A stretch of 64,000 nt of DNA from Lewinellaceae bacterium (GCA_963747415.1 CAVVFF010000007.1:582207-646206), one strand, 5' to 3'; numbered from the stretch's first letter, positions 1-64,000 are shown. A program made the numbers and translations. Notes: a model not told the origin generated them from the sequence alone.

Positions 1-2
1 TG

Positions 3-317
3 TGGCTGGCAGGAGATCCGTTTCGGCGACAGCCAAAACGTAAGATCTGTGCCATAGGCGTACACCTCAGCCGTTGGGTGACCATGCATGGGTTGGCCTT
101 TAACGTGCGTCCTAATTTGACGCACTTCAGCAACATCGTACCCTGCGGCATCGCTGACCCCGACCGGTCCGTAACCAGCCTGAGCATCGAGCTGCGCCGC
201 CCGGTCGAACTGGAGGAAGTAATTCCGATAGTAGAACGGCACTTCCGGGAGGTTTTCGAATTCGAACCCACCAAAGCGGAGCGTAGCAGCATCTTGCTGA
301 CGGAACCAAATGAGTAA
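3..317 (+). CDS. lipB: Lipoyl(octanoyl) transferase, 3' part (5' end outside window)
   Basis: Frame is open from nt 3 and reads [23 protein letters not shown]...FSNIVPCGI, the LipB catalytic Lys/Cys region. Confidence 0.9.
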
Positions 318-322
318 ACCCC

Positions 323-865
323 TTGACCGAGCAGAAACTGATTGCCGGCTGCAAAGCGAACGACCGAAGGGCCCAGCGTGCTGTCTACGACCAGTTCTCT
401 CCGCTGATGGGGGCGGTGGCCAGGCGCTACTGCCGCCGCGACGCAGACGCTGAGGATGTTCTCGTGGCTGCTTTCTTCAAGGTCTTCGACAAAATCGATA
501 CCTTCAATGAAGAAGGTAGTTTTGAGGGCTGGATCCGACGAATAGTAGTGAACGAGTCGTTGATGCTGCTACGTAAGAAGCATGCCCTGAAGCGCGCCAG
601 TGAACTGACGGAAGTCAATCCCGCCACCTACGCCATTCCGCCCACCGCGGCGGAACGACTGGCGGAAAAGGATATTCTCGACTTGCTCGATAAGTTACCC
701 ACTGGTTACCGCACCGTCTTCAACCTGTACGTGGTCGAAGGCTTTAAACACCGCGAGATCGCCGAGATGCTGGAGATCAGTATCAATACCAGCAAGTCAC
801 AACTCATCCTGGCAAAAAAACGTCTCCGCGAGCAACTCGAAAAACTGGGCTACCCGGCCCGATAA
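323..865 (+). CDS. ECF sigma-70 family RNA polymerase sigma factor
   Basis: Region 2 DAEDVLVAAFFKVF..SFEGWIRRIVVN; region 4 LPTGYRTVFNLYVVEGFKHREIAEMLEISINTSKSQL; TTG start. Confidence 0.92.
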   Translation: MTEQKLIAGCKANDRRAQRAVYDQFSPLMGAVARRYCRRDADAEDVLVAAFFKVFDKIDTFNEEGSFEGWIRRIVVNESLMLLRKKHALKRASELTEVNPATYAIPPTAAERLAEKDILDLLDKLPTGYRTVFNLYVVEGFKHREIAEMLEISINTSKSQLILAKKRLREQLEKLGYPAR

Positions 866-868
866 AGT

Positions 869-1267
869 ATGTATGTCATGGCCAATCCCGATAACTTCGA
901 TCGACAGTTTCGCCGCACTGCCCGCAGCATGCGCCGGCGGCCGTCTGCCCGTACCTGGGACCGTATTGAGAACCAGCTGGACGGCCGTAGGCAGTCGGCG
1001 CGCTTCTTAGGTATACGACCCTGGTTGATTGCCGCCGTCGTGCTCATCGTGGCCGGTTTTGCCGCAGTGGTCAATATCAGCGACCGCCATGCTTACGATC
1101 CGCTTGCCCAGCGGGCGGAGTCCATGGAAGAGCTTGATTCCGACAACGGACACATCAACCGGATCCCCAATTATCTTCCCATTTCCGAGGGCCGCCCGGA
1201 TGGGCAATTACTATCGCCCACGGAATCCAGGAGCCGGTTAATCGCCGCACCCAAGTACCGACTATAA
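869..1267 (+). CDS. Single-TM protein, probable anti-sigma partner of the upstream ECF
   Basis: Starts 3 nt after the ECF stop; N-term TWDRIENQL helix, then TM WLIAAVVLIVAGFAAVV. Confidence 0.55.
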   Translation: MYVMANPDNFDRQFRRTARSMRRRPSARTWDRIENQLDGRRQSARFLGIRPWLIAAVVLIVAGFAAVVNISDRHAYDPLAQRAESMEELDSDNGHINRIPNYLPISEGRPDGQLLSPTESRSRLIAAPKYRL

Positions 1268-1336
1268 GAGCCTATTTCGGCTTTTCGAACCAGAGCAGGC
1301 CATCGTATTCAGGATGACCGAAAGTCCAAACAGGCC

Positions 1337-1663
1337 CTAAGCGAAGTCGTCCTCGTCTCCGAGTTCCATACGCGCGCCGGCCAACTCGCGCATTGCATGT
1401 TGCTCGCCGATCTCACTGGTGATCTCGATTCCCTTACTGTAAATTTTCCACGCCTCCCGAGGTCTTTCCATCCGCTCCAGGGTTTTTCCCAGGTGGTAGT
1501 AGGTCCCGATGTACTTCGGCTGGTCGTTGACCAGGCTCCGGTAAATGTTGAGTGCAGTGGAGTCATTTCCTTCCTTCTCCCACTCCTTTGCCAGGGCAAA
1601 GCGAAGAAACGCATCCTTGGGTGATGCCTCCAGCAGCTGTAAAATTTGCTCTTTCCTAGTCAT
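1337..1663 (-). CDS. Small tetratricopeptide-repeat protein
   Basis: PKDAFLRFALAKEW, YIGTYYHLGKTLE TPR-like helices; ATG at 1663 lies 4 nt after a TACCTTTG box. Confidence 0.8.
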   Translation of the reverse strand: MTRKEQILQLLEASPKDAFLRFALAKEWEKEGNDSTALNIYRSLVNDQPKYIGTYYHLGKTLERMERPREAWKIYSKGIEITSEIGEQHAMRELAGARMELGDEDDFA

Positions 1664-1707
1664 CGGACAAAGGTAAACCATCCCTTCAGTTGGTACATTC
1701 GCCACGC

Positions 1708-2940
1708 ATGAATTACCCTGAAACGCTCGACTACCTCTTCACCCGCTTACCCATGTACCAACGTACCGGCGCGGCGGCCATGAAAAAGGACCTGACCAAT
1801 ATTCGGTTGCTACTCGATGAACTGGGCAACCCGGAGCGGAAGCTGCGGTGCATCCACGTGGGCGGTACGAATGGCAAAGGTACGGTGAGCCACCTCCTGG
1901 CTGCTGCCCTGAGGGCCCATGGTTTCCGGACGGGACTCTATACCAGTCCGCACTACAAGGATTTTCGCGAGCGCATCAAGATCGACGGAGCCTTTATTCC
2001 CGAGGAGTGGGTGACCCGATTCGTGCAACGAATGCTTCCTGCCATCGACCGGGTTGAGCCCAGTTTTTTCGAGATCACCGTTGCCATGGCTTTTGATTTT
2101 TTCGCCGGGGCGCAGGTAGAGTGGGCCGTGGTGGAGGTGGGCCTCGGTGGCCGGTTAGATAGTACGAATGTCATTGACCCGGAATTGGCCGTCATCACCA
2201 ACATCGGTTACGATCACATGCAATTTTTAGGGGATACCCTCGAAGCGATCGCCGGGGAGAAGGCGGGGATCATCAAGCCGGGGCGCCCGGTGGTGATTGG
2301 CGAAACCCAGTCGGAAACCCAAACCGTTTTCCGTAGTAAGGCGGCGTCCTTGAACGCACCGATCATTTTTGCCGATCAGCAAGCTACGTATCCCTACGAA
2401 ACCGATCTGCGGGGCCCCTTCGCTGAAAAGAACCTACAGACCGCCCACGTCGCACTTAAGGTATTATCCGCGCAGGGAGCACTTGAAGTTGATACCGGTA
2501 AGGTGGCGTACGCTTTTAATAAGGTGCATGACCTCACCTACTACATTGGTCGGTGGCAGATCCTACAGCGCACTAGCCCCCTTATTGTAGCCGATAGTGC
2601 CCACAATGGGGAAGGGCTTCGCCCGGTGATCACCAGACTATTGTCCTTGGTTGAAGAGCAAGGAGGAAACCTGCATATGGTGCTTGGCGTGGTCAACGAT
2701 AAAGACCTGACTAAAGCCCTGCCGCTCTTCCCCCGTTCGGCTACATATTACTTCGTCAAAGCCGACATACCCCGAGGCTTAGCGGCCGCCGAACTCCGTG
2801 ACGCGGCCGCCGGATACGGACTGATGGGAAAAGCCTACGGCTCGGTCCGGGAAGGGTACGCAGCTGCGCGGTCGGAGGCCACAACCAACGATGTTGTCTT
2901 CGTCGGAGGAAGCATATTTACGGTAGCCGAGGTGCTCTAA
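1708..2940 (+). CDS. folC: Bifunctional folylpolyglutamate synthase/dihydrofolate synthase
   Basis: IHVGGTNGKGT P-loop, YTSPH, EVGLGGRLDSTN, DSAHN. Confidence 0.95.
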   Translation: MNYPETLDYLFTRLPMYQRTGAAAMKKDLTNIRLLLDELGNPERKLRCIHVGGTNGKGTVSHLLAAALRAHGFRTGLYTSPHYKDFRERIKIDGAFIPEEWVTRFVQRMLPAIDRVEPSFFEITVAMAFDFFAGAQVEWAVVEVGLGGRLDSTNVIDPELAVITNIGYDHMQFLGDTLEAIAGEKAGIIKPGRPVVIGETQSETQTVFRSKAASLNAPIIFADQQATYPYETDLRGPFAEKNLQTAHVALKVLSAQGALEVDTGKVAYAFNKVHDLTYYIGRWQILQRTSPLIVADSAHNGEGLRPVITRLLSLVEEQGGNLHMVLGVVNDKDLTKALPLFPRSATYYFVKADIPRGLAAAELRDAAAGYGLMGKAYGSVREGYAAARSEATTNDVVFVGGSIFTVAEVL

Positions 2941-2946
2941 GATTCT

Positions 2947-4029
2947 TTATTTCCCCCAACGCAACACGGCAGCTGCCCAGGTAAAGCCCGCCCCGAAGGC
3001 AGCCAATGCTACGACATCGCCTTTTTTCACGCGGCCCTCGTCCCGGGCCTCGGAAAGCGCCAGTGGGATCGAGGCGGCGGTGGTATTGCCGTACCGCATG
3101 ATGTTGTTGTATACCTGCTCGTCCCTGAGCCCCATCGACTGTTGTACGAACTGGTTAATGCGGAGGTTAGCCTGGTGGGGAACCAGGAGATTCAGATCCT
3201 CAATTCCCAGCCCCGCATCCTGCAGTGCCTCCATGATGACTTCGGGAAACTTACGAACGGCCATTTTGAAAACCGTCTGTCCTTCCATATGGGGATATAC
3301 GCGCCCTTTGTCGAGCATATCCTGATTCCAGAATACGCCACCGTACTTATTGTTTTCCAGGTCAAAGTCGACATCGAATCCTTCCATGCCATACTTCTCC
3401 ATGAAATACCCGCCGTGGGAACCTGGGTACATATAACTCAGCTTCTCGGCGTAGGTGCCGTCGCTGTGCATCTTGGTAGAAAGGACCGCCTGCTCTTTGT
3501 CAGCCGTGGCTTCGATGACAACGGCTCCCGCGCCGTCGCCGAAGATTACGCTGACTCCACGACCGCGGGTGGTGAAGTCTAAGCCGACACTGTGGACTTC
3601 CGCCCCCACGAGCAGGATTTTCTTGTACATCCCGGACTTAATGAACTGGTCGGCGGTACTCAGTCCGTAGATAAATCCAGAGCACTGCGCGCGGATATCC
3701 AGGGCGGCGATCTCAGTCTTCGCGATGCCGAGTTCGCGCTGCAGCAGTACCCCGGATCCGGGGAAATAGTAATCCGGACTCAGGGTGGCGAAAATGATAA
3801 AGTCGATATCTTCTTTATCGATCCCGGCATCTTCAATGGCACGTTTTGAGGCTTCCAGCGCCAGGGTAGTGGTCGTTTCTTTGGTACGATCAATATAGCG
3901 GCGCTCTTCTATACCGGTTCTTTCGCGGATCCAATCGTCGCTGGTCTCCATAACCTCGGTAAGGTCCTGGTTAGTAACTACATTCTTCGGTACGTAATGA
4001 CCAATACCGGTAATGGTGGAATAAGGCAT
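2947..4029 (-). CDS. fabH: 3-oxoacyl-ACP synthase III
   Basis: AQCSGF catalytic Cys, FGDGAGA, PHQAN, GNTTAASIP. Confidence 0.93.
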   Translation of the reverse strand: MPYSTITGIGHYVPKNVVTNQDLTEVMETSDDWIRERTGIEERRYIDRTKETTTTLALEASKRAIEDAGIDKEDIDFIIFATLSPDYYFPGSGVLLQRELGIAKTEIAALDIRAQCSGFIYGLSTADQFIKSGMYKKILLVGAEVHSVGLDFTTRGRGVSVIFGDGAGAVVIEATADKEQAVLSTKMHSDGTYAEKLSYMYPGSHGGYFMEKYGMEGFDVDFDLENNKYGGVFWNQDMLDKGRVYPHMEGQTVFKMAVRKFPEVIMEALQDAGLGIEDLNLLVPHQANLRINQFVQQSMGLRDEQVYNNIMRYGNTTAASIPLALSEARDEGRVKKGDVVALAAFGAGFTWAAAVLRWGK

Positions 4030-4149
4030 GCAAGGGACTTTAACTCTAAAGGGGTAAAGGTAAAATAATTTAGACGCCAGCAAATTGTTAGGAGCCGGCA
4101 GCGGGAAATATAGAAGGGGCGGTTTGGAACTTTATGGTCGCCACTTGCG

Positions 4150-5100
4150 CTAAAACAATCGCTTGCGCCGGAAATAAAAGATGACCGCGGCACTCAGGAT
4201 GATCGAAAGGATCAGGATCAGCAGGAAAGTATAGTTGCCGTTCTGCAGTGGCATAGGCACGTTCATACCGTAGAAGCTGGCGATTACCATGGGCACGGTA
4301 AGTACGATCGTGATAAGTGTCAGTCGCTGAATAGTGATGTTCAGGTTATTCGAGATGATCGAGCCGTAGGCATCCATGGTTCCGTTGAGGATGTTAGTGT
4401 AAATATTGGCCATTTCCAGGGCCTGACCATTGTCGATGATGATATCTTCAAATAGGTCCCATTGCTCTTCATCGTGACGGATGCCGAGAAAATCCGCCCG
4501 CTTCATTTTCATCTTCAGCAGCTCGTTGCCGTTCAGGGCATTGATGAAATAAACCAATGATTTTTCAATGCTGAGCAGTTGCTTTAGTTCCCGGTTGCGG
4601 CTGCTGTCGTAAAGCTCCTGCTCGATGAGGTTACGCTTCACGTTGAGCCGCTTCAGGCAGGTCAGGAAGCGGTAAACGGTGTGCTCGAAGATCCGGAGGA
4701 CAAAGTGGGCGCGGCGGGCGGGATCTACGTTCCGGACCTTATTGTCAATAAAGAGCTGCAGGACGGGGTGGTCCGGTGTCGAACTGATGGTAATGAAAGC
4801 ATCAGGCGTGAGGATGATACCAATGGGAACGGTAATGTAGATACTGTCATTCTCGGTTTCCACTTGGCTGAGCACCGGGGTGTTGATGACGATGAGCCGG
4901 GCATCGTCTTCGCGTTCGTAGCGCGAGCGTTCATCGATATCGAGCGGGTCGGTAAGAAAGTCGATCGGCAGTTCGTAGCGATCGGCGATCTCCGGCAATT
5001 CTTCGGAGGAGAAGGGGGGGTAGAGATGGATCCACGCCTTGGGCCCGGCTTCCTCTACGCGTCCCAGCTGGCCGTTGGTGCTTGCATAGTAGCTGATCAT
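4150..5100 (-). CDS. corA: CorA-family Mg2+/Co2+ transporter
   Basis: C-terminal two TM helices with the FYGMNV signature; start assigned to ATG 5100. Confidence 0.9.
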   Translation of the reverse strand: MISYYASTNGQLGRVEEAGPKAWIHLYPPFSSEELPEIADRYELPIDFLTDPLDIDERSRYEREDDARLIVINTPVLSQVETENDSIYITVPIGIILTPDAFITISSTPDHPVLQLFIDNKVRNVDPARRAHFVLRIFEHTVYRFLTCLKRLNVKRNLIEQELYDSSRNRELKQLLSIEKSLVYFINALNGNELLKMKMKRADFLGIRHDEEQWDLFEDIIIDNGQALEMANIYTNILNGTMDAYGSIISNNLNITIQRLTLITIVLTVPMVIASFYGMNVPMPLQNGNYTFLLILILSIILSAAVIFYFRRKRLF

Positions 5101-5282
5101 GACGGGACGGTTTGGTGAGGCGGGGGCAAAGGTAGTAAAAGGGTTCACACCGACAACGGCTACAATCCGTACTGAAGTCTCACGCAAAATAATTCGCCAC
5201 GCAAAAAAATCGGAAAACTGCAACTTTTGAATTCAGGGCCTACATTACTATTCCACATTCAATCACCATTCATTTCCCAATC

Positions 5283-5861
5283 ATGACCCGCCCCGCCCGC
5301 GATCACTTATTCGAAGCGGAACTGCTTATGCACTATCAGGTGGTGTACAACTTCCTGATTCGCATGACCGGTAATGCCAGCGATGCTGCCGACCTGACCC
5401 AGGAAACCTTCGCCCGCGCCTACCAGAAGATCGAGCATTATGAGGAGGGCACCAACGGTCGGGCATGGCTTTTCTGCCTGGCACGTAATCTTTTCATCAA
5501 CGATTACCGGAAGCGCAAGCGTCGTGGCGAGGAAGAACTGGACGAACGTACCGCCTATCACCTTCGCGATGAAAAGAACCCGATGGCCGGTTTTGCCGAC
5601 CTCCGCATCGCCGGAGTCCTGGAACGGGACTTTAGCGATCCGATCCTGCGCGCCATGACCTTGCTCAATGACCGCCAGCGGGCCATCGTTATAATGGCCG
5701 ACCTCTATGACTTTGCCGAAAAGGAAATAGCCGAAGCCATGGAGATGCCGCTGAATACGGTGAAGTCCGTAACGCGTCGTGCGCGTATCGCACTCATCAA
5801 GCAGTTGAGCACCTACGCTGAAAACACCTTCGGCATCCTGAATACACGCAATCTAGGCTAA
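5283..5861 (+). CDS. ECF sigma factor resembling the SigH/SigR (ECF12) type
   Basis: RMTGNASDAADLTQETFARAY..EGTNGRAWLF..NLFINDYRK; EIAEAMEMPLNTVKS. Confidence 0.85.
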   Translation: MTRPARDHLFEAELLMHYQVVYNFLIRMTGNASDAADLTQETFARAYQKIEHYEEGTNGRAWLFCLARNLFINDYRKRKRRGEEELDERTAYHLRDEKNPMAGFADLRIAGVLERDFSDPILRAMTLLNDRQRAIVIMADLYDFAEKEIAEAMEMPLNTVKSVTRRARIALIKQLSTYAENTFGILNTRNLG

Positions 5862-5914
5862 CTAACCGTGCCGTCCCGAAGCCTTCGGGACGGCACTTTT
5901 CAATTCATCCCATC

Positions 5915-6142
5915 ATGTTCAACAAGCATTCATCTCGCAACTGCCGGCCCGAAACGACGGAGCCCAAATTACCCGAAGTGGCCGACCAGCAGTCCAACTA
6001 TCCCAACCGCGACAGCGATAATGTTGGTGACGTGGCAGCCTTTAAAGTATTTCTCAAGCGGAATCTCCGCCACCAAACGCCCCCGGCCGATCTTCTCGGC
6101 AAGATTCGCGGCAAAATCGACAAAATCAAAGCCGAAGAGTAA
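5915..6142 (+). CDS. Small protein, possible anti-sigma lacking the zinc motif
   Basis: Directly downstream of the ECF; C-term FKVFLKRNLRHQTPPADLLGKIRGKI resembles RsrA/RshA-type tails; no HxxxCxxC. Confidence 0.5.
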   Translation: MFNKHSSRNCRPETTEPKLPEVADQQSNYPNRDSDNVGDVAAFKVFLKRNLRHQTPPADLLGKIRGKIDKIKAEE

Positions 6143-6193
6143 AACCCAAACAGTCGGCAAGGACTTATATGCGGTAGTCAGCAAATTCACCGC

Positions 6194-7234
6194 ATGGGGG
6201 CTCCCCAAGAACAACTCCTTTCCGTTCCCGACCTCATCCACGTCTCCGACGATCAGCCGGGGTGGACCCGTAAATCGGCCAAAACAGGATTCCGGTACTT
6301 TCGGGAAGACGGCAGCCAAATAAAAGATAAGCTTGTTCAGGACCGACTGGCCTCCCTGGCCATTCCCCCCGCCTGGACCGACGTGTGGATCTGCCCCCTC
6401 GAAAACGGTCACCTCCTCAGCACCGGCCGCGACGAAGCAAATCGCAAGCAATACCGGTACCACCCGGATTGGCTGGCCTTTCAGCAGCTGAATAAGTTCA
6501 ACACCCTCATCGAATTCGCCGATGCGCTTCCCGCCGCCCGCCGGGTCCTAAGGGGAATCATGCAGGATGAAAGCCGCGGTTGGGACCAGGAGCGTGTCAG
6601 CGCCTTGGCGATTTCCATGATGGACGAAACAGGTATGCGGGTCGGAAACTCTTCCTACCGCAAACGAAATGGCACCATCGGGCTGACGACCCTCCGCCGC
6701 AAACACGTCGAAGTGGACGACCGGGGTTTCCATTTTGAATACACCGGTAAAAGTGGTATTGACCGCGCGGTGGACCTAACGGACCCTTCCCTGATCAACT
6801 TGATCTCCAACATCAGCGAACTGCCCGGTTACGAGGTTTTTCGGTTTCGCGGGGAAGATGGAAAAATGCACAACCTGGATAGCAGCGACGTCAACGAAAT
6901 GGTGCGACAATTATTAGGGCCGCGCTTCAGCAGTAAATTTTTTCGGACCTGGGCAGGAACCGCCGCCGCGGTTGACGCCTACTGGGAACTGAAAGCAGCG
7001 CATAAGGGAGAATTACCCGATCGGCCGGATCTTAGGGTAGTAGAACGCGTAGCTGCCTTTCTCGGCAATACGGTCGCTATCTGCCGCAAGTATTATATAC
7101 ACCCCAGCGTACTTGCCGCCGTAGCCGAAGAGCGGGTTCCCGACGACGCAAGCGTCACGAAGAAGGAGGAGGCCAAGTTCGACGGGGAATTCGACCACGA
7201 TGAAATTATCGCTTACCGGCTTGCCCACGGTTGA
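6194..7234 (+). CDS. Bacterial DNA topoisomerase IB
   Basis: PPAWTDVWIC, GRDEANRKQYRYH, GMRVGN, SKFFRTW, CRKYYIHP (catalytic Tyr). Confidence 0.92.
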   Translation: MGAPQEQLLSVPDLIHVSDDQPGWTRKSAKTGFRYFREDGSQIKDKLVQDRLASLAIPPAWTDVWICPLENGHLLSTGRDEANRKQYRYHPDWLAFQQLNKFNTLIEFADALPAARRVLRGIMQDESRGWDQERVSALAISMMDETGMRVGNSSYRKRNGTIGLTTLRRKHVEVDDRGFHFEYTGKSGIDRAVDLTDPSLINLISNISELPGYEVFRFRGEDGKMHNLDSSDVNEMVRQLLGPRFSSKFFRTWAGTAAAVDAYWELKAAHKGELPDRPDLRVVERVAAFLGNTVAICRKYYIHPSVLAAVAEERVPDDASVTKKEEAKFDGEFDHDEIIAYRLAHG

Positions 7235-8180
7235 CGGGACGCCTTGTTCCGCTGCTGCCTCCGGTTTGGATCTCCCGGTAAGTGCCTCCTTTCGAGGGGT
7301 CGATGCGGGAAAGCATCTGGATCACTGCAGCTTGCTCCGGCGCGGTAGCCCCTTTGTAAATCTGGATGATCTCCTCCCGTTTGGCATCCAGGAAGGTTTG
7401 CACCAGGGCACTGTTGGGATACGCCTGGTTTGCCGACTGTGCGTCTTCTATGGCCAACGTGATGTTCTTACGGCCCGCCATGGGGTCGGTCAGCATCTGG
7501 TCGAGCCCGAGGCGGTGGTAAGCATAGGCGGCCCGGCGCATAGGCAGCATGCGGGGGCTCAGGAGGTTCTCCAGCAATAAGTAGCGGTTATTGGTTTTAC
7601 CGGCGGCCGTCCAACCGGAACTGTTCAGCAGGTTGGCGGGAAGGCGGTTGATGATTTCCTGAGCCTTCTCGAAGTAGGGCTGTCCGCCCAGCGGGGAGAA
7701 GGTATCGTAGTCCATTCCGAGTACGATATAGGCATAAAAACCGATGATGGATGCGAGTTCCGAAGTGAAAGTCTGGTCCGAAAGCTGGATGGCCTGGAAT
7801 TGTTCGTAGGTGAATTCCAGCCGTTTATCCTGATAATTCAGGATCGGAGTAACCTCACCGGTGCCGAATATCGGGCGGCTCGACTGGATCGCCAGGGTGC
7901 CCGTGTACCGGTTGGGGATGATCTCTTCGCTGTCTCCGTTGGCGCGGGTCGCTTCCGAAAGGGTAAGAAAGAGGGTGGCTTCGATGCGCTCCTCTTCCTG
8001 GAAAACGTCATCCGTCCAGGTTCGGCTATTCAGAAAGTTGACCAGCTCCTGCTCCAGGGTCTTAAAGACGTTTTCATCCGTCTGCGTAATCTGTTGGGTA
8101 TTCAGATTCACCGTCCAATTGATCTCACTTTGAGCGCCGAGCCAGCAGGAAGCGAATAGCAATAACAGCGTGAGTCTCAT
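7206..8180 (-). CDS. DUF4835 family protein (annotated as T9SS PorD in Bacteroidota)
   Basis: Signal peptide; FYAYIVLGMDYDTFSPLGG, YHRLGLD; last gene of the bamD-rpoZ-coaBC operon. Confidence 0.8.
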   Translation of the reverse strand: MRLTLLLLFASCWLGAQSEINWTVNLNTQQITQTDENVFKTLEQELVNFLNSRTWTDDVFQEEERIEATLFLTLSEATRANGDSEEIIPNRYTGTLAIQSSRPIFGTGEVTPILNYQDKRLEFTYEQFQAIQLSDQTFTSELASIIGFYAYIVLGMDYDTFSPLGGQPYFEKAQEIINRLPANLLNSSGWTAAGKTNNRYLLLENLLSPRMLPMRRAAYAYHRLGLDQMLTDPMAGRKNITLAIEDAQSANQAYPNSALVQTFLDAKREEIIQIYKGATAPEQAAVIQMLSRIDPSKGGTYREIQTGGSSGTRRPVNRGQAGKR

Positions 8181-9376
8181 AGCGTAGGTTTGTCAGCAAC
8201 GAGGCGGTCGAGGATGTCGTCCGCCACGGCGCGTTTAGTTTTTAACTGGAAGGCGGTCTCCTTATTGCGATCGATCAGGTGGATTTGGTTGGTATCGTGA
8301 CCAAATGCCGCGCCGCTCGTACGGGGAGAATTCAGGACGATCAGATCAAAGTGCTTTCGCTCAAGTTTCGCGCGTGCATTTTCCAGACCGTTTTCCGTTT
8401 CCAGGGCAAAACCGATGAGGTACTGCCCGTCGCCCTTTGTTTCACCCAGCCGTTGGGCAATATCGGGATTACGCACGAGTTCGAGGGTCATAGGGCCTTC
8501 TCCCTTTTTAATCTTTTCCCGGGCCATTTCTGCCGGACGGTAATCCGCTACCGCCGCACACAGAATACCATCGGTAGCGGATGGCCAATGGCCGACGGCA
8601 GCATCAAACATATCACGGGCATTACGGACGTGAATCGTAGTGATGCCGGCATTGCGAGTGGAAAGATGGGTCGGTCCCAGTATCAGATCAACCGATGCCC
8701 CACGTTCCGCGGCGGACTCGGCCAGCGCGATGCCCATACGACCGGTACTCCGATTGCCGATAAATCGAACGGGGTCGATATCCTCAATCGTAGGGCCGGC
8801 CGTGATGAGGATTCTACGCCCCTTCAGATCTTGTTTGCGGCCAAAGAAATCGACTAGTGAGTCCAGGATGGCTTGCGGTTCCGCCAGTCGGCCCGGCCCC
8901 GTCAGGCCACTTGCTAACTCGCCGTCCTCAACATCGATCAAGTGATTTCCGTAGGCCCGCAAACGCCGCACGTTGTCCTGTGTGCTCGGGTGGCGCCACA
9001 TATCGACGTCCATTGCCGGGGCGAAAAACACCGGACATCGGGCGGAAAGATAAACGGCAACCAGGGCCGAATCACAGATTCCGTTAGCCAGTTTTGCCAG
9101 CGTGGTAGCCGTGGCAGGGGCGATCAGGAAAGCATCCGCCCATAGTCCTAACTCGACGTGGTTGTTCCAGCTCTCTTCGGAATGCACCGACGTGACTACC
9201 GCTGACTTGGCCAGGGTACCCAGGGTTAGCGGGGATATGAATTGCGTGGCTGAAGGGGTCATTAATACCCGCACTTCGGCCCCGTCCTTGATCAGGCCGC
9301 GGACGATCAGGGCAGACTTATAAGCGGCAATGCTGCCGCTAACGCCCAGAATGATCTTTTTGCCGGCGAGGCGCAA
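8177..9376 (-). CDS. coaBC: Phosphopantothenoylcysteine decarboxylase/phosphopantothenate-cysteine ligase
   Basis: GVSGSIAAYK, APATATTLAK, PAMD, ITAGPTIEDIDPVRFIGNRSTGRMG, AAVAD. Confidence 0.96.
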   Translation of the reverse strand: MRLAGKKIILGVSGSIAAYKSALIVRGLIKDGAEVRVLMTPSATQFISPLTLGTLAKSAVVTSVHSEESWNNHVELGLWADAFLIAPATATTLAKLANGICDSALVAVYLSARCPVFFAPAMDVDMWRHPSTQDNVRRLRAYGNHLIDVEDGELASGLTGPGRLAEPQAILDSLVDFFGRKQDLKGRRILITAGPTIEDIDPVRFIGNRSTGRMGIALAESAAERGASVDLILGPTHLSTRNAGITTIHVRNARDMFDAAVGHWPSATDGILCAAVADYRPAEMAREKIKKGEGPMTLELVRNPDIAQRLGETKGDGQYLIGFALETENGLENARAKLERKHFDLIVLNSPRTSGAAFGHDTNQIHLIDRNKETAFQLKTKRAVADDILDRLVADKPTL

Positions 9377-9378
9377 GT

Positions 9379-9729
9379 CTACAGTTCCTCGTCGTCCTCC
9401 TCGCGCCGCTCGTTGTAGCGGTGGTAGAGTTCATCATCGAGGTACTCGCGCATGGCAATAAGTACCGGGTTAGGTAGCTTTTCGTAGAACTTGGATATTT
9501 CGATCTGTTCCTTGTTTTCGACTACCTCTTCGATGGTGTCCGTAACCTCGGCAAACTCTTCCAGCTTCTGGTCGAGCTCGTGCTTGAGGTCTACGGCCAA
9601 CTGACGGGCGCGGCGACTGACGATAGCCATGGCTTCGTAAATATTTCCGGTCTGGCCAACTACGCGTTGGATGTCACGGGCGGCGGTATCGGGGCTCATG
9701 CCCTGGGCGCGGGCTTTGATGTCAGACAT
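9379..9729 (-). CDS. rpoZ: RNA polymerase omega subunit (Bacteroidota type)
   Basis: GNIYEAMAIVSRRARQL, EQIEISKFYEKLPNP; lies between bamD and coaBC. Confidence 0.88.
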   Translation of the reverse strand: MSDIKARAQGMSPDTAARDIQRVVGQTGNIYEAMAIVSRRARQLAVDLKHELDQKLEEFAEVTDTIEEVVENKEQIEISKFYEKLPNPVLIAMREYLDDELYHRYNERREEDDEEL

Positions 9730-10528
9730 TTTCTAGCTCTTTTAATTCTTCTATTGATTGGTTGAGGTATTTGGTCACCTCATCCACGTACTGGCTGTCG
9801 GGGTAGCGATTTATAAAGTTTTCCGACAACTCGATGGTGGTGCGCAGGCGTTCCGGCTTACGGGCGCGGAAGCTGCGGCTGGTATATTCGTATTGCACCT
9901 TGGACATCAGGTACCGGATTTCCTCGGCGCGTTGGGTCTCGGGGTAATCCTTTAGGACGTTCTCGAAACTGGTCAGGGCCGATTCATAACGCTCGATATC
10001 CATGTACAGTTTGGCCGATTCGAAGTCCTTCAACTCCATCTTGGCGCGCATTTCGTCGATCAGCGAGTTGGCCTGCGTTACTCTCTCGCTTTCCGGATAC
10101 CGGTTGGCGAATTCCTCAAAGGCCTCGATCGCCTTGACGCTGTAGCTCTGATCCAGACGGTAGGTGGGGCTCATCTGGTAATTGCTGAAGGCAGACATGA
10201 AATCCGCCTCTTCCCGCAGGCTGCTACCCCCATAGGTGGTAGCGAACTGCTTAAAATAGTAGCTGGCCAGTACGTACTGACCGGTATAGTAATAGGTATA
10301 GGCGTAGCGGTAGGCGATCTGTTCGGCCTCCGCCTGTCCACGGTAAGGCGCAATAACCAGCTCGTAAAGCGTCTGGGCCCGTTGGTACTCCTCCGCGAGG
10401 TAGTACTCGTTGGCCTTCACCAGAATCCCTTCCGGGTTACTGCTGGTACGGATCGTTTCGAACTCCGAGCGGCAACCGGTGAAGAGCAGGACGAAAAACA
10501 GGACACTAAAAAGAATGCGGTTCTGCAT
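9722..10528 (-). CDS. bamD: Outer membrane protein assembly lipoprotein BamD
   Basis: Lipobox FTGC; TPRs; YRLDQSYSVKAIEAFEEFANRYPES. Confidence 0.9.
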   Translation of the reverse strand: MQNRILFSVLFFVLLFTGCRSEFETIRTSSNPEGILVKANEYYLAEEYQRAQTLYELVIAPYRGQAEAEQIAYRYAYTYYYTGQYVLASYYFKQFATTYGGSSLREEADFMSAFSNYQMSPTYRLDQSYSVKAIEAFEEFANRYPESERVTQANSLIDEMRAKMELKDFESAKLYMDIERYESALTSFENVLKDYPETQRAEEIRYLMSKVQYEYTSRSFRARKPERLRTTIELSENFINRYPDSQYVDEVTKYLNQSIEELKELENV

Positions 10529-10535
10529 AAGCGCG

Positions 10536-10543
10536 CAAAGATA
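10536..10543 (-). promoter_or_regulatory. Bacteroidota -7 promoter box (TATCTTTG) for the bamD operon
   Basis: Exact TAnnTTTG match 7 nt before the bamD ATG. Confidence 0.65.
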
Positions 10544-10609
10544 AGGGTTTTTAAGAAGACACCCAGGGTAGGGGGCAAGGTTGTATTTTGCCCCCGATCC
10601 ACCGAATCT

Positions 10610-11542
10610 ATGATCCCGCCCCGACTTCCGGAACTACGACTCTACTACAATACGACGATTCGACCCGAGCTCCTGCGTCTTGATGGGCTTCGTAAGCGAA
10701 TTCTTCGCGGGATAGCCATTTCCTTGGCCGGCATTCTTATCGTCATCACGGCATTCCTGGTTTACGATCTGGGGTTTCTCATTTTTCTGCTGGTCCTGCC
10801 GGTGGTCTTTTACGTGGGGTCGCTTTACCTGCGCATCGAACGCTTTCGGCAGTCCTTCAAACCCGCCATCATGCGGTTGCTGCTCGATTTTATCAATGAG
10901 TTGCCCAATTTCCGCAGTTTGCAGTACGAAGCCCAGCGGCCAATCTTGCGCGACCGTTTCGAACGCAGTGGCCTTTTTCGCCCTCACCCCGATAGCTACC
11001 GCGCCGAGGATTACATCCGCGGACTGGTAGGCGAGATGGCCTTCGAAATGGGCGAGGCGTACGTACAGGAAATAAGTCCGGCCAGCAACCGCCTCCAACT
11101 TGTTTTTAGCGGACTGTTCGTCCATGCCATATTCAACGAACCGACAAGCGGAAGGCTAGCGGTTTGGCCACGCTACAAACTCCGGCGATTAAAGCGTTCG
11201 GTTGATGCCTACGTTGGTGCCAACGGACGTTCGGCGGATGTCGAGGTTATGAATAACCGCTTCCAGGAGATTTTTGCCGTGTACGCACATCCCGGTACCA
11301 AGGTTGCCGGTATTCTTACCCCTTCCATGCAGGATGCAATTCTCTCCTTCTACGATCGGGAGCAACGGGATCTGTATTTCGCCGTCCACAACCAGGACCT
11401 TTTCATCGGACTGGAGCACGGTTACGATTTATTGGAACCTCACTTTTTCCAGTCAAACGTATCCTTTCAACTGATCCGCCAATTCTACACCGATATCATG
11501 CTGATCCTGACCGTTATCCAGGATTTTGACCAGACCCACTGA
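10610..11542 (+). CDS. DUF3137-like membrane protein
   Basis: Two N-terminal TM helices; FSGLF, RFQEIFAVY, ILTPSMQDAIL, DLLEP. Confidence 0.7.
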   Translation: MIPPRLPELRLYYNTTIRPELLRLDGLRKRILRGIAISLAGILIVITAFLVYDLGFLIFLLVLPVVFYVGSLYLRIERFRQSFKPAIMRLLLDFINELPNFRSLQYEAQRPILRDRFERSGLFRPHPDSYRAEDYIRGLVGEMAFEMGEAYVQEISPASNRLQLVFSGLFVHAIFNEPTSGRLAVWPRYKLRRLKRSVDAYVGANGRSADVEVMNNRFQEIFAVYAHPGTKVAGILTPSMQDAILSFYDREQRDLYFAVHNQDLFIGLEHGYDLLEPHFFQSNVSFQLIRQFYTDIMLILTVIQDFDQTH

Positions 11543-11548
11543 GGACGC

Positions 11549-12479
11549 CTACTCGATGGGAAGGCTTTCCGTGCCCAATAGGATACCTTCCTTCATCGCG
11601 TAGTTGCTCACGCTTATTCGTTCGATACCGGCCATTTCCACGGTGAAGCGAATAAGTAGCATGGCCACCACGATCAAATCCACACGCTCCGGAGGGATAC
11701 CCTCCATTACCATTCGCTCTTTCTCCGTTGACGCAATTACCTGAAAGTGCAGCGCTTCCAATTTGTTAAAGGCAAGTTGTTGACTGGTGGGGTGGTGCGC
11801 GGTTTGCGTATCCACTAATACTTCGGCCAAAACATCAAATGTTCCCGCGGCCCCGACCAGGTGAGTTGTAGGATACTCTTGCAGAATTTCTCGTAACGGA
11901 GCCAGGTTCCTCGTAAGATATTCATTGAGATTTCTGATTTCCGATTCACTGATGGGATCCGAGAGGTGAAAGACCCGCTGGAGTACCGCAGCTCCAATGG
12001 GGAAGGATTGTCTCCAGTGCACGCCGGCCAGAGAGGCCAGGATGTATTCCGTAGAGCCGCCCCCGATGTCCATAATCAGCACTCGGTCTTCCAAGGTGGG
12101 TAGTGCCGCCAGTACACCGCGCGTAATCAACTCCGCTTCAAGATCGCCATCGATCAATCGCACGATGATGCCGGTTTCCAACTCGGCGGTTCGTACGAAA
12201 ACCTCCCCGTTTGAAGCGGTTCGGAGCGCTGCAGTGCCAATCGCGGTTACCCGGTCAACGCCGTGATTTCCGGATCACCTCGGCAAAGTAACGTAGAGCC
12301 TCGATTCCCCGATTGAAGGGGGCCGGTCCGATGGTTTCGATACCCTCACTCGCCAGCTTTACGAAAACGCGTTCGCGGTAGACTTCGCGAATTCGCTCCC
12401 CCTCCTCCAAGGAAGCGATAAGGAGATGAAAGGTGTTCGTGCCCAGGTCGATAACGGCACGCAGGGATTCATTTGGCAT
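11549..12479 (-). pseudogene. ppx: Ppx/GppA exopolyphosphatase family gene split by a single-base frameshift near 12267-12269
   Basis: N-part VIDLGTNTFHL..VKLASEG; the other frame continues GVDRVTAIGTAALRTASNG, DGDLEAEL, DIGGGSTE, GAAG, LKE-type MKEGIL; deleting one base restores a 309-aa ORF. Confidence 0.8.
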
Positions 12480-12486
12480 AGGCGAA

Positions 12487-13119
12487 TTATTTGGGCGAGG
12501 ACGCAGGTGCAATGGCCGCCGGGGCAGGCAGGCTTTCTCCGGCTCCCAGGGTATAAACCGCCCGTAAGGTGATCGTCCGCCCCCGAAGCCGCGGTGTTTC
12601 CGCAACTTGAAGGTCCATCAACTGACGTGACCATCTGAAATTAACGCCTACAGCGGGAGTGAGATAGACGGTCACGCCAAATTTGATCGCAAACAAATCC
12701 TCGTTGAGGAGAAAGTCTGCTGTCACCTCCTCCCCGGCAGCATCCTCGATGCGGTAGTTGATCAACCGTTGATAGGCCATTCCCGCTTCGGCGGTGAAGC
12801 GCCAATCCTTGAAGTACAGCATCAACGGCAGCTCTACCATATTCAGGTTAAATTCGCTGAAGTCGCTAATATTCAGGCTATTGCGGTTTCGTTTGGCGCC
12901 CTGTTGCGAATAGATGATCTCCGGACCGAGTCGCCAGTGCTCTCCCAACATAGCAACTACGCGTAGCCCCGCATTTATTCCGGGTTGGTGGAAACCCAGG
13001 AGGTCGTCTCCGTCGATCTGGCTCAGGCTGCCACCAGCCAGTACGGAAGCCCGGAAGGTCTGAGCCTGAAGCCCCGTGGTAAGGATAATCAACAATGCAA
13101 AAAGTACACTTTCGCGCAT
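12487..13119 (-). CDS. Outer-membrane beta-barrel (porin family/PorT-like) protein
   Basis: Signal peptide; SQIDGDDLLGFHQPGINAG, EIIYSQQG, LNMVELPLM. Confidence 0.75.
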   Translation of the reverse strand: MRESVLFALLIILTTGLQAQTFRASVLAGGSLSQIDGDDLLGFHQPGINAGLRVVAMLGEHWRLGPEIIYSQQGAKRNRNSLNISDFSEFNLNMVELPLMLYFKDWRFTAEAGMAYQRLINYRIEDAAGEEVTADFLLNEDLFAIKFGVTVYLTPAVGVNFRWSRQLMDLQVAETPRLRGRTITLRAVYTLGAGESLPAPAAIAPASSPK

Positions 13120-13123
13120 GGGA

Positions 13124-13189
13124 CAAAGGTAAGCGACCAATACAACAGAAAGCGCGGAACAGCTATTAGTGGTCCACCAGTTACCTTTG
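13124..13189. promoter_or_regulatory. Divergent promoter pair (two TACCTTTG boxes)
   Basis: TACCTTTG on minus at 13124-13131 and on plus at 13182-13189 between divergent genes. Confidence 0.6.
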
Positions 13190-13226
13190 CCCGTTCCGAC
13201 AATTTTCGTTCCTGCGTCCCCGCCAA

Positions 13227-13523
13227 ATGATTTCTACTACTAAACATTCCCTGAAAAAGCTGGAAACGCTGATGAAGGAATTGGGCTATACCGTACGGTA
13301 CGAGAAAGGAAATTTTACCTCAGGCTTCTGTCTGGTGGAGCAGCGCCGGGTGGCCATCGTCAATAAATTTTACGATACCGAGGGCAGGGTGAACGTGCTT
13401 CTGGATATTCTTAGCGGGTATCCGGTGGCTCCGGAAGGGACGGAGCTGACGCCGGCCTCGGAGAAGATGTTGACCAAGGTCCGCCGACTGCTAAGCCGGC
13501 AGGCCGATAGCGAAGAGGAGTAG
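13227..13523 (+). CDS. Conserved hypothetical protein
   Basis: LGYTVRYEKGNFTSGFCLV..VNKF; follows a TAnnTTTG promoter. Confidence 0.7.
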   Translation: MISTTKHSLKKLETLMKELGYTVRYEKGNFTSGFCLVEQRRVAIVNKFYDTEGRVNVLLDILSGYPVAPEGTELTPASEKMLTKVRRLLSRQADSEEE

Positions 13524-14195
13524 TTACTCGGGTCGGTCGTCCTTGTCGTAGAACAGAATACCCTCCCAGGGTACGTCGAGTTCCTGCGTCATCTTCCAGC
13601 GGCGACTATCGGGGTTCATATAGTAAACCGTACGACGCTCGTCCGTAGTTCCCATGCTTTCCGTTTTACGACGGGCAATCTGGATAAGGTCGAAATTCGT
13701 ATCCAGGTCCACGTCCGTAATGTAGCTGTCCATTTGGAGACATTCCGTTCCGGCGCAATCCCGGTAGGCGAGAGTTTTGAGATGCTTAACCTTTCCGTCG
13801 CGGATGGCAAACATGTCAATCTGGTCCCGACGGGGACCGTCAAGGCGGGTGAGGTAAAGATTCTCGTCGATGCCGTGTATGGCGATCGTCGAATACAGCG
13901 TGGCATCATCCTTCATCGCCATTTTGCGAAAGCGGGGCGGGAGGAGTGCCATAGCGGTATCGGTCATTTCCTGCCCACGGAGCAAGTAGGTTTCTAAGGG
14001 GTCCAGGGCGGGGTCGATATAGATATGGAGATAACCCACATTGGACTCATCAAAGGTCGTGGCGAACAGGTCCGCTCCGGTAGCTTCTTCAAAAGCAGTG
14101 GTTTGCAGACCTTCCCCGCCTACGTCCACCGGGCTCTGAGCTACGGTAACCGAGGCAAGTAAAAGGCAAAAAATAGTTAGGAGGTGGTGATGCAT
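13524..14195 (-). CDS. Hypothetical secreted protein
   Basis: Signal peptide MHHHLLTIFCLLLASVTVAQ; open frame of 223 aa. Confidence 0.65.
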   Translation of the reverse strand: MHHHLLTIFCLLLASVTVAQSPVDVGGEGLQTTAFEEATGADLFATTFDESNVGYLHIYIDPALDPLETYLLRGQEMTDTAMALLPPRFRKMAMKDDATLYSTIAIHGIDENLYLTRLDGPRRDQIDMFAIRDGKVKHLKTLAYRDCAGTECLQMDSYITDVDLDTNFDLIQIARRKTESMGTTDERRTVYYMNPDSRRWKMTQELDVPWEGILFYDKDDRPE

Positions 14196-14290
14196 CGGGT
14201 ATGTTGTTTCTTTGCAAATGCAACGCGAGAAGGGGGCAGAGGTGTTCTGTCGTCCCGTTTTCGCTACCACAATAGCAGAAATTGTCACCC

Positions 14291-14476
14291 ATGAGCTATG
14301 CCGAGGCCCTGGCCGAGCTGGAATCCATACTTCTCGAATTACAGAAAACCCCGGTGGACATCGACCAGTTACACGCCCGGGTTGCCCGGGCCGAGCAGTT
14401 GATTGCAACGTGCAGGGCAAGTTTGCGGAGCGTTGAAGATGAATTAGGAAAGCTGCGGAAAACTACTCAGGATTAG
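14291..14476 (+). CDS. xseB: Exodeoxyribonuclease VII small subunit
   Basis: MSYAEALAELESIL..VDIDQL..RAEQLIATCRASL. Confidence 0.85.
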   Translation: MSYAEALAELESILLELQKTPVDIDQLHARVARAEQLIATCRASLRSVEDELGKLRKTTQD

Positions 14477-14496
14477 GCCGTAAAGAATGTTGATTT

Positions 14497-15336
14497 ATGG
14501 AAAAATTAGCCTTAGTTACCGGTGCTACCACCGGCATCGGCTTTGAAACAGCGAAGGCGCTCGCCTGGTCCGGGTTTCACGTGCTACTTCATGGCAGGAC
14601 ACTCGAGAAAGCCCGTGCCGCCGCTTCGCGGATCGATGAAGGGAAGGTAACTCCCGTACACGCTGACCTTTCCGATCAAATGGCTATTCGAGGGCTGGCG
14701 GATAAGATTGCCGCAAACTATCCGCCACTGGATGTGCTGGTCAATAATGCCGGCGTGTGGAACTCCCATCGCGAGCTTTCTCCCGACGGTATTGAGCTGA
14801 CCTTCGCGGTCAATCACCTCGCCTGCTTTCTCCTTACCGGACTTTTGCTCGACCGGCTTCGGCCCGGGGGGAGGATCATTTGTGTTTCGAGCGACAGCCA
14901 CAAGCAGGTAAGGGGCTTATCCTTGAAGGACATTAGTCTGAAGGGACAGTATCACGGGCTCAAAAGCTACGCCCAAAGCAAGCTGGCGAACGTGCTCTTC
15001 TGCTACGAATACGATCGAAGAAAGAAAGACGGGACCACCATTGCCGCGGTACAACCCGGACTCGTGCAGACGGATATCGGTATCAAGGGAAACACCTGGT
15101 TGCATCGGCTTGCCTGGCGGGTACGCCGACGCATGGGGGGGAATAAAACACCCGCGCAGGGCGCCCAGACGAGTATTTTCCTGGCCACCGTTGCCGACCA
15201 GCCACCAAGTGGACTTTACTGGGATGACAGTATGCCGAAGCGAAGTTACTCCAGCAGTTACGACGAGACGGAAGCCAGGAAGCTTTGGGAGCTTAGTGAA
15301 GAATTAACCGGATTCAAATACGATTTCAGGGCTTAG
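14497..15336 (+). CDS. SDR oxidoreductase (retinol dehydrogenase-like)
   Basis: TGATTGIG, VNNAG, VNHLACF, YAQSK, VQPG. Confidence 0.9.
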   Translation: MEKLALVTGATTGIGFETAKALAWSGFHVLLHGRTLEKARAAASRIDEGKVTPVHADLSDQMAIRGLADKIAANYPPLDVLVNNAGVWNSHRELSPDGIELTFAVNHLACFLLTGLLLDRLRPGGRIICVSSDSHKQVRGLSLKDISLKGQYHGLKSYAQSKLANVLFCYEYDRRKKDGTTIAAVQPGLVQTDIGIKGNTWLHRLAWRVRRRMGGNKTPAQGAQTSIFLATVADQPPSGLYWDDSMPKRSYSSSYDETEARKLWELSEELTGFKYDFRA

Positions 15337-16183
15337 CGCTCCGCATGGTTAAGGCTTCTATATTTTCGGGTGCCGGTGGTTGCTCGCGGTATCGGCTGAA
15401 GACCCGTTCCAGTACCCGCATGCGGATTGATCTAGGCGTGATGTAGCTCGTCCACACGAGAACTCGTGTCAGTAGACCGGGAATGATCACGGCCTTTCCC
15501 GACAACATGCCTCGGATAGTCTGCGGAGCGATGGCATCGGGGGTGGTGACCAGCAGCTTAGCCCGGGCACCCTGTGCTTCCAGTCTGCGCAGGCCGTCTT
15601 CGTTGGTCAGCACTGGTCCCGGACAAAGGACGGAGACGCTTACACCGTGGTGGCGGAATTCTTCTCGCAGGGCAAGGGAGAAATTGTAAACGAAGGCCTT
15701 GGTGCCCGTATAGACGGTCTTGTAGGGGAGGGGCAGCGTTGCCTCCATACTGCTCAGATTCAGCACCCCGCCGCCGTATGTCCGTAATTGAGGGAGAAGG
15801 CGATAGGTAAGCTCTACCATCACCTGATTATTTAGCAAAAGCATGCTCCGGTATTCCTGCCAGCTGGTATTCTCAAAGAGTCCGCCCCGGCCAAAACCGG
15901 CATTGTTTATGAGGTAACTAACAGTAATCTGCTCGGTTTCCAGCCAGTCGAGGACCCGGCCGATAGCGCCCTCCTTGATCAGGTCGATACCCAGAAACTT
16001 GTAGCCGGCGCCGGAGATCGAGGAGAATTTCTTGCAGGCAACATTTTGATTTTCGTCGGGAAGCGCAACTACGGCTATCCCCAGGCCCTGGCGCAGACAC
16101 TCGCAGGCTAGTGACAGTCCAATTCCGTGGGTTCCTCCGGTGATAAGGACCCATTCCGCGGCCGGCGGCGTGCTCAAATTCAT
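15326..16183 (-). CDS. SDR oxidoreductase (DltE-like)
   Basis: TGGTHGIG, INNAGFG, YTGTK (YxxxK), LCPGPV. Confidence 0.88.
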   Translation of the reverse strand: MNLSTPPAAEWVLITGGTHGIGLSLACECLRQGLGIAVVALPDENQNVACKKFSSISGAGYKFLGIDLIKEGAIGRVLDWLETEQITVSYLINNAGFGRGGLFENTSWQEYRSMLLLNNQVMVELTYRLLPQLRTYGGGVLNLSSMEATLPLPYKTVYTGTKAFVYNFSLALREEFRHHGVSVSVLCPGPVLTNEDGLRRLEAQGARAKLLVTTPDAIAPQTIRGMLSGKAVIIPGLLTRVLVWTSYITPRSIRMRVLERVFSRYREQPPAPENIEALTMRSAKP

Positions 16184-16256
16184 GGCCTAAAGGTAACCAA
16201 CAGTCGGTCCCAGCCTAATATCTTTTTGCCTACTTATCAGAAAATTCTGTATGCGG

Positions 16257-17075
16257 TCAACCGGCAACTTCTACCGGGGGTGACAGGACGTTTATGGCAC
16301 GGTTGAGAAATCCGGGGATCACCGAATCATGCGTATGCGAGATTTTAGTCCGGTCCGTTAGGTCAGCCATAAGGCGTAACCACTTTTCACGTCCGTGTTC
16401 GGCGATAACCTCGGACTTGATGTCGGGCCGGCTAAAATGTTCTAACATACCGTCGGCGTCGGCTTCGGGGTGAAACTGCGTACCTACGATTTCAGGTGTC
16501 CAGCGTATGGCCATAGTAGCCCGCTCCAAATCGACATGTGGACGCTCCTTTTCTATGGCGATGATGGTGGCCTCCAACTCCTCCATACGCTCCGGGTCGG
16601 GCTGAATGACTTGAAAACGGCGAAAATCAGCGGCCACGAAAGGATCTTCGAGACCCGTAAAGATGGGATCGTCCGTGCCTTCCTCCGTAATGTGCATGGG
16701 AAAGGTGCCGAAACTCAGGCCTCGCCGCTGGGTAACTTCCGCCATTCCCAGGTGGTGGACAGCCATTTGGAAACTATGACAGATGAAGAAGATGAATTTC
16801 TTACGCTCGTTTTCATCATTGTACTCGCGGACGGAATCGAACCACTCTCCCCACAGGCCCTCCCAGACACCATCGCCTTCGCGGGGATCGCCGGGGCCTC
16901 CACTGCTGATGTAGATGTCGTAGGACAAGTCGGGAAGATGGTGCTGGGTGCGCACGTCGAATATGTCGTATTCAACGCGGTCGCTGAACTGTTCTACGAT
17001 CTCGCGAATACACCGCATGCCCTGGTTGGGAATGCCGTTATAGAGATCGAGGATGGCGAGTCGGAGACGGCTCAT
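16257..17075 (-). CDS. Class I glutamine amidotransferase-like protein
   Basis: SGGPGDP, FFICHSFQM (nucleophile Cys), GTQFHPE (His-Glu). Confidence 0.85.
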   Translation of the reverse strand: MSRLRLAILDLYNGIPNQGMRCIREIVEQFSDRVEYDIFDVRTQHHLPDLSYDIYISSGGPGDPREGDGVWEGLWGEWFDSVREYNDENERKKFIFFICHSFQMAVHHLGMAEVTQRRGLSFGTFPMHITEEGTDDPIFTGLEDPFVAADFRRFQVIQPDPERMEELEATIIAIEKERPHVDLERATMAIRWTPEIVGTQFHPEADADGMLEHFSRPDIKSEVIAEHGREKWLRLMADLTDRTKISHTHDSVIPGFLNRAINVLSPPVEVAG

Positions 17076-17268
17076 GGTTTCTTGGGGTTTAAATCTGGCA
17101 ACGTTCTTAAGACGGTTGAACGTGGAGAAAGTGACGGTGAGGTACGGACAAGTTAGGGGTTTGTCATTAAACGGACGCGACCGTTCAGGCAGTATCGGGC
17201 TATGTATCTGCGTTAAATCCCCCGAACATCGGAGGAGCTCCCGTGTTCGAACAATAAACATCATTGAC

Positions 17269-17829
17269 ATGGAAAAGATCAGAGATCACAAAGAATACGA
17301 GGGCAATCCCGTTGGCCTCAGCGAAGAAACCTGCGCCACTATGCGCGAGCATCTAGACCGCCACCTGGCGGCCCTGTGGATACAATATTTCCAGTACCAC
17401 AAACACCACTGGCTGGTGGAAGGCCCTCAGTTTCGGGACCTCCATTTGTTTCTGGAAGATAATTACAACGAGATCCACGAACAGGCCGACGCCGTTGCCG
17501 AACGCATTACCCTGCTTGGGTACGACCCCACGACTCGCATGGAGAATTACGTCAAGCTATCGTATATCGAACAGGAACCCGAAGGCGTCTACCGGATCCG
17601 TGACGGGATCAAAGCGGATATGAATAACGAGAAGGCGATTGCCCAGGAATTCCGAAAGTCGATCCAGAAAGCATTCGAGCTCGGAGATTTCGGCACGAAA
17701 GCCATGCTGGAGGAGTTTCTATACAAAATTGAAGACCGCGCGCACCACTGTGAGCACTTCCTCGGAGAGGATAGTCTGGCCGTAGGTTACCTGCACAGCG
17801 AGAAAGAAGCCAGGGCGGAACAGAACTAG
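17269..17829 (+). CDS. dps: Dps family ferritin-like DNA protection protein
   Basis: YHKHHWLVEGPQFRDLHLFLED..ADAVAERITLLG ferroxidase motifs. Confidence 0.9.
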   Translation: MEKIRDHKEYEGNPVGLSEETCATMREHLDRHLAALWIQYFQYHKHHWLVEGPQFRDLHLFLEDNYNEIHEQADAVAERITLLGYDPTTRMENYVKLSYIEQEPEGVYRIRDGIKADMNNEKAIAQEFRKSIQKAFELGDFGTKAMLEEFLYKIEDRAHHCEHFLGEDSLAVGYLHSEKEARAEQN

Positions 17830-17850
17830 TATCCACAACGTGGATAAGGT

Positions 17851-17893
17851 AAGCGCCGCCGTTCCCAGATTGGGAGCGGCGGCTTGCTTTTTA
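17851..17893. terminator. Intrinsic terminator between convergent dps and yjjG-like genes
   Basis: GCCGCCGTTCCCA-gat-TGGGAGCGGCGGC stem followed by a T run. Confidence 0.75.
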
Positions 17894-18577
17894 CAGATAT
17901 TCAAGTAGTTCCGTTATTGCACGAATGCGCAGGGTCTCTCCGAGGTCTTTGCGGTTCGCGGCTCCGGGTCTCCGGTACCAGCATGCATCGAAGCCGTAGG
18001 ATAGCGCCCCTTGAATATCGGCATTCGGGTTATCGCCGATGACGAGCACTTTCCGGGGATCGGGCCGTCCCATCTGGCTGTCAGCGTGATCAAAAAAGGC
18101 GGCGTCTGGTTTGGCTACCCCGAGTTCGTCGCTGATTGCGATAAACTCAAAAAAGGGTGCGATGCCGGTGTTTTCCAGTCGGGGGCGTTGCACCTCGGAA
18201 AGGCCATTGGTAATAAGGCCCAGGTGAAATTTCTTACCTGCCTGTTCCAGTACCGATAGCGCCCCCGGGATCAGATGGTGGCTGGCGGCAAGATAATTGC
18301 GATAACTGAGTGATAAATCTTCGGCCGGGTGATCGTGGCGATAATGCGCTAGTAACCTTTGAAATCGGATATCTCGAAGTTGTTCCTTTGGCAACCTCCC
18401 TTTTTCGTAATCGCTCCATGCTTCCCGATTGATTAACTGATAGGTCCCGAGAACTTCCTGGGACCATTCGATATCCCGTTCGACCAGCGTCCGTTCCAGC
18501 GCGTGCGCTTCGGCGGCATCGAAATCCCAGATGGTGTTGTCAGCGTCGAAAAGTAGCCAGGAATACATGAATAGCAT
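17891..18577 (-). CDS. YjjG-family HAD nucleotidase
   Basis: LFDADNTIWDF, ITNG, AKPD, IGDNPNADI. Confidence 0.88.
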   Translation of the reverse strand: MLFMYSWLLFDADNTIWDFDAAEAHALERTLVERDIEWSQEVLGTYQLINREAWSDYEKGRLPKEQLRDIRFQRLLAHYRHDHPAEDLSLSYRNYLAASHHLIPGALSVLEQAGKKFHLGLITNGLSEVQRPRLENTGIAPFFEFIAISDELGVAKPDAAFFDHADSQMGRPDPRKVLVIGDNPNADIQGALSYGFDACWYRRPGAANRKDLGETLRIRAITELLEYL

Positions 18578-18698
18578 TTAGGGGCGGGCGAAGGTAGTCC
18601 ATACCCCCATTTGCAAGCCGTTAACAAGATTGTTGCAGCCTAATTGGGGGTAAGTACGTTATTTGTACATTCTTTGTGATACACAAAACCAGAATAAC

Positions 18699-19208
18699 AT
18701 GCTTACTTTCCGCTTTTCGCTGCTCGCCACCCTCCTGATGGCCTTCAGCGTCTTCTCCTGTCAACAAGGTAACGACGATGTACGTGAGGCTGCGCGCCAG
18801 AACATCGAAACGGTTACTCCCGCCAATCCTAATGCCGCCGCTCCCGCTCAGGCAAACGTCGCTACGCCTACCGGGCCGACCACTTCGCTAGAATTCGCAG
18901 AAACTGCCTTCGATTTCGGTCAGGTCACCGAAGGGGAGATCATCACCCACACTTACGCCTTCACCAACACCGGTGCAGAGCCCCTCATCATCACGGATGC
19001 GAAAGGAAGCTGCGGTTGTACCGTCCCCAGCCGTCCGACCGCCCCGATCGCCCCCGGCGAGACCGGTGAGATCACCGTTCGCTTCGACAGCAACAATAAG
19101 GTAGGTCAGCGTAACCAGCGCGTGACGATAACCGCCAACACCGATCCCGCTCAGACCGTAATCGCCCTGAACGGAACCGTAGTAGCCGATCCGAACGCCG
19201 TACAATAA
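18699..19208 (+). CDS. DUF1573 domain lipoprotein
   Basis: Lipobox VFSC; FDFGQV..FTNTGAEPLII..SCGCT..PIAPGETG. Confidence 0.85.
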   Translation: MLTFRFSLLATLLMAFSVFSCQQGNDDVREAARQNIETVTPANPNAAAPAQANVATPTGPTTSLEFAETAFDFGQVTEGEIITHTYAFTNTGAEPLIITDAKGSCGCTVPSRPTAPIAPGETGEITVRFDSNNKVGQRNQRVTITANTDPAQTVIALNGTVVADPNAVQ

Positions 19209-19238
19209 GCCCTCAGGCATACCGGTATAGAACATTTT

Positions 19239-19270
19239 ATGCCCCGTTCACCTCTGGTGGACGGGGCATC
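19239..19270 (+). terminator. Probable intrinsic terminator
   Basis: ATGCCCCGTTCAC..GTGGACGGGGCAT stem. Confidence 0.6.
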
Positions 19271-19322
19271 TTGTATTTAGTTCAGTAGGTAAATCCTACT
19301 TTTGCGCTTTTCTTGATTGCCA

Positions 19323-20018
19323 ATGCCCCGCAGAATAGCTATTTCCGACATTCACGGTTGTCTTCGCTCGTTTGAGGCGTTGCTTGACCGGATAAGCTTC
19401 AGTACTTCCGACGAATTGTATCTTCTTGGCGATTTCGTAGATCGTGGGCCCCGCAGCGCTCAAACCCTGGACCTGGTCATCAAGCTCCAGTCGGAGGGAT
19501 ACCGCATTCACGGCCTGCGCGGTAACCACGACCAATATATGCTCGATGCTATCCTGATCGGCGACAAGCATACGCGGGCTACCTGGCGAAACGCCGGTGC
19601 GAAATCAACCAAACAGAGTTACATCTGCCCGGGCAATCCGGAAGGGAAGATCGATCCGGTACACATCTCCTGGCTCAACACGCTACCGTATTACTATTTG
19701 CTGGAAGATTACGTGCTGGTGCACGCCGGGCTGAACTTTCGCCGCAATAATCCGCTCAAAGGAAAAAAGGCCTTGCTAAACCGTCGCAACTGGTACCGCC
19801 ATATCGACTATGACTGGTTGGGCGACCGGAAGATCGTTCACGGGCATACGCCGCTTACGCGCACCCAGGTGGAAGCTCAAATTCATCCTCGGCGCAGAGC
19901 CTATCCCGTGTTCGATATCGATGCGGGTTGCTTCCACACCAAACCGGGGATGGGACACCTTTGCGCGCTGAACCTGGACGAACGAACGCTGACCTTCGTT
20001 CCAAACCTCGACCGATGA
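19323..20018 (+). CDS. Calcineurin-like metallophosphoesterase (PrpA/ApaH-like)
   Basis: ISDIHG, LGDFVDRG, RGNHD, VHAG, VHGHT motifs all intact. Confidence 0.9.
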   Translation: MPRRIAISDIHGCLRSFEALLDRISFSTSDELYLLGDFVDRGPRSAQTLDLVIKLQSEGYRIHGLRGNHDQYMLDAILIGDKHTRATWRNAGAKSTKQSYICPGNPEGKIDPVHISWLNTLPYYYLLEDYVLVHAGLNFRRNNPLKGKKALLNRRNWYRHIDYDWLGDRKIVHGHTPLTRTQVEAQIHPRRRAYPVFDIDAGCFHTKPGMGHLCALNLDERTLTFVPNLDR

Positions 20019-20416
20019 ATTGGGATGTTATAGAACGGGAACTCGATATGCGCACCAGCCGATCCTCGGGAGCGGGCGGGCAACACGTAAACAAGACCGA
20101 AAGTCGTGTAGAATTGGTGCTGGATGTCAAAAACAGCCAGGGCTTAAGCCGTCGTGAACGTGACAACATCCGCTTCCACCTGGGTAACCGGCTAGATAGT
20201 CAGGATCGCCTTTCCGTTACCGATCAATCCGACCGGTCGCAACACACAAATCGAAAGCGAGCCCTGGCGGCCATGCGTCAACTGGTGGAGCGTGGCGTTC
20301 GCAATCCGCCCAAGAAACGCCGGGCCGGCGCCTTTAAGGCAAATAATCGTAAACGACTGGCCCGAAAGAAACACAGAGGGGAGATCAAAAAGGGTAGGGG
20401 GAAGATTGATTATTAG
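20015..20416 (+). CDS. arfB: Alternative ribosome rescue peptidyl-tRNA hydrolase
   Basis: SRSSGAGGQHVNKTES (GGQ), RSQHTNR, basic C-tail; ATGA overlap with the upstream gene. Confidence 0.92.
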   Translation: MNWDVIERELDMRTSRSSGAGGQHVNKTESRVELVLDVKNSQGLSRRERDNIRFHLGNRLDSQDRLSVTDQSDRSQHTNRKRALAAMRQLVERGVRNPPKKRRAGAFKANNRKRLARKKHRGEIKKGRGKIDY

Positions 20417-20772
20417 AGACTTGCCTTCGGCTTCGCGTTAGAGACTCGCCTTCGGCTTCGCGGTAGAGACTCGCCTTCGGCTTCGCGGTAGATGCTTGCC
20501 TTCGGCTTCGCGTTAGAGACTCGCCTTCGGCTTCGCGTTAGAGACTTGCCTTCGGCTGCGCGTTAGAGACTCGCCTTCGGCTGCGCGGTAGATGCTTGCC
20601 TTCGGCTGCGCGTTAGAGACTCGCCTTCGGCTTCGCGTTAGAGACTTACCTTCGGCTGCGCGGTAGATGCTTGCCTTCGGCTGCGCGTTAGATGCTTGCC
20701 TTCGGCTGCGCGGTAGATGCTTGCCTTCGGCTGCGCGTTAGATGCTTGCCTTCGGCTGCGCGTTAGATGCTC
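20414..20772 (+). repeat. Tandem array of 14 full 25-bp REP-like units plus a partial unit
   Basis: Unit TAGA(GA/TG)CT(C/T)GCCTTCGGCT(T/G)CGCG(T/G) recurs every 25 bp from 20414 to 20763. Confidence 0.95.
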
Positions 20773-20835
20773 GCGTATGAACCATTAGGTAGAATAGATT
20801 AATGCCAAAGGGAATATTACCATTCGACCAAGCTT

Positions 20836-21080
20836 CTACCGCGCAGAGCGCTCTACCGCGAGCGGCAGCGAGTCTCTACCGCGCAGAGCGCTCTACCGCG
20901 AGCGGCAGCGAGTCTCTACCGCGCAGAGCGCTCTACCGCGAGCGGCAGCGAGTCTCTACCGCGCAAAGCGCTCTACCGCGAGCGGCAGCGAGTCTCTACC
21001 GCGCAGAGCGCTCTACCGCGAGCGGCAGCGAGTCTCTACCGCGCAAAGCGCTCTACCGCAAGCGGCAGCGAGTCTCTACT
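20836..21080 (-). repeat. Tandem array of 6 x 40-bp bipartite REP-like units (23 + 17 bp)
   Basis: Minus-strand unit GTAGAGACTCGCTGCCGCTCGCG + GTAGAGCGCTCTGCGCG; period 40 from 20841. Confidence 0.95.
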
Positions 21081-21987
21081 TAACCAACCCTTCCTCCTGG
21101 AGTCCCTTAAGCAATTTATCAAGTACGCCGTTTAGGAAGTCTTTGCTTTTTTCGGTACTGTAAAGCTTAGAGATATCGAGGTATTCGTTGAGCGTGACCT
21201 GCGGAGGGATAGAGTCGAACTCCAGGAACTCGGCGATGGCCATTTTCAGCAGGATCATATCGATAATGGCCACCCGTTCGGCATCCCAATTTTGCAGCAC
21301 CGATTTGATGCGCTCCAACAGCTGGTCGTCCGCGTTAATGACGAAACTCAGGAGAACCTCTCCAAATTCGCTAACCGCCTCCGAGGTAGTTTCATAATCC
21401 TGGTAGAAGTCATCCGAAGCGGGTAAGGCCTTTATCGTTTTCTTCATCGCACCAACGACGAGGCTTTTGTCTTCGTGCCACAACGGAAAGTGATCTTCCA
21501 CCATGGTCTGGAAGAGTTCTTGTTTCTGTAGCCACTTAAAGAGGGCCAGTAAAACTTTGGTATCGTTCTCTAGCGACGGAGCGGAATGGCGCGCGTATTC
21601 GGCGTAAGCTTCGGTGGCCAGAAAATCACGGTAAAGCTGCTTGATCTGATCTGCGTCCACCATGCCCCGTATGTTGTACCGATCGTAGAGGCGACTCAAT
21701 TCCTTATTATCCGTCAATGACCTGACCGATGGATTGGTGGCCAGGGTGTCCTGGAAATTTCGGTCTTCCGCGGTTGGACGGAACTTGGTGTTACGGGTCG
21801 CGAGATCCTGGCGGGCGTAATCGCAGCACCGCTGGAGGATGAGCAAATTCTGCAGGTAAAGTTCAAAGGATCGCTTTACCATGAGAGCGTAATGGCTACG
21901 GATCGCCCTCAGGTCAGTACGCTCCTGCCTTTGGGCGGCATAGAGCACTTGCATGATCTTGATGCGAACGTTGCGGCGACTGAGCAT
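21076..21987 (-). CDS. nusB: Transcription antitermination factor NusB (long Bacteroidota form)
   Basis: MLSRRNVRIKIMQVLYA; NWDAERVAIIDMILLKMAIAEF..VTLNEYLDISKLYST..FLNGVLD. Confidence 0.92.
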   Translation of the reverse strand: MLSRRNVRIKIMQVLYAAQRQERTDLRAIRSHYALMVKRSFELYLQNLLILQRCCDYARQDLATRNTKFRPTAEDRNFQDTLATNPSVRSLTDNKELSRLYDRYNIRGMVDADQIKQLYRDFLATEAYAEYARHSAPSLENDTKVLLALFKWLQKQELFQTMVEDHFPLWHEDKSLVVGAMKKTIKALPASDDFYQDYETTSEAVSEFGEVLLSFVINADDQLLERIKSVLQNWDAERVAIIDMILLKMAIAEFLEFDSIPPQVTLNEYLDISKLYSTEKSKDFLNGVLDKLLKGLQEEGLVK

Positions 21988-22060
21988 AGAATGGTCCGGT
22001 TTTCAAATTGGCCGGGCGATACTGCCCTAAGCGCAGCGCAAAGCAACGAAAAAACGCAGA

Positions 22061-23431
22061 CTACTTCGAAGAAGCGGCCAAAATATTGGCACGGGCAATA
22101 TCATCAAAGGCGGGAAGCTTGTCGTGATGCCACTTATTCAGGATCACGCCTTCCTTCATAAGCACGACGCCGGGGTTGGACCGGATGATGGTCTTCAGTA
22201 AGATATCGTCTCCCCGGTGAAAGGGGTAGTCGGCACCTACGGCCTGTTTGAAATCAGCTATTGCTGCGTCATCGGAGAATTTGGTCATGGCCATTACCGA
22301 GTGACCGGCCGCCTTTGCACTTTCGACTACCGGCTGTATGTCTTCCCGCCAGCTTTCGAGGTAGTCCTCATCCCAATTGCCAGCGTCTCCCTTCAGCTTA
22401 TACGCAACGATGATAAAGGTATAGCCAGGGTCGGCGAGTAGGTCCGGCACTACGTCGTATCCTTCCGCGTCGCTTACTTCGAACTCGCTGATCTTGGTAG
22501 CTTCTAGGGTGGGCTCAGAAGTGAAATTATCAATGATCCAGTTTTCCTCGGGGTATTCCTTATAGACTTTCAGAAACTCTTCGGTAGTCATTCTCACCAC
22601 CTCCCCACTTGCTTTGTCCGTCAATTCATAACCCAATACGGTCACCGCAGCCGCGGCATCAGACTCGGCCTGCTTACGGGCCGCTACGTCCGTACCTACT
22701 TTGAAGGGACGGAAGTCCTGACCCGGGATGTCCCATATGAAGTTGCTCAGACAGTAGAAAACGGCAATAGCGCCGGTCGCGAATACCGCCAGGGAGCGGG
22801 TCCGCGGGGTAAAGAGCTGGTGCATCTTACCGGGAAAAATCAAGAAGATAGTGGCCGGAACGAGCAGCGCAATATCCTTGAGAAAGCTCACCCGGGGCTC
22901 CAGCTTGAGAAAGTCACCGAAGCAACCGCAGTCCGTAACCTTCATATTCGTTTCCGTATAGGATCCCCACTCCCCGAAGGCAAAGAAGTTGGTGCCGGAG
23001 GGGACGTAGCCGGTCAGGTAGGTGAAGCCGGTGAGAACCGTGAAGAAGGCTATGATAGGGAATAGTAGTCCTGCGGTCAATTTGGGTTTCGCGCCCAGGA
23101 TCAGCATCAGTCCAAGCATGATCTCCAGTACGATCATGAAAACGGAAAAGCCGGCGGCGAATCCATTCAGCCAGGGAAATAGGGGGGCCAGGAACCCAGC
23201 ACCGGCTCCGTTGGCTGTTGCTTCGAATTCCGCGAAATACTGCTCCATCTTGTACGCCGTCCCCAGGGGATCGATAGCCTTAACGTAGCCTGAGAACAGG
23301 AAAAGGGCACCGACGAAGTTTTGCAGGAGACTCATGCCTACGTTACGGGTTTCCTTCAGCACGGCGTGGGTTACGCCGGTAAGTGCCAGGGCGGCAATAC
23401 CGATGTAGATAAGGAGTGTAGTAAGCGTCAT
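22061..23431 (-). CDS. DoxX-family (BT_3928-like) membrane protein with a C-terminal thioredoxin-like domain
   Basis: FSGYVKAIDPLG, VTDCGCFGDFLKL, SFLKD, KTIIRSNPG. Confidence 0.8.
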   Translation of the reverse strand: MTLTTLLIYIGIAALALTGVTHAVLKETRNVGMSLLQNFVGALFLFSGYVKAIDPLGTAYKMEQYFAEFEATANGAGAGFLAPLFPWLNGFAAGFSVFMIVLEIMLGLMLILGAKPKLTAGLLFPIIAFFTVLTGFTYLTGYVPSGTNFFAFGEWGSYTETNMKVTDCGCFGDFLKLEPRVSFLKDIALLVPATIFLIFPGKMHQLFTPRTRSLAVFATGAIAVFYCLSNFIWDIPGQDFRPFKVGTDVAARKQAESDAAAAVTVLGYELTDKASGEVVRMTTEEFLKVYKEYPEENWIIDNFTSEPTLEATKISEFEVSDAEGYDVVPDLLADPGYTFIIVAYKLKGDAGNWDEDYLESWREDIQPVVESAKAAGHSVMAMTKFSDDAAIADFKQAVGADYPFHRGDDILLKTIIRSNPGVVLMKEGVILNKWHHDKLPAFDDIARANILAASSK

Positions 23432-23449
23432 GGACCTGAATTATTACCA

Positions 23450-26400
23450 TCAATTACAACTGTCGACGGGTGTGGTTCTAACGTGCTCAAGAAGCTTAGC
23501 GTATACGTCGTTCTGTTGCAAAATTTCCGGGCATCCAACCAGCACCAGGTGTTCGCGGGCGCGGGTCATCGCTACGTTCAACTTTCTATCTACTCCCTCG
23601 CTGCTTACCTGGGCCAAACGTTCTAGTTGCCGGACATCATTAGTGCAAAGCGACATTAAGATAATACGCTTGGCACTACCCTGGTAGCGCTCTACCGTAT
23701 CCACGGTGTAGTCCTCCGGATCGTGTCCGCCGATCGACAGTTGCCGGCGGATGTGGGCGATCTGCGCACGGTAGGGGGTGATGATTCCAATATCACCTGA
23801 CTTTATGGGGGCTGCCGTATGGGCGTACACCGCGCGGAAGGCCTCCACAAGACGGATAAGCATGGTGGCTTCGTGGCGGTTAACTTTAGGGTCGGTACTG
23901 CCCTCATCCACCTCCGTGCCAATAAAAACGAGCCGCTGTTCAGAGATCTGGCGCTGGAGATCGTCATCCCCGGCTACCAACGAGAGCGGAGCGATCTGCC
24001 GGTGATGATGATCGATACTATCGGGAAGAATATCCAGCTTGTCCTGGTAAAAATGATGGGCGGGGAAGGCCATGACCTCCCTATGCATCCGGCCCTGATG
24101 CATCAATTGATCGTAAGCCCAGGTCCACCCAGATGCCTTCGCGGTTAAAAAAAGGCGTTCGAACAGGCTGCTACTCAGGTCCTTAATGCCGGTATTCCGA
24201 AGCCGTTCGTCAGCCACGTAGGTCGTGTAAGTATCCTGTTGGACAACCGCGGGTAACTGGCGGTGGTCACCGATCAACAAACTTCTCGGCGCCCGGGTAA
24301 GTAAGGTGCCGAGGAGCGGCTCCAGGATCTGGCTCGCTTCGTCCACGATTATGCGATCGAATGACTTCAGCTTAAACAATTCATTGTTGCCCCCTACGCT
24401 GGCTACGGTACCTACCACCACCCGGCAAGTATCCACCAATTTACGAAGGTCCTTACGCCGGGTTACGCCCTGGCTTCGTAGCTGAAGCAGCCGGTCGGCG
24501 TATTCCGGACTACTCCCCAGCCGGCTACCGATGCGCAGGTAATCGCGGAAAGGATCTCCGCTTGCCGTCCGAATCTGCTCGATACTTTCGCAGATCTCAT
24601 CCACCGCCCGGTTGGTATAGGCCACCAGGAGCAAGTTTTCCTTTGTATTCATGAGCAAGTGCCGGACCAGATGGTGCAGCATCTTACTGGTCTTACCCGT
24701 CCCCGGAGGACCCCACAGGAGAAAGTAGTCCGGGGCGGTGATCACCTTGCGCAGAATCTTATCCTGCTCCTCGGTGAGCTCGTCTGAGATTTCACCTGCA
24801 TGCGGTTCCGCGCTACCTGGCGCGGTCAGACCGAGCCAACGTTGCCGGAAATCCGGGCTCGCGGAAGCCCACAAGTACAAACCGAGATAATGATTGCGGA
24901 AGCTGCTGTCCAGCACATCCTTTTCTACCGCCCAGAATGGTTTTCTGCGAAAGGCGCTGTCGTTGAGTTGTCTGTTGCGGGGACGCAGGAGCAATGCATC
25001 TTCCCCAACGGCAATGATCGTCGATTTAAAGATCTGAGAGCGAACGGCATCTCCCGTCGCGGCTTCTTTATTTGGTGTCCCGTACAGGGCGATAATGTCC
25101 CCCTGCCTGAATTTTACCAGCAAGTCATCGTTTTCGGACCGTGTAAGCGTGAGGATGTTTTCATCTACGTCATAGGCGGTAAAGCGAAGCCCGTCGAGCA
25201 GTTCGAAGCGTTCCACCTTATCGGCCCGATCGTCCAGCCAAAGGCTGGCCAAACCATTAAGATGGTCGATGCGCTGTTCGCCGATTTTGGCCAGCCGCTG
25301 CTCCCGGGCCACGAACCCGAGGTAAGCCCCGAAGTAGCGGCGTTCCAGATCGCTCAGTTTTCCGTAACAGTCGAGCACCGCCCGGTGATCCGCTTCGGTG
25401 AAACGGCCCAGATTTTTAAAGCGGGCGGGGTCGATGCGCGAAAACAAGGCGTCCGTTTGGCGAGCCAGGTCGACGGTTTCTCCGTCGGTTTCAGATGTGC
25501 CGAGTCGGGCGATCATCATTTCGAGGCCGACCAGCTGATTGCGCGCGGTGAGGGCCTCCATTTGCCGGGTGAACTGCGGCGGAGCGTAGCGGATCGGCTT
25601 GTCGTAGTCGACACTGTACAGTATGTACGAGCGAACATTGGCCCCTTTCCCGAGCGCCTGATTGATCATCAGGTCGTATAATACCGTTTGTATAAAATTG
25701 TCGCTCCGAATCCCGTGAATATTGGGATTGTATATTTTACTGGTTTTGAGTTCAACAATCGATGTAAGTCCCTCCTCGGTGTCCCGTTGGGATTGTAGCA
25801 GGTCGAGGCGCCCCTGCAGCCCATAGGCGGGAGATAGGAAGGTCGGTTCCAGCATGACTTTGTCCCGTTCGATGTCCAGATCCGGAAGTAACTCGCTAAC
25901 GAATTTGGCTACCGTGAGGAAGTGATGCTTCAGATCGGCTATGAGGTCCCTTACCTCCCGGTCGGAGAAAAGGCACAGTTCGAGGGGCTGCATCTCGAAG
26001 ATCTTGGGGAGTACGTCCCGAAACCGGATATCGGGATCCTGAACCAGGAGATCGAGAAAGGTATTCACGATGTTCCCCCGCACCAGGGGTGGTCTTTTTT
26101 CGAAGGGTAGTAAGCGCCCGGGCAGGGCAGACCAGGGTTGATATTGGCTGCCTCCGCTGAAGCAGTACGCCACGTCGGTTACGTTGACGAGGAAATCCGG
26201 CTCGATCACGATCTGCGCGGGGTAGAGGAGGTCCGGGTCGCGCAGCTGGACGTTGATCAGGTTCAGGGTGACGAAGGGCCCGCTGATCTTCTCGAGGATG
26301 TTGACCGCGTCGCGTACCGGGGAGTCGGCGAGTTCGGGGTCACCGTAGGGAATCCGGTAGACCATCTCCGGCCGGCGTTCCTCCCGGACAACGACCTCCG

Positions 26401-26878
26401 ATTTCGCACCGTCTACTTCGATCACCAGCACCCGTAGCTGGTAAAACTTACGACGGACGTCCGGTTTTTGGAAGGCGGGGTAAGCGGTATGCAAGTGTTG
26501 CTCCAGCTCGGTGGGTACCTCCAGGCCGAAGAGCGCTCGGGTCAATTCCGTTAATAAGCGGTAACCGATCAGCTCGTGCCGTGGTATGGCGGGTTCCGGG
26601 ATTTCATTGGGTCGGGTCCTGCGATAGGCCCTTTCCTGATAGATCAGTTGTCGCGAGAGGCCGTACTTGTGAGCGGCGTAGGTAACGCGGGCGTAGGTCG
26701 TGCTAAAATGCAGTTTGTCGGCTTCCGTTGCCCGTTCGAAAAGCTCAAGCAGGAGGCGGCGCAACGCATCGATCTTTTGCCGGGAGGTGAGTTCCCGGTT
26801 GTCATCCAATCGGCCTATTCGATTATAAAAATATTCGCCAATCGCCTTGTCCCGGGGAGAAATATCCATACGCGGCAA
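23450..26878 (-). CDS. Dna2/Nam7-like PD-(D/E)xK nuclease-SF1 helicase
   Basis: Nuclease: EPTFLSPAYGLQGRLD..VELKT..QTVLY; helicase: GPPGTGKT, DEASQ, GDHRQLP, YRAQ, TVERYQG, NVAMTRAR. Confidence 0.88.
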   Translation of the reverse strand: MPRMDISPRDKAIGEYFYNRIGRLDDNRELTSRQKIDALRRLLLELFERATEADKLHFSTTYARVTYAAHKYGLSRQLIYQERAYRRTRPNEIPEPAIPRHELIGYRLLTELTRALFGLEVPTELEQHLHTAYPAFQKPDVRRKFYQLRVLVIEVDGAKSEVVVREERRPEMVYRIPYGDPELADSPVRDAVNILEKISGPFVTLNLINVQLRDPDLLYPAQIVIEPDFLVNVTDVAYCFSGGSQYQPWSALPGRLLPFEKRPPLVRGNIVNTFLDLLVQDPDIRFRDVLPKIFEMQPLELCLFSDREVRDLIADLKHHFLTVAKFVSELLPDLDIERDKVMLEPTFLSPAYGLQGRLDLLQSQRDTEEGLTSIVELKTSKIYNPNIHGIRSDNFIQTVLYDLMINQALGKGANVRSYILYSVDYDKPIRYAPPQFTRQMEALTARNQLVGLEMMIARLGTSETDGETVDLARQTDALFSRIDPARFKNLGRFTEADHRAVLDCYGKLSDLERRYFGAYLGFVAREQRLAKIGEQRIDHLNGLASLWLDDRADKVERFELLDGLRFTAYDVDENILTLTRSENDDLLVKFRQGDIIALYGTPNKEAATGDAVRSQIFKSTIIAVGEDALLLRPRNRQLNDSAFRRKPFWAVEKDVLDSSFRNHYLGLYLWASASPDFRQRWLGLTAPGSAEPHAGEISDELTEEQDKILRKVITAPDYFLLWGPPGTGKTSKMLHHLVRHLLMNTKENLLLVAYTNRAVDEICESIEQIRTASGDPFRDYLRIGSRLGSSPEYADRLLQLRSQGVTRRKDLRKLVDTCRVVVGTVASVGGNNELFKLKSFDRIIVDEASQILEPLLGTLLTRAPRSLLIGDHRQLPAVVQQDTYTTYVADERLRNTGIKDLSSSLFERLFLTAKASGWTWAYDQLMHQGRMHREVMAFPAHHFYQDKLDILPDSIDHHHRQIAPLSLVAGDDDLQRQISEQRLVFIGTEVDEGSTDPKVNRHEATMLIRLVEAFRAVYAHTAAPIKSGDIGIITPYRAQIAHIRRQLSIGGHDPEDYTVDTVERYQGSAKRIILMSLCTNDVRQLERLAQVSSEGVDRKLNVAMTRAREHLVLVGCPEILQQNDVYAKLLEHVRTTPVDSCN

Positions 26879-27022
26879 GATAGCCTACCCGGCGGAGAGG
26901 GCGCGCTTCGTTGCCCCAATAGGTTGGTTTTTGGCGTTGATGTTTCACCTGCGCTCCGCCGCCCACCAACGTATGGCCGTTTCTGCAACGTCTACCTTTT
27001 GAAAGCAAAGATTATGCTCGCG

Positions 27023-27814
27023 ATGCGCCCAATATTCATCCTACTTTTTTCCCTGCCGGCTTTTGTTTTCGCATGTAGCTGTATAAACCAATACGTCCCC
27101 CTGGAGGAAGAAATCTGCCGTACGGCGGAGAGCAACGGTCAGGTACTGGAAGTGACGCTTACGGACAAACTTGGCGCGGGTAAATCCATCGTTTCCGTTG
27201 ACCGGGTAATAGCAGGAACGACCGCCCGCAGAAAATTTACGGTTCAGGACGGAAATAGTGCCATGTGCGGATTTTCGATTGAGGGAGCTTCCCGGGGTCA
27301 GCGGTATTTACTATTTCTATACGCGGACCAGGAAAATGCGGACGTAGTGCGCCTTTCCGAATGCGGCTGGAATAAGAATATGTATCGATTCGATCGAACG
27401 GGTGCCCGTCTGGAATACACCACTCCGGATGAAGACACCGGAACCAGCGGGGTAGGTTACAGCTTTCAGCCTTACCGGCTGGGGAGTATCCTGCAGTCCT
27501 GCGGATTGGAATCCGGCAAGCTGCTGGGCCGTTCTCCGCTATTCGATTTGCAGCTTTATGCCAGCCCCGGGAACGGTAAGCCAAGATTGGGCGTTACTTC
27601 CGGCGATTTCCCTTCCCTCAGCTTGCTGTCGGCTTACTCTCCGCTCGGGCAACCCCTGGGCCAGGTTCCCCTGGTAGGTTATATGGCTGATACGCCTATC
27701 GACTTAACTTACCTGCCTGCCGGCCTTAGTTTTCTGGTGGTGACGGACGGAACCTACCGCAAGTCGTTCCCCTATGTCAAGATGGGACCACGGCAAGGTG
27801 GACCGGGAAACTAG
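27023..27814 (+). CDS. Secreted protein with a TIMP/NTR-like N-domain and a T9SS-type C-terminal sorting domain
   Basis: Signal peptide ending VFA|CSC; six Cys; C-term LYASP..YSPLGQ..IDLTYLPAG..VK; alternative ATG at 27014. Confidence 0.65.
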   Translation: MRPIFILLFSLPAFVFACSCINQYVPLEEEICRTAESNGQVLEVTLTDKLGAGKSIVSVDRVIAGTTARRKFTVQDGNSAMCGFSIEGASRGQRYLLFLYADQENADVVRLSECGWNKNMYRFDRTGARLEYTTPDEDTGTSGVGYSFQPYRLGSILQSCGLESGKLLGRSPLFDLQLYASPGNGKPRLGVTSGDFPSLSLLSAYSPLGQPLGQVPLVGYMADTPIDLTYLPAGLSFLVVTDGTYRKSFPYVKMGPRQGGPGN

Positions 27815-27854
27815 ACGCACCGGGGCATCGGCGAAATTTCGCTACTTTGCCCGT

Positions 27855-28844
27855 ATGAATCGGCAAAAAATCATTGAAAGTCTTCACCTGGATATTCCGG
27901 TGGTGGTTTCCCCCATGTTCATCGTCTCCCAGCAGCAACTCGTGCTGGAGTGTTGCAAAAACGGGGTGATGGGTACCTTTCCGGCCCTGAATAACCGGAC
28001 TACCGAAGGATTCGAGGAATGGGTAATAGAGATCAAGGAAGCCTTGGCAACGGAGACGGAGCGCCGGGGAGTTCCCCTTCCTGCCTACGGCGTGAACCTG
28101 ATCGTACATAAGACCAACCCGCGGGTGCAGGCCGACCTGGAGGTGATCGTCCGCCAGCAGGTGCCGGTGGTGATCACCAGCCTTGGCGCCGCCAAGGAAG
28201 TGGTGGATGCCGTACATAGTTACGGGGGGCTGGTCTTCCACGACGTGACCAATACCTACCACGCCCAGAAAGCGATCGACGCCGGGGTGGATGGACTCAT
28301 TTTGGTTTGCGCGGGGGCGGGCGGACACGCCGGATCCCTGAATCCCATTCCCTTCGTAGCCGAGGTTAGGAGCATGTTTGACGGGGTGATCCTGGTTGCC
28401 GGGGCACTGAGTACGGGTCGCGACGTGGCTACGGCGATGCAGATGGGAGCCGATCTGGCCTATATGGGTACCCGCTTTATCAATACCCGGGAGGCCGTGG
28501 CCGACGAGGCTTACAAAGACATGATCATTAAGAGCGGCACGCGCGACATCATCTACACGGCCTCCGTATCCGGGATACCGGCCAACTGGATGGTGGCGAG
28601 TTTGGAAGCCGCCGGCATAAGCAAGGAGATGTGGGACCAGAAGGGTAAGGCCGATTTCGGCGCCGAGCACGAGGCCAAAGCCTGGAAGAACCTGTGGAGT
28701 GCCGGGCACGGGGTGGCCAGCATTAAGGATAATCTGCCGGCCGCCGAACTGATCGAACGAATAAAACGGGAATTCCGGGAAGCCATTGCCGAGCAGGCCG
28801 CCCTGTTGAACAAGTTTCCGCAAGCTCAGGCAAACAAATTATAG
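27855..28844 (+). CDS. Nitronate monooxygenase/2-nitropropane dioxygenase-like flavoprotein
   Basis: SPMF, YGVNLIVH, GAGGHAG, AYMGTRFI, WSAGHG. Confidence 0.88.
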   Translation: MNRQKIIESLHLDIPVVVSPMFIVSQQQLVLECCKNGVMGTFPALNNRTTEGFEEWVIEIKEALATETERRGVPLPAYGVNLIVHKTNPRVQADLEVIVRQQVPVVITSLGAAKEVVDAVHSYGGLVFHDVTNTYHAQKAIDAGVDGLILVCAGAGGHAGSLNPIPFVAEVRSMFDGVILVAGALSTGRDVATAMQMGADLAYMGTRFINTREAVADEAYKDMIIKSGTRDIIYTASVSGIPANWMVASLEAAGISKEMWDQKGKADFGAEHEAKAWKNLWSAGHGVASIKDNLPAAELIERIKREFREAIAEQAALLNKFPQAQANKL

Positions 28845-28847
28845 TAT

Positions 28848-29645
28848 ATGTACGCATCGAACCTCTTCCAAGATAAGGTTGCCCTGGTCACCGGCGGGCG
28901 ATCGGGCATTGGCTACGGAATAGCGGAAGCTTTGCTGAAACTGGGTGCGAAGGTGGCCATCTGCTCGCGCAAGGAAGAGCCGTTGGCGGAAGCTGCCGGA
29001 CAACTCGGCGCACTGGGCAGTTGCCTCTACCAGGTGTGTGATATTCGCGACGGGGCGCAGGTAGAAAAACTCGCCGAACGGATCAAGGCCGAATACGGGC
29101 AATTGGACCTGCTGGTCAATAACGCCGGCGGTCAGTTCCCCAGTCTCGCCCGCTACATCAACGACAAGGGTTGGAACGCCGTGATCAACACCAACCTGAA
29201 CGGGACCTTTTACGTAAGCCGGATCATGGCGGAACACTTTTTTATTCCCCAGTCGTCCGGCAACATCGTCAATATCATCGTCAATATGGCGCGCGGTTTC
29301 CCGGGTATGGCGCACACCGGTGCCGCCCGGGCCGGGGTGGAAAACCTGACGAAAAGCCTGGCGCAGGAATGGGCCATTTACAACGTGCGGGTTAATTCCG
29401 TCGCGCCGGGAACGATCATCAGTTCCGGACTGGACACCTACGCCGAGCCCATAAAGGCGCTGCTCGACGAGATGAAGGAAGACAACCTGATGGGGCGCCA
29501 CGGTACGGTAGAAGAAGTAGCTAATGCGGTACTTTTCCTGGCCAGCCCGCTTTCCAGTTACACCAGCGGTACGACACTGTACGTCGACGGTATGGACCAC
29601 TTACATTCCGACCGGATGCGGCTCGTCAAAGGCGTGCGCTCATGA
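28848..29645 (+). CDS. SDR resembling peroxisomal trans-2-enoyl-CoA/2,4-dienoyl-CoA reductase
   Basis: TGGRSGIG, VNNAGGQF, GFPGMAHTGAARAGV (no YxxxK). Confidence 0.8.
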   Translation: MYASNLFQDKVALVTGGRSGIGYGIAEALLKLGAKVAICSRKEEPLAEAAGQLGALGSCLYQVCDIRDGAQVEKLAERIKAEYGQLDLLVNNAGGQFPSLARYINDKGWNAVINTNLNGTFYVSRIMAEHFFIPQSSGNIVNIIVNMARGFPGMAHTGAARAGVENLTKSLAQEWAIYNVRVNSVAPGTIISSGLDTYAEPIKALLDEMKEDNLMGRHGTVEEVANAVLFLASPLSSYTSGTTLYVDGMDHLHSDRMRLVKGVRS

Positions 29646-30382
29646 AGTACGTCGTAACCGACCACGTCGCCCGTCTCACCTTCAACCGGCCGCAGCGGGC
29701 GAATGCCCTGGACCTGGCCGGCTGGTACGCACTGCGGGAAGCCTTTCAACGCGCCGACGATGAAGAAGACGTCCGGGTGGTGATCCTCGAGGGCGAGGGT
29801 AAGCACTTCTGCGCCGGGATCGATCTAAGCGTGCTGAAGGACATGCAGTCGCGCTTCCAGGGCAGTCGGGAAGACATGCACCATCAAGTTCGGGATTTCA
29901 TCTCCGATCTACAGGACTGCATCACCTCGATCGAGCAGTGCCGTAAACCCGTGATCGCCGCCATTCACGGTAGCTGCATTGGCGGCGGGGTAGACATTGC
30001 GGTGGCCTGCGATATGCGCTACTGTACAAAGGATACCAACTTCAGTGTCAAGGAGGTAGACCTGGGCATCGTAGCCGACCTCGGCACCCTCCAACGGCTG
30101 CCAAGGATCGTCTCCACCGGGATGGCCGCGGAACTGGCCTTTACCGCCCGAAACTTCAACGGCAAGGAAGCCTATCGTATCGGATTGGTGAACGATGCCC
30201 TTGGCAACACCGCTCAGCTACAGTACCGAACCGGACAGATAGCCGAAAGCATTGCGGCCAAGCCGCCGCGGGTGGTTGCCGGTATCAAGCGTACCTTATT
30301 GCACCAGCGGGAGCACGGCGTTGGGGAAGGCCTGGATTTTGTAGCCGATTTAAGTAGTCGGGTGATGCTCGGGCTGGATTAG
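29642..30382 (+). CDS. Crotonase family enzyme, Delta3,5-Delta2,4-dienoyl-CoA isomerase (ECH1)-like
   Basis: FCAGIDL, CIGGGVDIAVACDMRYC, KEVDLGIVADLGTLQRLP. Confidence 0.82.
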   Translation: MKYVVTDHVARLTFNRPQRANALDLAGWYALREAFQRADDEEDVRVVILEGEGKHFCAGIDLSVLKDMQSRFQGSREDMHHQVRDFISDLQDCITSIEQCRKPVIAAIHGSCIGGGVDIAVACDMRYCTKDTNFSVKEVDLGIVADLGTLQRLPRIVSTGMAAELAFTARNFNGKEAYRIGLVNDALGNTAQLQYRTGQIAESIAAKPPRVVAGIKRTLLHQREHGVGEGLDFVADLSSRVMLGLD

Positions 30383-30544
30383 CCGGCTATTGCCGGGTAG
30401 GACAATGTTTTGGCTGCGGCGTCTGGTGATTGAGCCGTTCGCTGGCTATGACTTTCGCTGGCTAAGACGTCGGGAGACCGCGCAAATACTGCCTGGAGAG
30501 ACCCTGATGACAGGCCGGCGAATCGAAGCAGGGCTTTGGAAACC

Positions 30545-30629
30545 AACATTTCCACTTTAATCCCGCCTAATTTCCCACAATAATTTAAATAATGTTGTTG
30601 AAAACTTGCGGGAGTGTTTGAAAATGTTT
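30545..30629. promoter_or_regulatory. AT-rich nested imperfect palindrome, probable operator region
   Basis: AACATTTTCCA/TTGAAAATGTT, CCCGC/GCGGG and a central TTTAAA are all centred at about 30587-30588, just upstream of the repressor gene. Confidence 0.5.
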
Positions 30630-30661
30630 TAATTTGTCCTTAAATAAACTGATACTGAAAT

Positions 30662-31393
30662 ATGATTACCGAAGACCGCCGCGAGTTGAACGACCGGTTC
30701 AGGGAAGTTTTCCAGATTCTGGAGGACCGCGGTGAGATCATCAAGAACGACCGGAATGGTCGTGGGCTTGGTGATTTCGCTAAGCGCATCCTGAACAATC
30801 GTTCTTACGGACACATTATCCGGGCTTACCTTAATGCCGAAGACAAGCGCTGCATCAACTACGAACAGGCGCGTCGGGTGTGCACCGAATACGGCGTCAA
30901 TACCGATTACCTGCTGGAGGGTACCGGCACCCCGTTCGGCATGGACCTACCCAAGGTCAGCGACGTCGACGGTGGTGAAACCAAACAGAACATTCTCTAC
31001 ACCTCGGTCGAGGCTTTTGCCGGTGCCAGCGTGGATGGAGATAGCTTCCTCCGCGAAGAGGCGTCCTTCTTTTCGCTCCCCGATCTTTTTGGTGACGGCT
31101 ACGTTGCCTTCCCGATCAATGGTAACTCCATGGAGCCGGTGATCAACGATGGGGACATCGTCATCTGCCGGCAGATCGCCGGAGTGCACGAGATCAAGGA
31201 AAATAAGATCTACGCCGTCCGTTCGAAAGGGAGCCTGTGGGTCAAGTACGTACAGCCTATCAAGGACAATAAGGGCCGTATCCATTCCCTCAAGCTCATC
31301 AGCGCCAATTACCTGGAACACGACCCCTGGACCGAGGACGTGGATAAGAATACCCGACTATACGAAGTGCAGAAGCGCATCAGCGATCTGTAG
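30662..31393 (+). CDS. LexA/CI-like repressor: HTH plus S24 peptidase
   Basis: YGVNTDYLLEG (Cro/CI HTH end), EAFAG cleavage site, NGNSMEP (Ser), LWVKYV (Lys). Confidence 0.88.
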   Translation: MITEDRRELNDRFREVFQILEDRGEIIKNDRNGRGLGDFAKRILNNRSYGHIIRAYLNAEDKRCINYEQARRVCTEYGVNTDYLLEGTGTPFGMDLPKVSDVDGGETKQNILYTSVEAFAGASVDGDSFLREEASFFSLPDLFGDGYVAFPINGNSMEPVINDGDIVICRQIAGVHEIKENKIYAVRSKGSLWVKYVQPIKDNKGRIHSLKLISANYLEHDPWTEDVDKNTRLYEVQKRISDL

Positions 31394-31416
31394 CAAATAT
31401 TGGTAAATCACGCTTG

Positions 31417-31457
31417 AGCGGTGGTCCGGCCATACGGCGCCGGGCCACCGCTTTGTT
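31417..31457. terminator. Intrinsic terminator between convergent genes
   Basis: AGCGGTGGTCCGGC..GCCGGGCCACCGCT stem then TTGTT. Confidence 0.7.
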
Positions 31458-31555
31458 ATGGCGACGAGCTATCCTGCTGTTTTTTGTTTGCGTACCGGTC
31501 CGGCAACTTTGCCGGGCCGGTATCTACGTTGCGGCAGGCTGCTTTATGGCATCCG

Positions 31556-33949
31556 CTATTTCGCCTGGTCGACGACCGTAAGCGTGGTGCTCCGTAAATC
31601 CTCCTGCCGGCTGCTGTTGCCCACCATGATCTTAAAGGTTCCGGGTTCGACTACGTACTCCATCTCACCGTTCAGGTAGTTGAGCTGGTCGTAGCCCAAC
31701 TCGAAGGTGACCGAGGTGGTTTGTCCCGGATCGAGGGTTACCTTTTCAAAGCCGCGCAATTCCTTGATGGGGCGGGTAACCGTGCTGTATTCGTCGCGGA
31801 TATAAAGCTGTATTACTTCCTTGCCGCTTACTTCGCCGGTGTTGGTGACATCGACCGTCACGGTGGTATTTCCGTTGGTCATAATTCTTTCGTGGGCCAG
31901 TCGCGGCGCACTGATGGTAAAGGTGGTGTAACTGAGTCCGTACCCGAACGGAAAGCGTGCGCTGACGTCGTCCATCAGGTAACCCCGGCGCGCCGTGGGC
32001 TTATAATTATAGTAAGCCGGAATATGGCCCACCGACCGCGGAATGCTGATGGGTAACTTACCGCTGGGCGCTACCGCACCGGAGAGTACATCGGCCACGC
32101 TGTGACCGGTTTCTTGTCCGAGGTAGAAACACTGGAATACGGCGTCGGCTTTTTCCACGAGGTTATTGATGTTCAGTGGCCTGCCGCCGAAGACCAGTCC
32201 GATCATCGGAATATCCAATTCCGCGAGGGCATCGATCAACTCGTTCTGGGTACCCATCATTTCCAGCGAGGGTCGGTCGCCCATGTGGCTTTCCGCCCAG
32301 GCCTCCCGGCTGGTCAACTCATTACCCCCGACCGCTAGAACGATCACATCCGCCGCGGCGAGGTCTTTTACGGCCTTTTTGATGCGCTTGCGGTCGTCCT
32401 CCTCCTTCACCGGCATCACCGGATCCTTGTACCAGCTTCCGGATTCGGTCACGCGACTACCTTCGGAGTAGATCACCGCCCCATTGGTACTTTCGGCGTA
32501 GGATTCCAAACCCGCCCGTACGGTAACGAAGTGAGCGGGATGGTCACTGTAGCCACCCAGAAGGATACGATCCGCGTTGGGGCCTACTACCCCGATCGTA
32601 AGGCCGGGGGCCAGCGGCAAGACGCCGTCGTTCTTCAGTAAGATCATGCTTTCCGTACCGGCCCGGCGCACCAGTGCATCATCCGCTGAGGTATTGGATA
32701 GCACCTTTTCCGGATCGGTATAGGGATCCTCAAAGAGGCCACGGTCAAATTTTTGTTTCAGGATTCGTCCTACGGCCCGATCGAGGATCGCCTCTTCGAG
32801 TTCGCCGGAGTTTACGGCCTCTACGAGAAAGGGGTAGGCTTCCCGGTCGGGGAGTTCGATATCGATGCCGCTACTGATCGCCCGGATGGCAGCCTGTTTT
32901 AAATTTTGGGCAACGGCATGCCGCTCGTGCAACTCCCGAACGGCAAAATAGTCCGATACGACCGCTCCCTCGTAGCCCCACTCCCCGCGCAGCAGGTCAT
33001 TGAGCATCCAGCTGTTGGCATGGCTCGGAATGCCGTTGACCTCGTTGTAGCTGGCCATAATGTTGCGCACGTTACCGTTGTTGACGATGTAGCGAAAAGG
33101 GTAGAGAAACACTTCCCGCAGCGTCCGTTCGCTGATGTGTGCCGGACCGATATTCGTACCGCCCTCGGGTTCTCCGTGGCCGGCCATGTGCTTCAGCGTC
33201 GCGAATACTTCCCCTTCGTCCCACTGATCGTTGTCGCCCTGGAAGCCGAGGACGGCCTGTAAGCCGATCTCCCCGGCCAGATAGGGATCTTCTCCGAGTG
33301 TTTCCTCCACTCGCCCCCATCGTGGATCGCGGGCTACATCCACCACCGGCGTAAGCACCACGTGAGCCCCCCGGCTGGCGGCCTGTCGCGCGGCGATCTC
33401 GTAGAGGCTGCGCGTCAGTTTACGATTGAAGGTGGCGGCCACCGAGATTGGCTGCCCCCAGCTGGTAGCATCCCTCGCGGCCAGACCGTGTAGGCTCTCC
33501 TCATGCATCAGCGCCGGGATACCCAAACGCGTCTTTTCGACCAGCCACTTTTGAATGGCATTTACGTAGGCGACTTCCTCGGCGCCGGTACGCCCCGGCT
33601 CACCGCTGGCACCCAATTCGCTTGGGCGGGTGACGTGACCGATACCGTGGGGGATGACTTGCTCCGCCTTGGAAGGGTCGAAATCGAAGTTTGCCGTCTC
33701 CATTTTGTGCTTGTCAGCCCAGATGGACGTCACCTGCGCTACTTTTTCCTCGGTGGTCATCCGACCGACGAGGTCGGCTATCCGGTCGCCAACGGGTTGA
33801 CTGGGGTCTTTATAGATTGCCAGTTCGGTGTTGGACCGGGGCGTATTTTCGACCGCACTCGTGGGGGCGGAGGACGGCGTTTCCGGATCGCCTTCACAGC
33901 TCATCAGTTGCACAACCAAGAGGATAAGAACGAAACGGTAGATGGGCAT
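31556..33949 (-). CDS. GH3 beta-glucosidase/xylosidase (BglX-like) lipoprotein
   Basis: Lipobox LMSC; HEESLHG, RDPRWGRVEETLGEDP, LKHMAGHG, VVSDY nucleophile, FPFGYGLSYT, Fn3-like tail. Confidence 0.93.
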   Translation of the reverse strand: MPIYRFVLILLVVQLMSCEGDPETPSSAPTSAVENTPRSNTELAIYKDPSQPVGDRIADLVGRMTTEEKVAQVTSIWADKHKMETANFDFDPSKAEQVIPHGIGHVTRPSELGASGEPGRTGAEEVAYVNAIQKWLVEKTRLGIPALMHEESLHGLAARDATSWGQPISVAATFNRKLTRSLYEIAARQAASRGAHVVLTPVVDVARDPRWGRVEETLGEDPYLAGEIGLQAVLGFQGDNDQWDEGEVFATLKHMAGHGEPEGGTNIGPAHISERTLREVFLYPFRYIVNNGNVRNIMASYNEVNGIPSHANSWMLNDLLRGEWGYEGAVVSDYFAVRELHERHAVAQNLKQAAIRAISSGIDIELPDREAYPFLVEAVNSGELEEAILDRAVGRILKQKFDRGLFEDPYTDPEKVLSNTSADDALVRRAGTESMILLKNDGVLPLAPGLTIGVVGPNADRILLGGYSDHPAHFVTVRAGLESYAESTNGAVIYSEGSRVTESGSWYKDPVMPVKEEDDRKRIKKAVKDLAAADVIVLAVGGNELTSREAWAESHMGDRPSLEMMGTQNELIDALAELDIPMIGLVFGGRPLNINNLVEKADAVFQCFYLGQETGHSVADVLSGAVAPSGKLPISIPRSVGHIPAYYNYKPTARRGYLMDDVSARFPFGYGLSYTTFTISAPRLAHERIMTNGNTTVTVDVTNTGEVSGKEVIQLYIRDEYSTVTRPIKELRGFEKVTLDPGQTTSVTFELGYDQLNYLNGEMEYVVEPGTFKIMVGNSSRQEDLRSTTLTVVDQAK

Positions 33950-34011
33950 GCGGTGGAATTAGTGTAGTAGGTTAAAATAAGGAAAATACCGCCGGGGCCG
34001 CTAAGCTCGCA

Positions 34012-34503
34012 CTATTTCAATCCATCCAACAGCTGAAATAAGTCCCCATTGTCGATCAGCGCGCCTTCTTCCATGCGCAGGAAGATATCCTGATCCCGGC
34101 CGATCGGCAGATAGGCACGCTCGGCATGGTACAATTTGGGTCGAGCCCCGTCATCCCTTAATCGGGCAAAGATTTCTTCGGGAGCGATCTCGGTATCGGT
34201 GAGGTCAACGGTGGTTTCCCCGCTGATGAGAATGCCGCGCATTTCGATCTTTTCGGGCCCCGTTCGGTAGGTCCGCAGATCGTTGGGTTTGCGTTGGATG
34301 AGGTACTCGACCCGCTCGATCACGCCAGAGAAGACGATTTGGCTGAATTGCAGGATAAGGGCATCCGCCCGCCGCGGGTCCTCCGCTTTGATTCGTACCC
34401 AATTTGGAGCGTCGATGCCGTTTACGCTCAGGAATTTGATAAACTGGGGTTTCACCTCCTCGAGTTCGTCCCGGCGGAGGCGTCGAAATTTGGTTTCCTT
34501 CAT
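34012..34503 (-). CDS. Conserved Bacteroidota protein (DUF6495-like)
   Basis: KFRRLRRDELEEVKPQFIKFLSVNGI..FSQIVF. Confidence 0.7.
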   Translation of the reverse strand: MKETKFRRLRRDELEEVKPQFIKFLSVNGIDAPNWVRIKAEDPRRADALILQFSQIVFSGVIERVEYLIQRKPNDLRTYRTGPEKIEMRGILISGETTVDLTDTEIAPEEIFARLRDDGARPKLYHAERAYLPIGRDQDIFLRMEEGALIDNGDLFQLLDGLK

Positions 34504-34581
34504 AGGCATGGACAAACAAATGCCGGGAGGCGTAGTTTTGCGGATAATGGCCTAATAAGCGCAGCTAACTATTCTACTTCC

Positions 34582-35439
34582 ATGTTTGAAATCCCCGACT
34601 TTGGCAACGGTGCCGTTTGGCTCTCGCTCCTCACCCTTACTTTCCTGGAGATCGTACTCGGTATCGACAACATCATCTTCATTTCGATCGCCAGTGGCAA
34701 GCTCAAATCCGACGCCGATCGTAAGAAGGCGACCAATATCGGTCTTATCCTGGCCATGGTTTTGCGTATCGCCCTGCTCTTTGGTGTTTCCTGGCTGGTA
34801 AGCCTTAACGAGCCGTGGTTCGAATTCGACTGGGGATGGGCCACCGGAGGGTTCAGCGGTCAGAGTCTTATCCTCATCGCCGGGGGCATCTTTCTCCTCT
34901 ATAAGTCGACCTCCGAGATCCATCATAAACTGGAGGGTGATGAGCACGTTGAGGGCGACCCCGGCACTCCGAAGACGGGCGCCAGTCTGCGATCGGTCAT
35001 CATACAAATCACCATCATCAACATCGTTTTCAGTTTCGACTCTATCCTCACGGCCGTAGGAATGACTAATGGACTGGTCGGCGCGCTGATCGTCATGATT
35101 ATCGCCGTAGTGATCTCGGTGCTTATCATGATGCTTTTCGCCGTACCGGTGGGCAACTTCGTCAACCGAAACCCAACGATCCAGATGCTGGGACTGGCCT
35201 TTCTAATTTTGATCGGCTTTATGCTGATCGTTGAGGGCGCACACCTTGGCGAGCTGGTGGTCTTCGATAATCACATCGGCACGGTACCCAAGGGCTATCT
35301 CTACTTTGCCATTGCCTTCTCGCTGCTGGTGGAATTCCTTAATATGCGCATTCGTCCGAAGTCCGCGGATAAGAAGGTCAAACTCAATACCTACGCTCAG
35401 GAGGCAGCGGATAGTGCGGAATACGTCCGGATGAAGTGA
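34582..35439 (+). CDS. TerC family membrane protein
   Basis: LEIVLGIDNIIFISI, FSFDSILTAVG, LAFLILIG, KGYLYFAIAFS. Confidence 0.93.
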   Translation: MFEIPDFGNGAVWLSLLTLTFLEIVLGIDNIIFISIASGKLKSDADRKKATNIGLILAMVLRIALLFGVSWLVSLNEPWFEFDWGWATGGFSGQSLILIAGGIFLLYKSTSEIHHKLEGDEHVEGDPGTPKTGASLRSVIIQITIINIVFSFDSILTAVGMTNGLVGALIVMIIAVVISVLIMMLFAVPVGNFVNRNPTIQMLGLAFLILIGFMLIVEGAHLGELVVFDNHIGTVPKGYLYFAIAFSLLVEFLNMRIRPKSADKKVKLNTYAQEAADSAEYVRMK

Positions 35440-36717
35440 TCACTCTGGTAACGGGAGGAATTCCGATTCCAGATAAAAGAGGTTGGAAGGCGTACCCTCG
35501 CCCTCGTCGCGGCAGAAATAAAAGTACTTTCCGTCGGGAGAGAAGGTGGCGCATCCTTCGTTGCCCTGACCGTTGATCAGCGGCCCCAGGTTAACGGGGT
35601 CGGAGTAGCCATCACCACTACGTACGGCGAAGTACAGGTCTTCCAAACCATAGCCTCCGGCGCGATCGTAGGAGGAAAAAACCAGGTAGTTGCCATCCGG
35701 AGATATGGCCGGCGCGCTTTCCGCGGCCGGTGTATTTAAGGTAGTGAGCGGACTTGCTTTTCCAAAAGCTCCGTTGTCATCTGGTTGACTACGCAGTAGA
35801 TCGGCACTTCCACCACGGTCCAGCGTGCTCCAATAGTACAGTCGGCCATCCCGATCCAGAAACGGACCGGCCTCATAGGCATAGGGCCAGCGGTCCTTTT
35901 GCTCCCGAATGCGATTGATCGTCGGCCCGAGGGCGCTTGGGCTTCCATAACCCCCATTCCTCCTTCGCACCCGCCATAAATTCATATCGTTGTCGGCTAG
36001 CGGCGGTTTGCCTGGAATGGGACGAAAAGAGGCGAAGTAAAGCCAGCGTCCGTCGCGGCTGACGAAGGGGCTTTCATCCGTGGCCGTAGAAAAAGCAGCG
36101 CGTATCGGTGCGGTCCAACCCGTGTCAGCCAGTGTGCTACGGTAAATCCGTTGTTGGCTTTGCCCGACGGGGCGGCGAGTAAAATATACCGTATCGGCCG
36201 CCGGGGTGAAACTGAGTCCCCACTCATTGGCACCGGTCGAGATTATCCCGGGTGCGAAGCTTTCCGGCCTATCGATCACCCGCTGTCCTTGGCGGTACCG
36301 CGCTAAGGCTAAGGGTTGTCCGGTGGGGGAGTACGTTCGTTTTAGTCCGTGGAGTAGGCCCCCGATGTACACGCTCTCCTCTGCCAGTTGCCCATTCGGG
36401 TGATAGGTTGTAGCTATGCCGATTGGCAGGTCGTTTTCGTAGACCTCCCGCGAGCGAAGTTGGCCGCTTGGATAGAAGTACTCCCATAAGCCGTATCCCT
36501 TACCCGCCTTCCATTCCGCCCGATACCGCAGCGTGCCGTCCGGGTACCATTCCATCCACTCCCCATCCGGCAGGCTATCCAGCGTTTGATAATATTTGCT
36601 GGGACGACCGTCGGGGTAGCTTTCGCTCACCGATCCCCTCTGGCCGGAAAGGGTAGTCAGGGGCAGTAACAACAGTATTAGGAGGGTCGGCGGAGCGCAG
36701 GAACAGGGCATATGCAT
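35440..36717 (-). CDS. Secreted protein with MORN-variant repeats and a PD40/TolB-like beta-propeller
   Basis: Signal peptide; repeats EWYPDGTLR, YFYPSGQLR, TYHPNGQLA; ESPFVSRDGRWLYF, APAISPDGNYLVF, TFSPDGKYFYF. Confidence 0.8.
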   Translation of the reverse strand: MHMPCSCAPPTLLILLLLPLTTLSGQRGSVSESYPDGRPSKYYQTLDSLPDGEWMEWYPDGTLRYRAEWKAGKGYGLWEYFYPSGQLRSREVYENDLPIGIATTYHPNGQLAEESVYIGGLLHGLKRTYSPTGQPLALARYRQGQRVIDRPESFAPGIISTGANEWGLSFTPAADTVYFTRRPVGQSQQRIYRSTLADTGWTAPIRAAFSTATDESPFVSRDGRWLYFASFRPIPGKPPLADNDMNLWRVRRRNGGYGSPSALGPTINRIREQKDRWPYAYEAGPFLDRDGRLYYWSTLDRGGSADLLRSQPDDNGAFGKASPLTTLNTPAAESAPAISPDGNYLVFSSYDRAGGYGLEDLYFAVRSGDGYSDPVNLGPLINGQGNEGCATFSPDGKYFYFCRDEGEGTPSNLFYLESEFLPLPE

Positions 36718-36792
36718 AACCGCAAAGGTGCCGGGCGATGATTCCCTATCCAAGGCAATAATGACCAACGGTGCTATAAGCTGATGAACTTG

Positions 36793-37590
36793 TCATAATC
36801 GCCACGCCCGGAGTGTAGCCAGGTAGGTGGCTCCGATAGGCAGCCGTGTCCCATCGGCCATTACGGCCTGGTACCTGCGCCCGTCGCGAACGATCTTTTC
36901 CAATTGCTTCAGGTTGATGAGATAAGACCGGTGGATGCGCAGGAATTCTTCCGCGGGCACCTTGTCTCCGGCGCTTCCAATACCAAAGGAGAGGAGGTAA
37001 GCTTCTCCGGCTACCCATGCCTTGGTATAATTGCCGAAACCGCTGAGGTAGTCCACCCGGTACCACTCGATCGGCACCTCATGTGTACCCTTCCTGGCCA
37101 GGATGGAGGCGGTGTGCAAAGCGGGACGAGGGCTGGTCTGTTCCGGATGGTCACCCGGCCGAAATTTTCGCAGCGTAAGGAGGAAAGCAATCTGTAAAAA
37201 ATAGAACGCTGCAGCCACCAGGTGATTGAAGATGGCCAGGCGACCGCCGAAGAAGTGGACCCAACCGAAGGCGTTCAACACCAGGCTTTGGAGCTGGTGA
37301 GCGCTTAATACAAAAAGGAACAACATTCCTGCCTGCCGCCACAGAAACTGAGTGGCCGTTCGGGCGGATGTAAAACGGTCCATCAACCGGAAAAGACAGC
37401 AGGACATCAAAAAGTAAACGGAGAATTTTACTCCCGCCGAGGCGACAAATTCTTCAACGTTGAGCAGTGGTGGATGCCCCGCCCCGAGCCCGCCGTAAGC
37501 GTACCAGGTGGCCAGGTAATAGGTAAAACAGCTCAGGGCATAAAGTAACAGGAGCGGTCTGAAATCCTGACGGCTGGGGCTCAAAACCAT
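36793..37590 (-). CDS. Membrane-anchored LytTR DNA-binding regulator
   Basis: About four N-terminal TM helices; C-term FLRIHRSYLINL LytTR motif; no receiver domain. Confidence 0.8.
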   Translation of the reverse strand: MVLSPSRQDFRPLLLLYALSCFTYYLATWYAYGGLGAGHPPLLNVEEFVASAGVKFSVYFLMSCCLFRLMDRFTSARTATQFLWRQAGMLFLFVLSAHQLQSLVLNAFGWVHFFGGRLAIFNHLVAAAFYFLQIAFLLTLRKFRPGDHPEQTSPRPALHTASILARKGTHEVPIEWYRVDYLSGFGNYTKAWVAGEAYLLSFGIGSAGDKVPAEEFLRIHRSYLINLKQLEKIVRDGRRYQAVMADGTRLPIGATYLATLRAWRL

Positions 37591-37685
37591 TTGGCATGGG
37601 GGATTGGTCTGACAATTTAAGCCCTAAACAAGAATAGTCAAATTGCTTGTTTTGCATTCCTGCCTTCCAAAAGGAGCGCTAGTCT

Positions 37686-37740
37686 AACAAAAATGCCCCG
37701 ATTCGCGCGCTCACTGGGAGCTTACGCGAACCGGGGCATT
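37686..37740 (-). terminator. Intrinsic terminator after the DEAD-box helicase
   Basis: AATGCCCCG..CGGGGCATT stem with a T run on the minus strand. Confidence 0.65.
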
Positions 37741-37766
37741 GGTAATCCGGTGGGAAGGGATTATTA

Positions 37767-39026
37767 CTACTTATCGACGAAGGTGATCGCTTCACCTCCT
37801 TTACCGGCGCGGCCCGTCCGACCGACGCGGTGGATGTAAGTATCGTAGTCAGTCGGGGCCTCGAAGTTGATGACGTGGGTGATGTCATCGATGTCCAGTC
37901 CCCGGGCGGCAACATCCGTTGCGCAGAGTGCCGTTAGTTTACCGGATTTGAAAGCATTGAGGGCTTTCTGGCGATAATTTTGACTTTTGTTTCCATGAAT
38001 TTCGTCCGCTGAAATACCAGCCTGATTGAGTTTCTTGGTCACCTTCTTCACGCGGTGCTTCGTTTCGGCAAAGACCAGAACGCGTTTCATTTCGGGCTGC
38101 TGCAGCATCTCGATCAACGCATCAAACTTATTGTCGGGCTCGACGTAGTGCACGGACTGGTTGATGTGTTCGGCGGAAGCTTCTCCGCTGCTGACCTTGA
38201 TGGTTTGGTAGTCCGTCAGGAAGTGGTCGATCAGTTTCTGCTGACTTTTATCCAGGGTAGCGGAGAAGAGCATGGTCTGGTCGCGCTCACCCATTTTGTC
38301 GGTGAGGAACATGACGTCTTTCTGAAAGCCCATATCGAGCATCCGATCGAATTCATCTAGAACGAGGACACTGGCTTCCTGCAGGTCGATCTTGCCCTGT
38401 TGGTAGAGGTCTTTGAGGCGTCCTGGTGTGGCTACTACCAAGTGGTAGCTCCGCTTTTTCAGGTTGACGATGTCGGTGTTGATGTTGCGGCCACCGATTA
38501 GGGTGATCGCATTGTACTTCATACCGAGCGTGAGGGCGCGGAATTCGTCCTCGATCTGCAAAGCGAGCTCCCGGGTGGGGGCAAGCACCAGGGTCTGGAA
38601 GGGCTCCTCACTCTCGAGCAGCGCGTCGATCAGGGGGATGAGAAAGGCACCCGTCTTGCCGGTACCGGTGGTGGCGATACCCATCACGTCCTTCATGGCG
38701 GCAACATCCTTAAAGGATTTCTCCTGGATCTCGGTGGGGTATACCCAACCGGCGGCCTTGATGGCGCTCTTTAGTTTAGCATTGATCGGCCAATCGGCAA
38801 ATTTAGTTTCCGCGTGGTACTCGACGGTTTTAAGGGGCACGCCTTCGTGAACCATCATATCGGCGGGCAGGGGAATGTAATTATGGTTGGAGCGGCCACC
38901 GCCACTGCCGCGGCGATCGCGGTTTCCGCCGCCACCGCCACCGGAGCGACGATTGCCGCCGGAGCGTTGTGATTTACTGGAGCTGCGGCCTTTGCCGGAG
39001 CGGGAAGAGGGACGTTTACTGTCCAT
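37767..39026 (-). CDS. DEAD-box RNA helicase
   Basis: PTEIQ, ATTGTGKT, PTRELA, TPGRL, DEFD, SAT, HRVGRTGRAG; Gly/Arg-rich N-tail. Confidence 0.95.
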   Translation of the reverse strand: MDSKRPSSRSGKGRSSSKSQRSGGNRRSGGGGGGNRDRRGSGGGRSNHNYIPLPADMMVHEGVPLKTVEYHAETKFADWPINAKLKSAIKAAGWVYPTEIQEKSFKDVAAMKDVMGIATTGTGKTGAFLIPLIDALLESEEPFQTLVLAPTRELALQIEDEFRALTLGMKYNAITLIGGRNINTDIVNLKKRSYHLVVATPGRLKDLYQQGKIDLQEASVLVLDEFDRMLDMGFQKDVMFLTDKMGERDQTMLFSATLDKSQQKLIDHFLTDYQTIKVSSGEASAEHINQSVHYVEPDNKFDALIEMLQQPEMKRVLVFAETKHRVKKVTKKLNQAGISADEIHGNKSQNYRQKALNAFKSGKLTALCATDVAARGLDIDDITHVINFEAPTDYDTYIHRVGRTGRAGKGGEAITFVDK

Positions 39027-39199
39027 ATATGAAATTGGAAATTATCAACCCTACGGGGTAGGGGAGCATCGCCAGGGCCGGCAAATGGGCCGGATGGCGG
39101 GTCGTAAGTGCTTCGGTCCGAATGGATATGATACCCGAGCAGTCGGGAATATCGGGCGAGGCGTGGATCGGTAGAAGCAAAGAGTCCCGGCTCGCGGCG

Positions 39200-39207
39200 C
39201 AAAGGTA
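39200..39207 (-). promoter_or_regulatory. -7 promoter box (TACCTTTG) for the DEAD-box helicase
   Basis: Exact TAnnTTTG about 173 nt upstream of the ATG. Confidence 0.55.
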
Positions 39208-39364
39208 CGAAAATATTTGCGATTTACAAGATCTAAATTTTAATTCAAAAGGAGGCAGTCTATTGTCCGATTACATCCTCCATCGGAAACCGGTGAATCG
39301 CCGGCGAAATACATCAAATTTGGTTTTCGTGCGTTTACAAGATCCACACGGGCCCTAAAACTTG

Positions 39365-39530
39365 GTTGACCCTACAATTTATTTAAATTGGGAAGTGACT
39401 TCGGCCTGTCTAGGGCGGGCCTCAACTCCTTCGACTTGTCAGGACTCCGAACCCGGTTCACGCCGGGGGAAGACAAGGGGATTACCGAACCAGGCCAGCT
39501 ATCCCAACCATGTTCTTAGCAGGAGTCAAA
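39365..39530 (+). ncRNA. ssrS: Probable 6S RNA (SsrS-like)
   Basis: About 165-nt rod: TTGAC/GTCAA, TTGGGA/TCCCAA, GGCCTG/CAGGCC, central unpaired bubble, CTTGTC/GACAAG, CCCGG/CCGGG; followed by a terminator; strand inferred. Confidence 0.6.
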
Positions 39531-39554
39531 CCACCTGGGGGCACGTGTGGAACT

Positions 39555-39598
39555 AAAAACGCCCGATCAAGCAAGCTGCTCGATCGGGCGTATTTTTT
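39555..39598. terminator. Bidirectional intrinsic terminator
   Basis: AAAAACGCCCGATC..GATCGGGCGTATTTTTT. Confidence 0.8.
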
Positions 39599-39621
39599 GT
39601 AGGTAAAGGCTAAGGGGAAGC

Positions 39622-40428
39622 TTATTCTTCCTCTACGATGCGGCCTCCCTGAAGGTTGGCCTGCATATCCTCGAGTTCTCCCCATTTCTGGGCGGCAGCG
39701 AGTTTCGCCTGATCGGGCCAGGTGGACGGATCGTGGGAGCCGTAGTTACCACCGGCTTCGGTGAGCTGTTCCTTCAGGAAATCTACCTCCGCGTCGGCGA
39801 GTCCCTGCCAGCTTTTGATGCCCGCAGCGCTGAGGATACCAGCTATGCCGGGTCCGATGCCTTCGATCACGGTCAGATCGTTGAGCTGGTACTTCTTACC
39901 GCTCGGGAGTACGACCTCCTCGGGGCGATCGCTGCCGGTCACTTCGGCGGTATTCAGCGCGCCGCCCTGATCAGCCTTAGCAACGGCCAGCTCGGCCTCG
40001 TCGGTGATGCCCGGTGCTACGGAAGGCATATCGGGAGCGTCATCCATGTGAACGGGCTCGTCGTTATTCTTCACGGCAGCCCGCGATTTGGCGGGCTGAC
40101 CGGCATTGGAGGCTTCACTCCGGCTGCCGGCACTGCTACCATTGCCGTTACCATTCGAAGCGGTGGCTACCGCTTCGGAAGGATCGATGCTGACGAACAT
40201 GCGGTTCAGACGACTCTTCTGAAAAGAGACGGTTCCGTCTACTCGGGCGTGGATCGTAAAATCCTTACCCATATAGACGTTCTCGCCGGGGTGGTACTTG
40301 GTACCCCGCTGGCGGATGATGATGTTGCCGGCTTTGGCAACCTGGCCACCGAAGAGCTTAACGCCGAGGCGTTTCGATTTGCTGTCGCGGCCGTTATCGG
40401 TACTACCTACACCTTTTTTGTGTGCCAT
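39622..40428 (-). CDS. rpmA: 50S ribosomal protein L27 with a long linker and C-terminal helix-hairpin-helix domain
   Basis: [37 protein letters not shown]; C-term [21 protein letters not shown]. Confidence 0.95.
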
Positions 40429-40480
40429 GGTATATTAAATTTTGGCTCCCCCGAGAGGGAATTGATGAATGGGGCCGTGA

Positions 40481-40795
40481 CTAGCCCGCGATGGAGTCGA
40501 TTTTCAGTTTGGTGAATTGCTGACGATGGCCCTTCTTCAGTCGGTAGCCCTTACGGCGCTTCTTCTTGAAAACGATCACTTTGTCGCCCTTTACGAGCGG
40601 GTCAACAACGGTGGCTCCGATGGAGGCGCCACTGAGCATCGGCGTGCCCACGGTCACGTCGTCGCCGTTGGCGAGGAGGTGAACCGCATCAAAACTGACG
40701 GAGTCGCCAGCTTTGGCTTCTAGCCGGTGGACGAAGATCTCCTGACCTTCCTCTACTTTGAATTGCTGACCGGCTATGGTTACGATTGCAAACAT
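40481..40795 (-). CDS. rplU: 50S ribosomal protein L21
   Basis: MFAIVTIAGQQFKV..KVIVFKKKRRKGYRLKKGHRQQFT. Confidence 0.97.
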   Translation of the reverse strand: MFAIVTIAGQQFKVEEGQEIFVHRLEAKAGDSVSFDAVHLLANGDDVTVGTPMLSGASIGATVVDPLVKGDKVIVFKKKRRKGYRLKKGHRQQFTKLKIDSIAG

Positions 40796-40834
40796 CTGAT
40801 TGGGATGTTGGTGAAAAAAATTGATTTCGGGGCG

Positions 40835-40842
40835 CAAAGGTA
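40835..40842 (-). promoter_or_regulatory. -7 promoter box (TACCTTTG) of rplU-rpmA
   Basis: Exact TAnnTTTG match 40 nt upstream of rplU. Confidence 0.65.
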
Positions 40843-40879
40843 CGGAAAAGATTCTTCATTTACCAGCTATGGCATCGGT

Positions 40880-41959
40880 TCATTCTTGTAAACCGCGTAC
40901 AAAGCCGTAGTACGCCGGTTTTCTTTCCAAGCGCTCGTTGTAAAGCGTCGGCCAGTCCTTTAGGTTGAAAAAACCGTTGATCCAAGTATCCCGGTCGGTA
41001 AAACTCCAAAAAGTGATGCCGTATCGCTGCGCAGGTGGCACGTTCTTCCGGTAGAGACGAGCAATGGCAGCGTACTTTTCGGCCTGAGCTTCCAATAGTT
41101 CGGGCGTCATCTCCTGAACTATCTGTTCGCCACCTCCCTGGGTATCGTCGTGTTTGTTAAAAATAATATCGACCTCCGAGAGGTGGATCAGTAAGCCGGT
41201 GGCTGCGGCGCGGGCTAGTGAGCGGGCAATCAATTCCTCATCCGTATCCATACGGATGTGCATCTGAAAGCCGATGCCGTCGACAGGTACCCCTTCAGCC
41301 TGCATTTCCTCGACGAGCGCCAGCAGCCCATTCAACTTGGCGGTGTCCCGCTCCGTATTAAAATCATTGATAAAAAGCTTGGCCTCCGGATCGGCTGCCC
41401 GGGCGGCTCGAAAGGCCATTGGAATATATTCTTTGCCGATTTTCTCCAGCCAGGGTGTTTGACGCAGTTCGCCCCCGTGGGTGGCCATCGCCTCGTTTAC
41501 CACGTCCCAGCCATCCACCCGTCCCCGGTAGCGGGTGACCACGGTATCGATGTAAGCTTTGACGAAATCCTCGGCCGCCCGGGGCTCCAGGTCCTCGAGA
41601 TGCTTCGGAAAGCCGTAGTGCCACAGCAGCGTATGACCGAATACCCGCTTTCCGCGTTGCTCGGCAAAATCAACGAAGGCGTCCGGTAAGGAAAAATCCA
41701 GGCTTCCTTTTTCGCGGGCGATGGAATACATCTTCATATCATTCGTCGCGGTAAGGCTGTTGAACTCCTGGTCCACGATCCTTAGTAAGGCGGAATCTCT
41801 CCGGACTCGCTCCTCGTTGATCGCGCCACCGATCGGAAAGTCGGCAACTTCAGCGAGCCCGGCCGAGGGTGTCGTGGTGGTGGGGGAGGTATCGGTAGAC
41901 GGCGTCGAGCAAGCAACGATGAATAACAAAATGAGGAGTAGGGGAATAATCTTAGCCAT
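40880..41959 (-). CDS. GH10 endo-1,4-beta-xylanase lipoprotein
   Basis: Lipobox IVAC; GHTLLWH, WDVVNE (acid/base), DGIGFQMH, LSEVD (nucleophile). Confidence 0.92.
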   Translation of the reverse strand: MAKIIPLLLILLFIVACSTPSTDTSPTTTTPSAGLAEVADFPIGGAINEERVRRDSALLRIVDQEFNSLTATNDMKMYSIAREKGSLDFSLPDAFVDFAEQRGKRVFGHTLLWHYGFPKHLEDLEPRAAEDFVKAYIDTVVTRYRGRVDGWDVVNEAMATHGGELRQTPWLEKIGKEYIPMAFRAARAADPEAKLFINDFNTERDTAKLNGLLALVEEMQAEGVPVDGIGFQMHIRMDTDEELIARSLARAAATGLLIHLSEVDIIFNKHDDTQGGGEQIVQEMTPELLEAQAEKYAAIARLYRKNVPPAQRYGITFWSFTDRDTWINGFFNLKDWPTLYNERLERKPAYYGFVRGLQE

Positions 41960-42084
41960 CTTGCAAAGTATGGAAATCGGTTAAATCGGAGGAGGTTGCC
42001 GGCGATCGGTCGACGGCAGCCATATGGTAGTCGACCTTCCTTGCCTGCTTCAATCTTTCCTTCGATCTTAACGGCTCACAAACA

Positions 42085-42513
42085 ATGGAAGATATGCTCG
42101 ACGATATTCTGGAAGGCGCACGCAAGGCGATGAGTGGCCTGGCCAGCACGGTGGGAGAAGGAACCCGGGAAAAAACGAATAAATTGATCCAGGACTGGCT
42201 CGAGATCTTCCCAATCCTGGAAGGGTACGGACTCCGCATCACCAGTTTCTCCATGACACTCGCCATCAGTCCATCGCTGAATGTTGAGCTCGTAGGTGCC
42301 CATGAAAACTGGACGGAGGAGGCCATTAAAGAGCGGCTAAAGGCCCATAAGAGAGAAACCGCGCTGGTCACCGTTTTTACCGCGATCCGAACCGCCTACC
42401 GCTTGCAGAAACAGACAAAGGCTGAATTGCAGGATCCCCTGATCTTAAAGGTCATCGTTCGAATTACGCCGGAGGTGCGCGTTGTTCTCGGGCAGCCGGT
42501 ACTGGAGGATTAG
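42085..42513 (+). CDS. Hypothetical protein
   Basis: 142-aa ORF with plausible composition, divergent from the GH10 gene. Confidence 0.6.
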   Translation: MEDMLDDILEGARKAMSGLASTVGEGTREKTNKLIQDWLEIFPILEGYGLRITSFSMTLAISPSLNVELVGAHENWTEEAIKERLKAHKRETALVTVFTAIRTAYRLQKQTKAELQDPLILKVIVRITPEVRVVLGQPVLED

Positions 42514-43239
42514 GTTGCTGATCAAGCGATAGAGGTCTTTGTATTCCTGTCGCTCCAGCAAACTCAAATGCCTGTCCATAGTCGGTTGGTCGCCCCGTGC
42601 CGCCGCTCCGGTTTGCCGGTCAGCCGGTCTTGAGCCGTCTTGTGTTTGTGCCGTATTGATAATGATCGGCACAAGTAGTTCAAAGGGAATGCCCCTTGTG
42701 GAGCACAGGTCGTAAGCGACTTCATATAGGGCCGTAACGAAATTGTTGGAGAATACGGCCGCCAAATGTAATTGGGCGCGCTGCTCGTCGTCCAGCCAGT
42801 AGGTCGTCCCGCTAAGGGAATCGGCGAGATCCGTCAAAATCGCCTTCGCTTTCGGTCCATCAGCCTGTAGCACCAGGGGTAAATCACGCCAATGGCCTAC
42901 GGCGTCTCCTTTCCTGAGCGACCGGATCGGCCAGAGGACGCCGCGGTGTCGGAAATGGCCGGAAATAGTATTCAAAGGAGTCGCTCCGCTGGTATGAAAG
43001 ATGGGTACTTCGGACGAAATTGCAGGGCTCAGGTGCTCGCTGACCTCTTTAATCGATCGATCCGGTACGGCCAGAAAGAGTGCGTCCCAGGTGTAGCTCG
43101 ATACTTCGGAGATGGAGAGGATGGGACATGGCCAATTACCCTCCGGTGGATCAACCTGATAGAACACTACCGCCCGGTCAGGGATCACCCCGGCGAGGTG
43201 CCAGGAAAGATTTCCACTGCCGATGATACCAATTTTCAC
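42445..43239 (-). CDS. Rossmann-like + DUF2520 domain oxidoreductase-like protein
   Basis: IGIIGSGNLS, LAVPD, HTSGA, LHLAAVFSNNF, QTGAAARGD. Confidence 0.85.
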   Translation of the reverse strand: MKIGIIGSGNLSWHLAGVIPDRAVVFYQVDPPEGNWPCPILSISEVSSYTWDALFLAVPDRSIKEVSEHLSPAISSEVPIFHTSGATPLNTISGHFRHRGVLWPIRSLRKGDAVGHWRDLPLVLQADGPKAKAILTDLADSLSGTTYWLDDEQRAQLHLAAVFSNNFVTALYEVAYDLCSTRGIPFELLVPIIINTAQTQDGSRPADRQTGAAARGDQPTMDRHLSLLERQEYKDLYRLISNLILQYRLPENNAHLRRNSNDDL

Positions 43240-43262
43240 GCTTTGCTACTCGTCCTCTTTCT

Positions 43263-43916
43263 TCAGCGTAATTTCCGCAGGAATAGTTCCAGCTGTCGGG
43301 TATCCTTTATACCTGGTTCGGTTTCGAACTGGCTGTTGACGTCTATCCCGCGCAATTGTGGATGATCGAGCTTATTGATTGCCTCGCTATCCCCCGGACC
43401 AATTCCCCCGCTGAGTAAAAAGGGAACCGGACCGGTGTATTCCTTCAGTTTGTCCCAGTTCCACTGCTTACCCGTTCCACCGTGGGCACCTTGTCCTCCG
43501 GTATCGAAGATAAAAAGGCCGCAGCTGCCAACGTAGGGGTTGGTAGCATTGAAATCAAAATCGGGGGTGATTGAAAAAGCCTTGGCGATACTGGCTTTGC
43601 GGAGGGTATCCACGCTCCAAAGCAACTTCAATTCCCTGCAGTAACCGGGGCTCTCATCGCCGTGGAGTTGTACCCAATCCAATCGGAAATCGTGAACCGT
43701 GTTCAATACGTAGTCCATCTCTGCATTTACGAAGACCCCGAAAAGTTCCTGTTTTGCTAGGAGTTCGTCGTTAGCGGAGACCCATTCGCTCAGCGAAGGT
43801 TTTCCCGCGAAGCGTGGGGAGGACGGATAAAATACGAAGCCGAGGTAAGCGGGTGCCAATGCACTGACGGCCGTGATGTTATCTGGTTCCCGAAGGCCGC
43901 ATACTTTTACTTTCAT
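43263..43916 (-). CDS. trpF: Phosphoribosylanthranilate isomerase
   Basis: KVKVCGL, GFVFYPSSPR, VQLHGDE, GGTGKQWNW, LSGGIG, IDVNSQFE. Confidence 0.95.
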   Translation of the reverse strand: MKVKVCGLREPDNITAVSALAPAYLGFVFYPSSPRFAGKPSLSEWVSANDELLAKQELFGVFVNAEMDYVLNTVHDFRLDWVQLHGDESPGYCRELKLLWSVDTLRKASIAKAFSITPDFDFNATNPYVGSCGLFIFDTGGQGAHGGTGKQWNWDKLKEYTGPVPFLLSGGIGPGDSEAINKLDHPQLRGIDVNSQFETEPGIKDTRQLELFLRKLR

Positions 43917-44731
43917 GCAATAGCGTCCTTATAAATTTCCTTGATTTCATGAGCCTTCTTAATAAAGGAGGCCAGTGCTTGACCCGGGTCCGGCTGACGC
44001 ATAAAATGCGTTCCTACCAGGAAACCGCGGTAATGGGCGGTTTGGAGCTTCAGGATCGATTGCGGATCGTCGATCCCGCTTTCGCTGATCCGCAGCATGC
44101 CGGGGGGGAGCATTTCAGCCAATTCCAGGCTTCGGGAAATGTTGACGGAAAAATCGCCGAGATTGCGATTGTTAACGCCGATGATATCCACGCTCGGACT
44201 GATTTTCGCTACCTCTTCCTCGTCGTGGACCTCACAAATTACCTGGAGCCCGAGGTCGTTTGCCTCTTCGGCGAGTGCATCAATCTCCACTGGTGTAAGT
44301 ACGCTGGCGATCAGCAGGACCGCGTCGGCACCCATAGCTTTTGTTTCGTGGAGCTGGTAGGAATTAATGATGAAGTCCTTACGGAGGATGGGTACGTCCA
44401 CCGCGGCCCGCAGCTTATCGATATCGTCGGATTTGGCCCCGAAGAATTCGGTGTCGGTAAGGCAAGAGATAGCAGCCGCGCCGGCGGACACATAGCCCCG
44501 ACCAACTGCCGCGGGGTCGGCATCAGTGTTGATCTCGCTTTGGGAAGGTGATTTGCGCTTGAATTCGGCGATAATTCCAAAATCCGGACTGTTCTCAACC
44601 GCCCGACAGAAGTCGCGCCGCTTGGAATGGTAATGTGCCGTATCCCGGAGTGCCTCGATTGGAAGCTGGTTACGCCGCCGTTCGATCTCAAGCTTTTTAA
44701 ATTCAATAATTCGATGCAGAATGTTGCCCAT
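43913..44731 (-). CDS. trpC: Indole-3-glycerol phosphate synthase
   Basis: IAEFKRKSPS, LRKDFII, ADAVLLI, GVNNRNL, ISESGI. Confidence 0.96.
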   Translation of the reverse strand: MGNILHRIIEFKKLEIERRRNQLPIEALRDTAHYHSKRRDFCRAVENSPDFGIIAEFKRKSPSQSEINTDADPAAVGRGYVSAGAAAISCLTDTEFFGAKSDDIDKLRAAVDVPILRKDFIINSYQLHETKAMGADAVLLIASVLTPVEIDALAEEANDLGLQVICEVHDEEEVAKISPSVDIIGVNNRNLGDFSVNISRSLELAEMLPPGMLRISESGIDDPQSILKLQTAHYRGFLVGTHFMRQPDPGQALASFIKKAHEIKEIYKDAIA

Positions 44732-44786
44732 GGGTACAAACTTTGTGGTCACCAAGATAAGGCGTCGGCCCGGGTCAGGGTTTGCT

Positions 44787-45776
44787 TTACCCCAAGAGTT
44801 TATTCAGTACGGCATAAGCGCGACCACTGATGATGCTTTCGCGCGCTTCCGCTACACAATCCTTCAGGTCTCGTTCCGGGTGGATCACCCGGATGGCGAG
44901 TGCGGCATTGGCACATACCACGGAAGTTTGCGCGGTGGTGCCCTCACCCTTCAGGACACCAAGAAAAATGGCCTTCCCTTCTTCCGCGGTTTCTCCGCCG
45001 TAAAGGGATTCCGGTAGGAGTTGGGGTAAATCAAAGTCGGTTGGGTAGAGAATGGCCTGGATCCTGCGCCCCCGCGCACTAACACCCTGCGTGAGGCTTA
45101 CCTCATCGTAGCCGTCCATCGCGTGCACGATCAGGTAGTCCCGGTCATTTTCACCCTGCAGGATGTAATCGTAAATTCGGCTTACCTCCCGGTCGTAGGT
45201 GCCAAATAGCTGATACCTTGGCCGGGCGGGATTGATGAGCGGCCCGAGAAGGTTGAAAAAAGTACGGACACGCAGCGCCTTTCGAACCGGCACGACGTTT
45301 TTCATGGCGGGGTGAAAGAGTGGGGCATGCAAGAAACAGATACCTGCCCGGTCCAGGTCCCTTAGCAACTTACTTCGGTCATTCGAGAATTCATATCCGA
45401 GGGCCTGCAGGACATCACTACTTCCGACATTGCTGCTTACACCGTAACTCCCGTGCTTAGTGACCGGGTACCCGGCACCGGCCACGACCACGCAGGATAG
45501 CGTGCTGATGTTGAAGGTATTCTTTCCGTCGCCTCCCGTGCCTACAATGTCGATGGTCGGGCGTCCCTCCAGCGGTACGGGCACGGCTAGTTCCAGCATC
45601 GCATCCCGGAACCCCTGAATTTCGGAGAGGTGCGGGGGCCGCATATTAATGGCCGATACTACGGCCGCGATCTCGGGTTCGGCCGCCTCGCCGTTGGCTA
45701 TTCGTTTTAGGGTAAGGTAGGCGGTGTGTCGATCCAGGGGTTTTCTCCCGTAGAGCTGAGTTAACAGATTTTTCAT
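44787..45776 (-). CDS. trpD: Anthranilate phosphoribosyltransferase
   Basis: DIVGTGGDGKNTFNIST, KHGSYGVSS, FNLLGPLINP, GYDEVS. Confidence 0.96.
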   Translation of the reverse strand: MKNLLTQLYGRKPLDRHTAYLTLKRIANGEAAEPEIAAVVSAINMRPPHLSEIQGFRDAMLELAVPVPLEGRPTIDIVGTGGDGKNTFNISTLSCVVVAGAGYPVTKHGSYGVSSNVGSSDVLQALGYEFSNDRSKLLRDLDRAGICFLHAPLFHPAMKNVVPVRKALRVRTFFNLLGPLINPARPRYQLFGTYDREVSRIYDYILQGENDRDYLIVHAMDGYDEVSLTQGVSARGRRIQAILYPTDFDLPQLLPESLYGGETAEEGKAIFLGVLKGEGTTAQTSVVCANAALAIRVIHPERDLKDCVAEARESIISGRAYAVLNKLLG

Positions 45777-45799
45777 GAAGGCAAACTAGCGCGAATTCC

Positions 45800-46669
45800 T
45801 CAAAACCGGAATCCGACACTGGCCTGGATCACCCGGTTGTAGTCTTCATCGTCGGTATTGTATTCCCTTTCGGAATTGCCATCCGTGCGTGTAAGGCGCT
45901 GATCGTTTTCTCCCCGGGTCGCATCCGTAAGTCCGTATTGGTACCGGAGGCCTAAGTAAAGGCCGTTATTCAGAAAAACGGAGGCCCCTCCAACCAGACC
46001 AAAGTCGAGTCGCCGGTAGAGTGGGGTATTGTCCGTACTATTATAGTAAGCATCTATGACCGCGGGGTAGCCCTGGCGGCTTCCGTTGGGTTCGATGATG
46101 GCAGGGAAGCCGATTTCGTCGCTGAAATAATTGTAGTCGTAGTTCACCGTGATGCCATCGATCGCACGTCCGTCGGGAAGTATGGCGTTGGTGAAAGTAG
46201 CTGATCCCGAGGCTCTGCTATTTACCAGCAAGCCACCACTGGCTCCTCCTTCGATTTCCACGGGTCCGATGCGATAGTAGGCGACCACCGGGATATCAAT
46301 GTAGCTGTTTAGCACGTCGCGCTCGCTGTCCAGGTCGCCTAGGATCCGTAATCCGTCCGTGTCGGTAGCATCATTATAGAGGTAGAAATAGGAGGGGCCC
46401 TGGTAGCGTACCTCGCCACCTTTCTGGCTGTACATCAGGTCGGCCTTGATCCCCACTAAATCGGTGAATGCGAGGGCGAAAGTGGCTCCTACGTGGAAGC
46501 CGGTAGTCCGTCGGAATTCTTCAAGGGTCATATCTCCGCTCATTTCCTGGTCGGCATCGAACGTGATGAAGTTCAGGCCGGCGCGGAAGCCACCGCTGAA
46601 GGTTTGGGCGTGCAGCAAAAGGGTGGTTAGCGAGAACGACAGGACTAGGAATAGACGAAAAGGACGCAT
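45800..46669 (-). CDS. Outer-membrane beta-barrel (porin family) protein
   Basis: Signal peptide; LMYSQKGG, YIDIPV, RYQYGL, terminal VGFRF. Confidence 0.8.
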   Translation of the reverse strand: MRPFRLFLVLSFSLTTLLLHAQTFSGGFRAGLNFITFDADQEMSGDMTLEEFRRTTGFHVGATFALAFTDLVGIKADLMYSQKGGEVRYQGPSYFYLYNDATDTDGLRILGDLDSERDVLNSYIDIPVVAYYRIGPVEIEGGASGGLLVNSRASGSATFTNAILPDGRAIDGITVNYDYNYFSDEIGFPAIIEPNGSRQGYPAVIDAYYNSTDNTPLYRRLDFGLVGGASVFLNNGLYLGLRYQYGLTDATRGENDQRLTRTDGNSEREYNTDDEDYNRVIQASVGFRF

Positions 46670-46815
46670 AGCTCAAGTTTAGGCCGCAAAGATGCTACAA
46701 ATTTGCTGTAGCGGGCGTCGGGCACTGGAGCAAAGACGCGACCATTCCCGCGAAGGTTGGCCGCAATACATTTTACATTACAGGTAAATTGTTGTCATTG
46801 CAAACGTTCTTTAAT

Positions 46816-46823
46816 TACCTTTG
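46816..46823 (+). promoter_or_regulatory. -7 promoter box (TACCTTTG) for susC
   Basis: Exact TAnnTTTG about 110 nt upstream of the ATG. Confidence 0.6.
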
Positions 46824-46934
46824 GTCGAAATTCTTAAGGGGGGACTTACTCCTTTAGTCGATACACGTGACTCAAGGCAAGACAGCTGTTTTGCTTTGAA
46901 TTATTGACAACTTTAATCAACTAAATATTTCCAA

Positions 46935-49900
46935 ATGCAGAGATTTTCTCTAGTTCTCGCATTGGTTTTCGGTATGGTCGGCTTCTTGGTCGCCCAGCAA
47001 TCGATAACCGGTACGATCACGGACGAAACCGGTGAGCCTCTCATCGGAGCGTCTATCCTTGTGGCAGGTACTACAACCGGTACCGTTACGGATTTTGACG
47101 GGACGTTCGCCCTCACGGTTCCCGATGGCGGGGAAGAGTTAGTGGTCAGCTACACGGGTTTTGCGACCCAGACCATTCCCCTGACTTCCGCCACCGCTTA
47201 CGAAATTTTACTTTCCGAAGGCGTGCAGTTAACGGATGTTGTAGTAACCGCTTTAGGTATTACCCGGAGTGAGAAGTCACTCGGTTACGCCGTGAGCGAA
47301 GTCGACGGAGAAGACGTCACAAACACTTCCGAAAACAGCGTGGTCAGCTCCCTGAGCGGTCGCATTGCCGGAGCTCAAATCAACAACAGTAACAGCGGGT
47401 TGGGCGGTTCGGCCAACATCATACTGCGGGGTGCAACCTCCGTTACCGGAAGCAATAAGCCCCTGTTCGTAGTGGATGGTATTCCCATTGCCAACGACAA
47501 CAATAACGGTGCAAATGCAGCCGTGGCTTCCGCCGGGCGAGATTATGGTACTACGGCCCAGGATATCAACCCGGCCGACATCGAAACGATCTCGGTTCTG
47601 AAGGGTGGTGCCGCCGCGGCCCTTTACGGCTCACGGGCTTCCAACGGCGTGATCCTCATCACCACCAAGAGTGGCAAAGCCCGCAAGGGAATCGGCGTAT
47701 CGATCAACAGCGGTCTGACCTTCAACAACGTTGCGGTGCTTCCTGATTATCAGAACCAGTACGGTGGAGGTTACACCCAGGACTTCGACGCGTTTGAATT
47801 TGATCCGGACGTCCACCCCGCGGAATGGGCGTCTTTCGATGGTCAGCTGATCCCCGAGTATTACGCTGACGAAAGCTGGGGCCCGGAAATGAACGGACAG
47901 TTGGTCCGCCACTGGGACAGCTGGTACCCCGGCGAACACTTCGGAGAGTTGCGTCCCTGGTCTCCCCAACCGGACAACGTAAGGGATTTCTACGATACCG
48001 GTGTATCGGTTGACAACAACATCGCCATCTCAGGTGGTAATGACCAGACTGTTTTCCGCCTTTCCTATACGAACAGCTCGAATGCCGGGGTATTCCCCCA
48101 GTCCACGCTGAATCGCAATACGATCAACGTAAATGCTACCCAGCAACTGGGTACTAAATGGGAAGCTACCATTAACGGTACCTATGTAAATACCCGCGGT
48201 GAGGGTCGCCCCGCTATCGGTTACGGTGGCTTCGGCGACGCTATCAATGTTCAGGCTAACTTCAACGAATGGTTCCAGCGGCAGTTGGATATGGACCGGC
48301 TTCAGGATTACAAGCAAGCCGACGGTACTCCACGATCTTGGAACATCCGGAGTCCAACCAATACCAATTCTCTTTACTGGGAAAGCCCTTACTGGGTGGT
48401 CAATCAAGACCGCGGAAACGACAATCGGGATCGTGTGTACGGTAACCTGAGCCTGAAATACCAGGTCCTTCCCGGTTTCTCGATTACCGGTAGTGCGCGG
48501 ACGGATTATTACAATTTCATGGTAAATGACCGTCTGGCAGCCCGGTCTGCCGCTAATATCGCGTACGCCGAATCATTGACGGTTTCCAATCGGGAGAATA
48601 ACTTCGAGTTGCTTGGTAGCTATACGACTACCTTAAGTGACGACCTTTCGCTTGACGTGCAAGCCGGTGGGAACTTGCGTCAGGACGAATACAGTTCCGT
48701 CCGCTCTAAAAGCAGCGGTGGATTGAGTGTGCCGGGGATCTACACGGTAGAAACCTCCATTGACCGTCCCTCACGGACTGACTACCAGAGCCAGAAGGAG
48801 ATCCAGTCCGTATACGGTCGTGTCGGGCTGGGATGGCGCGCCATGCTTTACGTGGACGTAACGGGCCGGAACGACTGGTCTTCCGCCCTGGAACAAGGTA
48901 ACAACAGCTACTTCTACCCCTCGGTATCCGGTAGCTTCGTTTTCAGCGAACTGCTGGATAACAGCTTCATCAGTTTCGGTAAGATCCGTGCTGGTTTCGC
49001 TACCGTGGGTAACGACCCTAGCCCTTACCAAACCCGGCAGACGTACGGCGCCACGGACGCTTACGGCTCCCAGCCGACCTTCGCGGTACCCAATACCCAG
49101 GCCAATCGTGGCCTTGTCGCCGAATCGATTACTACCTATGAGGCCGGTATCGATATGCGGTTCTTCAACGACCGCTTAGGTTTTGACTTAACCTATTACG
49201 ACATTCAGTCGGAGGACCTGATTATTGACCTGGGAGTTTCCGGTGCTTCCGGGTTCAGTAACGTAACCACTAACGCCGGCTTACTTACCAATAAGGGCGT
49301 GGAGATCCAACTCTATGCTACGCCGGTCATGACCGAAAACTTTACCTGGAATACCCGCTTAAACTTCGCTTCCAACCAAAATGAGGTGGTGGAATTGGCG
49401 GAGGGCCAGGACCTGCTGAGCCTGGGTAGCTACGGCACCCAATTCGTTGCTCAGACGGGCCAACCCTACGGAACCCTCATCGGCCTTGGATACGAGCGCA
49501 ACGACGATGGTCGCATCGTCGTTGGAGAGGACGGTTTCCCCATATTGGCTTCCAATCTCAATTTCGGCAGCGTATTCCCCGACTACACCGGTGGATTTAT
49601 CAACGACTTTGAGATCTACGGTTTCCGCCTTGGAACGGTATTCGATTTCCGTAAGGGAGGAAAGCTTCTTTCCATTTCCAATCGCTGGGGGACCAACTCC
49701 GGTCTGTTGGAAAGCACTGTAGGCACCAACGCCAAAGGCAACGACATTCGCTCGCCCGTCGACGAGGGTGGTGGCGTACTGGTGGACGGAGTGACGGAAG
49801 ACGGAGAGGAAAACACCGTCTACATCGATGCTCAGGGCTACTTCGGTGGCCTGCGTAACTTCCGCGAGGAATTCACCTACGATGCCAGCTTCATCAAGCT

Positions 49901-50126
49901 GCGCGAGATCAGCCTGGGATACGACATTCCCGCCGGCTATTTGGAAAACTCCTTCCTCGGAAATGCGACGGTGAGCGTGTTTGCCCGCAACGTGGCCATC
50001 CTGCACAAGAACGCGCCCAACATCGATCCCGAAACGGCCGTCACCAACGATAACATCCAGGGTTTCGAGAACGGCCAGAACCCCAGTGTCCGTAGCATCG
50101 GCCTGAAACTGCGCCTTGGCTTCTAA
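46935..50126 (+). CDS. susC: SusC/RagA TonB-dependent outer membrane transporter
   Basis: GEPLIGASI..GTVTDFDG, PLFVVDG, DINPADIETISVLKGGAAAALYGSRASNGVILITTK, terminal LRLGF. Confidence 0.96.
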   Translation: MQRFSLVLALVFGMVGFLVAQQSITGTITDETGEPLIGASILVAGTTTGTVTDFDGTFALTVPDGGEELVVSYTGFATQTIPLTSATAYEILLSEGVQLTDVVVTALGITRSEKSLGYAVSEVDGEDVTNTSENSVVSSLSGRIAGAQINNSNSGLGGSANIILRGATSVTGSNKPLFVVDGIPIANDNNNGANAAVASAGRDYGTTAQDINPADIETISVLKGGAAAALYGSRASNGVILITTKSGKARKGIGVSINSGLTFNNVAVLPDYQNQYGGGYTQDFDAFEFDPDVHPAEWASFDGQLIPEYYADESWGPEMNGQLVRHWDSWYPGEHFGELRPWSPQPDNVRDFYDTGVSVDNNIAISGGNDQTVFRLSYTNSSNAGVFPQSTLNRNTINVNATQQLGTKWEATINGTYVNTRGEGRPAIGYGGFGDAINVQANFNEWFQRQLDMDRLQDYKQADGTPRSWNIRSPTNTNSLYWESPYWVVNQDRGNDNRDRVYGNLSLKYQVLPGFSITGSARTDYYNFMVNDRLAARSAANIAYAESLTVSNRENNFELLGSYTTTLSDDLSLDVQAGGNLRQDEYSSVRSKSSGGLSVPGIYTVETSIDRPSRTDYQSQKEIQSVYGRVGLGWRAMLYVDVTGRNDWSSALEQGNNSYFYPSVSGSFVFSELLDNSFISFGKIRAGFATVGNDPSPYQTRQTYGATDAYGSQPTFAVPNTQANRGLVAESITTYEAGIDMRFFNDRLGFDLTYYDIQSEDLIIDLGVSGASGFSNVTTNAGLLTNKGVEIQLYATPVMTENFTWNTRLNFASNQNEVVELAEGQDLLSLGSYGTQFVAQTGQPYGTLIGLGYERNDDGRIVVGEDGFPILASNLNFGSVFPDYTGGFINDFEIYGFRLGTVFDFRKGGKLLSISNRWGTNSGLLESTVGTNAKGNDIRSPVDEGGGVLVDGVTEDGEENTVYIDAQGYFGGLRNFREEFTYDASFIKLREISLGYDIPAGYLENSFLGNATVSVFARNVAILHKNAPNIDPETAVTNDNIQGFENGQNPSVRSIGLKLRLGF

Positions 50127-50143
50127 ACCGGGGTAACCCTCCT

Positions 50144-50181
50144 GGCCGGTGACCGCGGTATTGCCGCGGTCACCGGCCTTT
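50144..50181 (+). other. Perfect 15-bp intercistronic stem-loop between susC and susD
   Basis: GGCCGGTGACCGCGG-tattg-CCGCGGTCACCGGCC followed by TTT. Confidence 0.8.
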
Positions 50182-50204
50182 ACCAATCCAATAAAATAAC
50201 ATTC

Positions 50205-51671
50205 ATGAATCGCATATTTCTTGCGTGTCTCCTCTTGGTCGGCTTGGTAGCCTGTACCGATGATTTCGAGGAGATCAATACCAACCCTAATAGCCCGGTT
50301 GAAGTACCAACTTCCTACCTGATCACCCAAGCGCAACGTAGCCTGGTGGATTACGTGCTGGGGGAAGGCTTTGCCGGTCTGGGTACCTATGGCCTTCACT
50401 ACGTTCAGCACCTTTCGCAAACGCAGTACACCGACGTTACCCGGTACGATGACGTGCGGACCTCCTTCTACGGCTTTTACACCGGCGGACTGGAGGATCT
50501 GGAAAACGTTATCGTGCTTAACACCGACGAAGAGACGGCCAGCACGGTAGCCGCTTCCGGCCCCAACGAAAACCAGATCGCCGTGGCCGAAATCATGCAA
50601 AGCTGGGCGTTCCTTTCGATGACCGATTTTTGGGGGGATATTCCCTATTCCGAAGCACTGCAGGGATTAGACAACCTGACACCGGCGTACGATCCTCAGG
50701 AGGAGATTTACCGCGGCGTGGTAGCTACCTTAATCGAGGCCGGTGATATGATCGTGCCCGGACCGATCGAAGGAGACATCATCTACAACGGCAACATGGA
50801 GATGTGGCGCAAATTTGCCAACAGCCTTATTCTGCGTGCTGGTATTCGTATCTCTGAAGTCGATGCTACCCTTGGCAGCGAATGGGTGAATACGGCCCTG
50901 ACGCGTGGCGTCCTGGAGGGCAACAGCGAAAACGCCCAGTTGAATTACACTACCGGAGGCGAATTTGCGAACAACACTTTCTATACCGATGCGCTCACGC
51001 GTACCGACTACGCCATCAGTGAACCACTGGTAGCATTTTTGAAAGATCGCAACGATCCCCGCCTTTCGGTATACGCTCAGCCGACCGAAACCAGCGAAGC
51101 GGCAGGAAACCTGGAGTACATCGGTATGCCCTACGGGATTACGGAGGGAGCTGCCGGGGACATCCCCGTTTCCGACATATCTTTTCCCGGACTTGCCTTC
51201 ACCGGTATCTCTGCTCCCGCGACGCTGCTTGCCTACAGTGAAGTACTGTTCAATCAATCCGAAGCTGCCGCACGTGGCTGGATCGAGGGAGATGCGGCAG
51301 AGCTGTACAATGCTGCTATCACTGCAAGCATGAACGAGTTCAGTATTACGGACGAAGACGCTATCTCGGAATACCTTGACCAGGACAACGTTGCTTTCGA
51401 TGAAAACAACTACGCCCAATCCATCGGCCAGCAGAAGTGGGCCGCCCTGTATTTCCAGGGTATGGAAGCATGGTCAGAATGGCGCCGGCTCGGCTACCCC
51501 GAACTGGATCCTGCTCCCGATGCCATCGTGATCAAGACGATACCGACCCGGCGGGGCTACCCGGACAACGAATTCAGCCTGAACAAAGCCAACTATCTGG
51601 ATGCGCTTCAGCGGCAATTCGGAACGGACGAGGACCCCCTCGACGGACACGTATGGTGGGATGTTGATTAA
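50205..51671 (+). CDS. susD: SusD/RagB family lipoprotein
   Basis: Lipobox LVAC, FEEINTNPN, FWGDIPYSEA, WRKFANSL, EAWSEWRRLGYP, VWWD. Confidence 0.95.
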   Translation: MNRIFLACLLLVGLVACTDDFEEINTNPNSPVEVPTSYLITQAQRSLVDYVLGEGFAGLGTYGLHYVQHLSQTQYTDVTRYDDVRTSFYGFYTGGLEDLENVIVLNTDEETASTVAASGPNENQIAVAEIMQSWAFLSMTDFWGDIPYSEALQGLDNLTPAYDPQEEIYRGVVATLIEAGDMIVPGPIEGDIIYNGNMEMWRKFANSLILRAGIRISEVDATLGSEWVNTALTRGVLEGNSENAQLNYTTGGEFANNTFYTDALTRTDYAISEPLVAFLKDRNDPRLSVYAQPTETSEAAGNLEYIGMPYGITEGAAGDIPVSDISFPGLAFTGISAPATLLAYSEVLFNQSEAAARGWIEGDAAELYNAAITASMNEFSITDEDAISEYLDQDNVAFDENNYAQSIGQQKWAALYFQGMEAWSEWRRLGYPELDPAPDAIVIKTIPTRRGYPDNEFSLNKANYLDALQRQFGTDEDPLDGHVWWDVD

Positions 51672-51693
51672 TCCTTAATCCGACAATGGTTAG

Positions 51694-51737
51694 AGGGAAG
51701 GGAGTCCGGACATATGTTCGGGCTCCCTTCCCTGTTT
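51694..51737 (+). terminator. Intrinsic terminator after susD
   Basis: AGGGAAGGGAGTCCGGAC..GTTCGGGCTCCCTTCCCT then GTTT. Confidence 0.7.
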
Positions 51738-51800
51738 CAGGTTCCCATCCCCTATATTCAACCCAATGTACCAACAGGTGTTAATTGACAAAAGACCACG

Positions 51801-52418
51801 ATGAGCCAAGCTACTGCCACCAAGCGCCCCGTACTCCTTTATACCGAACAGACCCCGAATCCGGAAACCTTGAAATTCGTTACTAACCGGATGCTCTATA
51901 ATGGAACCGCCGAATTCCGCGAGGAGGACTTTGCCCGGGAGTGGTCGCCATTGGCCGCCGAACTGTATGATTTTCCCTACGTGAAGAAGGTTTACATCGC
52001 GAATAATTACGTCACGATCACCAAAGAATTCAACTACAGCTGGGACGACATCATGCTGAAGCTTAAGGAATACGTGAAAGGTTACCTGGAAGAAAACAAG
52101 CCCATTATTAAGGATGGCTTCGCCGAAGAAGTAGCCCGCATCGAGGAAGAGCGTGGCGTCGGCTATGAGTACACCGAAGATGAGGCCGAAACCGTAGCCC
52201 AGATAAAGGAGCTCATCGATACCTACGTTAAGCCGGCCGTGGAAATGGACGGTGGTAACATCGAATTTAAGTCTTACCAGGAAGGCGTGGTCACCGTGAT
52301 CATGCAGGGCGCCTGCTCCGGCTGCCCCAGCTCCACCGTTACCCTGAAGTCCGGGATCGAGCAAATGCTCAAGCGGATGATGCCCCAGGTTAAAGAGGTC
52401 GTGCAGGAAATGGGCTAA
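51801..52418 (+). CDS. nfuA: NifU/NfuA family Fe-S carrier
   Basis: EQTPNPETLKF N-domain; VKPAVEMDGGNI, GACSGCPSSTVTLK. Confidence 0.9.
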   Translation: MSQATATKRPVLLYTEQTPNPETLKFVTNRMLYNGTAEFREEDFAREWSPLAAELYDFPYVKKVYIANNYVTITKEFNYSWDDIMLKLKEYVKGYLEENKPIIKDGFAEEVARIEEERGVGYEYTEDEAETVAQIKELIDTYVKPAVEMDGGNIEFKSYQEGVVTVIMQGACSGCPSSTVTLKSGIEQMLKRMMPQVKEVVQEMG

Positions 52419-52467
52419 GGAATGTACGAAGTTTGAAGGACCAAGTACAATGTTAAAAGGTACTGCC

Positions 52468-52510
52468 GCCCGCCGGGATCGTCTAGCGCGAACCCGGCGG
52501 GTTGCTATTT
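52468..52510 (+). terminator. Probable terminator after nfu
   Basis: CCCGCCGGG..CCCGGCGGG stem then TATTTT. Confidence 0.5.
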
Positions 52511-52534
52511 TAAGCGGCCGTCCATGGCCTGAAT

Positions 52535-53833
52535 ATGAACGCATCCAATCTCGCCTTTGATCGGGAGCATCTTTGGCACCCCTATACCAGCCTTAGCAAA
52601 CCTTTGCCGGTATACCCGGTAGCATCCGCCGTGGGTTGCCGCTTAACATTGGCCGATGGTCGCGAACTGGTCGATGGTATGTCCAGTTGGTGGTGTGCCA
52701 TCCATGGCTACAACGTTCCGGAACTCAACGAGGCTATCGTACGTCAGTCCGGTCAGATGAGTCACGTAATGTTCGGCGGGATAACCCACCAACCGGCCAT
52801 CGAGCTGGGTAAGCGCCTGGTCAACATCCTTCCCGCCGGCTTGGACCGCATCTTTTTTGCGGACAGCGGCTCGGTAAGCGTGGAAGTCGCAATGAAAATG
52901 GCCGTGCAATATCAGCACGCGAAAGGTTTTGCAGGTCGGACCAATTTTTTGACCCTGAGGGGGGGGTACCACGGAGATACGACGGGCCCGATGTCGGTCT
53001 GTGATCCGGTCACCGGTATGCACCAACTTTTTCGAGGATTTCTACCGGAGCATCACTTCTTCGATCGGCCACCGGGTGGCTTTCCGGATGCGATTGATGC
53101 AACTTACCTCTCCGGGCTGGAGCACTTTTTCGAACGCCACGCTGCTCAATCGGCCGCCTTTATCGTTGAGCCGGTGGTGCAGGGAGCCGGAGGGATGCAT
53201 TTCTACAGCCCCGCCTACTTACAGGTTTTCCGGGCACTCTGCGACCGGTTTGGCTTACTCCTCATCTATGATGAGATTGCTACAGGTTTTGGCCGTACGG
53301 GGCGGTTGTTCGTGGGCGAGGACGCAGGTACAAGCCTCCCCGGGGACAGAAAAAGGGTTTGGCGCCCGGATATTATGACCGTAGGGAAAGCCCTGACCGG
53401 CGGGTATATGACGCTGGCCGCTACGGTATGTACGCAGCAGGTGGCCGCTACCGTCGGCGAAGGGGAGGCGGGCGTCATGATGCACGGCCCCACCTTTATG
53501 GCCAACCCACTGGCGTGTGCGGTAGCATGTGCCAGTATCGATCTGCTGTTGGCCAGTCCGTGGAAAGAACGGGTTGACCGTATTGCGGACCGGCTATGTT
53601 TGTACCTGCGCCCCGCCGCCCAAAGCGATCGCGTAAAGGAAGTGCGTGTTCTAGGCGCGATAGGCGTGGTAGAAATGAACGAACCAATCGATGTTGCCGC
53701 GGCCCAGAAGTTCTTCGTCAGGGAGGGCGTGTGGATCAGGCCTTTCGGAAAACTCATCTACCTGATGCCACCTTTTACCATAAATAATGCTGACTTAGAA
53801 CTGCTGTGCAACGCCGTCGTTAAATATGTCTAG
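52535..53833 (+). CDS. bioA: Adenosylmethionine-8-amino-7-oxononanoate aminotransferase
   Basis: LWHPYT, DGMSSWW, SGSVSVEVAMKMA, YHGDT, DEIATGFGRTG, VGKALTGGY, IRPFG. Confidence 0.95.
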   Translation: MNASNLAFDREHLWHPYTSLSKPLPVYPVASAVGCRLTLADGRELVDGMSSWWCAIHGYNVPELNEAIVRQSGQMSHVMFGGITHQPAIELGKRLVNILPAGLDRIFFADSGSVSVEVAMKMAVQYQHAKGFAGRTNFLTLRGGYHGDTTGPMSVCDPVTGMHQLFRGFLPEHHFFDRPPGGFPDAIDATYLSGLEHFFERHAAQSAAFIVEPVVQGAGGMHFYSPAYLQVFRALCDRFGLLLIYDEIATGFGRTGRLFVGEDAGTSLPGDRKRVWRPDIMTVGKALTGGYMTLAATVCTQQVAATVGEGEAGVMMHGPTFMANPLACAVACASIDLLLASPWKERVDRIADRLCLYLRPAAQSDRVKEVRVLGAIGVVEMNEPIDVAAAQKFFVREGVWIRPFGKLIYLMPPFTINNADLELLCNAVVKYV

Positions 53834-53838
53834 TTTTG
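53831..53838 (+). promoter_or_regulatory. -7 promoter box (TAGTTTTG) overlapping the bioA stop, serving fdx-iscX
   Basis: Exact TAnnTTTG whose TAG is the bioA stop codon; fdx ATG 21 nt downstream. Confidence 0.5.
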
Positions 53839-53859
53839 CCCCGAAAATGACCCCTACCA

Positions 53860-54201
53860 ATGGCGACCGTAAAATTTACCTTTGAGGATAAAAGCATCTC
53901 TCCCAAAACAGTAGAGAATGTGGATATTGACATGAGCATCCTGGAGGTGACGGAAGAAAATGGCATACACCTTAACCACAATTGTGGTGAAGTGTGTGCC
54001 TGTTCTACCTGTCATGTATATGTACTGCGGGGGGAAGATGCGCTGGAGGAAATCAGCGACAAGGAGGAAGACTTTATAGATCGAGCAATAAACCCCCGTA
54101 TCGAAAGCCGATTGGGTTGCCAGGCGGTCATTCTCGATGAAGACGCCGAAATCGAGGTGGAGATCCCGGATCAACGCAAGATCATTGGGCACGAGCACTG
54201 A
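53860..54201 (+). CDS. fdx: ISC-type [2Fe-2S] ferredoxin
   Basis: HNCGEVCACSTCHV..SRLGCQ. Confidence 0.92.
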   Translation: MATVKFTFEDKSISPKTVENVDIDMSILEVTEENGIHLNHNCGEVCACSTCHVYVLRGEDALEEISDKEEDFIDRAINPRIESRLGCQAVILDEDAEIEVEIPDQRKIIGHEH

Positions 54202-54366
54202 TTTCAACTTTAGTTTCGTAGAGTCTGTCCGAATTTACTGAACACCATTATAGCTTCTACCGGGTAGTCTTTACCATTACTGTCTACACATGGATGTGAG
54301 CTACCGTCTAAGCGCGTTATTCGCTAAACCTACTAACAGCGCGCAGCGCTACTAAACATTAATCCA

Positions 54367-54612
54367 TTGAGCTTTAAAGACTTCGACGATTTTCCTTTCG
54401 GCTGGGCCGACCACGAGGACATTGCTATCGCCCTCTACGACCGCTTCGGCGATGAGTTCGGACAGGATAAAATATACCGGATTCGGTTCACCGACCTGTT
54501 GGAATGGATCTTGGAAATACCCCAGTTCACCGGTAAACGGGAGCAATCTACCGAAGAGCACCTCGAGCAAATTCAGGCAAAGTGGGTGTATGAATGGCGG
54601 GAGAATCAGTAG
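54367..54612 (+). CDS. iscX: Fe-S cluster assembly protein IscX
   Basis: WADHEDIAIALYD..IRFTDLLEWI..HLEQIQAKW. Confidence 0.88.
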   Translation: MSFKDFDDFPFGWADHEDIAIALYDRFGDEFGQDKIYRIRFTDLLEWILEIPQFTGKREQSTEEHLEQIQAKWVYEWRENQ

Positions 54613-54613
54613 G

Positions 54614-55117
54614 GTAGACGTTCGCTGTCGCTTCCTTGGTAGAGACTCGCTCGCGGTAGACGGTCGCTATCGCTCCCTGGTAGAGACTCGCTCGCGCTCG
54701 CGGTAGCCGGTCGCTGTCGCTTCCCTGGTAGAGACTCGCTCGCGCTCGCGGTAGCCGGTCGCTATCGCTTCCCTGGTAGAGACTCGCTCACGCTCGCGGT
54801 AGCCGGTCGCTATCGCTTCCCTGGTAGAGACTCGCTCGCGCTCGCGGTAGACGTTCGCTGTCGCTTCCCTGGTAGAGACTCGCTCACGCTCGCGGTAGAC
54901 GGTCGCTGTCGCTTCCCTGGTAGAGACTCGCTCACGCTCGCGGTAGACGGTCGCTGTCGCTTCCCTGGTAGAGACTCGCTCGCGCTCGCGGTAGCCGGTC
55001 GCTGTCGCTTCCCTGGTAGAGACTCGCTCACGCTCGCGGTAGCCGGTCGCTATCGCTTCCTTGGTAGAGACTCGCTCACGCTCACGCTCGCGGTAGTCGG
55101 TCGCTATCGCTTCCTTG
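54614..55117 (+). repeat. Tandem array of about 10.5 x 48-bp bipartite REP-like units (11 A + 10 B subunits)
   Basis: A = GTAG(A/C)CG(G/T)TCGCT(G/A)TCGCTTCC(C/T)TG (25 bp), B = GTAGAGACTCGCTC(G/A)CGCTCGCG (23 bp), strictly alternating. Confidence 0.95.
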
Positions 55118-55182
55118 GTGACAATGGATAATGATGATTTTATGATGAGTAACTAAGGACCCTGCCCAACGCGAGAAACTGA

Positions 55183-55206
55183 GACTAAAAGACTAAAAGA
55201 CTAAAA
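55183..55206 (+). repeat. 3 x GACTAAAA short tandem repeat abutting a start codon
   Basis: GACTAAAA GACTAAAA GACTAAAA immediately followed by TTG at 55207. Confidence 0.85.
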
Positions 55207-55743
55207 TTGAACGAGTTAGAGCGCTTCCAGGATATAACTACTTTCATCTTCGACGTGGACGGAGTACTGACGAATTCCCAGTTGATCGTGATGGAGGACG
55301 GTTCATTGCTGCGGCAAATGAATGTTCGGGACGGCTACGCCATCAAACGAGCGCTGGAGCAGGGCTATAATATCTGCGTGATCACCGGAGGGAAGAGCCA
55401 GGGGGTAGTTTCCAGGTTGCAGAACCTCGGGGTGGTGGACGTCTACTACGGCGTGCAGGATAAAGTAGAGGTATACCGGGACTACATGGACCTGTACGAA
55501 TTGGATGACGCTAATGTGCTCTATATGGGAGACGATGTGCCGGACTATGAAGTAATGCGACTGGTAGGCTTTCCCGCGTGTCCGCAGGATGCCTGTCCTG
55601 AGATTTTGTCCATTTCAAAATACGTGAGCCACCTTGGTGGAGGAGGTGGTGCGGTTCGGGACGTGATTGAACGTACGCTCCGTTTGCATGGTAAATGGAT
55701 GCCTGACGACTCGGAAGAATCGGTTCCCAGCAGTGACTTTTAA
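55207..55743 (+). CDS. kdsC: KdsC/YrbI family HAD phosphatase (KDO 8-phosphate phosphatase)
   Basis: FIFDVDGVLT, NVRDGYAI, ITGG, YMGDDVPD, GAVRDVIE; TTG start. Confidence 0.85.
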   Translation: MNELERFQDITTFIFDVDGVLTNSQLIVMEDGSLLRQMNVRDGYAIKRALEQGYNICVITGGKSQGVVSRLQNLGVVDVYYGVQDKVEVYRDYMDLYELDDANVLYMGDDVPDYEVMRLVGFPACPQDACPEILSISKYVSHLGGGGGAVRDVIERTLRLHGKWMPDDSEESVPSSDF

Positions 55744-56001
55744 TCGTCGGGCGGTGGTTTTTACCACTTCATTAAGTATTCCTGAGTGTCCATCGCAAGA
55801 GGGAAACGATAATACGCTTCAGCTTGAAGCACGCCCCTCGGAATAATGAAGATGGCCCAGGATTGTGTTAGGGCAACTCTATTGGTGCAATGACCGGCAT
55901 CATTACAGGCGTTACATAAGATTGTGCTGCTCCCGGCAGGTGATGCTCTTTCGGACCAACAATTTGTTGCTTATCTTGCGGCCCCGCTCAAAAACCCCGT
56001 A

Positions 56002-58317
56002 ATGCCCGATCCACAAACCTCCGCCTACCTCGATTCCCTGAACGACGTACAACGGCAGGCAGTGACTACGGTAGATGGGCCGGTATTAGTCGTGGCAGGT
56101 CCTGGATCTGGCAAAACAAGGGTACTTACCTACCGCATCGCTTACATTATCGAGCAGGGCACGGCTCCCTGGGAAATTTTGGCGCTTACGTTCACGAATA
56201 AGGCAGCCCGGGAGATGAAGGAGCGGATCGAAACCGTGGTAGGGAAACGGGCTAGCTATATCTGGGCGGGTACCTTTCACAGCCTGTTCGCCCGCATCTT
56301 GCGCGTAGAGGCGGAGCACATCGGCTACCCGAGCAACTTCACGATCTACGATACGGACGACACCAAGAGCTTGATTGGATCGATCATCCGGGAGATGCAC
56401 CTCGATAAGCAGATCTACCAGGCCAACGCCATTAAAAATCGCATCAGTTCCGCGAAGAGTAGTCTGATCACCCCGAAGCTCTACGAAAAGAACGAAGAGC
56501 TCCTGGCCCAGGATAAGATGGCCAATATGCCGCTGGTGTATAAGATCTACGCCGCTTACGTGGCCCGGTGCAAACAAGCCGGGGCCATGGACTTTGATGA
56601 CTTACTCTTTCGGCTGTACGAACTCCTCCAAAATCACCCCGAGGTGGTGAGCAAGTACCGGGAGAAATTCAAGTACGTGATGGTAGACGAGTTCCAGGAC
56701 ACGAATACGCTGCAGTACGCGATCATCAAGCGGCTGGTACAGTATCCGAACAGTCCGCGCAATATCTGCGTCGTGGGTGACGATGCCCAGTCAATCTATG
56801 CCTTCCGGGGAGCTACCATCCAAAATATCCTGGACTTTGAGAACGATTTCGGAAAGCACAATATCAAGGTGTTTAAACTCGAGCAGAACTACCGGTCCAC
56901 CGAAAACATCGTCAATACCGCCAATACCGTTATCAGCTATAATAAGCGGCAGATACAAAAGAAGATATGGAGCGATAAGGGGGTAGGGGACAAGATCCGC
57001 GTGATCAAAGCCGTCGACGATAACGAGGAGGGACGACGCGTCGCGGACACTATTCTCGAGCAGAAGAACCGTTACCACCTCCAGAACAGCGATATCGCCA
57101 TTCTCTATCGTACCAACTCGCAATCGAGGATCTTCGAGGAGTACCTTCGGCGTTTCAATATCCTTTACCGGGTCTATGGGGGATTGAGCTTTTACCAGCG
57201 CAAGGAGGTGAAAGACCTGATTGCGTACTTGCGCATGGTCGTAAACCCTAACGATGAGGAAGCGTTTCGCCGATCCATCAATCACCCAAAGCGGGGGATC
57301 GGGGGCACCAGTTTCAGCAAGATTACCGATCTGGCGCGTCAAAGGAACCTGCCCCTCTTCGAAGCCCTGAAGCACGTTGCCCTCCCCAAGCGGACGAGGC
57401 ATGCCGCCGATGGCTACATCCACATCATCGAACAGGCCCAGGCGAAGGCGACTACGGCTAATGCCTATGAACTGGCTGACGCCATCGCCAAGGGATCGGG
57501 CCTTACCGATATGTTGCGAAACGACAAGTCGATCGAAGGCATGGGGCGCCTGGAAAACCATGAGGCCCTTTTGGACGGTATCAAATCATTTGTAGAAGAG
57601 GATACGCTCATCGATACCGATACCTTGCCGGATAAATCGCTGGCCACTTACTTACAGAATATCGCCTTGCTCACTGATTTCGACAGCAACGAAGAAAACC
57701 AGTCGGGTGATGTAGTGACCCTCATGTCCGTTCATGCTGCCAAAGGGCTGGAGTACAAGGCTATATTCGTCGTTGGCCTGGAAGAAAAGCTCTTTCCCAG
57801 CTGGATGAGCATGGATAGTATGGAAGGCTTGGACGAGGAACGCAGGTTGTTTTACGTAGCGATTACCCGGGCAGAACTGTACCTCACCCTGAGTTATGCG
57901 AACACCCGCTATCGGTATGGGAAAATGGTCATGAACGAACCCAGCAGGTTCCTTGCCGAGGTACCCGCGGATGCCGTTGAGAATACGTCCACGAACCGGC
58001 GCAGCGCCGACCACGAATACGATAAGGTGGCACAGCAACGGGAGCATCGAGCGCGGGTGACCGGCATCGCCCCGAGGACCCGAAGGGGCACGGCCCGTTT
58101 TGCCAGTCCGAAGGTTGATCCGGCCACATTTGTACCTAGCTCATCGGATGAGGTTCAGGAAGGACGCAAAGTGCTCCACCTGAAATTTGGCGAGGGGAAA
58201 GTCTTGAATGTCGATGGCGGAGTAGATAACCGTATCGCCACCATTCACTTTAGCGAACTTCCGCAGCCGGAAAAGCGGATCATGTTGAAGTTCGCGAAAT
58301 TACAAGTACTGGACTGA
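56002..58317 (+). CDS. uvrD: UvrD/PcrA ATP-dependent DNA helicase
   Basis: AGPGSGKT, TFTNKAAREM, VDEFQD, VGDDAQSIY, LEQNYRS, HAAKGLEY, EERRLFYVAITRA. Confidence 0.95.
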   Translation: MPDPQTSAYLDSLNDVQRQAVTTVDGPVLVVAGPGSGKTRVLTYRIAYIIEQGTAPWEILALTFTNKAAREMKERIETVVGKRASYIWAGTFHSLFARILRVEAEHIGYPSNFTIYDTDDTKSLIGSIIREMHLDKQIYQANAIKNRISSAKSSLITPKLYEKNEELLAQDKMANMPLVYKIYAAYVARCKQAGAMDFDDLLFRLYELLQNHPEVVSKYREKFKYVMVDEFQDTNTLQYAIIKRLVQYPNSPRNICVVGDDAQSIYAFRGATIQNILDFENDFGKHNIKVFKLEQNYRSTENIVNTANTVISYNKRQIQKKIWSDKGVGDKIRVIKAVDDNEEGRRVADTILEQKNRYHLQNSDIAILYRTNSQSRIFEEYLRRFNILYRVYGGLSFYQRKEVKDLIAYLRMVVNPNDEEAFRRSINHPKRGIGGTSFSKITDLARQRNLPLFEALKHVALPKRTRHAADGYIHIIEQAQAKATTANAYELADAIAKGSGLTDMLRNDKSIEGMGRLENHEALLDGIKSFVEEDTLIDTDTLPDKSLATYLQNIALLTDFDSNEENQSGDVVTLMSVHAAKGLEYKAIFVVGLEEKLFPSWMSMDSMEGLDEERRLFYVAITRAELYLTLSYANTRYRYGKMVMNEPSRFLAEVPADAVENTSTNRRSADHEYDKVAQQREHRARVTGIAPRTRRGTARFASPKVDPATFVPSSSDEVQEGRKVLHLKFGEGKVLNVDGGVDNRIATIHFSELPQPEKRIMLKFAKLQVLD

Positions 58318-58333
58318 TCGTTTAAACCGGTGC

Positions 58334-59545
58334 TTACTGCATGTTGGTGAGGTTCCAAATGTAGACTGACAGGAAAGTGATCACCGCAAGGGCCAGTCCA
58401 CCGATGAAGGTATTGTAGCTGATGGTCAGCAGGAGGTACTTACGGTGGAGTACTTGTCCCAAATCGTAGAGATCCCGTGCCAGGTCATCGTATAGGCTGT
58501 CCTGATCCATTTTCATTTCGGACAGGTACTTGATGAAATCTGATTTTTCGATTTTTAGAAAGTTTCCGAAATAAAGCAGGCTGGCCTCTTTACTTTCCAG
58601 CAGGCTGGTCTTCTTGATCCGGTACTCCGTTACTTTCGGGCGGGCTGAAAAGACCGCGAAGACGACCGCCGTAAGGGAGCTCATCAGCAGGATAATGATT
58701 GGTGCCAGGAACTCCGGGCTCGTGAAGAACAGATCCTCGAAAAAGCTTAGACCCGCTCCCGAAACGGCAATCAAGATAGACAGGATGATCGTATTGATAG
58801 AGATCATCATGTTTGCTTTATCATCCGCGATACGACTTAGGTTGATGTGATTGCGGAAGGCCGTGCGGTACATAGTATCTATGCCCCGGCCGAAGTTCTT
58901 GCCGGTTTTGGCCTTCACTTCCTTTTGCTGGATCTTATAGTTGTTCCCCTGCTGTTTACTTACGTTTTTGCGGCGACGCTTGTCGAACTCCTGCTTGCCC
59001 TCATCGGTGAGGTAGTCAAAGTTTAGCAAGAAGGCCTGCATCTCGTGACCGAAAACCACCGGATCACCTTCTTTACCTTCGATAGCTTCCCGTTCAAGTT
59101 GCAGCAAATCGGACCTGCGGTCGTACCGCTTACGACCGAGCCAGTTCCATACCGCATCGTGTAGCAGCCGCACGGTGAGTTCGCTACTATCGGAGGCGTC
59201 AGGGACCGCGAGGATCCATTCAGCGGATTGACCGATGTCGAAATTGGCTTGCTTGCCGAATTTTCGAAGTTCCTCAGCGGACCGCTGGGTAAAGTTTTTT
59301 GGCCCCTGGATGTACCCTAAAGGATAAAAGATACCGGCGACTTGCAGTAATTCCTTAGTCCGCTCATCCAAGCCAGCCATATCCGCCAGCTCTTCGGCTT
59401 TATCTGCGATCTCCTCGGAGTAGGCATAATTATGAAATAGGTAGATCGGATCGAGTTCTTCGTTGAACCGACTACGTACGTACTGTTTCGCTTTGCCGAG
59501 CAAAGTTTCTTTTTCTGCGATTACGGCTTTCTCGTCCTTACTCAT
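58334..59545 (-). CDS. Degenerate HD domain fused to a Pycsar-type (DUF5706/PycTM) membrane effector domain
   Basis: N-term FHNYAYS..AGIFYPLGY (HD replaced by YP); C-term RNHINLSRIADDKANMMISIN, ARPK, LLYFGNF, LHRKYLLL with 3 TM segments. Confidence 0.8.
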   Translation of the reverse strand: MSKDEKAVIAEKETLLGKAKQYVRSRFNEELDPIYLFHNYAYSEEIADKAEELADMAGLDERTKELLQVAGIFYPLGYIQGPKNFTQRSAEELRKFGKQANFDIGQSAEWILAVPDASDSSELTVRLLHDAVWNWLGRKRYDRRSDLLQLEREAIEGKEGDPVVFGHEMQAFLLNFDYLTDEGKQEFDKRRRKNVSKQQGNNYKIQQKEVKAKTGKNFGRGIDTMYRTAFRNHINLSRIADDKANMMISINTIILSILIAVSGAGLSFFEDLFFTSPEFLAPIIILLMSSLTAVVFAVFSARPKVTEYRIKKTSLLESKEASLLYFGNFLKIEKSDFIKYLSEMKMDQDSLYDDLARDLYDLGQVLHRKYLLLTISYNTFIGGLALAVITFLSVYIWNLTNMQ

Positions 59546-60476
59546 TTGTCGCCGGTTGCTTCATTCTGGTGAGTGTGGCAATGATGCCATTTCCCGAGCC
59601 GTTTTCTTCGCTGCTAATGTACAAATCCCCCTGCGGAGAAAAAGTGATCCCCTCCGGCTGTCGGAAGGTGCCGGCTTCTAACAACTCCACGTGCTTTACT
59701 TCGCTGTCGCGGTCGATCACGACTAAGATCTTACCTATGGAGGAGAGAACGAAAATATCATGGGTAATGGGATCAACCGCAACACCACTTGGCTTTATAA
59801 CGTATTCGCGGTTTCCGCCGAAGACGATCTGGCCGATTTCTAATTCATCGATGTAATAGCTTGGTTGAGCTAACATCTTCATCGTTTCCAAGTCAAAGGT
59901 GTAAATGCCCCGCCGTTTGCTGTTCTCCTCGGTCGCATTTAATTGCTGCTCCTTGGGAGCGATCAAAAGGGTATTCGTCAATGAATCGTAACAAATGCCT
60001 TCGGTATCGTTGCGATAGCTGAAACGCGTTTCGATCTTCTGAGAGGATACTTCGGTAATGGTATCCAAATAGTTGAAATAGTGCAGGTCACCGTCGGCCT
60101 CCAGCACGAAAATTTGATTGCCCGCCCGGGCTACCCCCTCATAATCCAGATTGTCGCCGTAGCTGATCGTTTGCAGGACCTGACCCGTGATGGGGCTTAC
60201 CAAAAAAAGAATGCCATCTTCATCCTGGATGGCAAAAAGTTCGTCCGAATTAAAGCCGGGGCATAACCCACTTATCTCGTCGAGCTCATTGGAAAGTCGT
60301 GTTACCCGGTCCAGCCGGTCGAAATTGAAGGGAAAGAAATAGTCGTCGTCAACCGTAAAGCTCTCCATTTCGGGACGCTGGCTGACCGTGAAGGCAACGT
60401 AGGCGCCGCCAATGCACAGTACGACGAGCAAAATGATAACACTGATCAGGTTGGGTTTTTCCCAGATTCCGTTCAT
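59538..60476 (-). CDS. SdiA-regulated/YjiK-like beta-propeller with an N-terminal membrane anchor
   Basis: LDEISGL, DYEGVA, DTEGICYD, KPSGVAVDP, QPEGITFSPQGDLYISSE; overlaps the next gene by 8 nt. Confidence 0.8.
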   Translation of the reverse strand: MNGIWEKPNLISVIILLVVLCIGGAYVAFTVSQRPEMESFTVDDDYFFPFNFDRLDRVTRLSNELDEISGLCPGFNSDELFAIQDEDGILFLVSPITGQVLQTISYGDNLDYEGVARAGNQIFVLEADGDLHYFNYLDTITEVSSQKIETRFSYRNDTEGICYDSLTNTLLIAPKEQQLNATEENSKRRGIYTFDLETMKMLAQPSYYIDELEIGQIVFGGNREYVIKPSGVAVDPITHDIFVLSSIGKILVVIDRDSEVKHVELLEAGTFRQPEGITFSPQGDLYISSEENGSGNGIIATLTRMKQPATNE

Positions 60477-60489
60477 GGACGCGTTTGAT

Positions 60490-63400
60490 TTAGAAGGGGA
60501 AGCCCGCCGCAAAGTTCAAACGGCCGCTTTCATCGTCAAGAAAGTAGGTCAAACTCAGAATGGTGGCACCCAGGGGAGCAACCCACACCCCCCCGCCGTA
60601 GCCAAAGTGCCAGGTGCTGCTGTCCTCGCCGTTGAGCCAAACGCGCCCGTGGTCCAGCCCGAGGATGAATCCCCCCACAGTCGGCACCTCGCCCTTGCCA
60701 AATCCGAAGCCCATGAATCTAAGATCCACATTTTGGTAGACCATCTTGTGTCCCAGGTAGCGGTCTACCCGGGCGGCCCGGTAGTTGGACCGCCCGCCCA
60801 TGGAGGCCAGCTGGTAAAATTCCGGATCTCCACCGTTGTATTCGACCCCGAAGCGGGTGGCAAAGTTGATGGCTTTGGTAAGCATCCGGTAGAAACTCAG
60901 GTTTCCTCCCACTTTAGTAGCCTGCCGATCGGTATTGTCCAGATTAATGCTGTGACGTGCATATATGTCGTACTTCACGCCGTTGTCGGCGAGCAGGGGA
61001 ATGGCCAGGTTATTGGAACTCAGTTGCGCTTGCAGTCCAACAAAGGGCTTGGGTTCGAAGAAATCTAGGTATTCACCGGATTCCGGCAACTGGCTGATGA
61101 GTGTGAATTCGGCCGGGTCATCCAGGTCGTACCGGTGATAAAAAGGGCCGATGGAGAAACTCAGCCGGTTTCGTTGGCCGCGGAACCGTAGCATGGGGCT
61201 AACAAAAATCTCTTCTCGGCGTGCCCGATTGTACTCGAGAATTTGGTCTTCGTTGATCCCAAATTGGTCGACATTATCCTCGTCGGGTTGTCCCGGGTTG
61301 TCATTTCCAAGCCCGAAAAAGTTAGCTACGTAGCCCGGACTATAATAATGGGCATCTATGAGCAAATCCGACCTCCTTGCAAAGGCGTCGTTGATCTCCC
61401 CCTTATAGTAAACCTTCCAAAATTCATTGGTACTATAGCTACCTCCTATACTGTGGCGCTGTGAATAAGGATCCGGTTTCCATCCCATAATGGTGTGGGT
61501 CAACCCAGCTCCGAAGAAAAAGCCATCGTCTACGTTGAAGCCGATGGTAGGCGAAGGGATCGTATAGTCCGGATAGTACTCCTCGAAATCAAACGTATTC
61601 AGCTCGGGGAATTTATCCGTTCGCCGGTCCTTGAGCCGGTTCGTATTTCCCAATAATTCCATGCCCTCTTCTTCGTCGTATACCTTAGCTCCCAAGCGGC
61701 CTTCGGCGATCGCTTCATCTCCGTCGGTTCCCCCGATCAAACGAATATCCACGTCGCTGTCCGGTCCGCGTAAAACGAATTTGTCATCACCGTCCAGTCC
61801 GTACAGATTGACGTTTTGAGTTTCACTGGGTGTGAAAACGCGCGAGTAGTACAACTCATCGGCTTCCCCTTCGCTATCCGCATCGAAGACCTGAACCTGG
61901 AGGTTGCCGTTCTCGAGACCTTCCAGAATGAAATAGTCGTCGCTGTCGGTTCCCTGTATATTGACGCTTTCGGCAAGAACTTCGTAGTACTCCTCGGCAA
62001 ACCGGTCCAACTGGCTGAGGCGCGACTTTAGTTTTTCATCAATGTGTTCTTCCCGCAGGCTGTAGGAGAGTACTTCGGGCGGCATGCGTTGGAGGGCGGC
62101 ATCGATGTCCGCCGAAGTAAGGGTTTCCTGGATGTACCTAGCTTGCGCGATCATTTCTTCGCGGGTAATTTCATTGAGGAATACCCGGTCATTCCACTTG
62201 CCGTTCAGGGCCCGCCACCTGGCGTGGTCAAGATCGCCGGTGAAGGGGCGGAGTTTACGGGCTTCGGGCACGAAGACCCGGGCCAGTCCAAGTAGTCCGC
62301 CATCAAAATCGCTGAAGACCTGGTCGCGGTCACGTCCGACGGGAACGTAGCGGGTCCGTCCGTCTTCCTGCTCGAAAGAAGCCCAGCGCCACTGATCGCG
62401 GTGCCGATCCCAATCGCCGATGAGGAAATCGAAAAGCCTCGCCCGCGCAAAATTCTCCTGGTCGACATAATTTTTCCAGTCCTCCCAAAGCAGCTCCCGC
62501 ATATTGCTGTTACTGACGATGAGTTCACTGCCACCGAAAAAATCGGTATCACTCCAGTCTTCATCCGGCCGTTGTTCCAGCCAGTACATTTCTCCACCGA
62601 AATTGACATTGAAATCGCCTAGGGCAGGTTGTTTTGGCACGTAAAACAGATATGGATCGGCAGCCAGCAGTCCGAGCTTTTCCTGCAGCGGGGGCAGCGT
62701 AAGCGGAGAGTAGGGGTGTATAGCCGTAAACTGGTCCTTTGCCAGGTCAGCGGCAAAACTGTTTTCAAGCAAACTCGGGAGCAACTGCGCCGGGTTCTTG
62801 CGTACCGAACGCAATTGGTAGAGGTGGCCATCGGCACCTTCGGTGTGCAGACTCATGGTCGTCATACCGCCCCCCCGACGGTAGGGTTGGAGGCCACCGA
62901 AGATGGTATCAATCATGAGCACCGGTACCTCGACGGGTATATAATAAAGCGGACGGTAGTGCCTGCCGAAGGTGGATTCGTAAGTGGAATTTTTATTGGC
63001 GGGATCTCCGGCGTAAATGGCCGTGCGAACGGTATCATCGTTCACGACTTCGGTGGGTACCGGATCGATGCCAACGTCCTGTGGTTCGAAGCGATCTTCA
63101 ATAATCCGACGGTAGAATGTGCGTTCCTGATTGCCTTCTTCGTCTACGGTATAGAAACCGACGTAGACGGATCCGTCTTCGTAAAAATCCAGTTTGCTGT
63201 AGCCGATTGCTCCCTGGACAAAATTGGCATCGTTTCCACCGATCCCCGGTCCGCGTACACTGCCGGAGCCTGCGACGATATTTACGTATTCGTCCTCGTG
63301 ATTAAGCATCATGATGTGTTCGTGAGCGGAAACGAATATCACGTTGGTTTCGTCGTCGATACCCGCCTCAACCTTGCGCACGTACTCCTGGTAACGAAGG

Positions 63401-63999
63401 CTGTTGATATCCTGCGCTCCGCCGCCCACACCCTGAATCAAACGGAAAATAGTGCCTACGATCGGCAGTGGAACGTATGCCCCCGGAATGAGGTCCGTCA
63501 ACGGAAATAGGTGCTGCTTCAGGCTGAATTGGCCACCCCGGTTACCGTTGGCCTGTAGGGGATGATGCATCATAACGACCTTAACCTGATCCCGGTAGCC
63601 TTTGATCTCATCGGCCAGGGCAAAGGTCATCGCATCGCGGTTGGTATAATCACAGCCCTCACTAACCTCCTCATCACGGTCCCAATCGGCCAGATACCAG
63701 GCGGTATTCACGCCGATAAGTCCGACCCGATCGAGCAACTCTTCGTCGTCGGGACCAGAGCAGGCATTGTTTGGCATGAAGCGGACTTCCTTTTCGCTGT
63801 TATCTTCAACGTATTCCTCCAGGCGGTCGAGGCGGCTAAACTGACCGCTTCGGGCGATCTCGTTTTCTCCCGGGGTGTAATAGATGGCTCCGGGCACACG
63901 CTGGAAGCGCTTGATCAATTCGTCTAGAAAAGCCTGGTCGTCGTCATCCGGATTCTTTTCCCATCCTTCTTTGCCAACGATGTCGCCCAGCAGCAGCAA
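60490..63999 (-). CDS. Metallophosphoesterase-like + atypical kinase-like + Omp85/BamA-type barrel fusion (5' end outside window)
   Basis: GD..GENE..MHHP..SAHEH phosphoesterase; GGGMTT..DWDRHRDQW..RDRD kinase-like; GxDGDD repeats; beta-barrel ending AAGFPF. Confidence 0.85.
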   Translation of the reverse strand: MLLLGDIVGKEGWEKNPDDDDQAFLDELIKRFQRVPGAIYYTPGENEIARSGQFSRLDRLEEYVEDNSEKEVRFMPNNACSGPDDEELLDRVGLIGVNTAWYLADWDRDEEVSEGCDYTNRDAMTFALADEIKGYRDQVKVVMMHHPLQANGNRGGQFSLKQHLFPLTDLIPGAYVPLPIVGTIFRLIQGVGGGAQDINSLRYQEYVRKVEAGIDDETNVIFVSAHEHIMMLNHEDEYVNIVAGSGSVRGPGIGGNDANFVQGAIGYSKLDFYEDGSVYVGFYTVDEEGNQERTFYRRIIEDRFEPQDVGIDPVPTEVVNDDTVRTAIYAGDPANKNSTYESTFGRHYRPLYYIPVEVPVLMIDTIFGGLQPYRRGGGMTTMSLHTEGADGHLYQLRSVRKNPAQLLPSLLENSFAADLAKDQFTAIHPYSPLTLPPLQEKLGLLAADPYLFYVPKQPALGDFNVNFGGEMYWLEQRPDEDWSDTDFFGGSELIVSNSNMRELLWEDWKNYVDQENFARARLFDFLIGDWDRHRDQWRWASFEQEDGRTRYVPVGRDRDQVFSDFDGGLLGLARVFVPEARKLRPFTGDLDHARWRALNGKWNDRVFLNEITREEMIAQARYIQETLTSADIDAALQRMPPEVLSYSLREEHIDEKLKSRLSQLDRFAEEYYEVLAESVNIQGTDSDDYFILEGLENGNLQVQVFDADSEGEADELYYSRVFTPSETQNVNLYGLDGDDKFVLRGPDSDVDIRLIGGTDGDEAIAEGRLGAKVYDEEEGMELLGNTNRLKDRRTDKFPELNTFDFEEYYPDYTIPSPTIGFNVDDGFFFGAGLTHTIMGWKPDPYSQRHSIGGSYSTNEFWKVYYKGEINDAFARRSDLLIDAHYYSPGYVANFFGLGNDNPGQPDEDNVDQFGINEDQILEYNRARREEIFVSPMLRFRGQRNRLSFSIGPFYHRYDLDDPAEFTLISQLPESGEYLDFFEPKPFVGLQAQLSSNNLAIPLLADNGVKYDIYARHSINLDNTDRQATKVGGNLSFYRMLTKAINFATRFGVEYNGGDPEFYQLASMGGRSNYRAARVDRYLGHKMVYQNVDLRFMGFGFGKGEVPTVGGFILGLDHGRVWLNGEDSSTWHFGYGGGVWVAPLGATILSLTYFLDDESGRLNFAAGFPF

Positions 64000-64000
64000 C

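Follow-up and report, generated by a model that had tools for sequence, protein, structure and literature searches.

The 64,000-nt stretch of Lewinellaceae DNA analysed here (the window) ends in three co-directional genes on the minus strand, A, B and C (Table 1). Their tight coupling, with a 13-nt gap between the stop codon of A and the ATG of B (atcaaacgcgtcc) and an 8-nt overlap between the stop of B and the start of C (ATGAGTAA), was part of the original prediction and is confirmed by the ORF listing and by the sequence. For B the ORF list also contains an alternative TTG start at 60512, from which the gene would overlap A. The first 80 codons of A (240 nt) lie outside the window, past its edge at 64000, and the full-length protein (1249 aa) was taken from the full locus (L001:5307-9056). 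There A is the first gene of the operon, preceded at a distance of 205 nt by a divergent PIG-L gene, and the flanks are syntenic and of housekeeping character (DHQ synthase, PIG-L, UvrD, Fe-S assembly).

Table 1. Genes, domains and motifs of the A-B-C locus (window positions; residues of A refer to the full-length protein)
Feature	Position	Strand	Residues	Basis or remark
Gene A, Omp85-family outer-membrane lipoprotein, 'Metallo' class	60490..64000	(-)		in-window part: 3' 1169 codons and stop
A, purple-acid-phosphatase-like metallophosphoesterase domain	63070..64000	(-)	~45-390	N-terminus cut by window edge
A, GENE motif	63859-63870	(-)		
A, protein-kinase-like domain	61969..63042	(-)	~400-757	AF2 and Foldseek
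A, DRHRDQ motif	62392-62409	(-)		catalytic-loop-like
A, all-beta linker domain	61615..61968	(-)	~758-875	DSSP of AF2 model
A, C-terminal Omp85/ShlB-type beta-barrel	60493..61602	(-)		NF047779 and BamA matches
Gene B, YjiK/SdiA-regulated-type beta-propeller	59538..60476	(-)	312 aa	from ATG
B, N-terminal hydrophobic helix (TM anchor)	60387-60449	(-)	10-30	
B, propeller	59601-60281	(-)	66-292	
Gene C, HD-fold and 3-TM PycTM-like inner-membrane protein	58334..59545	(-)	403 aa	
C, HD-fold domain	58904..59503	(-)	15-214	Foldseek, alignments, motif census
C, FYPLGY motif	59312-59329	(-)		
C, juxtamembrane helix and three TM helices	58337..58903	(-)	215-403	
C, PycTM match	58403-58717	(-)	277-381	PF18967

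The protein encoded by A begins with a lipoprotein-type signal, whose lipobox cysteine (Cys21) is invariant across the family. The domain that follows is weakly recognised by the Metallophos profile PF00149 (21.4 bits at a cut-off of 21.5, E=3.8e-4), which is present in 10 of 14 A-family members; the A-family profile also matches purple acid phosphatases and GAP50 in the PDB, and homologues of A carry PF00149, PF01103 or PF03865 and are named metallophosphoesterase or calcineurin-like phosphoesterase. Active metallophosphoesterases are recognised by five metal-binding and catalytic motifs (D-x-H/G, GD-x-x-Y/D, GNH[DE], H and GHxH), and our motif census did not find the complete set in A: in this protein the motifs read GDLG, GDIVG, GENE, HH and AHEH, and in relatives outside the clade GDAG, GDNIY, GNHD, HH and GHEH. 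Judging from these residues, the catalytic motifs of the phosphoesterase are decayed in the Lewinellaceae lineage; the domain is still 70% identical within the clade, and in Fulvivirga-type A it is absent altogether.

For the domain between the phosphoesterase and the linker, sequence searches of Pfam, NCBIfam and the PDB gave no match to a kinase family. Its AF2 model (pLDDT 86, pTM 0.88) finds as best Foldseek matches CtkA, HipA, HipT, Rio2, Fam20C and PI4K/PI3K, with probabilities of 0.98-1.0 and E ~5e-5 for CtkA (3akl), HipA (3tpt) and HipT (7ab3) and with modest target-normalised TM-scores (0.51 at best). The candidate catalytic motifs comprise a GGG loop, Lys481, the catalytic-loop-like DRHRDQ and RDRDQ, and the GGG/K/DRHxDQ/DRDQ set is invariant in 121 of 123 homologues, so that the residues of the putative nucleotide site and catalytic loop hardly vary. 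A bilobal protein-kinase-like fold of the HipA/CtkA type is supported by the model, and the term 'kinase' by this predicted fold. Like HipA, HipT and CtkA, its best structural matches, the domain has a DRHxxQ loop-like motif and a second acidic motif; unlike them, it belongs to no detectable sequence family, has Gln in place of Asn in the loop and is part of an outer-membrane lipoprotein, outside the cytoplasm and with no toxin-antitoxin context.

At the C-terminus, the barrel is recognised by NF047779 (Omp85_fam, E=3.9e-9) and by the match of the A-family profile to BamA (4k3c, E=1.3e-7); PF03865 is found in nine and PF01103 in five of the 14 family members. The linker in front of it, which occupies the usual POTRA position of Omp85 proteins, is modelled as a beta-sandwich with 11 short strands and zero helices; it contains repeats of the G-G-x-D-x-D type (YGLDGDDKF, IGGTDGDE), and D819, F821, G836, G837 and D841 are invariant. 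Profile searches, including those of the 14 family members, found neither a patatin nor a POTRA domain in A. The PF00149 and Omp85/BamA matches, together with the kinase-like fold, bear out the prediction of a Metallo-Omp85 protein with a kinase-like domain. The 'Metallo' subfamily, defined by an N-terminal PF00149 domain and an Omp85-type barrel, is functionally uncharacterised (Heinz and Lithgow 2014, PMC4104836), and A shares both elements, its barrel being of the Omp85/TpsB type. In that paper PF00149 was called a metalloprotease and the family was thought to be confined to genus level, whereas the kinase-like family to which A belongs is wide, with 3541 clusters at 50% identity from several Bacteroidota classes; nor are the kinase-like domain, the lipoprotein signal and the conserved partners of A described there (PMC4104836).

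The barrel invites a comparison with Omp85-based secretion and assembly devices such as the type Vd autotransporter PlpD or the TAM, in which case A would export its own enzyme domains to the cell surface or assemble components of the envelope, with B and C as its inner-membrane or periplasmic partners in the manner of TamB. In TamA-TamB, an Omp85 protein is paired in one operon with an inner-membrane-anchored periplasmic protein, an arrangement that is mirrored here by the genetic linkage of A to one or more inner-membrane-anchored, periplasm-facing partners. PlpD is a precedent for an enzyme domain fused N-terminally to an Omp85 barrel (16-stranded in PlpD), and both topologies have been raised for the 'Metallo' class (Heinz and Lithgow, PMC4104836). 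In A, however, the passenger is a phosphoesterase and a kinase-like domain rather than a patatin, enzyme domains take the place of the POTRAs, none of which was detected, with an all-beta linker before the barrel, and the invariant N-terminal lipidation site argues against release of the passenger. The dedicated partner genes encode a YjiK-type propeller and an HD-PycTM protein instead of an AsmA-like TamB, of which the module has no counterpart, and such a device accounts for neither the kinase-like domain nor the HD-PycTM partner. We therefore consider this reading quite unlikely.

Gene B is matched by the SdiA-regulated family (PF06977, 52.3 bits at a cut-off of 21, E=5.7e-14), with a weak additional Phytase-like/NHL signal. 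Together with the single N-terminal hydrophobic helix, this match bears out the anchored SdiA/YjiK propeller of the original prediction, and B is predicted to be an inner-membrane-anchored periplasmic protein of the YjiK type. In Flavobacterium A is followed by a lipoprotein form (c4) that is remotely homologous to B (hhalign 97%, E=8e-11) and gives a faint PF06977 signal.

Gene C was expected to encode a PycTM-like inner-membrane protein with three TM helices and a cytoplasmic HD-like domain, and this is what the profile and topology analyses indicate. Three hydrophobic helices (residues 246-269, 279-301 and 373-397) show an N-in charge bias; the membrane domain belongs to PF18967 (82.9 bits at a cut-off of 27.2, E=2.5e-23) and matches the PADLOC models for both PycTM (E=2.6e-16) and the CBASS 2TM effector (2.1e-14). 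The juxtamembrane and TM region is the most conserved part of C, with identities within the clade of 95% (juxtamembrane) and 83% (TM) compared with 59% in the HD-fold domain; confidence in the model is low over its TM part (pLDDT 50-80). The HD fold, modelled with pLDDT >90, is matched in Foldseek by YpgQ, 2pq7, Lin1889, HD-GYP, PgpH and PDE4/5. It lacks the complete H...HD...D metal-ligand set of HD-superfamily phosphohydrolases: HNxxH is replaced by HNYAY and the HD dyad by YP (in FYPLGY), H38 and D130 are kept, and distant relatives retain HNxxH, HD and D. The designation 'dead HD' is thus supported. In combining a membrane domain with a cytoplasmic HD fold, C is similar to PgpH (a 7TM receptor with an HD c-di-AMP phosphodiesterase) and HD-GYP proteins, but its domain order is reversed, its TM helices are three and of the PycTM type, and its HD dyad is lost in this lineage; the closest fold match is YpgQ rather than PgpH.

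The three genes are found together in other genomes far beyond chance, in no fewer than six different gene orders; the lack of co-occurrence that would have refuted the original prediction is not seen. The order A-B-C is present in every Lewinellaceae locus with enough flanking sequence, down to 45-51% identity, except one (L035), which carries A-C only, while Fulvivirga and Roseivirgaceae have the order C-A. In a distant set of 80 metagenome loci, for which only the A family served as query and whose identity to A is 29-33%, C is present in 56, in 50 of which it is divergent from A with a spacing of mostly 42-130 bp; where both flanks of A extend to 1.5 kb or more, C is missing from just 11 loci, and a B-type propeller (including c4) adjoins A in 43 of the 80. 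B adjoins A or C in 43 loci of the C set and in 38 of the A set. In 41 loci the gene convergent with C encodes a GAF-domain protein, which gives the neighbourhood a nucleotide theme. Among 81 C-centred loci, 30 have neither A nor B within 10 kb, and in Fulvivirga the HD dyad of C is intact though A has no phosphoesterase domain; A, B and C are therefore not strictly interdependent. We conclude with high confidence that A-B-C is a genuine conserved three-component module.

The homology of the C membrane domain to PycTM and the CBASS 2TM effector models could point to abortive infection of the Pycsar/CBASS kind, in which an unlinked or unrecognised generator would produce a nucleotide that activates a membrane-disrupting C, with A and B as accessory sensors on the cell surface; like PycTM, C may be a ligand-controlled membrane module. 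The neighbourhood speaks against this. Pfam searches of the genes within 10 kb of the operon found no cyclase family, the operon's unannotated neighbours gave no PADLOC match, and no cyclase recurs in 161 related loci; inspection of the sequence past nt 64000 likewise revealed no PycC cyclase upstream of A that would make the locus an ordinary Pycsar system. A DUF2652 gene, whose motifs (PDITGFT...EIEGDA) we take to resemble those of class III cyclases, adjoins C or A in 5 of the 161 loci and could be cited in favour of the defence explanation, but it is rare, and searches of Pfam and the PDB did not match it to any cyclase. Unlike PycTM, C has no PycC partner and carries a fused N-terminal HD fold of ~215 residues, and its conserved partners are an outer-membrane enzyme-barrel and a propeller rather than a nucleotide synthase. 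Defence islands are patchy and fast-evolving. Instead of the patchy, island-like distribution expected of Pycsar, we find the opposite: the module lies outside defence islands and is inherited vertically within regions syntenic with housekeeping genes, and its sequence is highly conserved (~90% within Flavobacterium, 65-85% in Lewinellaceae); for C homologues, which are ~90% identical across Flavobacterium, the search gave at least 7968 matches. The defence flavour of the original prediction is therefore not borne out, the module is very probably not a Pycsar-type defence system, and the abortive-infection explanation is highly improbable.

The suspected link to polyphosphate genes fared no better: neither ppk nor ppx lies within 10 kb, and none of pst, pho, ppk and ppx appears in the annotated recurrent neighbour clusters. 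The latter result also counts against the view that the three proteins form a phosphate-scavenging set linked by shared regulation only and physically uncoupled, with A as an acid phosphatase of the periplasm or surface, B as a phytase-like propeller hydrolase and C as a phosphohydrolase of the cytoplasm. This view would agree with the purple-acid-phosphatase-like domain of A, the Phytase-like/NHL signal of B, the HD phosphohydrolase fold of C and the very short divergent control region that A and C usually have in common. Yet in Lewinellaceae the genes are still strongly conserved although the phosphatase and HD catalytic motifs are gone, Fulvivirga-type A does without the phosphatase domain, and the most constrained parts, the kinase-like site and the C membrane domain, would be left unexplained, which makes scavenging a rather improbable explanation.

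The decay of the two hydrolase centres is correlated. In paired loci, GNHD in A accompanies HD in C in 50 of 50 cases, and a degenerate A motif accompanies YP, FP, LP or LD in C in 35 of 35, with no exceptions. This co-variation hints at coupling, but it is statistically weak, since both losses probably go back to one and the same event in the evolution of a single clade.

A literature search found no paper describing the A-B-C module and no described function for it, and the gene set appears to be a housekeeping system of the envelope that is as yet undescribed. As the best overall explanation we tentatively favour a vertically inherited, Bacteroidota-wide envelope module over a Pycsar locus. 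It probably acts as a relay for phosphoryl transfer or signalling across the envelope, by a mechanism that is speculative. From topology and gene linkage only, we infer a relay across three compartments; the physical or functional coupling of A, B and C, the gating and the kind of substrate are likewise proposals. In such a relay, C would serve as a membrane gate or transducer under ligand control: its HD domain would bind a nucleotide or other phospho-ligand, which in most lineages may also be hydrolysed there, and so set the state of the membrane domain, through which either a signal or a phosphoryl donor would reach the periplasm. There, A could both phosphorylate a substrate in the envelope, by its kinase-like domain, and dephosphorylate it, by its phosphoesterase domain, with the propeller B as a binding or adaptor partner. 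In Lewinellaceae, the HD centre of C and the phosphoesterase centre of A would have lost their catalytic residues together, both domains persisting as conserved non-catalytic ones next to an intact kinase-like site and an intact membrane domain. The N-terminal domains of A most likely face the periplasm, but could instead be surface-exposed. Periplasmic proteins are not known to have ATP available to them, so that a kinase in this compartment would have to be explained specially, and gating combined with periplasmic phosphorylation is, as a specific mechanism, unlikely. Somewhat less likely still is a complete trans-envelope phosphorylation machine, in which a PycTM-like conduit in the inner membrane, controlled by its HD-fold nucleotide sensor, would provide a kinase-like enzyme, kept beneath the outer membrane by the Omp85 barrel, with a signal or a phosphoryl donor; the PycTM-like protein would then be the housekeeping relative from which the Pycsar and CBASS membrane effectors were recruited.

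The module spans thousands of Bacteroidota genomes, including those of Flavobacterium, Lewinella and Fulvivirga, and ties an uncharacterised class of Omp85 proteins to specific inner-membrane partners. It also poses a puzzle, namely a kinase-like active site that is well conserved although the compartment in which it probably lies is believed to lack ATP. The PycTM-type membrane domain, so far known from effectors of phage defence alone, has a large vertically inherited housekeeping branch as well, which bears on the origin of defence effectors, and the current database name of C-type proteins, 'Pycsar system effector family protein', is probably misleading. If the phosphorylation-machine reading is true, it would mean regulated phosphorylation in the Bacteroidota periplasm. 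The module makes Bacteroidota envelope biology directly testable in the genetically tractable Flavobacterium.

The three genes studied here encode A (an Omp85 "Metallo" lipoprotein with phosphoesterase-like and kinase-like domains), B (a YjiK-type propeller) and C (a protein with an HD fold and a PycTM-like region of three transmembrane (TM) segments). As the original prediction stated, they are co-directional and closely packed: the ORF listing and direct reading of the sequence give 13 nt between the stop codon of A and the ATG of B, and an overlap of 8 nt (ATGAGTAA) between B and C. The same locus (L001) was recovered through an exact match to C on a 660-kb metagenome contig, where full-length A has 1249 aa (its first 80 codons are absent from the window) and differs from the window version at one residue. 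Beyond nt 64000, L001 completes A and continues through a 205-nt spacer into a divergent PIG-L-family gene; no PycC cyclase was found upstream. On the other side, 16 nt separate the stop codons of C and of a UvrD-type helicase gene, which leaves no space for separate terminators. The remaining genes within 10 kb are of housekeeping types (DHQ synthase, HSP20, Fe-S assembly, SusC/D-like). Rfam gave no match anywhere in the locus or in the stretch 5' of A. Among sequencing runs, the locus sequence is present only in soil-metagenome DNA contigs. By the names of its homologs, the source organism belongs to Lewinella/Neolewinella (Lewinellaceae, Bacteroidota).

Coordinates of the module genes, motifs and recurrent neighbours (L followed by a number denotes a compared locus; L164 is an annotated Flavobacterium-type locus, from Flavobacterium sp. 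9)
Feature	Sequence	Position	Strand	Basis or remark
Gene A	window	60490-63999	-	ORF listing; runs beyond window edge
Gene B	window	59538-60476	-	ORF listing; counted from ATG
Gene C	window	58334-59545	-	ORF listing
UvrD-type helicase gene, 797 aa	window	55924-58317	+	3' of C, convergent with it
C, lost HD dyad, FYPLGY	window	59312-59329	-	census of 130 C homologues
A, decayed phosphoesterase motif, GENE	window	63859-63870	-	census of 123 A homologues
DUF2652 (PF10851) gene	L067	9243-9905		directly beside C or A (5 of 161 loci)
DUF2652 (PF10851) gene	L080	9313-9948		as above
DUF2652 (PF10851) gene	L112	11710-12309		as above
DUF2652 (PF10851) gene	L126	5067-5717		as above
DUF2652 (PF10851) gene	L131	2900-3550		as above
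GAF-protein gene	L094	4231-6597		convergent with C
GAF-protein gene	L164	11443-13812		convergent with C
Gene for 350-aa protein	L164	4033-5085		precedes propeller gene, same orientation
A-C spacer, 26 bp	L164	9975-10000		between divergent genes

Relatives of the module were collected in two independent searches. The one centred on C gave 216 relatives (one genome per species), and in the best 80 of these 216 the order A-B-C is constant in all Lewinellaceae loci with enough upstream sequence, down to 45–51% identity, the sole exception being L035, which has A and C only. In Fulvivirga and Roseivirgaceae the order is C then A, and A is often an 880-aa protein lacking the phosphoesterase domain; Flavilitoribacter-type loci read ECF sigma-B-C, and in Phaeodactylibacter-type loci an ECF sigma gene and an anti-sigma-like gene adjoin C. 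The search centred on A gave 553 relatives in metagenome contigs, of which the best 80 were used, all 29–33% identical to A. C is present in 56 of these 80 loci, in 50 of them divergently from A and mostly at a distance of 42–130 bp (tblastn), and is absent from only 11 loci in which A has flanks of 1.5 kb or more on each side. According to neighbour clustering, the commonest layout comprises a GAF-protein gene convergent with C, then A convergent with a gene (c4) for a 286-aa lipoprotein, which is a remote homolog of B (hhalign 97%, E=8e-11); independent support comes from a Flavobacterium chromosome, in whose precomputed Pfam annotation the gene in the c4 position carries a faint PF06977 match. 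A, C and a propeller occur together in 32/80 A-centred and 38/81 C-centred loci, many of the others being truncated contigs, and at least six gene orders preserve the set. Co-occurrence in other genomes is thus borne out from both directions: the three genes are tightly and anciently linked, their co-occurrence is far beyond chance and is a classic signature of functional linkage, and we hold it very likely that the module is real.

The divergent A-C spacer of Flavobacterium-type loci mostly measures 24–76 bp (crude ATG-based calls); besides the annotated L164 the set contains 39 other divergent C/A spacers, several of which include AT-rich palindromes such as CAAAATACAAAATTTTGGTA. These short spacers and palindromes suggest overlapping promoters that may be jointly controlled. 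In loci without A (Phaeodactylibacter-like and some Lewinellaceae) an ECF sigma gene lies beside C, among the genes after C in L050, L057 and L070 and in the order ECF sigma, B, C in L049 and L052; the sigma gene is followed by a gene whose product combines a TM segment at the N-terminus with an OMP_b-brl_2 domain. This arrangement hints that the module may be connected with the regulation of envelope stress.

Protein A is an outer-membrane barrel lipoprotein of the "Metallo" Omp85 class, which was named and left uncharacterised by Heinz and Lithgow (2014; PMC4104836), with no mention of a kinase-like domain. Its N-terminus is a lipoprotein-type signal (...LLTHC) with a cysteine invariant in the family, and its C-terminus is an Omp85/ShlB-type barrel. 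Residues ~45–390 give a weak Metallophos match, and a PDB search with a profile of 14 family members picks out purple acid phosphatases and GAP50; single-sequence PDB searches with A and C returned nothing useful. For residues ~400–757 no sequence match was found anywhere. The AlphaFold model of residues 396–900 is confident (pLDDT 86, pTM 0.88), and its closest PDB folds are atypical protein kinases: CtkA, HipA, HipT, Rio2, Fam20C and PI4K/PI3K. The likeness to HipA and CtkA concerns the fold only. Among A homologs, 121/123 share an invariant GGG loop, lysine, DRHxDQ loop and RDRDQ motif, and the family of the kinase-like module comprises 3541 clusters at 50% identity. Residues ~758–875 are modelled as an all-beta domain with GGxDxD-like repeats, in a pattern unlike POTRA. 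The whole set is like TAM only in joining an Omp85 protein to partners in the inner membrane. Secretion or assembly by a device of the type Vd/TAM kind seems to us an improbable explanation. The length distribution reveals two architectures, a full one of ~1240 aa and a shorter one of ~870 aa that starts straight at the kinase-like domain, which indicates that this domain and the barrel form the core and that the phosphoesterase domain is dispensable; short A proteins (~880 aa, without the phosphoesterase domain) are encoded in L058, L059, L068, L072, L074 and L075. That the genes are merely a co-regulated set for phosphate scavenging we consider improbable as well. A Riemerella metallophosphoesterase was rejected as a counterpart of A, being described as a T9SS-secreted enzyme without an Omp85 fusion.

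Protein B is a PF06977 (SdiA-regulated/YjiK) propeller with a periplasmic targeting signal. Its single N-terminal hydrophobic helix probably anchors it in the inner membrane, with the propeller on the periplasmic side. No NCBIfam model matches B or C, and we found no function for the YjiK family in the literature. Protein C is an inner-membrane protein with a cytoplasmic HD fold (residues 15–214 modelled with pLDDT >90; structural matches include YpgQ, 2pq7, Lin1889, HD-GYP, PgpH and PDE4/5), followed by three hydrophobic helices whose charge pattern points to an N-in orientation. This C-terminal part belongs to the Pfam PycTM family and also matches the PADLOC models of PycTM and of the CBASS 2TM effector. 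The Flavobacterium homologs of C carry PF01966 and PF18967 and are ~90% identical across the genus (at least 7968 matches).

The HD domain of C had been predicted to be dead, and indeed the HD fold is retained in the model, with YP in place of the dyad. In the alignment, distant relatives (Phaeodactylibacter, Fulvivirga, Flavobacterium) keep the canonical HNxxH...HD...D, and Lewinellaceae read HNxxY...YP...D. The phosphoesterase motifs of Lewinellaceae A have changed as well: GDNIY to GDI(T/V)G, GNHD to GENE and GHEH to (G/A)HEH. Among paired loci, GNHD in A is accompanied by HD in C in 50/50 cases and a degenerate A motif by YP, FP, LP or LD in 35/35. All degenerate cases appear within one clade, so that the co-variation amounts to about one evolutionary event, probably in the Lewinellaceae lineage, and is only a hint of coupling. 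Fulvivirga-type loci depart from the pattern, with an intact HD in C and an A without the phosphoesterase domain. Within the clade the decayed domains are still conserved (70% for the A phosphoesterase, 59% for the C HD fold), and the strongest constraint falls on the juxtamembrane (95%) and TM (83%) regions of C and the kinase-like domain of A (72%).

In 41/80 Flavobacterium-type loci a ~789-aa cytoplasmic GAF protein is encoded convergently with C. It has only weak GAF matches (residues ~310–385) and a highly conserved C-terminal half with no domain assigned. It could belong to the module as a fourth component; Lewinellaceae loci gave no homolog. The conserved motifs of the DUF2652 neighbours, [IV]PDI[ST]GFT and EIEGDA, bring to mind the motifs that bind metal in class III nucleotide cyclases; Pfam Guanylate_cyc did not match these proteins even at E=10, and neither did any PDB sequence. 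The 350-aa protein, without a Pfam match, occurs in L164 and seven other Flavobacterium-type loci; it was rejected as a relative of the kinase-like domain (hhalign probability 1.6%).

C shares its membrane domain, and may share its way of working, with the PycTM effector of Pycsar. The defining feature of Pycsar is a cyclase partner, whereas no nucleotide cyclase is encoded within 10 kb of the module. PADLOC gave no match for neighbours without a Pfam name. Housekeeping flank genes are common to Lewinellaceae loci, and GC content carries no island signal. The ~90% identity of C across Flavobacterium, the 3541-cluster family, the common flanks, the lack of a GC island and the lack of a cyclase or defence model speak for a housekeeping role under vertical inheritance and argue strongly against an ordinary Pycsar locus or a mobile defence island. 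We regard it as likely that the module is not a defence system, and defence relying on an unlinked signal generator as very unlikely. The suggested link to polyphosphate genes found no support, with no ppk or ppx within 10 kb and none among the annotated recurrent neighbour clusters.

The N-terminal domains of A presumably face the periplasm, given the usual Omp85 topology and the lack, after the lipobox, of the acidic signal that directs Bacteroidota lipoproteins to the cell surface. With this topology, A, B and C would occupy three layers of the envelope and act together. As our preferred, though tentative and rather speculative, mechanism, C could be a ligand-controlled gate or transducer, its state set by nucleotide binding at the HD fold (accompanied by hydrolysis in most lineages), that would hand a phosphoryl donor or signal to the periplasm, where an envelope substrate would be phosphorylated by the kinase-like domain of A and dephosphorylated by its phosphoesterase domain, B serving as an adaptor. 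Such a mechanism would account for three things: that a kinase-like site, in a compartment poor in ATP, is always linked to an inner-membrane protein of pore type; that both hydrolase centres could be lost jointly with the kinase-like site and the membrane domain still kept; and that cNMP-type domains (GAF) recur nearby. The probability not taken up by this mechanism and the three rivals goes to something else.

In the literature, which was incompletely covered, we found neither the module nor the HD-PycTM architecture nor the kinase-like domain described, and this is absence of evidence. The original interpretation holds in part: the genes form a conserved, undescribed module that spans the envelope, which is likely not a defence locus of Pycsar type and shows no tie to polyphosphate. 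The system matches no described kind, with all its domains coming from known superfamilies, and the label "Pycsar system effector family protein" that databases give to C homologs is probably misleading.
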